The position numbers and the translations under genes are program-made. Below the pieces are notes generated by a model. That model made no database searches, was not told the DNA's origin, and saw only the letters and a list, made by a program, of their open reading frames with translations. From Lingula anatina (taxonomy: Eukaryota > Animalia > Brachiopoda), in assembly GCA_051362555.1 (NCBI GenBank), contig CM120649.1, positions 3,906,001 to 3,970,000 on the forward strand: a stretch of 64,000 bases of DNA. Direction: 5' to 3'. This document shows, in pieces, positions 1 through 64,000 of the stretch. How positions within the stretch are numbered: the stretch's first letter is position 1; every line of letters starts with the position of its first letter.

Positions 1-254
1 CTTCAAGGGTTTGAAGTGTCAGTGTGTTAGTGGTGATATAGTATGTCACCAAATGCGTTGTTAAATCTGTAATAAAGTCATTGAAGGCAGTGAATCCCTG
101 CAGAGTTGGGTCGATTCACGTGGAGCGGTAGTGTCTGTGGGAATGAGGTCTACGATTAATTCTGCTGTTATATGATATGTGACATTGGGTCGGTATACAG
201 TAGATTCTTTCCATGCAGAGGTTTTTAAGTTTACTTCTTCAATTATTTCTTTCA
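1..254 (-). pseudogene. Possible coding-exon remnant, frameshifted, interrupted by the transposon
   Basis: Two overlapping stop-free frames (EEVNLKTSAWKESTVYRPNVTYHITAELIVDLIP... then LQGFTAFNDFITDLTTHLVTYYITTNTLTLQTLE) run off the window edge. No family recognised. Confidence 0.25.
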
Positions 255-3200
255 TATGGAATCCCAGGAGGGCCAAGCGGAAAAAAAAAATTAAAAAAAA
301 AATTTGAAAAAAAAATTTGAAAAAAAAAAAAATTAAAAAAAAATTGAAAAAAAAAATTTTGAAAAAAAAAAAAATTTGAAAAAAAAAAATTAAAAAAAAA
401 TTGAAAAAAAATTTTTTTTTGAAAAAAAAATTGCGAAATTTGCGAGATCGCGTGTAATCCCGCGAGATCGCGCGTAATCCCGCGTGGTCGCGCGAAATCC
501 CGAGAGGTCAATCGTGTTTCATTTTCAAGATGAAATTTAAAAAAAACACAAAATCTCGCGAGAAAGTGCGAGAAAGAAAAAAGCATTGGCGAATGAGGCA
601 GGGAGGGGCTGTTCAAAATGCCGACATTGCACCGAACATGAAGAGGAGGATGTCATTTGTAAAGGGAAAACCGCCCAACAGACTGGGATATTGGCTCCAT
701 GCTAGGCCAATGCCACGATGAGAAGGGATTTTATGGAGCTAGAATATTAAAAAAAACACTCTTTAGTACCACCAGCATGTACGCTGGCAGTATTCATGGC
801 TTTAGTCCCGACCTACCTCATATGGCTCTGCAGGGTGTCGTGAACTACAAGTCACCGTTACCGCTTCTCCTCCTAGAGCGCATTATTTCAAGGTCAAACA
901 GGTCACATTTTTCTAAAATTGCTAACTTTCTTGTGGAAAACAGTTATTATTGTCTATTTTCAGAAACTAAACAGATCTAATCTATAATACAATGGGCAGG
1001 TGTTACCCTTAGGGTAATCTTTGATCTTCGTGAGTTTGGGGTCAATTGGGGCATTTTCAGACGAGTAGTGGCTATTAGATGCCAAACTAAAAACTCTCTA
1101 ATTCTGGAACCATCATTGCTAGAGACCTTGTTTTTTCATTTTGTAGAGCTTTGCATGCGCAACACTGCAGGTTTTTTGTATTTTTTATTTTTTTCGTTAG
1201 GGCTCGGGCATTGTTCTGTATCAAATAGTTCAACATCCAATATTCAGATGTGAAAATAAAATGTAAAATACACCAAAATTAGCAGAGATACACCCATTGT
1301 TACTACTGAACTTGAATAGGAAGGAGCAAACTGGTAATCAAAAATGATAGGACAATTTTATTAAAGTTGTGCTGTTTTTATCATTGACTTAATTGTTGAA
1401 AATGGAAGTAAACTCATTAGTTATAGTTCTCACTTGTGAACATAGTGGAATTTTCAAATATCATGGGCCTGAATACCTTTGCTAATTAATTTTTTTGTAA
1501 ATACCATTTTAACTGCATTGCATAATTAAGAATTGGTGGTGATTATGCTCTTAAGCATTATGTAATATAGCATCAAAAGTGAGGGAAAATAAATTTTGGT
1601 CACTCTCACCTTAATGGCCATAAACGTCATGCTACTCGTGGCTCTCAAACCTACTGAAAGGGTTCTTGGTCTGAATTGTACCTAGACTTGGACCAGTTTG
1701 ACTGCCTTTTATGTGCGTTCAATATTTTTTAAATATTAGCATTTTTATTGAGGGATTTAACCCCCAAAGGCATGAAGTCAAATGGCAGTGACCTTTTATA
1801 CATTATACTATTATGATAGACAGTTCAAGGTTGTATCATTACGTAAAATTGTATCAGATTTGGCAAAACAAATTGTGTACTGCCAAAAGTAACATTATAA
1901 AGAAAAAACAGTGACATATAAGTTTGAAAATCCAATAATAATTCTTAAGCACAGATCAAATTGGGAACCCAGCTTGTTTTTTTTTTTCTGAAATTTATGC
2001 ATTTTTATTTGAATGTTCATATTTCTCTTGCTTGCATATTTTAACTGTGAATTTGAACTGACATGGGTATGCTAGTAACATATTCCTAACAGACATATAC
2101 CTGCAATGCTGTTCGACTTCCTGTTAGGCATACTGTATTTTGCATCAGTATTGACAGTTACCTACTTTGTGCATTTTTTAAATTCTTTTTTTGTAGTTTT
2201 GACAGCTATGCTGGGATAGAGACTTTGAATTATATGTATTGTCAAGTTTATTGAAAAGTGGTTGAATTTTTATGTACTGACAGGTGTGACACCAGCATCT
2301 CCATGCACATAAAGAGATAACACCATCAAGGGAAAACCAATTTACCTTTTTGTCTTACAGAACTTGTGGTTTCATAAAAATGGGTTGTGTAGCCTGTTGC
2401 GCATTGTATTAATGTATCAAAAAAAGGAAAATAACCTCTTTTGTGATTCTTTATTCTCTTTTTTCCTGTACAGCAATTTGGAATTTGCAGGTTGGTGCAG
2501 AAACATTAATATTACATTTTACACATATGTAGATGACTGTAATGCAGATCTTTCTAGGATGAAGTGTCTCCTTAGTTGAATATAACTCTCCTCTTCAGTG
2601 GATATTTCTATTGTCAAGTGGTTAGTGGCAGTGAAGTTAGTTGCTTCATTATAGAAGTCCTGTGGCACACGAGCAGATTGTTCATAGTTCAGTGTTTTTT
2701 CTCGTGCAACTTCTGCCAAATCTCTATCACTGACAGTGAATCCACACTGGTGACCGCCTGCAAATATATATTGCATAAAATATGTAGGTTGATTTACCTT
2801 AAGCCAGTTGTTCCATTTAGTCACATAGCCATGCCACAAGAACATGGTGATGTGTAAAATTGACTACGTGTTCATATTTAAAGTAAAAGATTTTTAATAC
2901 AAAAATGTCTTAAGTTTTAAATATTTCAATCTTTTATATGCTAAACATGTAACTGATATTGCCAAATTTACCATATAAATGTGGAAATGCATAAATGTCA
3001 TTTGGAGCAGCACCAGTGGGTAACCACACCTGCCTTTGGTGTCTTATTTTGTGGTTGTTCCACCACAGTTGAAATGCATCTATATCATGTTGTATCAGAG
3101 GCAAGTAAACAAATACCATGCACCACTTGTCAATGCAACTGTGTCTGTCATACCAACCATCTCTGTGCAAACCCTGAAAAGTATAATACTTGTGAATTTA

Positions 3201-6200
3201 TCAGTCATTCTATGATATGCCAATGGATTAAAACTCTCTTTAGGAAAGTTGACCAGAAACACTGAAATAATTGCATGACATCAGAATAGTGCGTGATCCA
3301 ACTACAGGCTTTAATAGACATCCTTGTGACAAATGGGTAAATATAATAAGAAATTTACATACCTGGTTCAGTGGTGAAGGCCCCATGATGTGACTATCGG
3401 AGAAAGCATGCTGATCACTGCTATTTCTTCTTAGGAACATTTGGCATTCAATTAAGTCTACATTCTCTGTCCCTGGGTCACTTCTAGTTCTATTAGGGCA
3501 GACTATTAAAAAACGGTAACTATTAGCACAGATGTTTAAGAAGACCACAGTGTTGAAATATACCCCAAACTAGTATGTTACAATGGCAAAATCAGAAATG
3601 GATAATACTAGTAAACTCTTTTAAACCCAGTAGTGTGTGGTTAGATAAGGGATAGAGTTTTTTCAAATTGGTTTTTTACTTAAAACAGTACATTATATAC
3701 ATACACAAAAATTTGCGTGAAAATGTATCAATGCATCCATGTATGTAAATATGGAAGAACTGAAACTTGTCATTACCATCCACAGACCAAATCCAATTTG
3801 GTCCCTGAAAAGAAATAGTTGATGTTATCACATGAAAACCTAAAATTAAATGTCATTTTGAAAGTATATACATGTGAATAATCTGACTGATACATTCCTC
3901 AAATGAACGAATCAAACAACTTTTACTGATAAGTGGCTCCATCATACAATTATCTTTCTATAATCTTAAGTTAGTTGAAACTGACAGTATGATGACTTGG
4001 CAATTTTTGTGACCAGAAAAGGGTTTAAGACTAAATAGTTTTCCACATATTGTGTTATCGCTGAAAGTGCATGGCTTAAATGATCAAGACAGATAGGTCT
4101 CTGTGTCTATACATAAAAATAATATTTATCTGTGATTTAAAAACTCGTCGATTTAAAGCCCTTTGTATCCTTAGTTTCCGACCTTCATGATCAACTTCAT
4201 GCAATATCTCTTGCACATCAATTCTTAGGATAGAGTAACAGAATAATATAATTTAATAGAAGTGAAACAAAAATAGATTTTTACTTTCATTTTTTAATTA
4301 ACTGCTTAATTGCAAAAATTAATCCTTTGCTTAACTAACCTTTTTACTTTCTTGTGATATTTCTGGCGACACTGATCATATATTCGCCTCACACCTGCCA
4401 GTCCCCCACAAACAACGAATTCTTGTTGAATAATATCCTTCATAAAAAGATATGACTCACACATTAAAATGACCATTTATTATGTATATAACCTTATTAA
4501 ATTATAATTGGAAATATAAATCACTGTAAGATGTCAATATTTTTATTTTATTTGTACAAAGGGGATAATTAAGTTTTGGATTGTAACAGACTTTCTATCA
4601 GACATATCTATATACTAGTACTGTACTGGTTGGTTGGTGTATTTATGCCATCTCCTCTATTCTAAGACTTGAGTGATCAAAATACTACAGATATTATGTC
4701 AACATACAGATTGATTCAAAGTAGGCAGCATCAAAATTATTGCTTACCCTTAATTCTTGGACAGGGACATGTTCATGTCGCTTGATTTCAAGAACATTTA
4801 ACCTTCTCTTGAGGGTTCTTTCACTGACAGTGAAAAAGAAAATAATTAAAAATAATTAGATCCTTTCTGAACTTATTACCTGCTTTAAGATATTCAGTGA
4901 GCTGACAACTTTAAAGTTTGCCCTTCATGCAATAGGATTTTGCAGATTTTTATGGGAATCTATATGAAAATGATAACACGGACCAAGACTTTTCTGGGGA
5001 TTCATGCCATTTAAAATCACCACTTGTAATTTTCAACAAAAATTCCAGGAGTCCAAGCCATCATTAAAAAAAAAACTATCCAGTGATGTCAGCAGCTGTC
5101 CAATTAATAGTTAAGTTTGTCACCAAGAAAAGACTTGACGTGGGCGATAAGCAATGAGCTTCACTAACAATAAGAATTAAACATGACATTGATTGACACA
5201 AAGATTTCTCTACAAAAAAGCAAATATAAATAAGCATTTGTTGCCACAAAGAATTCTACACAAAAATATTTACCTCCAGGTAATACCAATGTCCTTTAAA
5301 TATTCTAATATCAAAGCTTTGCTTTTATAATGTTCCACTAGATTATTGAGGAAAACCTTTAAATCTGAAATTCAAAAATAAAATGAATTTTTTACATGAA
5401 GCAATGACAGACTATAGATGACTTATAAGAGATACAATTAAACATACACACATTATAAGGCAATTTCATTTAGTATGCTCTTTTGTTTATTACAAAATGG
5501 ATGTGAATTTTTTCTGATATTTTTCCTCGAGATATATATATATATATATCATACTTGTAGCCCAAAGAAAAGCTTTGATAATAACACTGGAGATGTGTGC
5601 CTCAACATAAGAGGTGAATTATACAGGCTAAATCCACCTAATTCAATTTTATGATTTATATTTTATATTTTCTTAAATCAACTTCTGTTTCATGCTCTCA
5701 TAAAATAACTATTATTTGAATTGACAAACTGAAGCCCAAGAATTAAAAATATTTCAATTAATATCATATATGAAACTATTTCAATTCTTATTGTATTTTA
5801 ACACAAATAACTTGGTAGATCCATGTTGAAAAAAGACAAACACTGAATTTGCTCACCAAATTTGTAGTCCTGATCCATGGGCAAGTGCCCACAGTTGACA
5901 CAATGTCTGATGGTTCTAATTTTTCGGTATCCTGGACATCGACATTGCCTTTTGTTACAAGCACCGACGACACTCTACAAACGTAAATTACAAATGAAAA
6001 GCAATACTTTCAACATTCCTATCCTTAACGGGAACTGTACACGTGTGGTTTAATAATTGTTTCGAGGAAGTCTAATGAAAAATACTGTAAATTTATGTAA
6101 ATGTATGTTAAATAAGTTAAATACCCAATGAAGAAGTTTGCATAACCAGTCAGTGTCACTGTGTCAGGAAAGGCGACATATTTATTTAACCGGTGTTGCT

Positions 6201-6743
6201 ATCTTCTTTTATTGCCCCTAGTACGTTCTAATACTAGTAATAGTAAAGAAATAAGACTAAGAGGACACTCGTCCTTGATTCACTAATAATACTATACGTC
6301 ACACTATCATCTGCATAAAGAATAAAGAGAAAACAACTTACGTGCAATATATTATCACATCCGCATGATTTACAAATGGGAATGTGAGCCTGTTGTTCAT
6401 AGTCCGTGCTATGTTGGCATTTTAAACACATCGTGGCTTCTTCCGCCATGTTTCTATTCTCGCAATTTCTCGTGAGATATCGTGATTTTTTTTCTCTTTT
6501 TCTTGATTTCCTTTTGAAATAAAATTTGCTCGGTATCGCGGGATTTCACGTGGCCACGCAGGATTACGCGCGATCTCGCGGGATTACACGCGATCTCGCA
6601 AATTTCGCAATTTTTTTTTTCAAAAAAATTTTTTTTTCAAATGTTTTTTTTTCAATTTTTTTTTTTTCAAATTTTTTTTTTTTTTTCAAAAAAAAATTTT
6701 TTTTTCAATTTTTTTTTTCGCTTGGCCCTCCTGGGATTCCATA
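255..6743. mobile_element. IS3EU-like DNA transposon (degenerate)
   Basis: TIRs at 255-~502 and ~6537-6743 start TATGGAATCCCAGGAGGGCCAAGCG and continue with A-tract blocks and CGCGAGAT/CGCGTAATCCC repeats. Termini TAT..ATA fit the TAY..RTA described for IS3EU. The 6-bp flanks CTTTCA/CTATGA match only 4/6. Encodes an integrase-core-type transposase. Confidence 0.8.
2519..6449 (-). pseudogene. Multi-exon DDE (IS3/integrase-core-like) transposase, probably inactivated
   Basis: Exons read MAEEATMCLKCQH..CKSCGCDNILH (6449-6342); SVVGACNKRQCRC..CVNCGH (~5976-5857); DLKVFLNNL..IGITW (~5365-5275); ERTLKRRL HTH-like (~4828-4749); DIIQQEF..GVRRIYDQCRQKY (~4438-4340); IDVQEILHEVDHEGRKLR..LNRRVFKSQ (~4224-4130); GPNWIWSVDGNDK..IHGCIDTFSRK (3804-~3705); PNRTRSDPGTEN..GPSPLNQ (~3502-3363); WWNNHKIRHQ..PTGAAPNDIY (~3173-2972); C-terminal ..YIQLRRHF (~2758-2519). 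The donor at 4129 reads AT rather than GT, and the expected RIE motif is not seen. Confidence 0.8.
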
Positions 6744-6888
6744 CTATGACTTATTTTTAAAAGAATGATATTTGATTTTTTTTAAAGTTCGCCGCATTTT
6801 ACCAAGTCTAACCATATTTCAACATTTTAGTTTGAAATGGTTAAATGGTTTAAAGCCTTTTTCTTTGTACCACTGTTCTACAGACTTT

Positions 6889-7188
6889 GATCGCATTCAC
6901 AACGAGTTGAGCCAGGCTTTACAAATCCTGGGACTAAATATGGCGGACGTACATGAAAGAAAAACCGCCTAATCTTTTAATAGGCTCCCCGCCTCTCACA
7001 CGCCTCCCCATGTGTCGTCCCAATGGAGCCGAGATTTAATGACTGTTCCCCCGCAGGGACGACGCGTGGAGAGGCGTGTGAGAGGCGGAAAGACTATTAA
7101 AAGATTAGGCGGTTTTTCTTTCATGTACGTCCGCCATATTTAGTCCCAGGATTTGTAAAGCCTGGCTCAACTCGATGTGAATGCGGTC
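6889..7188. mobile_element. Palindromic MITE (PIF/Harbinger-like)
   Basis: Near-perfect ~130-bp inverted arms (GATCGCATTCACAACGAGTTGAGCCAGG... / ...CCTGGCTCAACTCGATGTGAATGCGGTC). Its core resembles 55590-55869. Confidence 0.8.
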
Positions 7189-7327
7189 TTTAACTACTCT
7201 CTGCGTATTTGTTATCAGACTAAATGGAGTGGTGTCGTGTGCAAACTTCATCGTAGATGTCCAATTCGGACGAATAACGTAACGCAATAGGACGAAAAAA
7301 CGCTGGCGGTACAAAAACAATGAACTG

Positions 7328-7543
7328 CAAGCCCGTAGCCGTTGGGGGGGGGGGGGGGGGGGGGGGGGGTGAAGGGAGCGGTGTTCGAAGGAACCGCCCT
7401 TTTTTGCAGGGAGAAGATCTGCTCTGGCTAAAAAAAAAATGACCTGTGTACATGTACATGTTCACGCATGAACGTTTAATGGTTTATTTTTCATTTTTCC
7501 GGAAAAAGAATCCCCTCCTTTAAAATTGCTGACTACAGGCCTG
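7328..7543. mobile_element. Short non-autonomous TIR element (CAGGCCCGTAGCC family)
   Basis: Ends CAAGCCCGTAGCC ... GACTACAGGCCTG with an internal poly-G. Same family as 38515-38693. Confidence 0.6.
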
Positions 7544-7999
7544 CTCTGTATAATGTCCACTATTCCTATGCTTATAAATAGACGGCCTTGATTAAATGAA
7601 GAACAAAAAACCTTGAATCCTTTAAACGTACAATGTACATATACATGCATATGCTTAAATAAAAGCAAACATACCATATTCTCTTGGCAAAGTGCAACTT
7701 GAATGCACCAATATGTCGTTTTGTATGTTTTTGGAATATTTAGTAAAATAGAATTCCCTTACTCTATGTGAATAAAAACCTTAAGCACCCCCACCCCGAA
7801 AAAAAAATAAAGAAAAAAATAGATAAATAAATAAAAGCCAACTTAAACAGTGCAATTCAGTAAAGAGATTTTATATAAGTATTCCAGCTTGGGAAAATGA
7901 TGACTTTGTATGGATATTGAAAGGCTTTGCTTAATTAACATGCAATTTGTTCAATTTATTTTTCGTTGTAAAGAGATCGGATGCTTCACCGTAAAAAAG

Positions 8000-8720
8000 A
8001 CATCCACGGTTCATCTTTTTTTCCAAAAAAAAAAAAAAAAAAAAAAAAAAACATTGAATGCGTCACTTAATGACAGGACAAGGAACAACAGCACGTGTAG
8101 CTTGATTCTTAACTTATCAAGTTACGCATCCACGGTTCATCTTTTCTCCAAATTTCATTGAATGCGTGTTGTATTGACAGGACAAGAAACAACAGCACGT
8201 GTAGTTTGACTCTTAACTGATAACGTTACACATCCACGGTTCATCTTTTCTCCAAAATATTATTGAATGCGTGACTCAGTGACAGGACAAGAAACAACAA
8301 CACATGTAGTTTGATTCTTAACTGATAACGTTACACATCCACGCTTCATCTTTTCTAAAAAAAAATCATTGAATGCGTGACTCAGTGACAGGACAAGAAA
8401 CAACAGCACGTGTAGCTTAGTTCTTTACTGATAACGTTACACATCCACGATTCATCTTTTCTCCAAAAAAAATCATTGAATGCGTGACTCAGTGACAGGA
8501 CAAGAAACAACAACACATGTTGCTTGATTCTTAACTGATAACGTTACACGTCCACGGTTCATCTTTTCTCCAAAAAAAAAAATACATTGAATGCGTGACT
8601 CAGTGACAGGACAAGAAACAACAGCACGTGTAGTTTTTCTTAACTGATAACGTTACACATCCACGATTCATCTTTTCTCTATGAATTCATTGAATGCGTG
8701 ACTTAATGACAGGACATGAC
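8000..8720 (+). repeat. Tandem array of ~7 copies of a ~105-bp unit
   Basis: Unit ACATCCACGGTTCATCTTTTCTCCAAAA..CATTGAATGCGTGACTCAGTGACAGGACAAGAAACAACAGCACGTGTAG..TTAACTGATAACGTTAC starts at ~8000, 8127, 8230, 8335, 8441, 8547 and 8657. Confidence 0.95.
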
Positions 8721-10200
8721 ACGATCACAGGTGTTACGTGAGGGTTATTAAATAAAACGACCGTCTGTATTTTGATGGAGTTAGTTTATTTTTTCGCAAC
8801 TTGGTTTGATTTAATCTGATATATCAATTGTCGGCCTTACTGACATAAAAACACCGTTTCCTGTAAAAAAGACAAAATGACAACGACTGTCGTTTCTTTT
8901 GTCCATCTAATAATTTTAAGAAAAGCAATTTAACATTATATCATCTAAAGGTCATGACGTCATTGTTGGTGATAGGTAGTTAAAATTCCAGCAGTCATCT
9001 TTGCCATGTAAAATGCTGTGTAGGAATTAAAGAAGACCCTCTCTCTTAAACTTTTTGTTATATATTAGAACTAATTTTCATAGTTGTTGTGATCACATCT
9101 TTCAACTTCAATGTAATAAGATGTGGGAGTTCCAGCTTTGAAAAGAAAAAAAAAGCCTCATCGCCAGTTTTAAGGGCAGTCCATCCTTTGGAATATTGAT
9201 GAATATGCAGGATTGTTTATTGCAGTCTATGATGTACTTATACATTTCCAAGTCAACAAGAGTGACAATACGACTTGTACATTTTGTCCTGGTCCTGGTC
9301 TCACAAAAAAAAAATGAATAAATAAATAAAGACGGGTTCCCTGTCTTAATTACCAACGTTACATGGTCACATGCGCACATTTTACCCAATCAGGAACAGT
9401 TTATTAGTTTAATCAGCACACGGTAGAGAATTGTTGGTCAACGGCTCTCACCAAACGCCATGTGCCTGCGTTGACATTGTGTTTGTGTTCATAGTGTATT
9501 ATTTGTTCAGACAACACCAACAAAAGCCCTACGCGGGGTCAGAAGAAATGTATATTACTAACGTCGGTGATAAATTGTTTGCATTAAACGCGTACTTAAT
9601 GAATTCCCACTATTGCTCTTAATCCTCACCTCACCTTTTTCAACTGATTTATTTTGATAAAAAAAACCCGTACTTCTATCCATTAGTGCTGCAAGGGCAG
9701 TTAGTGCAATGCACGCCTTCAAACACTGCCCGAGCGGTTTAATCTATTCTGCTTGCGAGGAAAGATTTATATTATTCTATTGAACACAGGGGCTATTGGT
9801 CTATTCATTGTATAAGGGTCTCGCTAAGTAAGTCTTTTTTCTGCCGCAATTTTTTGTAAATAGTGCAAGAGGTGTATAAATAAACAGTCACTATGCCGCT
9901 AGGAGCGATGTGTGAGAACGGGTGCCAAGTCTTTTCCTCCCTTAGTAAGTCTTTTGCCTGATTTATTTTCGTAAATTCTTGCCATTTGGACGAGGCATAC
10001 ACCCGACATTCTCCAGCCATTATGGATTATTACAAAAAAAGGCTCAACTGACCAGTTTAATACATACGGACAACATGATTGCTTGTTGGAAATACAACAC
10101 CACGATCTTTGAATTGAAAATGTTCTGGACAGTTCGTAAATGGTAAGTTAAATATACTGGAAATTTATCGTGCAAAAGAAAAAAAACAACTACAGATTTG

Positions 10201-10350
10201 CATTTTTCAATTGTTTTTATTTTTGCTCAAAGATCACCCTGTGCGTGATACATTTTTCAATTATTTGTTTTTTTTGCTCAAATATCACCCTGTGCGTGAT
10301 ACATTTTTCATTTATTTCTATTTTTGCTTAAAGATCACCCTGTGCGTGAT
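10201..10350 (+). repeat. 3 x ~50-bp tandem repeat
   Basis: CATTTTTCAATT..TTTTGCTCAAAGATCACCCTGTGCGTGATA occurs three times. Confidence 0.9.
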
Positions 10351-10983
10351 TAGTCCATCTCTGAAAAAAAAAGAACGTTTAATTACGGAGACAAACAAGG
10401 CTTTTGTGCTTCTAGCATGGTATAATTATTCTCTATCTACCCGCAAATGACGTATATTGGATCTTCCGAGTCCTGTTAAAAAAAATGATATATATCGGGG
10501 AACCTTTACATGGAACGCTGTTGTATAATCATCTTGAAAGAAAACTGCCGAACGTTCTGGAAATTCACTTCACATTTTATTTAAAGTAAAATCCGTCAAA
10601 TTAAAGTGTCAATAAGTTTTATATAATAAAATAATCGTCATTAAAATTCGCTGACAAAGAGGTTTGAAGTGGACACTTTCTGGATGTTTCAATTTCAATT
10701 GCCATACATTTGACTGATGTAGACGGTGGGACGTGGGGTCGGATCATAGAGAAGAATTATAACCGTTTTCTAAAACTTCAAAACTTTAAAATTACAATGA
10801 CCAGGGCTACGACCCGTGGGTCCGGCAACAGAGAAGAAATTATAATGTCAACACGTTTTATGTAATAAAATAATCGTCATTAAAATTCGCTAGCAAAGGG
10901 GATTTAAAATTACAATGAGAAGTTTCGAGACGACATACTTACTAAAATGACCAGTGCTACGACCCGTGGGGGTTACACGTTTA

Positions 10984-11192
10984 GGGACCGTTCATATGAA
11001 AAATCTATTTTCTACTCGCGGCATCTTGTGATCACGGTCTGTGCCCTGAATACCCCGCGGCATAATTACTGGCAGCGCGACCCAGTTACTTCCAAAGATG
11101 TAATTAATTCTCGGCTGCGCTCGGAGTGATCACAAGATACCGCGAATAGAAAATAGATTTTTAGAAAATAGATTTTTCATATGAACGGTCCC
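10984..11192. mobile_element. PIF/Harbinger-type MITE
   Basis: TIR GGGACCGTTCATATGAAAAATCTATTTTCTA at both ends, with a TTA target duplication on both sides. Confidence 0.85.
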
Positions 11193-11539
11193 TTAGTTTA
11201 AACAAACGACGGCCAGTGCTGTCAAAAGTCTACAGCTGATTGAGAAGGCGTGTCAGACAATTAAGCTGATTTTACTGATTGCATTTAGCAAGAATCCCTT
11301 GCAGAGTGGGACTGATACCGTTGGTACACTGTGTGAATCTGCATGTTTGTCGTACAATTCTATTTTAAATACTTTGTTTTGAACGCACAAACGTACATAT
11401 AACTGATTCAAATCTTTTTTTTTTCACTGTTCCTAGCTTCATTTAAACTTCATTTCCAGAATTTCACTGTGCATTATTTTTATTAAGACTTCGATAATCT
11501 AATCATTGGACCAGATCTAATGAGAAAGTGACTTAATAA

Positions 11540-11861
11540 TGATAGTAATTTTTTTATGGCGCCTTACATACTACCTAAAGGCGCCTTACAATGGATAAAA
11601 TAACTGAAATAATTAAAATTACTATAATATTTAAATCTAAAACACTCATCGGAACCATTAAAAATTTTAATTTTAGTGTTAAGACACTACAAAAAAATCA
11701 ATTTTGTCAAAATATATAAAAAATTTATGAGCAATAGACAGATTTAAAAAAAGTGGGTCTTTAGAAGAGATTTAAAACTGTCAAAGTCTTCTGCTGTTCT
11801 AACAGAATTTGGTAACGCATCCATACTTTTGGGGGCGTAGATTGTAAAAGCCCGATCACCA
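11540..11861 (-). mobile_element. 5'-truncated L2/CR1-group LINE 3' end
   Basis: Minus strand encodes GDRAFTIYAPK..ALPNSVRTAEDFDSFKSLLKTHFF (L2 ORF2 C-terminal motif), then a TGTAAGGCGCCTTTAGG..AAGGCGCCAT terminal motif and an ATT-rich tail. Flanked by TTAATAA direct repeats (11533-11539, 11862-11868). Confidence 0.85.
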
Positions 11862-13201
11862 TTAATAACAGGACAAGAAACAATAACACGCGTAGCTTGA
11901 CTCCTAACTGATATAGTGACACCTCCACGGTTTATCTTTTCTCTACAAATTAGTTCAGTGCGTGACTAAAAGACAGGGCACGACACGGTCTAGTGTAACT
12001 TGAAACGTACACGTGCTACTTGGTATGCCAGTGTGTATCTAGATTCAGTTTTCACAATTTTCATTCCTTTAACGTTAATCTGTTGAACCTTGAGTCAAGC
12101 GCCATGGAATAATGGAAAGCGCGCCAATACCTGTGAAAGAAACTTTTAGTATTTTTTTTTCGCAAGTAAGCAATGTAATTTAACGTACGATGTTTTCTAC
12201 AGGGGTAAGATGTCATTGTTGACGGTGAAGCATATAGTGATATTTGTTTTGCTATGGCTTATGCATTGTAGTGATAAGAGGATTCTCACTCTTCTAAAAT
12301 TTTTCTCTCTTTACATTCAAATATTTTCTAAGTTTTCTGGTCTGTTTTTTTTCTTCTTTTTTTACATCTTTGTTTTTTATTAGATTCAAAATGAAAAGGC
12401 CTCAGTTTTGAAAAGGCCTTACTCCCTGTTCTAGCTGTTCCATGAGATACTTATAAACTCCCTTATATTTGCAGAGCAAGTGTGTGTGTGCCTACCCATG
12501 CTATCTTTTATCAGATAATGACCCTGTAAATTGGGTCAAAACTTTTCGCTGATTGTGAAAATACTTGTATAGTCAACACAGCTTAAATGAACCACGGGTT
12601 ATATGTTGTTGCCATTAGAGGTTAGTACGTCTAAAAAACTTATTTTCTGTTTTTTTAGCCCTCAACTGTATATAAATTTAATGGGACAGTTGTATGGTCC
12701 ACATTGTGTTTCCTTTTTTTATAATTACGTTTCACCATGAGCATTGACATTCCCTGGATAACTAGATGTTGGTAAATACATACGTGTATTATGGATTATG
12801 ACCATTTACGGTATTCAGTTCACTAATACGAAGTCCCAGAAGTAATTGAGTAGTTTTGTTTTATAGAATGTTTGGACTAGGATTATGGGTATAAGTGTTT
12901 TGAATCTCATGTCTCTGCACACATGAATTGATAATTGTTTTAAAACTGACAATTTGAAATAAAATAAAACTCTGGCGGTGGTCAAGTCTCCATACCACAT
13001 AAACCTGTCTGATTTATCTTCCTTTCTGCTTCAGTTCATTGTTTAGTTGTTAGGAAATGACAAAAAAGCTAATATCTTTAAAACATTTTCAGTGAAGCTC
13101 GATGCAACTGCAATGAACTGTTCAGCCAAATTTCAGACAAGAAAACCTTGGAAAACTCTGTATAAATTTGCAAGAAGATTGCCTATAATGTGTTGACTTA
13201 A

Positions 13202-13538
13202 AGGGATAATAACTCTTCGTATGAGATCTATATTTCACAATAAAAACATTGTGAATAGCTCATAGAAATATAATATATTCTGTTTTACGACAAAAACAGC
13301 AGTTATAGCTATTATTCTGATATCTGAGCTTGTCTTCAGATCACGTGACCTCCATTGATGGCTATACTCTGTTATAATCTCTTAAGAGATTTTAACAAAA
13401 AACCAAACTTTTTAGAAAAAAACCAGGGACTAACTTTGAATGTAAAAATGGATTCATTAACCATTGGTAAGTATGGGAAAATTGTTGTTTACTCCAGGAA
13501 AATTCATTTTTTGGCCGAAACGAAGAGTTATTATCCCT
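13202..13538. mobile_element. Non-autonomous Kolobok-like DNA transposon
   Basis: TIR AGGGATAATAACTCTTCGT / ACGAAGAGTTATTATCCCT, TTAA duplication on both sides, AG..CT termini. Confidence 0.8.
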
Positions 13539-14832
13539 TTAAGTAAATACGTATGACAATCGAGGTGGGTGTTTTAGAAGTAGCTAAGGTCGATGGATGT
13601 GTAGTAATGCGACAAAGAGGTAAGGAGGGAAACAGCAATGCTGAAAAAATACTGTTATTTCACATGTCATCATTGCTGTTATGACCTGAAGAGAAGTGTT
13701 GGTTTACAAACCATGTCTGCTGAAGGCTAACAGCGTTTTATCGTCTGTTTGGAGGTTTCGCGGAATTTGGTATCTTTATTATGAATTTTTTTTTTTGTAT
13801 TTTCAAAAAGGAACTTGCTATAATTTTTCGTAGTGTCTCGGGTTGACGTCTCGGATTGACGCCAATAGACAAATGAGTATACTCAGTACCCTTTTGCCGT
13901 TTTAGCACATGCACCGCAAAAATAATACTAAAACAAACAAACAAACAAATAAATAAATAAATAATGGTTTTGGTGTGGCCGAGCAGAGAGAAATAAAAAA
14001 TAGTTATGCCTTGGCTTTCATCCAAAGTGACATAAAATCGGTAAAGTATCTAGATTTTTATAGGAAGAGGATATTTGTAGAAACCATGGATAGTATATTA
14101 CCAAAGAGATGTAGATATATTTCTTTGATTTTACTGAAGCATTGCCGGTACCAGCACTGCACATCTGTCACTGGCATTAAACTAAAAGAAAAACGGATTT
14201 ATGCTCATCTATTCCTGAGACATAGCATTTTCTCCTTTTCATCAGTTTCAATTGTAAATATTTCTCAACTACATCAACTTCTGAGAAGAAAAAATGAATA
14301 ATAATTTTCTCTGACTTTTTGATATATGAATGCATTCCGTTTATTAAATATAAAGAACAAATATAATAATTTATAAACATGTTATGAAAGCAACAGATGT
14401 GTCTGTAATTTGATGCCTATTAAGGTCCGGTGACTTTGCACTGAATGTCCGTTTCAAAAAAAATTCTGTTTGTCTATATGTCTGAATAATCTTACACAGG
14501 GTCTTTATGAAGTCACAAATGAAAAGGTCAATTATCTCAAATTTCTTTGCATTCCATAAACATATTGTAATTGTGTGTAGAATTATATTTGCGTCTCAGT
14601 GGAAAAATCGATGACGAGCTTTTTTTCAGTAGTAGTATTGACAAAATAAAATGTATAAACATACATTAAATTCCGCAGCTATATGCTGCGTTTACAATAT
14701 AATAAAATCAATCTAATGGGCCATTTAAAGTACATACATTTTGTATCTGACTCAAAGCGATGCGGTCATCGCAGGCTAAATTACGGGATGTCTGCCTAAA
14801 TCCACAGTGTGCTTTAAACTGTGGACGTCCTT

Positions 14833-15525
14833 TTAGCCACAAGGAGCAAAAATCCCCATGTTAACAAAGACACCGAAAGCAATGACTGCAAATGAACCTT
14901 TAATAAAATGTCCGTTACTGCCTGAAACCACGACATTTCCATGTGTATCTTCTGTTGGCGATTTAGGTGATTTCTTCTTCTCGGCGCAGGGTTTGGTATC
15001 ATCGGGGAGAACAATAATCTGATATTCGACATTATTCAATGTTGCAAATTTAGCATTTGTACGTAGCTCTGTGTCGAGTTTTTCTGTAAAAGATTCAAAC
15101 ATTTTTAGGCCCTCGCGATAACTTCTTATCTCTTTCCGCAACCTCACCAGCACGGTGCGTATTGCTAGAACGGTAAAATTGCGCCATTCTCTCCCGGTGT
15201 TATTCACAGATAGCTCGATGCAGGAGGAGAGATGGTAATTCGAGAAAAACCATATGCCGTCTTGTATGGGAGGCAGCGCTTTTGAAAGTAGCATATTAAC
15301 ATCGTTTGGCAAAACCCGACAAGCTCCACGGACCAGAGAGATATTAAGAGGACCATCAGAAATGAGTGCCAGTTTCAAGGGGAAATCCATATTGTAGATT
15401 GATACCATTGGTTTTGAACATTGGTCGCTTTCGTCGCCGCAGATGTCCTGTAACAAAAAAACAACAACAAATTGTATGTATATTGTAATTGATTATGGTA
15501 ATGGACAAGCCACTTTTACATGAAG

Positions 15526-15584
<59 letters not shown>

Positions 15585-16647
15585 GCACAAGGGACGCAGA
15601 AGCATTTACACTGGGACATGATTTAATTGTTTTGTTGACCACTGAGAGCCCTGACTATATTTTGTAAAAGGGAGACAGAAAGTGTCATCTATATTTAGTG
15701 GTGCAATGGACACCATGCAATTTCTGCTATTTACTCTCAGAATAATAAAGTAAGGAACTTGAAAAATCTGATGGAAAAATAAATTTGACACTTCAATCAC
15801 CAGAATCATGCAAATACTTAGCTTTCTCTGAACTGAATTCCCTCCCCCCCCCCCAAAAAAAAACGTGAAGTATTCCTAAGTCATTCTTGCAAATTGTAAC
15901 TTTCTTGACAACATTCAAATATTTACTTGCCTTTATTTTCTCTTGGTTACATTGCTTTAAACTTGATGATGGATTGATCAGCATACCGAAAGCTGATGGA
16001 TCAAAATACCTTCCACCACCTACAAATTAAGCTAGTATTCAGGGTTAAATGATACAATTACAGGTTTAGAGGTGTTTATCTAATAAGTTATCGTGTTGCC
16101 ACTGAAACAGGATAAGACACTAGTGAGGAAAAGATAAAAGGCATTCATTTGTGTTTAAAAAATTAAGTTTGAGTTTGAATGTAAGACTGAGCACAGGATA
16201 TCTAGAAAACAGAGATTCATATTATTCGACAACATAGATCAAGATAGATAAAAAATTACATAAGTCGATGCTGTTGTCAAAAAATAAATGAATTAATCAT
16301 TGATATTAGTCTATGCACCACACAATTTGAGGGATAATCCTAAATACTTCACAGATCAATAAACCTTATAGCTAGGCCATCGCTATGACATACCTTGCAG
16401 CTGTCAGCAGGTCACAGACATATTGTGATTTCGTGCCAGACAACGTTATCTTTTTACAACTACACTGTAAAAACAATGTTTACCTCCTAAACACATTCCC
16501 TAGTTTTTCCCATTTTTCAACGCGTTTAGCCCCTAAGCGCGTTTTGCTCCTACATGTAAGCAAATTACACGCTTTTAGCCTGAATGCAGTTTGACCCGAT
16601 TAACAGCTTTATTTATGTAGGGTGTACGTTGTAGCCTTTCAAAGGTT

Positions 16648-16713
<66 letters not shown>

Positions 16714-19597
16714 CGCGGTCACCCTCGCCTGTTATATATATCTCTTTATAACACGATATCGTGAATTATCAACATAATAAATTTACTGAAATAAATTAAC
16801 AGCTGCAGATAATCATTCTTGGGTTAGCTGTCCTTGCGAGGAAGTTTATTGGAATGTATTTTTGAAAAACAAGTTTGGGAAATTCAATAGTTCACTAAGG
16901 ATATTGTATAATAAACAATTGTCATTTTTACTTGAAAACACCCTTTTTCATATTTTGATAAAGTTCGTTACAGTATTGATGTCTATTTAATCTTTTCCGG
17001 AAGTAAGGAACAATAGAACATCAGCATGATGGCGGGGTATTAATTATAATAGTTTATTTAAGCTTTCATGGCATGCTGGTTATTTTGGTAGATCTAACGA
17101 TAGTTCGAATATTTTACAATTCGCACCGCTCTAATCGCCGACTTACCAATTTGGAATTAACCGCTAAATGTAGTTCAAACAGCGTAAGAAGTGTTTTGGT
17201 TATTTATAAGTAAAGGTTTTCATAACATCGTATAATGTTTTTCCAGAATCTTATAAAAACACTGATAAAACTCTGAAGAAATGGTTTTCGAATCTTTCTA
17301 CAAATTATAACGTTACTATGTGTTTTGTAAACTGGGACATCATTTTGCATGGAGTTAAAACACCCATAACTTTACCATACTGTTCTTAACCATTACCAGC
17401 ATGTAACCATTTGATAACGTCGTGAAAACGTTATTTGTTATTTGGATTATTACTGAATATGCCTATTTTAAATAAGCACAGGTTACTGCAAGGAAGGACA
17501 TAAAGCGTTCGAGCAGGCTGCTCCACGCCTTCAGCAGCTCCACACGTTAACAAGGGGAAGTGTATTGCCAAATTGTTGCCTTGTAATAGACTTGTTATGG
17601 GATCATATGCCGGTGAAACTAATCACTTAGCTAAAAGTGCGACACCTCTAAGCATGCAAAGCATTTTCTTCTGTGAGATGCTTGAAAAGCTAAACGTGTT
17701 GTTCAGCAGCTCCACGCGTTTAGGAATTCCGCACTTATAGCAGCTTCATATGTTAAGCAGCTCCACGCGCTTAGCTGGGGAAGCGCTTAGCCAGTGTGCT
17801 TAACCAATTGTGATAAACTATTATAGAATCATATGCCGATGAAGCTAGACACATAGCTTAACGTGTACCACTGTCAAACGTGTCTAGCATTTTCTTCTGT
17901 GAGGATCCTGAAAAGCTATACGTGTTTAGCTTTAATTTACACATATTTCTAAATGCGTTCAGGTGCTAAACGTGTATTGTATGAGTTTAAATGCTAAACA
18001 CTGTTTTAACAGTGTATTAAAGCTTTACAAGAATACAAAGGAAGAAACAAAGAGAAGCACAAACCTAAATTTGTCCTTTGTTTCACATTTTGAAGATATA
18101 TGATTCATCACTTGATTCATCATGTAAGACAGAAGGAAAATATGAATGGTGTCGATGACGCAAAAAAGCAAAATGTTTGAAATGTGTTTGAGCTTTGGCG
18201 TGGGAATAAGCTAGAAAGAGTTATTTGTAACACCAATGCACATGTACAGGTATGTGTTTTAACATTACAGGTTCACTCAAATATAATGCCATAGCATGCA
18301 GGCAAGCAAACTAACAGATGATCACTGTAAAAAAAAACTCACCTAATTCTGAAGGACACGGCTCCACCCTCAGTGTGACGTCACTGGCGTATAGGCACTT
18401 CCAGCAGAATGCATTTCTCATGTAAAGACCTTGTCTTCCTTGAACATAAGTAAACAATTGTGGTCCCGAAGAACAAAGTTCCTTGTGCTTGGGGTCAGTT
18501 TTTTTGCTACAATCGCTTTCAGTAATCCGCTTCCAGATTATGTCACTAGGCCTGTCGTTTGGCAAACATGGCCTTCCAGGGGTGGTGGCTGGTGAGTTAA
18601 AATACATCATACAGTACGGGTTCTCCCGTGCAACCTTCAACACATCAGTTATGCTCGTCATTGTATTGACATTCAATGTGGTGCTTGGCAGATCACGGCT
18701 GCACGTTAAGATAGCATGCCAATTATCAGTTTTTTCAAAGCCAAAGCACATTGCACAGTACTTGTTTCGAAATGTCAGTTTTGTGACGGGGTCAGATACG
18801 GGCAGATGGCGGTCAATGGTATCGGCACCAGTGATGTTCTGACATTTATTACGTACTGTTTCATTTAGCCATGAGCTTGGACAAGACGATACCATCCAAT
18901 AAAAGTCACTGCGTAAATCCCACACAGATTTAGAGTCGAGAGAATGTAATATGCAGCCAATATTTTCTTGTCCAAAGTCTATCTTATTGGAAATCTTAGT
19001 GTGCTCAGCGTCTGAAGAATTTTTGTCGCAAGGATGAGTTGGATCACAACAATCTTCAAATATATTGCAGAATTTGTCGCAGTAGCAAGATATCTGAACA
19101 AAGTCCAACCCAGTATCGCCTGTTGCGCAAAACCTTTTTAATGAAGTTAATTTGAAAGTTGTGTCATTCCAGGGACTAGGCATGACGCTTGGTGCTGCTG
19201 TATATATTGGTGATGATGTGGTTTCAGAGATATTCTGGCTTACAGTTTTCAGTGACGTGGGTAGGGCAGTTGTTGCGTTCCAAGGGAAACCCTTTCCACC
19301 AGTAGACTTATCCTGGTCAGTGAACAATGGAGTATTGGACTCTGTATACTCTTCAGATTTTCTGTTTAGTTCAGGGGCGGGGACCGTTTGTTCTCCTTGT
19401 GCAGTCAGATGCGTTGTATTACTGGCGGTTTCGTTCGCTGAAGCAGCCACCGCGCCCTCGGGATGCTTTGAATTGCTGACGGTTTCGTTCGCTGAAGCAG
19501 CAACCAAACTGCCGTTGCCTTGCCAAAACAACGCTGAGACGATGAGAAGATTTATAACACTGCTAACCTGGTAAATGCCCATATTGATATTCTGCAT
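14833..19597 (-). CDS. Secreted/membrane-tethered somatomedin-B-like Cys-rich protein (adhesion-GPCR ectodomain-like, ~652 aa). Exons 19597-18343, 16019-15931, 15447-14833
   Basis: Signal peptide, Ser/Thr-rich stalk, SMB-like CYCDKFCNIFEDCC, and YWMVSSCP..PVSDPVTKLTFRNKYCAMC. Splice phases 1 and 0 join cleanly (1255+89+615 = 1959 nt). Intron 2 is GC-AG. The C-terminal tail is hydrophobic. Confidence 0.8.
15528..15583. repeat. (TA)n microsatellite
   Basis: Direct observation. Other simple repeats: (CT)n(TA)n 16651-16710, (TG)n 22458-22487, poly-T 27816-27852 and 33674-33723, (TAT)n 37407-37468, (CA)n 44360-44425, (ATT)n 48045-48092. Confidence 0.95.
16463..18014. mobile_element. Non-autonomous EnSpm/CACTA-like element in intron 1 of the SMB gene
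   Basis: Ends CACTGTAAAAACAATGTTTA / TAAACACTGTTTTAACAGTG, TA on both flanks, and many subterminal AACGCGTTTAGC/GCTAAACGTG repeats. Confidence 0.65.
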
Positions 19598-20668
19598 GTG
19601 GAAACAAAAGCTACAGTTGCTCTCAAACTTTGTTTGTCTGTGTTACAACTCGGACGGACCTTTTCACTGCAGTGCGGTTCTTTTACATACCGTAGCTGTT
19701 TAAATAGGTTTCCAGTCATGGAATACCCGCCCATTAATTTGTTTGAGGCTATTAATATAATGCCCCTTATAGAAATGTCAGTTGTGTTGAAAACACCTCT
19801 CATTGGACGAAGTCCTTCTTGAAGACATCTTAATCAAGAGCCGACGGAAGGGATTGGTTGTTGTACTGTTCCTTGAATCTGACGTCCTGTTGCTGCATGC
19901 GAATCGGATTGAACTTATGTATTGCATTGTATTTATCTATTTATGTTAAGCTCGTTCAACAGGTGCTATGTGATAAGTTTAATATTTCAACACAATCTTT
20001 CCCCCTATACCTCTATTCAGTGTGGAACTAGGGTTATAATAGTGATTTCATTGAGTTTTTGAATGTCAGTGTCGGATCCATACACTTTCTGACAATTTCC
20101 CAATTTCCGATAAAGATATTTTTAGCCTTTTAATACAGAAACATACAACTTTATCTCCTCCAACCTAGTGTACCACAAACTTTCATAGTCCTATTCATAT
20201 ACTCGACGCTATTTGATTTGTTTTTACACAAACTGAGTTTCACTGTACATCCTTTTTTTGTGAGGAGATAAGATCTATTAAGTGAATACCTTACTGACAG
20301 GACAAGAAACAATATCATAAGTACTCCTAAATGGCATTGTGATACTTTCACAGTTCATATTTTCTCTACAGCTTCATTGTGCGTGAATAAATAACTGGGG
20401 ATGACAAGATCGCATGTTACTTGACGCTTGATATAGGATAGGCAAAACGAGTATCTTGTTTCATTTTCGCAAGTCTTTCGTTTTGTTTAAATCTTTTACA
20501 TCACGTATAAATGTTAAATTTAGCCCTTTATTGCCTTGGTTTAATTTCGCGAGAATGTAAGTAAATAATTCTCGGACCGTAAGGTAGATCCGGGTAGTGT
20601 TTGCTGTACAGTAGGCGTAAGTCAAGTTATCATCTAGCTCTGTCATGCAGTGGTTCTGGTCCATATAA

Positions 20669-20844
20669 GGTCCCATTCAGAATAGGAAACTAACTAGTCC
20701 AAGGGTCAAATATGGCCGACCCACTTGAATACTTCCCCCCCGGGATATCTTTTTAGTGTCTAGTAGTGAATTTGACGACAAGCTTTGTAGTGGGTCGCCA
20801 TATTTGACCCTCGGATTAATTAGTCCCCTATTCCGAATGGGGCC
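20669..20844. mobile_element. Palindromic MITE (Harbinger-like)
   Basis: GGTCCCATTCAGAATAGG..AAATATGGCCGACCCAC / GTGGGTCGCCATATTT..CCTATTCCGAATGGGGCC. Related to 55590-55869. Confidence 0.75.
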
Positions 20845-20919
20845 TATGTTAATCAGAGGTGTTGACTAAAGGCATGAATTAATAAAAAGTAAACTGCTAT
20901 GCAGGAGACTAAACCAATG

Positions 20920-22070
20920 AGGCATGCCATTTGGGCACTTTCTGAAGCCAATCATCTTTTCAAGGCTCCTTGTGGAAAGGATTGTCTTCTGTGAAAGCAA
21001 TTTTGAAACCCTATGTCACCGTATAAAAGCGTTGTGAAATTTTAACTTATCGACCTTGTTTCCAAACATATGACTGACTCAATTGAACCCAGGTGTACAA
21101 CTTTCTCTCACGTGTTTTTCAACTTTGTTTTCAGACTGAATTTCAAGAGTTAATCTTTTCTGTGAAGAAATCGATGGGCAAGGAAATTGGAAAAGTCCTT
21201 CTGAGTGGGTGACAAACTACTAGGATAAATGAAGAAACAAAAATGCCTGTTGCTAGATTTCTAAATAGTATTGTGACACTTTAATATATTAATTCATTAT
21301 ATGTGTGATTTAAAGACAGAACATGGTACTTGTGGCTTACGTGCAATTTGATTTAGTACGTTTTGCAATTTATTTATTTATTTTCAATTTTTGGAAACGG
21401 TTGTAAGCTTTGGAAACATAAAATCAAGCCATTTTCGTCTTGATTTGATTTCGTTTTGATTTCGCACAAATTAAATCTAATACATTCTCTCTTCATCTCG
21501 CCCTCAGTATTAAATTAATGGTAAAGTAGGCATAATTCGAGTAGTTATCTTTTCCATGAAATTGCCCGGCCCACGTTGTCGACTAAATGTATGAGTTGAA
21601 TCAATGTGGCATGATGTCTGGATACCGCCTCAAGCCAATCTTGTCACCAAGGCTCTTTGAGGAATGGGTTAAACCCCGTGGCGTATATATATGAACGATT
21701 TTATAGTCTTAAAAAACGATTTACTTTTTTATCATCATTAAGAAAGAGAATATGGAAACGCTATTTCACCGTTTAAAAACGTCTCGGATTTTAACTCATT
21801 TATTTGATTCCAATGCAGAAATATCTGACTCAGTAGGGCCCAGATGTTTGACTTTCTATAACATGTTTTGTTCAAACATTCATTGTTTCAAGATATACTG
21901 AGTTTCACTATTTGTCTCTCCTGTGAAGAAATTGAATAGATGGTCATGCGAGGTCACAAGATCAACGGGTGACTTACTGACAGCAGAAAAAGCAATAACA
22001 GAAGTACCGGTGGCTTGACACTGAATGATGTTGTGACACTTCTACGATTAATCATATGTAATATAATTCA
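20920..22070 (+). repeat. Old diverged tandem duplication (~20920-21310 vs ~21605-22060)
   Basis: Shared blocks AAGCCAATC..CAAGGCTC, TCACCGT..AAAA, TGACTCA..CCCAG, CTGTGAAGAAAT, GGGTGAC..TTGTGACACTT. Confidence 0.6.
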
Positions 22071-22455
22071 GCAATTGCTTGACTTCTTCCTACTAATAAT
22101 CAAGCAAGCAAGTTTTTATTGTTTTAGATCCTAGTATTCTTAATTGGCAATGTTTAACTCTTATTTTTTTAGCTTATTAATAATCTTTATATCTGTTTTT
22201 TTTTTTTTTGTAAGTTTTAATTTGCCATTTTAGCTCTCAACTTTTGCATTTTAAATCTTAAAGGTTAAGTTATTTTTAATTGTAAAGGACTTGGAAGGAC
22301 TCAGGAATTGAACTTATCCCCGAAAACGTGTGGTTACAGGTCATTGCAATAAATCAGTTTTCATCATTATTTGGGGATCCATTACATAACACTGGACATT
22401 ACATTTTGCCTGCCGGGCAACTGAGTACTGAGTATATTGCTTTTGAAGTGTTTTT

Positions 22456-22491
<36 letters not shown>

Positions 22492-25400
22492 AAAAGTAGT
22501 TGCTGATAACTTCGTCTATTTTTTTCTTTTTTTTTACCTGATGGCTGATCTTTGGCCTTAGAGAGTATGGTTCTGTTAAGAGGTATTATTTCAGTCTCGA
22601 TCAGGTTAACACTTTGGAGTGAGAACCATAATGCTAGCGTATAAAAAACTATTGTGTTAGAGGAACAACTAATTTGAGATACAAGCACAGCCACTCTACT
22701 ATGTGGATCTCATCAACAGCAACTGGTAAACGTATGTTTACTGACTTTAACACTTATGCCTTTGCGTCATCTGCTCCTTCTCATTCTTAATGGGCTTGGC
22801 TATTCTCCTCAGTTATTAAATGATCCAGCTACTCACAACTTTCTGATGAGAACTTAAAGAACCTTAATGTTTTGTGTTTGTAATCGATTTCTTTTCGCGT
22901 CCTTTAACTTAGTTTCGATGGTTTAGTTCTTTGGGTTATATACCAACCCGATTGAAAATGTGGAAAAATTGGACGGCATTGTTGTGTTATTTGTCTTGTA
23001 CTGCGCATGCCTTAATGAACCATATTTTATGCTTTTAATAATACATATTGTAAAAAACCTGCCTGCCGCCTATCCCTCCCCCTGTTTTTATATCTTAAAA
23101 GTACATGCATATAAGTGAAATAATGAAAAATCTTTTTTGATACACAATATCTTCAAGCCATAAGTGTAATGTGTACAACAAATATATATGCAAATATGTG
23201 CATGCACAATGTACCTTTGCAAGTTGAGTTTCAAAAGTCATCAGGCATAATTAAAATACACCTTCAACGCTGTAAATTCCTTCTGGGATGATTTTAAAAA
23301 CCTGTGTTATTAGACCGACTTCCATTAAAATACTGTAGCATGCACTTTGAGCCTTATAAACTGTTGAATTAGGCTCTAAGGAACGTAAAACTGTATTATA
23401 AGGGGAATGTATGACAGTCTTCTCCTTTGCTGCTGGGGTATTCTTTTGGCAGCACCAAAACGTAGCTGGCATACCATATATTTTATTTGGCTTTAAAAAA
23501 CGTTTGAAGGTACAGAGGTAGATCTCTGTACTGAATGCTAAAAAGCTAAAAGGCAGATTCTTTTCGTACAGTTGACATATGTTTCAGTAACATATATTTA
23601 GTATGGCGTTAGCTTATAAACATGTAGAATGCACAGAGTACGATGATTTTAATTTAAAAATTCCCAAGATGGCCGTACTTTGCCATAGAAATTCTAACAA
23701 AAAAACCCATGGACTAGTATTCCAATGGGAGATAATCGTGATGATGGGTTTTCTCAGAGATATATCACATTGATATCCATCCTGCATGCACTGAGTGTCA
23801 GGCCACTGTAAAGATAGCTTGCTAAATATACATACCTTTTCATGGGATAGCTTCAGTATTGTTTATATGGGTTATATATGAAATCAAGATCGAGCGGCAA
23901 TACTGAAATCTAGAACCTAGGGTAATCCTGCATTGTTTCAATTAGGAAATGGTAGAGAATTCTCACACGGGACACAGGTGGAGTGAAAATGGCACTAATT
24001 GAAGCTTAGGGACTGTGACCTTATATCATTTCATCTGTATGAAACTAGTGTTATTATCTTCTGAAGTTTCATTTTTATTTCTACTGCTATGCACACATCG
24101 AAACTCGTTGAATGAAAAATTAGAGAACGGGAATTTCAGCTACTAAGGTGATTTTGGTTTTAGAAAAATAATGGTAGACACATACTTTTTTGATAAGTTT
24201 TACTTTCAATTTATGTATTGACAACCATTTTTATTTTTATACGGTTACGTACTGTATGCAACCGTTAATCACATAAAGCAACCTTGATATAGTCTACAAC
24301 GCCAGTTTAACACTATATCTATACTTGATACCGTCCTATGCTTGTTTTTTCACTCATAAAATGCCTACATTTCTGATACTGAAAAATATTGAATGTCTCA
24401 AAAGAAGCAGTCCACAAGTACATGTACTACCGAAATCAAGCGGCATGTTACTCGTGCTTTTTCACATTTATCTCAAAACATTTAGCAACCCTTATTGTTT
24501 GGCTGCATGTACAGTAGATATTTGGACGTTTTATGAAATAATTTAAATGTTTCCTTACCGATGACAACCGGGTAATGATGTTACAAAAGGTGTCTCCTGA
24601 CCTGGCAAATGTATATTTTTCCTGCACTTATATTAAACATCTCTTGATGTTTAAGATGCATACAGTGTAGCTGCTTCGATATAGAACAAATTTTCCGAAG
24701 GTAGTCACATTCAAATCGAGACAGGTTTATGGGATGGATAAGCTAGTAATGTATTAAATCTCATTTCGCATTCTGAACTACGGATTGACGGCATGCAAGT
24801 AATAGGAAGACAGATTTACCTCGCCAGGTGACGCTCTTTATAGAGCACATTTGACCAATGGTAGTTGATAGGAAAGATTGGGACTTAGATAAGCTTTACT
24901 CTCTCACCATTTGTTTTCTCAAGCCGGTGCGACAGGAATGGTAGCTGGTCTGTTCCCCATTACTTTATACAAGTGATATTTGTCCCATAAACTACCCCTA
25001 ATATTCCAACTCACCTTAACCTTTACTTATCATATGGGACCACGGATTACCAATGTGCCATTCCCGTCACACCAGTCTTTTCTTTACAGTAATTCGATGT
25101 TGTGCATTGTGAAAGCAAAGGTCTCCGAGCTGACTTTTGGACAGGTATGATTTCTTCGATGTGTGTATATATTCGACCTCGTGATAATATTAGGACTACA
25201 ATGTTTTGCACAGAATTAATATTGACACAATTTAATGAGTCCCCCCCTTGATTTCAAATGAAGGTTTGTATTTAAATGCGTTTAAAACACTGTGGACCAT
25301 AGATCGCATACCATTTTATTAAAGGTATTAATATGCTATCATTTTTCTGCTAGCATTCTATGCTGTATGTCAATGGGGCATAAAAGTAAGTCACGAAAGT

Positions 25401-25840
25401 AGGTTAAATTTCCAACCAGTAATTTAAAGAAAGGAGCAGTCTAAAGCTCTTTTATGGCTGATCGAGTGATCTATTCAGTTTATCCCTTGGCATGTTGAAT
25501 TTATTTGAGTCGTATAAGAAACTAGTAGAAGTGGTTTACATGTCTTACTGGGAATCCACGCTCCACCGATGCTCGGATCGTATCTACCTTTAATGAAAAT
25601 CGATAGGAATAAACATCAGCTTTACCAGCTGTCTCAGGGAGCGCTTGGTTACAGAAAGGAATTGCAAAATGACTACAGAAGTTTTTTACACTACGCTAAA
25701 ATGTTGGGAAAACGACCTAATTTTTAAATTTTTTTTCAGCAACAGTCCCAATCGGTATACCTGGATTGACAATCAATAAACCTCTAAATCACCTCACAGT
25801 CCGCAAGCTCAAGGGATTGTTTTATAGAGGAGACTGCAGC

Positions 25841-27112
25841 ATGAGAGCCAACTTGAATTTTTGGATCTTCGTGCTTATGGCTGTGATTTTTTGGGTGTCA
25901 CTTCTCTATTTGATGACAAGAAGTTGCATTAAAGCCAACACGTCCCGCCCTCCAGCACTATCTCCTAGTTTGTGTCACAGATGGGTAAAGAATTCTCCAT
26001 CCAGTGCTGTGTCACCGATTGATACATTGAACACAAGTATCCAAAAACCCGTCACTAGTGTGGTATTCTTGAAGACACACAAAACGGCAGGAACGACTGT
26101 GCAAAACATCTTGGTGCGTTTTGGCTACGCTCGGAATTTGATTTTCGCCCTCGGAGCTGGAAAGAACTTGTATCGCATTGGACAGTTTCCTGCTAAATTC
26201 AAACCGTCCTTTGTTCTGCGCAGTGTGACTGGAAAATATGATATATTATGTCACCACACCCGCTTTAGTGACGAGATAAAGAAAGTTATGCCCGCTGATA
26301 CGTTTTATTTTACCATACTCCGAAATCCTGTCAGCAGTTTTGAGTCCTTTTTCACCTTTTTCAACATAGGTGAGACCCTAGGATTAAACTTGACCAATGG
26401 AATTATTGAGTTTTTAGACAGACCTGCACAATTATTCAAGCTTCCTATTCAACACATAGCGACTACTTTAAAAAATTCATTTCTTACGGATTTAGGATTA
26501 GAGAACACTATGTATGACAACTCAAGTGCAATATACGAAAAAATATTGGAAGTGGAAGAAAAGTTTGACTTTGTGATGATAACAGAATATTTTGATGAAT
26601 CTTTGGTTCTGTTGAGGCATCTTCTTAACTGGTCTCTTGATGATGTAGTTTATATCAAACTGAATAAGCGCCCAAAGAGGAAAATTGTACCAGTCACTAC
26701 AGAAGATACTGCGAAGATCAAAATATGGAATGCTGGTGATCAACGTCTTTATGACCATTTTAACCGAACATTTTGGAGAAAAGTTCAGCAATTTGGGTTT
26801 GAGAGGCTTAATAAAGAAGTTCAAGAATTGAAAAGGCTCAATGAATACTGGAAGGACCTGTGCTTTGACCGAAAATCGTTTTTACAAATGAAACGGCGAA
26901 TACCAGGAAACCCAACGACATATCGGGAAGTGGTTATTCCAAAACTTAGCAAAATTGGCTCCACAATAGAAAAATGCGTTTTGATGTCTTTATTTGGTCA
27001 AAATCTCACAGACAGACTGTACGCACATATGAGGGAATATGGACAACTTTTAGACGAACGGCCTCCAAAGATGTTCATCCAACAAACAATATATGAAACA
27101 CGCATTTACTAG
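25841..27112 (+). CDS. Galactose-3-O-sulfotransferase family protein (423 aa, single coding exon)
   Basis: Type II N-terminal TM; VFLKTHKTAGTTVQNILVRFG (5'-PSB); YFTILRNPVSSFESFF (3'-PB); FDFVMITEYFDESLVLLRHLLNW; WNAGDQRLYDHFNRTFW. Likely start is the ATG at 25841. Confidence 0.93.
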   Translation: MRANLNFWIFVLMAVIFWVSLLYLMTRSCIKANTSRPPALSPSLCHRWVKNSPSSAVSPIDTLNTSIQKPVTSVVFLKTHKTAGTTVQNILVRFGYARNLIFALGAGKNLYRIGQFPAKFKPSFVLRSVTGKYDILCHHTRFSDEIKKVMPADTFYFTILRNPVSSFESFFTFFNIGETLGLNLTNGIIEFLDRPAQLFKLPIQHIATTLKNSFLTDLGLENTMYDNSSAIYEKILEVEEKFDFVMITEYFDESLVLLRHLLNWSLDDVVYIKLNKRPKRKIVPVTTEDTAKIKIWNAGDQRLYDHFNRTFWRKVQQFGFERLNKEVQELKRLNEYWKDLCFDRKSFLQMKRRIPGNPTTYREVVIPKLSKIGSTIEKCVLMSLFGQNLTDRLYAHMREYGQLLDERPPKMFIQQTIYETRIY

Positions 27113-27814
27113 AGTAATTTTTCAGGGATGACAAACTATGACCAACATTTATTTTATAAAGCATTGATTTCCATATATATTTTGCACACTGTTAGACAAC
27201 AATTTAATAAAAGATGATACGCAGTAGGGATATTTTCATTCAGCAACATTATAAGATAAACATGTATGAACCCGTGATGCTTGGATATTCAAATTAAGAA
27301 CAGTGGCGTGGAGGAAAAAATCTTGGACATTCTGCTAAAAGTAAATGAAACTTGCATATATTTACAAGAAAAGGTCTAACGGGATAAACTTTGAAGAGTG
27401 AACGACTTGCAAATGGCATTGGATCGGTGACACTACTCATAAATATAGACTCCTGTTCAAAAATGTTGACATACATCAAATCCCTTTTTTACTTCTTATC
27501 ACATTCAGCTGTGCAGGGGTAAAAATCAGAGACCATGCATAATTTGGTACAGAAAAACAAAATGAAGGTGTAGCGTTCAAATTTGAGAACGTGAACCTCC
27601 TCAAATCTGATGTATCAAATTCATAGGAGAGGAGCCATGCCAAAATGAGGGGGATTCCAAGTCCATGCTCTAAGCAGATTGTTTTTTTTTTTTCTGGAAA
27701 AGAACGTTAATAGGGTCGTTTACTGTGACAAATCCTCATTTTCAGTTCCCTCTTACTTCTTCAAAGTACACTAGGGACTAGAACTATTCTAAATTTGTTT
27801 AATATTTCACATTT

Positions 27815-27851
<37 letters not shown>

Positions 27852-27942
27852 CAGGTGAATTCATATTATGGAATCAGCATGGAGGATTTACAACATATAA
27901 ACGTTTTACGGGATGAAGAAAACGAAGCACCACGCCACTGAT

Positions 27943-28413
27943 ATGGCCAACCGTTTCATATTACTCACATTCTTGTTACCGTGTTATTTTTGGTAATAGT
28001 TTTCATCAGACGCATAAATCAACGGGCAGCACCGTGCAGAATATATTGATACGGTTCGGCTACAAGAGAGATTTGGTCTTCGTTTTGGGAGCCAAGAAGA
28101 TTTTGTATAAAGTGGGTGAATTCCCAGCCATGTTCAGCTCGGCAAACGTTTTACGCAGCACATCTGGGAGATACAACATATTATGTCACCACACGCGGTT
28201 TAACCAAGATATAAAGAGGCTCATGCCTGCAAACTCTGTTTATTTTACTATTCTTCGGGATCCAGTCAGCACATTTATGTCATATTTTTCTTTTTTCGAT
28301 AAAGCGGCAACCCTTGGGTTAAATGATACCTAGACGAATTTTTAAAGGACCCCAGTTACTGTAACCAATTTATAAATGTTACTACTGAAATACGAAATTC
28401 ATTTTTGGTGGAT
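27943..28413 (+). pseudogene. Truncated Gal3ST-family pseudogene
   Basis: TM remnant, deleted stem, frameshifted THK/TGSTVQNILIRFGY, ILCHHTRF, YFTILRDP, a stop, then IRNSFLVD. The 3' half is missing. Confidence 0.85.
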
Positions 28414-29570
28414 CCAAAATCAAAACTTGTGAACTGCTTTCAAAAATACAGCCTGACCTAACAGACATAATTTATGAACACGTGGGAAAAAGGACAGCTT
28501 TTAGACAGACGCCCTCCAAAGTTACATTTCCCCAGATCCATTACTGACTCAGAAATTTAGGGATTTTCTTTTCTTTCGCGTGTCCTTACTTGTTCTAGAC
28601 CAGGACCTTGTTTTATCAACACAGGCTAGTGGTATCCAATGAATACCAATATCTGTCAGCGACGTTTCACCCTACCCCCTCCTTTTTTTATCTCTCCCGA
28701 AAAGGAGCAGTCGGAAACTCCAGCACATATATAAGCACGTCTACAGTATCTACCGTTCAGCGTCTCAGCAGCAGCGACAACGATTTACCGGCCCACGGCT
28801 CAGCGACCCTACAGCAGCAGCACAATTTATTTCTGTTTTATCCATGATTTTGTACCATTTTTACGTCACATTAAATTTATTGTTCATTTTATTTATATCA
28901 TTTTTGTTGTCTTTTGATCTTCGTTACATCCTCAACAATATCCATTACAGGGGCAGATTGAGGCTGTCTTCTGGGTCTTCAGGAAGACGGTCAAGAATTT
29001 ACATTGATGAGTACCTACTTTTTTCTGTCGGAAGACGGTCAAAAAATGGAGGATGGATCAACAAAGATAATGCGGAAGACTGACAGAAAATATCTGTGGA
29101 TCCGCCCCTGCATTAGATGTATTTTATACACTGCAAAGTCATCTTGAGGATAGCAGCCATTTTGAACCAGTAAAAGCAATATCAAAGACAAAAAACATCG
29201 CCTCATATACAATGCAGGGAAGAAAAAAGCCTTCTAAGTTTTATTAACGTCGCCAGTAAAATAATTGGGGCGCATCACCCCCAACTAGAAAATAACATGA
29301 AAGACAGAGCGGAGAAAACGACAAATCGAATTAAGGTGTACCCTTCCTATCCAGCAAATTCTTTGTTTTAATTCTTACTCACCAATGCCATTGAGAAATG
29401 GCAAATAGTCTAGAATTAGCTTACGAAATTCACATTACGCATTACGGAGATCATCCCCTAATACATAGGGATTAGTGCAGTCACTCATTTGTACTGCCGT
29501 GACTTTGTTCTTGTCAGAGTACCATGTTTTACCCTTACCGGAATGATTCCATGTTTACGTAGGTAAAGTG

Positions 29571-30941
29571 TCAACTATGTCCAGTCGAAGATATAGTGTC
29601 TGGTAACACTGTCACTTCACCAATGCGTGCAACGCCAAGGCGGTCACAAAAGAAATTTGCTTCGGATTGGACGTCTTTTGTCCAATCAATAAGGTGGCCC
29701 CGCCCCGTTCTCTCAAGCGTATCGCTGGTAACGTACTTTCCTTTTTGAGAGTCATGCTGCATGACCCTGCAAGCTTCTGTAGCATATTCCACTGGTAGGT
29801 TACAGTATTGCAGTAATTGCTCACAGGCGAAGTGTGGATTCCTTATAAGATCTTCATACTTAAATGATTTAATGCCCACACCATTCTGGTGGAATCGACA
29901 GTAATTAGCACACATGGTCGCCCAAACCGCAACATAACATCCTATAATTGAAACCCGTTGTATAAGATTGACGTTCCCCAGCCATGAATACGTTTCCGTG
30001 TCGACCTCCAGGTCCCATTTGAATCGGGCCTGGCGCGGAAAAAGGTAGTGAGCAATGCGACTTGTCTGAAAAGCGTGTGAACGTTTGTTATGAGGCAGGG
30101 AAGCGAATGCGTGGTAGTACGACTGAACTGTTTCTTTGCCGTTTCGATATAAAAACAGGTGTTTCATTTGTGGGACCACGCTTGCCACAATGTCCGTAAA
30201 AATGAAATTCTCAGCTCTTGCTTTGAGGCACATTATTCGAGGGTTGCTATCCTGCGGTTTGAATGTAAGTCGAACCACGCTCCGCACGTGCTTTTCAAAT
30301 CCTTTGCGGGAGGTCCGTTTCCTAACGATATTCAAACTCGCATACCCACCTGGCTCGCTCATCGACACAACTCTCGGGAGAGATTCGAGAATTTGCGCTA
30401 CTAACGTCGACCCGCATCGCCCTGTGTTCGAGAGAAGCAATATATCAGTTTTCGGGTCGCCGATCTCGTCCGCCATTCTATGGAATGCTAAAATTGGCAA
30501 GACAATTAAGCGAACAGCGTGATCAAACTGTGCCATATACATGAAAGGACAAAGGTCAGGGCTGTAGATATCCACTGCCTTCGGCGTTTCAACGAACAAA
30601 GCCTCTTTCTCGTCGACGTAAATGAGCGTGACGCTGTCCTTCAATATACAGCGCGGATGTGCAAAATGACTGTGAATGGCCATGAATTTATCGTGCTCTG
30701 CTTCTCGTATGGGGTTTAATTTGCATTTCCAGATGACGTTTTTCACTTGAGCTGATTGTTCAAAGAGCTGACCCTTCCGATCGCGACTCAGCGTTTTAGC
30801 GGTACCGTTGCATTGCCACCAGACGCGCTGAGCAAACTCAAAGAAGAACCGACATGTGCAGAAAATCCACCAACGAAGCAAAGTCACATTTATAACCTAA
30901 AAGCATTGAAAGCATTTGAGATATACAAGTGCCTGTAACAT
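29571..30941 (-). CDS. P-loop sulfotransferase-superfamily protein; 5' end uncertain (in-frame TAG at 30897-30899)
   Basis: LLSNTGRCGSTLVAQILE (PAPS 5'-PSB loop), SMSEP, LFLYRNGKETVQSY (3'-PB) and KYEDLIRNP. The frame is open for about 440 codons. Confidence 0.8.
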
Positions 30942-32166
30942 GCCAAATTGTCTTGTTACAAACTTAAAAGTTAAAAAAATTCACAACACCCTACCGTCAA
31001 TAGCATTTGAGCACAGGGTCGAAGATCAATCGGCTGTATTTTAGACATAAAATAGAGTAAAATACACACACTATATATATATTCACTCACTTATACTTAT
31101 ATATACATACCTAGGGATGTTATGTGACCTTGGCGATATGATGATCACTGAAGCCTGTCCATTTAGACAAGCTTCAGTGAAGATCGAGGGCAACCTCGAG
31201 CCGCTACCCAAAAATATCTCGCTTCACTCGACATTTCTCGCTTCACTCGACATAGCGTACTCTCTCGGAAAACTCGGATTTAACCTCGATGTAGTCTAGA
31301 ATTTCACGACTACATCTTGGTTGAATCAGTCGCGGTCTCTTAAATGCTAGAAGTCAAAGACAGATTGATCATGAGACCTTCTTGGCATCAAGAGAATAGT
31401 GACGTTGCTTGCGTTATATATCTACCAGTAGACAAATTTAAAATCTCTTTCACTCTTTAAAAATTTGCATAAACATTTCACGTTTAACAATTATTATTTA
31501 TAATTTCATTACACTAATTCATATCATATGGATATGGTTTGAAAACGGGAATTAGTTTACATTTAAGCCACACGTGCGTACAAATTATTTGTAAATCTAT
31601 AATTTTTTAACGAGGGCTGTGTTATTTACCTTTTGTTTTTGAGCTGTTCATTCTTCCTCTTTATCAGATATATCGGTAAAAATCAAATATTTTCCCCCTT
31701 TGAACTTGTAATTACATGTAGCATGCTCCATGCTCTGAAACCAGCACATGTATATTCTGAAATCGCCTCGTAGTAAAAAATGTCACCAAAACGTAGAATT
31801 ATTACTCCTGTGGCCTTGTAATACACATCCGTTTGATTTTGACTATATTCCGAAACTGCCTCGTTGTCAGAAATATCACCAAAAAGTAAATTTCTTTCTC
31901 CTTTGCACTTGTGAAAAATTAGTTTGACTATATTCAGGTCCAACGCTCCTTGTTTATCAGAAATGTCACTTAAAAGTAGAGGTTTTGCCTTGAGACCTTT
32001 TTCTGCAGCAGGTCCAGCTAAGTGTGGCTCAGCTGAGACGCGTATGGTCAGTGTCGACGATTGATTAAATACTTTTCACGCCAGTTGAACGTCCATGACA
32101 AGTATTTAGCAAAAATTGACCAAATTGGTCAGACATTACGTAAGAATTTGGTGGGAGGTATATATA

Positions 32167-32478
32167 TGTAGTGCCAAGGGCAGGTAGAACCGGCCGGGTA
32201 GCTCATTAGGTAAGAGCACTCGCCCTGTAAGCGAGGGGTCCCGGGTTCGATTCCTGGCCTGCTCACCCCAAATCGCTACAATGGTGGCAGCGGTGTTGCG
32301 AGATAGGGCTCGCGTCTTTCGACATTTGGGGGGGGGGGGGGAGGAGTGTAGTGCCAGGGGCAGGTAGAACCGGCCGGGTAGCTCAGTAGGTAAGAGCACT
32401 CGCGCTGTAAGCGAGGGGTCCCGGGTTCGATTCCTGGTCTGATCGGTGATTTTTCTGCACTCACCCCAAATCGCTACA
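32167..32478 (+). mobile_element. TRIM (miniature LTR retrotransposon) with tRNA-derived LTRs, Helenus-type
   Basis: LTR1 32167-32280 and LTR2 32347-32478 are both TG..CA. PBS TGGTGGCAGCGGTG at 32282-32295 (tRNA-Leu complement). PPT (G-run + AGGAG) at 32328-32346. TATA flanks. A box TAGCTCAGTAGG and B box GGTTCGATTCC lie inside the LTRs. Confidence 0.92.
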
Positions 32479-33671
32479 TATATATATATGCAGCTCTGGC
32501 AGATTTACAAGTAGTCTAAATCGAAGTGAGAAAATTTTGGCCTACTGTCCGCCATGCATGTAAGTACCACCACTTTTCCTGACAAATTGCACAAGAGATA
32601 TCAAACTTGTTTGTTGCAGTGAGTTCGACCGCTGAAGTTCAAGCCTGCTGCTCTTTAGATTTTACGTCCCTTTCATTTTTACTGGGTCATTCATGATAAT
32701 TTACCTGCTTTGTATAGAATTGTGAGTTAGACGACAATATAATGAATGGGAAGTCAGCTACGCGTGGTACATTAACATAAAAAGGACGTTCTACCCCAGT
32801 TACTTCAACACAAGACAGTCAGTTTTTGTATTATCTGCAAAAAATAGCAAAATTTGCGAACTAATGCCGTTTATTGGGCTGGATCTGACAGACATCATGT
32901 AGCAAAAACATAGAACAACGGGCACATTTTAAAAAGTGCACATGATGCGATGGTCCACGGCGAGAGAGTTTAGACTGTACATTTAACATTTTCTGCTGCA
33001 CTTTACTTGGGTCAGAAAACCAATACATTGACCTCAGACAAGTCACCTTAAAGCATGTGTGCTTGGAACCCCTTTCTCTTCAACGCTAATAAATCAATTA
33101 ACAGTCCTGAGCCTGCTGTGAGGTTGCCTGTGATCTACACCCTGACCATGATCAAGGAGAGAATTTCCTGACAAGGTAGACACAGATATTTCCCTGGCGT
33201 ACGTTCCTACGTACATACGTTACGTGCCGTATTATTATTATTATTATTATTATTGTTGTTGTTGTTGTTGTTGTTGTTGTTTTTAATAATTGTCTTACGG
33301 TGCAACGCTGTATACAGTACGTTCGACGTCGTACAAGTTTGCGCACCCGTATAGGCCTATCTAAGGAGTTTATTTATTTTTTGAGTCCCTGAAGCAGGCA
33401 GAAGGCCAAAAGCTCGGAAATTGGACCAAATACGTTAACGATACTAAATCGCATGTGGATTGTTGTCGTTGAACATTGTTTTCGTTGTTTGTTGTCCGTC
33501 GGCACAAATGTGGGAGTGCGTGAGTGCCTAGGCCTTTAAATTTAGAAGTGTTTTTGCGTCTCACATTTTTCTTTGTTACATTTCCATACGGAGTATGATA
33601 TCCCTCAATACGAACATAAACTATATTCTTAATAACTGTTAGCTAATTACAACAAAACTGTTCAAACAACA

Positions 33672-33726
<55 letters not shown>

Positions 33727-34117
33727 GTAGGCTAACGGTACATTACCCCGGTACGTTGGGCCCACAATAAAATAGAAAAGTGGCTGCTACAGGACAGTGG
33801 TGGCTTGGATGGTATATAAAAGAATGTTTATGAAAAAATTTTATCGAATATGGTGATTGTTTAAGTGTGCAGAATCTGATCCAACCAGTGCAACTTTAAA
33901 AGGTTGTACATTAAATTTACACGTCTCACACAAAACTGACCGTAAGGTGGCATTAGTATTTTCTATCCAAGAAAGGCCCCACGTAGTCATTCACGAAATA
34001 AAGATTACTCAAATACATTAATAATCTGAATAAATAAAGCTATTAAACAAAATGCTTTCTGAAGATCTTTTAAAAGCTTTTAACCACCAGCAAATTCGGT
34101 TAACGTACATGTACGTA

Positions 34118-34195
34118 AAACCGGAAATGCTTCTAGCGTATCTTGATTTCAGGTCCACGAATTCCGCCATACTGAATGTTTGGGTGGCAACGAAA
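34118..34195 (+). promoter_or_regulatory. DAW1 proximal promoter/5'UTR motifs (ETS, YY1, RFX X-box-like)
   Basis: CCGGAAAT at 34121, CCGCCAT at 34164, and GTTTGGGTGGCAAC at 34178-34191 just before the ATG. Motif matches only. Confidence 0.45.
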
Positions 34196-36469
34196 ATGAA
34201 GTTGAAGCGATTTCTACTCCGATATTATCCTCCGGGTAAGTGCTATTTCAGATTTCGGTTAGTCACAAGCTTTAAAAGAGTCTTTGCAACATTTCTTGTG
34301 AGTGATTTGTCTCTAAAAATTAAATGTTTTTCATATTTGACTATTTTCCCGAGGCCGGGAGGACGTTCTCTTCAAAATCATCACCGTCAGCGACATCGAT
34401 AGAAAATTGAAAAAATGCTCTGCATTTTGCAGCTAGCTGTGAATTATTTCAGAAAGTTTTAGTTGTAAAAATACACGACCTCTCTATATTTACTCTTGTT
34501 TCAAGTACTAGCTGCATTATTTTAATTACATAAAGACATTTTTTCACAGAAGTACATGCACGTTGTTCAATACACTGTCTGAAGTCTTCACTTGAGGTAG
34601 TCACATGTATGTAATGGTTAACTTTGACGTTCTAGCTACTTTTCCCTAAAAAACATATGATTAATATGATTTCAGGCCAATTTATTTTTCATGATATAGC
34701 GTACAATTACCCAGTTGGAACTTTGGAACTTATTTAAAGAAAAATTAAAAATAAATTAATTAATTAGAAATATTATATCTGAAATAATTCAGCTTGGTAG
34801 TGACCAGCTTGTTTCAAAGAAACATAGCCTGGGAAATGGATATGATTAGTTTAAAATTAATACATGTTTATGGTATTACTTTTGTATAGGAATTATTCTG
34901 GAATATGAACAAGGAGGCTTGCTCAAGACCAAGTCCATAGATTTGTTAGATCTGAAAGCAGAGTAAGTAGATCGGTATGGTTTTGCATATTAACTGAAAA
35001 TAAGAGAGAGAGAGAGAGTAAAAAATACATATTTGCAGTTGACAATAGTAAATACATAGTATGGACACACATGCACACTTATGAGAATGAAAGATAAACA
35101 GTACACAATTATCATGTGTATGTGTGTGTGCGTGAGAGAGAGAGAGAGATAGGGATGCACATGCATATGGGATGATAACCACCAGACATTTCATTGATTT
35201 CCAGAACAGATGCAGATGCTGTGGTAGATGAAATCTCCAGGAAGGAACCTCTTATTACTTCTTCCAAGGCTGAGCAAGTGAAGAAGTTGGTGCTACGTAT
35301 CCTTAAACAGTTTATGCATGGGGAATATTTCAAATTTAATTTACATTTATATATTAGTTTTGTAAAAGTTGCTTTTGTAATTTTATGTAGAGATACAAAG
35401 TCAAAAAGCAAACGTGGCATCAGACTGTCTTAGAACCAGCCTTTAAAAAAATGGAAATTTTATCTATGATTTTGAACAGTTTTTCTATTATATTTAGAAG
35501 TCATCTCAAGACTTGTTATAAATCAGTTGAAATGTGGTTCGGTCAAGTAATTTTTTGAGGGCCATAAATCTTAGTGGCCTGTGGGCTAAGACTGTACATC
35601 CATACATTCACATGTCAATGTTGGTCAGTTATTACAAAGGTCAGTTTATTATATATTCCTTGACCAGTCCACTCAGGCCTTCAGGAGAAATTGGGACAAA
35701 CAGATGACCACCATTTCTATCTATTCAAGGTAAGTTGAACACATTTTACTGTGGACAGGAACAAGCAAAACTAGTCTAGTATATATCAAGTTTACCTGCT
35801 TTTCTGGTTATTGGGAAAACAACTAGAAAATGACTTCTCAGGAAAAAGGTATTGAATTTGAGAAATATCACTCAGTCAGGAAAAAAATTGAGGACTTTTG
35901 TTGGGTCAGATTTTTTTTCACCTTTTGTCCATACTAAATTGTGATTGTTTATGTTTTAGCTCTGGTAAAAGCTGTTATTTGGTGAAGCAGTGTCTCAAAA
36001 TTATGATCCTGGAATTTTTCACATTCAGTAAGAAAATATCAGATGAGAGGAAAAATCAGTGACTTGTTTCCCCATAAAATGCTGAGAATACTGTATATAA
36101 TGTTTGAATGTTTCTGGTGACAGACAGGCTCTCTCCATTATAGGAGGATGTGGGTTCACTTTCCATGTCCAGGTCAAACCAAAGATCTGTAAACCCAAGT
36201 GCCCCATAGAGGTGGTTGTCTTGAACAAATACTAAAAAAAAATAATAAAATGGGCATACATTGTTAATCTGTACAAGATGGGAGATATACAACAAATTTC
36301 TTTATTCAGGAGCAAAGTCTGAAAGAGAAAAAAAGTTGCAACAAGTTTTTTTTTCCCAATAAGAAGTCAAACAAAGTCAACTTGCCATATTTCCCCCATA
36401 ATTCTCTTGTGTTTATAATTCTGAAAAGTTTGATAGATGATTACAAGTAGGTTGTGTTCGGAGCTTAAT

Positions 36470-36500
<31 letters not shown>

Positions 36501-37405
36501 TTTGTATGACCTGTCCATCAAAAGGTTTTAATCTTCATTTTTCTGGCTACCATGTTTACCAACAGCTAACATCTACAAGTCAACCTTGTGATCAAGGACT
36601 TTTTATAAATGACCAAAATGTCTCATTGGAGGAAAACATGTTTTTTCTTTCTTTCATTTTTATTTTTATGTGATTTTTTTTTAAATGATAGATACATAGA
36701 TGTTAATCATTATTTATTTATTTAACCTTATTTTTATGAACATTTTTTCCATCTGTTTCAGGTGCTGCGTGCTCATATTTTACCTTTAACCAATGTAGCT
36801 TTCAATAAATCTGGATCCAGGTAATGGTGCAATTTTTAATCAGATATTATCATATCATTCAAATTGATTATTGGATGAAGAAAAGTGCATCTTTTCCCTT
36901 TTCCTTTTTTCATGTCTAGTTGATTTTTTTATAATGTATAGGAGAAGAACAGGTTGTTGCTACAATGGCAACATGAATTAATTATAAGACTGATCTTCAC
37001 TGTATGACAGACAGCAAATTTCAGAAATTCAATTAATGCATTCAGCTCTTCTTACAAAATAATGACTACAATCATGAATAATTGGGATATAGAAGAAACT
37101 TCGGAGCTTGTCATTGAATCATCTACCATGCATGAGTGTTCAGTAATCCATTCTTTATTGGAACAAGGTGATGAGTCAAAATCTACAATTTTCTTCTTTT
37201 TTGACTCAGTTTTATCACTGGGAGCTATGATAGGACGTGCAAAGTGTGGGACACTGCATCTGGGGAAGAACTCCACACTTTGGAGGGACATCGCAATGTG
37301 GTTTATGCCATCTCATTTAATAATCCTTATGGGTTAGTACCTATATGTCTCATTCTTCTTCTTCTTCTTCTTCTTCTTCTTCTTCTATTATAATTAATTT
37401 TTTTA

Positions 37406-37468
<63 letters not shown>

Positions 37469-38474
37469 ACCCCAAAAGATGCCTGCATTCAGTTGAAATA
37501 GGATTTGAAAAAAATGTGCTAAGAAAAAACCAACTATGTGTTTGGTATCTGGTAACTGATATATTTATTGTTTATTATTTTATTATTTATCATGATTTAG
37601 ATATCACTCTAATTTATACTATACTGACAAACTTGATTGATTGGATTTCTTGAAAAAAAGTGGGTTTTTTTGTCATTATTGTGACTTAAGGGTGATGAAT
37701 TATGTTACAGTAGTAATAAAAATTAAGTTTCCGTTGTACGACGTTTTAAAAACGTCAGAAACGTTTTAATCCCTATCCTATGAATAGAAGGGGGCGGACA
37801 AACAATGGAGAGCCGTCTAATCCCTTCAAAATTCGAACGCCAAAACACAATAGTTTAGACGTAATAACACACAATACCTTAGGCGAGTGAACCCCATGAC
37901 GCCTGTTTCTGTGGTCCAGCGCGAGCGCGACAATCCGCTGTGACCAGGTGTAATTAACAGCAGGATACATCAGCCAGAAGGTGCCTATTGTTTGTTGCGG
38001 CGATAGGATTATAGCTTTAAGATGCTAGAACCCATGCTAACGAGTGCCACTCCCGTGGCCACCTATCCTTTTGTTCACTAGCTTGGCACGCGCAGCAGAT
38101 CATGTTTTAATTAAGTGTTGCAAGAAAACTGCTAGTTTAATTTAGTATCAGTTATTTTATTCAATATGAAGTGTTCTGTGGTCAAAATTGAATTTGATAT
38201 ACATGTATCAGCAACGTACATCAGCATGATCAACAAATCACCCCGTCTCAAAAAGTTTAAAGATGCTCCGTACACAAATTTCCATCATCGCTACCTGTGT
38301 AAAAATAGATAACTGTTTAGAAATAACAAAGAAAGAAACATTATTAAAACAAATTTTTCACATTACAAGCTGACGTGTTGCCTCAATTACTACATTAAGT
38401 TACATTTTATATAAAATAATGGAGCGAATCCGTAAAAGGATAATAATAGAAAGTCTTAATAATAAATAAATAAG

Positions 38475-38513
<39 letters not shown>

Positions 38514-41500
38514 ACAGGCCCGCAGCCAGGGGGAGTTCGGGAGGTTCGAAAGACCCCCCTTTTGCTGAAAAAAGGTCCACTCTGAAAAAAATTTGACATA
38601 ATTACATGGGGATTTTCCGGTAAAAGGTCCACTTTGTCAGAAAAGCCCCCCCCCCCCCCCCCCCCCCCTTTGAAATTGCTGGCTACGGGCTTGATAAATA
38701 AATAAATTATTTAAAGAATAAAGTAAATAATAAGATTACATTAAGAATCAAATAAAAAAGATAGATAGAAATTAGATGGTATAAATCATTAAATAAAAGA
38801 TAAATTATTTTAAATAATTTCATAAATAAATTTTGATTTAATAATTAAATGAATAAATCGCTGTGAAGTCTACCCATTATCAGGGCCACAGATAGATTTT
38901 CACTAGTTGCCAGTATAGACAGATATGTATCTGTTTATTTGATGGGACTTTTTTGCACGCGCGTTAGGGGAACGAGCATATAAACTGATTTCTTTTAAGA
39001 TTAAAGTGAGTGTCCTATCATTTGAAAGCCAACAAAATATTTCATTCCACATTAGAGAAATTAGCCTCATATTTACATTTGTAAATTTATAACCGGGTGT
39101 ATGTAACTCTTCGCTGTTCAGTAACAGTTATAAAGGAAAGTTAGATTTTGCTTGTATAAAACACACTTTTTATTCTGATAAAAAAACGACTGCGCACGAA
39201 GCATAATGATATTAGGCTTTCGATGATGATTGTGCATGAAACATCAAGTCATTTTTCCTTTTCATAATAGTGCTGGGCACCCAGGTGTTGAATCTTTTAC
39301 TCGACGTGCATCTCCTAATATTGTATACGCATGATTTCAGGTTGTTCTCGAGCGATGACGATTGCGTTCAAAATGGGTTGTTTGCAGCATAAGTGATGTG
39401 AATAAACCTAGCTTACTAATTAACTATTACCAAAGTAAAGCAGGGCTTTAGGTTTATCAGCCTAAGATTTATTCAATATGGGCAGTTAACTTGGACCAGT
39501 CTTGTTTCATTAACTTTGCGAATGAAAGTGTCAGTCGTTAACGTAAATTTCCAATATAATTTTACATCACTTATCTGATTTAACAATCTTATTGTTTAGG
39601 TTTTGTTTAAGGTTGCATGAGAACAGATAATGATCGCGTTTAACAATAGATTGAGGGCTATAGTAAGTCCTTCCTCTTTGGGCGATGTCTAAGACTGTTA
39701 ATTCAACGTACATAAACATGTAGTGTGACCACACTGTCAGCCATCCCCCTTGTTGCACGTTACAAGCGATTTGTCTCATAACTATGACAAGGCGTTCTTT
39801 TTTCTCGTTGTTGTTTTAAAAACGGACCACTTTGATAAGGCTAATTGCTTAGCTCATTGCGCGTCATATGTACTTAGCTCTTTGCGCGTCATATGTAAAC
39901 GCTAAGATATGAATGTTATACGGGGTAGTTGATTGTTTTGCCAGGGCGCCGCACTTATGCTTTCTTACTAGAGCGATCTAGAACAAGTCGCTAGTTTGCC
40001 CTGTTTGTAACTGTAGCAAATATGTTCGACATGCCGTTTCTGCACGACAGCCGGAGACACAGTAATTGTATAAGGCATGGTTTAAGCTTGTTCGAGAGAT
40101 AATAACAGTCGCGTTTAACAAAAGATAGTAAGACCCCCTCCTCTTTAACTGATGTCTTACACTGTTAATATTGACCGCACTTTCATATATTATGTAATAC
40201 ACTGACAGACTTTCCCCTGTTGCACGTTGGCGTTGGATTGTACTTGTGCCTCTGTCAATGCACCTCATTTAGTTTAAATATTTTTACCGCATAAACCTTT
40301 GTGGTTTAGAGTTATAAGTTTAGTAGTAGGAATAGGATGGTTGGACAAAAAGCTTCTAGTCAACTTTCTTAGACCTAGGGTGTGATGCTGCTATCATCCG
40401 AGGAAACACCTACACTGAATCCTCTTCCTGAAATCCCCCTAGCTGAAACAAAAAATGCCCCTTGAACCGGTCCAGTTTTACAGCGTCGAATCATTTTTGA
40501 TATCATTGAGCGTCTTTAAACGAAAGCTTTTAAGTGACAAAAACAGAACCGTGTGGTGATTGTTTATTAAAGCGTAGGTTTATTCATCATGATCTATTTT
40601 GTAAACAATACATGCCTAAATTTTACTTGGATTGATCATCGTCACTGTTTGGCTACTCGCCTATAATGCGTGCTGAACGACAGACAACTTATAAATATTA
40701 TCTGTGTTACTGTGTATTTGACCAAGTTAAAATAGAACGGTGTCGGTGATTTAATCCATCGAACATATTTATATTTCTTCTTTTAAAACCAGTGTTAGGT
40801 TAACATCAAGTCAAATTAAGTAAAGCTAAGTAAAGCCTGTTTCTAGTTCATCCACGCTATAAATACATGAAGGATAACAAGTCTCTGTAGCCAATTAACT
40901 TTCACAATGCCCTGTGCTTTAGAGTCCCATGTTATACAAGCAAATGAGTATGGCCTGAGAGAAATATAAATATGAGGCCGTGTATGAAGATGTTTCAAAT
41001 AATAAGAATCAAGAATTTAAACATGTTAGGTACATGCACATCATTTAATAAGTCATTTCACAAAAATGGCATCTAATTTTTCAGATAAACCTCCACTTTT
41101 ATCGATCTCAGCGCCTTGTCTGATGTTTACATGTAGGCGGTATACTCCAATATTAATTGCGAACAATATCAACAGCGACTCGAGATCGTTGCCTGTCTTT
41201 CACACTTTTACACAAACCCATGAAGGGTTAATAAAAGGATTCGCGTTGCGACATCTATCTCTTTCTTTCGAACAAGCAAATTAAGGGCTGACCAGAAGTA
41301 AGCTGGCATAACTAATTTCTCTTTGACTGTACAAGGGTATATTGTAATTCCTCCACTTGGTCGCCTCCATTGTCTTGTAACAGTGACAAAGAATGTGTTT
41401 TCACACGCTAGTTTACATAACTCCTTTGCCTTGTGTCTTTATCAAGGTTATAATCAGTTTGAATAGGTTGTCTTGCCTCACTTAAAAAGGGAGTTGTTCT

Positions 41501-43601
41501 TCACACTGGTTTTTGCCTAACTTTCGAAATGAATTTGTTTTTAACGTAAAGAAGTCCAATACCCCTTTCACGACTCAGTCATTGTACAGCATGTTGTAAT
41601 CGATATTTAAAAAAGTTCTTAACTTGGACCGGAGTTTGATATACAGTGTACTGTAGCTACAGTGGCATTCCTCAAGTTGGGTCTGCTGGGGGAGGGGGCA
41701 TTTAAATGATAAACGAAGAAGTCCACCTGTAAACAGCAGCGGTTTAAATGATCGCTATCTCGGTTCCTTTTTCTTTGACAGCATCATAGAAAATGTTAAG
41801 GGAGAAAGTCACACATACCCACGGCGTTGTTTTGTCTTCAGCATTTCCTCCTTCCTGCTTACTGCAATTATTATCGTCAATTAATTAAACCGAGAAAGCA
41901 ATTAAATGATGGCACATTGAATATAATCACTATGTGCATTTCGCTGAGTGTAAACAAGATCTAGCGAAACCTTTTAATTCAAAATAAATTTATATGTGAT
42001 TTCACCTCTGTCGTTTGTGTTATTTCAAACAAAACGATTTCCTGAAAGAGCAACTTTAAAATGTATTTCTATTCAGCAAAATAATGTAATTTAATACAAC
42101 TATGAGTAATGTATTTAAACTACGGCCGTATATGCGATGGCCATGTGGGATTATAATTGCATACCTTGATGCAAAACAGTCTATCGTTTCTCCTACTGCG
42201 AGTCCCTTTAATTAATGTATTATATTACACTTTACCCTTTTTATTTGACACTGTCTCTGTTTCTCTCCCCTTTTCCTTTCTCTTGTAAGAAGGAGGGCAA
42301 ATAATTAAGCATTCAAAATATGCATCACCAATCTTCAGAAAAGAATGAGTGAATGAACCATTGGGCTGGCCCACAACGTCCGACACAGCAGAATAAATTA
42401 AATAACAGCTTTCACAGATTTAACATCAGTTAGCTGTATAGCGTCACCATATACATAATCCGCTGCACGCGCGAAGCTGTTGAACAAAAGGATAGTTCTC
42501 TATGGAAGACCTTTTGTTTACATAAGTACTCTAAGGGGGCGTGCCTAACCAGGCGACAAGAGGATTAGGCTAGTCACTATATTCCGTCAAATTCGTTTAG
42601 CGACCCTATCATTATCACACTCCCTCTATTGTATTTTCTGACGTTATAATTGTATCTAATCTTCTTACGTTAGATGGAATAAATGCACACATATATAATC
42701 TTATGACTGTAATTGTGATTTGAAAAAAATGTGGAATATCTTCGATAAGTCATATCTGTGACATTTAATTCAAACACATGGTAGAGTGGTTTGTTAATCA
42801 CAGAGAAAGAGGTTTCATTTTATAAAAATGACAGAATCTGCAATGAGTGTTTTTTTTTTATCTATTTGTTGTAAGAACTTTCTGATCTTTTATTTCAGAG
42901 ACAAGATAGCAACAGGTTCATTTGACAAGACCTGTAAATTGTGGAGCAGCGACACAGGGAAGTGCTACCACACTTTTAGAGGTCACACTGCCGAGATTGT
43001 AAGTTTTGATTATCAGTGTTTCCTCTTATTTCTGGACCAACAGCACTGACTGTTGAAATAAGATGTTAAGAATTTAAAATATATATATATTTAGGAATAT
43101 AACAGGGTATACCTGAAAAAAAAGGAAAATTACTGATATTTCCAAAAATTATTATTATTATTATTATTTTATTATTTCATTATTATTCCATATAAAAGTC
43201 TGAATTGCATTGAAAAAAATATTTTTATCCATTTCTTCTGTGTTTACGCAGTTTAATTTGATGCATTTGAGCGTGATATCAGTTTATAGTAACATATTTC
43301 CTTTCTTCTAGGTTTGTCTCTCCTTCAACCCCCAGAGTACAGTAATTGCCACTGGCAGCATGGACACTACAGCCAAACTGTGGGACATTCAGACTGGAGT
43401 GGAGATCTGCTCACTTGGGGTAGGTAATATAGGTAACATGTGATCACTCTTACCAATGACATACATGCACGCACGCACACACATACACAGGAAAGAGAGA
43501 GAAAATGGGGAACAAGAGAGAACATGAGAGAATGAATTTAAAGAGTGAGTTATGGAGAATGGGAAATAAACAGGAAGTATTAAAAAATACATGCACACTT
43601 G

Positions 43602-43632
<31 letters not shown>

Positions 43633-44358
43633 AAGATAGAGAATATAGACGAGAAAGGGTATGAGAGAGAGAAAGAGAGAGAATTGAAAATAGAGTGCAT
43701 TAGAGAATGAAATTAAATTTAAAATTAAATAGAGAGAGATGATTTGGACAAGCAAGGTGGTATTAAAGGGGAGATTAAAGAAAGTAAGACGGGGAAAAAA
43801 GTAATTAGAAATAGAGAGAGAGAGGAGAAAAGAAGGAAATGAGAGGTAGAGAGAAAACTCATCTATTATGGACTCTAATTTCAGGCCCATTCAGCTGAGA
43901 TCATCTCCCTTGCCTTCAACACCACCGGCAATCAACTCCTGACAGGCTCCTTTGACCACACAGTGCAGCTGTGGGACGTTAATACTGGGAAGTGAGTACA
44001 GGCTAACACTGGGTTCCCATACTTAGATCGATCCATCTGGATGGACCTCTCTCCTTGGGGGTTCATGCTAAATTGCTTTCAGCTCAAGAGGCTTTAATGT
44101 CTGTCACATCTACTGAATCAGCTAGGGGGTACAGATAATTACGCCCTGACAGTTTTACTAGGCGTAAGAGACATTTAAGCCGGTCAAGTTGATGACAATT
44201 TAGTGAGATAGATTGATCCAAATATCTGTGGAAATGGTCACTAATATATCAGTTAAAGTCATGGGGATTCTCTTTGTCTTAAATTGTTTCTTTGATAAAA
44301 AAATGCACCAAAACACCACACAAAGATGCAATACTGTTTCTTTGTTGTAACACAGGTT

Positions 44359-44428
<70 letters not shown>

Positions 44429-46557
44429 TTCCAACATAGATTCCACATCATATGCTTCTTTCATTACTCCCACCAGAGGGACACAGATTGCACTGTGTCA
44501 CCACTAACACAACCAAGACAATACCAACTCTAATTCAAAAAACACTTTATATATCGTATTGTATTGTTCTGTACCTCTACTGTACCGTATTGGATAAAAA
44601 ATATTGCATTGGATTGAATTACAGTTTTGAGTGACCCATGCTCTCTTGAACGTAAAATGGAGAAGATTACACTGACTGTAACTGGGATTGCGTTTTGCTT
44701 GATTGTCTGCACTTTTACTGTTTGTCCTGTTTTGTTAACAGTTTATTTATTTATTACAGAATAATCCATACCTCCATAGGGCATGAAACATATATTAGCA
44801 TATCTTTATATTCTACAAAAATATCTGCACTTTTGTCTTTTTTATTATAGAATAAACCTCACTTAAATTGGACATGAGGAATAGTTGAATTAACCTTTTT
44901 TTTTTTTTTTTTTTTTTGGTGGTGGTGGTGAGGTAATTTCTATACCTTTGTCATTCTTACTCTCCATTTAATCTTTTAAAACTTTTGTATTCCAGAAAAA
45001 TTCACACTCTGATTGGCCACAAGGCGGAGATCAGCAGCGCTCAGTTCAACTGGGACTGTTCACTGGTGGCCACGGGGTCCATGGATAAGACCTGCAAAAT
45101 ATGGGATGCTGCATCTGGTAAGACCAAGGCTTTTACCAGCAAACAGTCCAATTGTTGTTTGGACAGCTGTGGGAATCATTGGGCGGTCAATATTTTCTAA
45201 GACAGCTGGACAGCTTATGATTTATTTATTTTATTTATTTATTTATTTATTATTTTTTTATCATTTTGGATGGCCTGTACCCCCAATCCTAGGGAAAACC
45301 CTGAGGACAGCTGACATTTTATTGTGTGTACTGGGGAACACGAAACATAAAATGTACATTCTGAGACCATGCTGGTATGAGTGATTAAAGTTTCGCAGAG
45401 CGATGGAAAATTGTGTTCAGTCAATCCAAGCTTAAGAATGCAGTGATCTCAGTGTACAGTTTTAAAATCCGGAAAAAGTCCTGAGGATGGGGAAAGATTT
45501 CAGCATTTCTGTGGAAAAGTGTGTGTGTGTGTGTGTGTGTGTGCGTGTGTGCATGCACGCGTGCGTGCGTGCGTGTGTGTTTTTGGGGGAGGGATTAAGG
45601 ATGGTGACAGAAAGCAAAATGATAGATGCATATCCTTATCCTGAAATAATGAAAGATAAATGATGTTTTGTATAACAAGGCTGGTAATTTTTTTCACTGT
45701 GCTATAAGGGAAAATTAAGCTTTCTTTTTTTATTATCATCATCATGGTCATAGTATCAGAAATTCACTAATTGAAAAATAATGTAACTTTTCTACAGCAA
45801 AATGGCAGATACATCTCTCCCCCTTGTATTTTTCATATGCTCATAATGTTGTGCTTAAAAAAAAACATACATCACTAACTTTATAGGTCTAAGCTGGTGT
45901 TGATTGGTGAAAGCATCAAAGCAGCTAATAATTCTTCAGTGATGGCATCATGCACTGAATTTATTATTTTTAATTCTAGGTCAATGTATCGGTACTCTTA
46001 AAGGCCACGATGACGAGGTGTTGGATGTGTGCTTTGATTACACAGGGCAATACTTGCTGACTGCATCTGCCGACGGCACAGCCAGAGTCTATAACGCAAT
46101 ATCACAGAATCTGGTTGCTAAGTTACACGGCCACGAAGGGGAGATATCCAAAGTGAGTGACCATTTTGTAATGTGTTCACTATGTTCCTACCAGATCTTT
46201 GTGATCAGTTGTTCAACTTTTATTGAAACCTGTAAAAATGCATCTGAAAATTTATGGGGACATGTCTTTTGAGCCAGCTGGTCAAATGGAATTTAATATG
46301 TTACCAACTGAAATTCCCTTATTTATATCAACTGATAACTTGAAAAAGGAGTTAAAAACATATCCTTTTAAGGAAATTTCATTTTTATTTCCTTACTTGC
46401 AAATTGTTTTATGTGGGAACTAGGCTGACTTTTTATAAAGAATTTTAATTTATTTTAATTTTTTAAAGGTCTAATAATTGTGTATATGTGTGGGCATATT
46501 TGTGTCCACATATTATTGCTGAGAAATATTGGTCACATTTCTAACTGCAAATTTAAA

Positions 46558-46588
<31 letters not shown>

Positions 46589-47057
46589 ATCACCTTCAAC
46601 CCTCAAGGCAACACCATACTTACCGCCAGCTCAGATAAAACGGCCAGACTGTGGGACCCAGAGTCGGGGGAGTGTAAGCAAGTCCTGGAAGGGCACACAG
46701 ACGAAATCTTCAGCTGTGCCTTTAACTACGAAGGAAATACCATAATTACAGGTAGGTGGGGTCAGAGGTCATAAAAGGTGATGCATGATGTGAGGTCAAA
46801 GGTCATCTAAGGTCATGCCAGGTCAAGGGTCAGATGAGGTCAAAGTTATGTAAGACCTGTATATCAAGTAAGTTTGTGTGGGTTCTGATATTAAATCAGG
46901 ACATCGAGATCTGTGGTCGAGACACATCTGCAAAAATGTACAACAATTTATAATTTATATTAATCTATTGAAAGATATTTGTGTAGTTATTTATCTATTT
47001 CTTTATATTTCTTACGTTCCAGGAAGTAAGGATAACACTTGTAGAATTTGGAGGTGA
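34196..47057 (+). CDS. DAW1: Dynein assembly factor with WD repeats 1 (WDR69/ODA16), 415 aa, 13 exons: 34196-34235, 34890-34962, 35205-35296, 35677-35729, 36762-36820, 37210-37332, 42899-42998, 43312-43419, 43885-43991, 44996-45117, 45980-46152, 46589-46751, 47023-47057
   Basis: N-terminus [55 protein letters not shown]40 repeats and C-terminus [11 protein letters not shown] match DAW1. Exons sum to 1248 nt with consistent phases. AATAAA at ~47572. Confidence 0.97.
35297..35676 (+). other. U12-type (minor spliceosome) GT-AG intron, DAW1 intron 3
   Basis: 5'ss GTATCCTT, branch point TTCCTTGAC at 35656-35664 about 12 nt before the AG, and no polypyrimidine tract. Splicing restores VL-R-LQEKLGQ. 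Confidence 0.9.
38515..38693. mobile_element. Short non-autonomous TIR element inserted in a (TAAA)n tract
   Basis: CAGGCCCGCAGCCAG ... CTGGCTACGGGCTTG, with internal AAAAGGTCCACT repeats and poly-C. Confidence 0.7.
44008..44210. mobile_element. Degenerate copy of the element at 58491-58685 (opposite orientation)
   Basis: ACTGGGTTCCC..TAGATCGATC..GCTAAATTGCTTTCAGCT..CAATTTAG is shared in reverse complement. Confidence 0.65.
46250..46372 (+). mobile_element. Old L2/CR1 LINE 3' fragment in DAW1 intron 11
   Basis: [36 protein letters not shown] resembles the L2 GDRAF..WNxLP..FKxxLKTYLF motif. Confidence 0.55.
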
Positions 47058-48042
47058 ATTAAGAAACACATAGTATTACAGTTTTTGTCATCAGTTATTG
47101 GTTGTGGACTGCAGACCCATGGTCAGCTTGCTTACATACAGACATTCAAGGAAGGGACAATATGGTCATGGACTTTTAACACAAAACTTTTTTGTTTTAG
47201 TTTGTGAAAGTGGCAGTCATCATTATGTACTTGTGTTGGACAGTGCTGTTACTGTTGCTTATATTTAGTGTGCACGTGAAGACAGATGCTTTGCATAAAG
47301 CCATGGTCACAAAGTGTACAAGAAGTTAAATACATAAAAAGAAACATTTGCTTGAGGTTCATTATAAAAAGTGCACTGTTGAAATGTATGCATGGTTGTT
47401 TATTTTTTTTTTTTAATGGACCACGAAGAAAATCCCATGATATACAGGCCAACTACAGGAAACAAATTTGACAAATTTCATTTTCAAAATTTTCAGGTGA
47501 TTTTTCAGACTTAACAATATAAGAGCCAATTTAATTCCATTTGCTTGACAATTTGCTCAATGTTGGGACCAAATAAAGCATTTAAATGAATAGTGTAGTG
47601 CTGTATTGCCCAGTAGTTGATAGTATTATGGTTGCAATAACATACAGTTCAGTGTCTTGTTGTCTGATGTTGTCTGACTATGATGTAAAAGTGTTAGCAT
47701 TTTATTTGTGTTGCACAGAGTTTTGTCATGTCTTTAATGATGTTTTTTGGGTTCTCACATAATTAGATCATTAATCATATTGGTTTTTTTTTTGTTTTTT
47801 TTTAAATACAAAGATCAGTCAAAAATCAGATCCAAATATGTTTATAAATAGTATTGTATTTGATTATTACCCTTCTGTTAATAGAAAAGAAAAGAATGGC
47901 AACAAAGATAATAGTTATAATAACTATAATGGGCAGTTTGTTTTATTCATCCAGGGTAATAATTAATATTATTTTTGTTGTCTTTATTGAACCACAAGCA
48001 TGAGGGTTTCAGGATTTATGTCCTAACAATAATTATCATTGA

Positions 48043-48094
<52 letters not shown>

Positions 48095-50213
48095 TAGATA
48101 AAGACAGAGATGATCAACATTAACTGGTCATTTTTTATAAAGCATAAGGGGCAAGGCGTATGTATTATCACCATAATGCAAATAATGTCACTCAGTAATA
48201 CACACTTGTTATTATAATGATTATTATTATTTTATTATTTTATTATTTTGATAAAACATTCAAAGTATTTCATTTTAAAAATTGTGTATATTGTGACCAT
48301 TTTTTTTTTCAAAATATGTTAAATGTAAATTGTAGTTTGAAGTGTACTGTCCACCCTTATGGCAAGTTAACCAAAGATTTGTCATAGTTTTGGAGTTATA
48401 ACTGATTTGTCTCATTATACATTAGTCTAAGAGTATTATTAGTAATAATAGTGAGCTTCCAAGTATAGTATTGCCTGCAGTAGTGTTTTTGCACAGTATT
48501 ACTTAATATTTTCACAATTTTAACTCAAATAAGTCATTGCATTTCATTCATTTGTATTTCTTTGAATTCTATTTTACGCCTCACTGAAACAATCCATCCA
48601 GTTAAAGAGTTGTGCAAGTGTTATGAACTGTAGTATTTTATTCTTTGCTTAACAGTTATTTTCTTTAAAGACTCAGTCTCTAAGGGAGCATTCATTATGA
48701 AGAATATTTTGAAGAAATTTGTAAACATATGGAGAACCAACGTCTGAATTTTTCTCTTTCAAATTTGATATATTAATTTGTTTGTTTTATTATGTATTTA
48801 CTTATTTATTTATTTGCAAGTGGTGTTATGAATATTTTAATACTATTTTATTCCATATCTTTTTATTTGCTAATACAGTTCATTACTTAGTACTATTTTT
48901 TAATATTTATTTATTTTAGAAAACTGACTTTCGTCCTGTACCTGTCCATTCACTTTGACTTTGAGAGACATTTTCAATAAGCATTCTAACTTCAATAACA
49001 TTTTACATGACATAATTGTAACGATTACTACTAGCTTTATGAAGATTTGTTTTTAGAGTTTTGGACATTTTTGATATGTCTTATAATAATTTTAGAGTAT
49101 TATTAAGAGATGGTAATTGAAATGCAGATGTGCTGTATGCGCCTTTCATCTGTGTTCTCTTACATATTATAAGTGATTTGTGCCTTCTGTAAGTTAATTT
49201 AATTTGTTGAACTTGAATTAAGTTGACCACACAATATACCCAATTAGGTTGACTGCTTCTCTGTGTATGCCTTATGTGGAATCCACCTCTAGCCTCGTTT
49301 TTACATTGTGACACTTAGTGAGTATGTAGGAGTACCGTCCAGAACGAGGCGGTGAACTGGAGGAAGGAAACCGATAATAATTTGGAGATACTGGTGTAGT
49401 GAAGTGATATTTTCCGAATAAAGATGGATTTAATGCTACAATTTTTTGCTTTATTAATTTTATTTTGTAACGTGTTTTATTTTAATAGTTACAAAAAAAT
49501 ATTTCCCCCTTAATTTTATTAACTTGAAGTTCGTTTATGATGTAGGCCTACAGTACACATCGGAGTTATTGAAATCAAGTATTTACAACTCAGAAACGAC
49601 TTCAGATAGATGGCAATTAAATTTTTCTTAACAATGGGATAGGGTATATCGCCGTCAAGATAGTCAAAATTGCTGAAAGTCCATGAAAATCAGTAACGGA
49701 CTCTGTATGCTATATACATGTAGCTTAACATTTTATCCCGCTTCAGTCGAATTCTTACACATTTCAGGGGCGGTTCCAGGATTATTTGAAGGGGGGGTCC
49801 TTGGATTCAAATCCGATACTCCTCTCCCCCTTCCCCGTTGGCGTGGGATTCGGGGGGGGGGGGGCGAAACATTTTGGTATTTTAGAGGGCGAACGGTGTC
49901 ATTCGGTACGGTTTAGAACTATGATTCAGCTAGTCAAAATTCTAATTTCAACAGGGGACCATTGGTGTGATTTTTTTCAGAAATCGATGAATTATGTACA
50001 TCATGCTTATTTGACTTATTTGTGCCTCGTACAACTGTATATGCCTGTCCTGCGGCTTACTAAGGCATGTGTAGCTTTGTGTCATGACGACTCAACCCTT
50101 CACATCGACGAATCACTCAAGTGTCCGAGGCCTTTTAATAATGAAAAGTCAAAACCATGTGTTTTTTTTAACAAAAATCTCTTTAAAAACAGCTTAATTA
50201 TTCACCCACCAAA

Positions 50214-51521
50214 TCATTGTTTCTTCCCATGCCATTTAGGTGGCCGCTTATCCAGAATCTGGCCTCGTTTCAGCATTCTTTCATAGATCAAGTCAGAGAA
50301 CTCGATCTCCTGAAGAGACATCAAACTACAGGTCGTGTGTTTAGATCCCTGTTGACTCAACTTATACGTTACAACTTCCGAATATTTTGGTAAACCTTTA
50401 GCTTTCACATTCGTTTCATTATCATAGCACACGGCTTTCCAGTATTTGTTAATCTTCCGAAGCTCTTCGACTTCCTTTTGGAGTCTTTCGACTCCAAAGA
50501 GTTTGATCTTTCTCCAAAACGTTTGGTTGAAATGGTCGTATAGTAAATAGTCACCGGCGTTCCAACTTTTCATCTTCGCTAAAATTTCTGGATCAAGTTG
50601 TACAATTTTCTGTTTAGGACGGGCATTTAATCTAACATTAACAAGATCAGTGAGAGACCAGTTCAGTAAATGTTTCAAAAGAACCAAGGATTCGTCGAAA
50701 TATTCTGCTATCATAACCAAATCAAAATTCTGTTCTAGTTCCAATATCTTCTCATAGGTGGCGGTGATGTTGTCTGACGTGTCCACGTCCATCCCAAAAT
50801 CTACAAGAAGCGGGTTTCTCAAAGCAGCGTCTACATCTGGAATGGGGAATGTAAAATAATATTTCGGTCTTTCAAGGAATGTTGCCAGCCCGTTGGTTGC
50901 ATTTAGCTTGTATACTTGAGCTATATTATAATAAGAGAAGATGGACTCAAACACGCTAGTGGGATTCCTCAAAATAGTAAAATAGACTGCGCCGTCTTGC
51001 ATAATTTTCTGAATGTCTCGACTGAATCGTGTATGGTGACATAAGATATTGAATTTCCCAGCAGCACTACGTAAAGCATACTTTGGTTTGAAAATTGCGG
51101 GAAAGTTTCCCACCTGGTACATGTTCCGCTCCGCCCCTAGCGCGAAAACGAGGCCCCTCTGGTAACCGAAGCGCATGACGATATTTTGAACTGTGCTGCT
51201 TGCGGTTTTATGCGTCTTTAAGAATACTAAATTTGTCACCGGTAGACCAATATCATTGGAGTTGTTTGAAGAGCTCGGGGAAAAAAGTTTGCTCTCTCCG
51301 TCTCGTATCACTGGTGGCGACTTCAAATTTGATGACGTCAGGGACAATGACGTCAGATTGTTGCACTGACAACTGTGTCTGATCCCGTCAATGGAACCTG
51401 TCGGCATCAATATTTGGATTTTATGTGTGTCTATTGAAAATCTGGTCACAAAATAAACAAGTGGCCAGGAGAAAACCAGAGTCGCAAGTACCAAGGTCCG
51501 TATCATTGAGTGAGAGGCCAT
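50214..51521 (-). CDS. Galactose-3-O-sulfotransferase family protein (435 aa, single coding exon)
   Basis: Type II TM; LVFLKTHKTASSTVQNIVMRFG; YFTILRNPTSVFESIF; FDLVMIAEYFDESLVLLKHLLNW; WNAGDYLLYDHFNQTFW. Acceptor at ~51573 and a probable UTR exon at ~51687-51788. Confidence 0.93.
   Translation of the reverse strand: MASHSMIRTLVLATLVFSWPLVYFVTRFSIDTHKIQILMPTGSIDGIRHSCQCNNLTSLSLTSSNLKSPPVIRDGESKLFSPSSSNNSNDIGLPVTNLVFLKTHKTASSTVQNIVMRFGYQRGLVFALGAERNMYQVGNFPAIFKPKYALRSAAGKFNILCHHTRFSRDIQKIMQDGAVYFTILRNPTSVFESIFSYYNIAQVYKLNATNGLATFLERPKYYFTFPIPDVDAALRNPLLVDFGMDVDTSDNITATYEKILELEQNFDLVMIAEYFDESLVLLKHLLNWSLTDLVNVRLNARPKQKIVQLDPEILAKMKSWNAGDYLLYDHFNQTFWRKIKLFGVERLQKEVEELRKINKYWKAVCYDNETNVKAKGLPKYSEVVTYKLSQQGSKHTTCSLMSLQEIEFSDLIYERMLKRGQILDKRPPKWHGKKQ

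Positions 51522-64000: not shown

Follow-up and report, generated by a model that had tools for sequence, protein, structure and literature searches.

Organisation of the locus

The window, by which we mean the whole 64 kb stretch of DNA analysed, carries a cluster of galactose-3-O-sulfotransferase paralogues (PF06990) at 25721-27112 (+), 27917-28333 (+) and 50214-51647 (-), one of which is apparently partial. Self-comparison also detected long imperfect, MITE-like palindromes at 6889-7188, 52506-52737, 55590-55869 and 60287-60765, a tandem array with a period of ~105 bp at 8040-8740, and a direct duplication of ~1 kb with 90% identity at 61308-63802. A 441-aa open frame at 29571-30896 (-) looks by motif like another sulfotransferase; what appears to be its 5' side is ~1.3 kb away from the element that is the subject of this report.

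This element spans 32167-32478 on the + strand. It is 312 bp long, which is below 1000 bp, and non-coding, and is bounded by two TG..CA long terminal repeats (LTRs), here called LTR1 (5') and LTR2 (3'). The initial annotation had described LTRs of 114 and 132 bp separated by a 66-bp interior, and self-comparison confirmed this arrangement at the same coordinates. The features are as follows.

32159..32166, unstranded: left (TA)n tract; its final TATA (32163-32166) is the likely 5' target-site duplication
32167..32280, +: 5' LTR, 114 bp, TG..CA; an 18-nt deletion between 32261/32262 takes out the T5 run
32192..32265, +: tRNA-like unit of the 5' LTR, with A box at 32199-32210 and B box at 32244-32254 (Rfam RF00005, ARAGORN)
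32281..32346, +: 66-bp interior, against 59 bp in the family, with a G-run 7 longer and one substitution at 32322
32282..32295, +: primer binding site (PBS), TGGTGGCAGCGGTG, 14 nt, complement of the tRNA-Leu-AAG 3' end
32328..32346, +: polypurine tract of 19 nt that runs up to the 3' LTR
32347..32478, +: 3' LTR, 132 bp, TG..CA
32347-32371, ~32372-32454 and 32455-32478, +: predicted U3, R and U5 of the 3' LTR, the split being drawn from where the tRNA begins and from the T-run
32372..32445, +: tRNA-like unit of the 3' LTR, with A box at 32379-32390 and B box at 32424-32434 (Rfam RF00005)
32450..32454, +: T5 run resembling a Pol III terminator, 4 nt past the tRNA unit of the 3' LTR
32479..32489, unstranded: right (TA)n tract; its initial TATA is the likely 3' target-site duplication

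Between the two LTRs, 4 of the 114 aligned bases are changed (3.5%, K2P 0.036), and LTR1 also has the 18-nt gap. Thirty near-repeated 18-mers were observed in the region 31167-33478 and none in any of 200 mononucleotide shuffles; the LTR repeat is not a product of chance. No further copy of the element was detected within the 64-kb window by self-comparison. The PBS, which occurs once in the window, starts 1 nt past LTR1, and the purine tract that had been noted next to LTR2 does abut it, with 19 purines. The proposed 14-nt match to tRNA-Leu was upheld by tRNA-Leu-AAG of bee and human in Fig S2/S3 of PMC10886601, a comparison made by eye with those two sequences as printed there.

The tRNA-like units and the primer

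Both units scored above the Rfam gathering score of 29 for tRNA, with 54.2 bits for 32192-32265 and 47.5 bits for 32372-32445. Each has the A box, the B box, TGT at the anticodon position and C33 that had been read from the sequence at the outset, the anticodon loops being CCUGUAA in LTR1 and GCUGUAA in LTR2. In each unit 20 of the 21 cloverleaf pairs form, and the A box of LTR1 carries a copy-specific G-to-T change at 32206. The description of the LTRs as almost entirely tRNA-like was too strong, as the unit occupies 74 of the 114 bp of LTR1 (65%) and 74 of the 132 bp of LTR2 (56%).

ARAGORN called two tRNA genes here, with discordant isotypes (Thr vs Tyr). Functional tRNA genes are expected to carry U33. 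The possibility that either unit is a functional tRNA gene was therefore rejected on the C33 found in both and on the inconsistent isotypes; tRNA predictors do score LTRs of this kind as tRNA genes. Priming by the element's own unit was also rejected, since a CCA-tailed unit fits the PBS region at only 6/18 and 4/18 bases; the PBS is complementary to the 3' end of a host-type tRNA-Leu and not to the tRNA-like units of the element. The published Helenus-1_LAn consensus, as printed, is fully pairable as a cloverleaf when inspected by eye, and the units matched none of those panels of Fig S1 in PMC10886601 with which they were compared.

The two tRNA genes called by ARAGORN, and Rfam scores that exceed the gathering threshold in each unit, are what would be seen if two tRNA-SINE heads or tandem-duplicated tRNA genes had come to lie side by side by chance. 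This explanation has a negligible probability, as the TG..CA ends are fixed across loci (see below), the PBS lies 1 nt past LTR1 and the purine tract abuts LTR2, and as C33, the discordant isotypes and the identity to a published TRIM all speak against a SINE or tRNA-gene pair. A tRNA-derived SINE (SINE2), with its single head, tail and target-site duplication (TSD) of variable length, was also considered and rejected; the locus has two LTRs, a PBS, a polypurine tract and fixed ends instead.

Assignment to Helenus-1_LAn

Judged by its sequence, the LTR element is a full-length and lightly mutated copy of Helenus-1_LAn, a published Helenus (TRIMp3) family from Lingula. The initial annotation had proposed a Helenus TRIM whose primer is a different tRNA, tRNA-Leu, which the match to this family bears out, and had added that the family or the host lineage might be unreported. 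The latter suggestion fails, as family, host and architecture are already in print (Kojima 2024, PMC10886601), the first two in Table 1 and in Table S1 row 187. The added value of the find is accordingly small.

The entries for Helenus-1_LAn of Lingula anatina in Data S1 and Table S1 row 187 of PMC10886601 give an LTR of 132 bp, an interior of 59 bp, a total of 323 bp and a TSD of 4. Compared by eye with the consensus in that entry, LTR2 is identical at 130/132 bases (changes at 32404 and 32442) and LTR1 at 111/114 aligned bases (changes at 32177, 32206 and 32258), apart from the 18-nt gap; the interior differs by one base (32322) and 7 extra G. Over its whole length the element has 312 bp against 323 bp in the consensus, with 6 substitutions in 305 aligned bases. 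Copies are treated as full-length in PMC10886601 at >90% identity and >90% length relative to the family consensus; the whole element lies above both limits, and LTR1 alone reaches 86% of the LTR length.

The host is indicated by a neighbouring gene. A single-exon galactose-3-O-sulfotransferase ORF of the window is 93% identical over 435/435 aa to an L. anatina protein, and the window is best assigned to Lingula, as L. anatina or a close congener. It could be argued that a Helenus family has moved horizontally into an unrelated and unreported host, given that this best protein match is 93% and not ~99%, and that the exact sequence is absent from the collection searched. Such a transfer is very improbable. 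The three best of 10 protein matches are all from L. anatina, whereas the named animals outside Lingula reach 37-39%, and the single-copy flank varies by up to 19 in ~500 bases between runs bearing the same species label, so that the 93% protein identity is accounted for either by strong polymorphism or by the window coming from a close congener.

Other copies in public sequencing runs

Contigs and reads from public DNA and RNA runs labelled as the same species were used for comparison. The fixed TG..CA ends predicted for other copies were checked and held, with varied flanks at both 32347 and 32478. At the LTR start (32347), loose ends were formed by four contigs in run X3 (agreement 0.53) and three reads in run X12, and at the LTR end (32478) by ten reads in X12 (agreement 0.56). 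The summed contig depth of the element is far above that of the single-copy flank, a figure which does not amount to a copy number. Reads resembling Helenus-3_LAn formed a separate class in the public runs.

At 32322, 32404 and 32442 both contigs and reads show another base at full depth (8/8, 14/14 and 16/16 in X12), in agreement with the differences from the consensus noted by eye, and the bases seen at these positions are private to the window copy. The 7 additional G of the run at 32328 are absent in X1, X2 and X4 and in 8/8 reads of X12; the long G-run is possibly private to this copy too, or possibly an assembly error. An intact LTR end that includes the 18 nt and is joined to the PBS (32459/32460 to 32262/32263) was found in X3, X12 and X15. 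As the 18 nt are thus kept before the PBS in other copies, their loss is not typical of the family.

Reverse transcription normally yields identical LTRs. The window copy has likely decayed in place after its insertion, through the 18-nt deletion, the A-box change, a few substitutions and the longer G-run, because the deletion affects one LTR only, the A-box change lies in the promoter LTR and the LTRs have diverged by 3.5%.

At the end of the PBS (32295), two to three contigs of X4 share the LTR end and the PBS and then diverge. Some of these may be explained by Helenus-2_LAn, which diverges at this point, and the remainder could come from further families or from longer elements that share this primer site, which would provide a lead to the helper.

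Target site and flanking DNA

The element had been placed in a (TA)n site with a 4-bp TATA duplication. The (TA)n site was recovered and a duplication of 4 bp is compatible with it, but the length cannot be read from this copy, because the insertion sits inside the TA tract and duplications of 2, 4, 6 and 8 bp fit it equally. For the family, Table S1 of PMC10886601 lists a TSD of 4 bp in the Helenus-1_LAn row.

On the left, positions 31700-32159 belong to a separate high-copy repeat with internal subrepeats of ~90 bp, which ends at the TA tract beside LTR1. In other copies this repeat continues into different sequence, as loose ends at 32159 show in each of the four runs. With a high-copy repeat cut short on the left side, it is not certain that the two flanks together represent the original empty site. 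On the right, one X3 contig covers the flank (32478-32960) as far as 32478 and then shows 12 unlike letters where LTR2 would be expected; it is possibly an allele without the element, or merely one with a longer TA tract. One X1 contig links the right flank to 22 bases of the LTR, the bridge cut-off being 31. The single-copy DNA at 32507-33000 is highly polymorphic and shows other letters in ~500 bases at 19 positions in X2, 18 in X3 and 10 in X4, and at 1/429 in X1.

The Lingula family may have a preference for TA tracts. In a tally of the loose ends displayed, beyond which there are 26 more, three contigs cross 8 TA bases and then enter a foreign flank, one carries a long TA tract ahead of the LTR, and seven exit without a matched TA tract.

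RNA reads and proposed life cycle

Searching ~6% of each run, 30 RNA reads from the element were recovered in X12 and 8 in X15, of which 60% and 75%, respectively, enter foreign flanks. X12 and X15 are long-RNA libraries that are ill-suited to short Pol III RNA. Their 38 reads had no start or end in common, none was recognisable as a Pol III transcript, and none fell on the unique right flank of this locus in the same ~6% of each run. The reads are best read as other copies that lie inside longer host transcripts.

With high probability, the element is a copy of Helenus-1_LAn, a family for which the tRNA-like unit of the 5' LTR is the likely Pol III promoter and an autonomous Gypsy element the likely source of the enzymes for copying and insertion. 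Beyond the observed anatomy, family identity, host genus and multiple copies with fixed ends, we infer the steps of transcription and mobilisation. Pol III would start at +1 of the tRNA unit of the 5' LTR, 25 nt into the element. In intact copies it would read past the T5 run of the 5' LTR and end at that of the 3' LTR, giving an RNA of <300 nt. This start and read-through are modelled by analogy with Cassandra as summarised in PMC10886601. The tRNA unit may then act as the terminal repeat R for strand transfer, with host tRNA-Leu-AAG priming at the PBS and the purine tract priming the second strand. An autonomous Gypsy element would provide reverse transcriptase and integrase and insert the copy with a 4-bp duplication, in this case into a TA microsatellite. 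Both the Pol III drive and the Gypsy helper of Helenus are inferences of PMC10886601, which itself calls the Pol III function of Helenus unvalidated. Gypsy-57_CaAu and Gypsy-130_CGi have the same tRNA-Leu-AAG PBS in Fig S2 of that paper. No long retroelement-like ORF was evident by eye among the 37 ORFs of the window.

Alternatively, the template RNA might arise by Pol II read-through of host genes, the tRNA-like unit being the relic of a captured SINE and the only products of Pol III being short, dead-end RNAs terminated at the first T5 run. The RNA reads agree with this, as they cross the LTR ends into varied flanks in the proportions given above, including ten reads past 32478, and so does the position of the terminator-like T5 run ahead of the PBS in intact 5' LTRs; for Cassandra, multi-unit read-through transcripts are among the findings reported in PMC7215508. 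Against it, polyA libraries reveal Pol II read-through for any repeat, and many families retain the A and B boxes, a pairable cloverleaf and the T-run, none of which would be required in a passive relic. Pol II read-through as the source of the template is on balance unlikely, and transcription by Pol III from the 5' LTR is the preferred reading.

A terminator-like run behind the tRNA unit

The T5 run at 32450-32454 is the sole run of at least 4 T on the + strand of the element. It gives the 3' LTR the layout of 25 nt, a 74-nt tRNA unit, 4 nt, T5 and 24 nt, which is like that of a tRNA gene, and it falls within the 18 nt missing from LTR1.

Such runs recur in the entries of Data S1 of PMC10886601 that were inspected by eye. 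A run of at least 4 T follows the B box in 26/26 complete fungal LTRs of part 1 and in 22/25 animal LTRs of part 7, in one of them far downstream, and is absent from the other 3/25 of part 7; these are raw counts over related families and exclude one incomplete entry per part. In the supplement the run is absent from the sturgeon, paddlefish and zebrafish LTRs and from one oyster LTR. The main text of PMC10886601 mentions termination for Cassandra only, and no follow-up paper on TRIMp3 was found in the literature collection searched. Of interest to specialists is how an LTR element driven by Pol III passes a terminator-like T-run that is present in both LTRs.

One answer, which we offer tentatively and hold to be somewhat less likely than not to be right, is that each Helenus LTR is a complete tRNA transcription unit with its own terminator. 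Template RNA would then be made only when Pol III leaks through the terminator of the 5' LTR and stops at that of the 3' LTR. The output of the element would be capped, short tRNA-like RNAs would flood the cell, and the window copy would be a natural mutant without the 5' terminator; the Lingula family may in addition favour (TA)n targets.

Comparison with known elements

The closest known relative is Helenus-1_LAn itself. The window element shares with its published entry the PBS, the LTR sequence, the interior except for one base, and the host genus, and its target site is compatible with the 4-bp TSD. It differs in lacking 18 nt of the 5' LTR, the T5 run included, in a G-run 7 longer and in 6 substitutions. 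Helenus-2_LAn and Helenus-3_LAn, as given in the entries compared, have in common with it the start of the tRNA-Leu PBS, similar LTR ends and purine tract, and a T-run past the tRNA unit, whereas their LTR bodies and interiors have diverged.

More distantly, Cassandra and Ajax, the 5S-derived TRIMp3 described in PMC10886601 and PMC7215508, are likewise miniature non-coding LTR elements with one Pol III-type gene per LTR. Cassandra occurs in plants and is the only one for which Pol III transcription has been validated, and Ajax occurs in nemerteans with 5-bp TSDs (PMC10886601). The gene in the LTR is derived from 5S rRNA in both of these and from tRNA in Helenus (PMC10886601).
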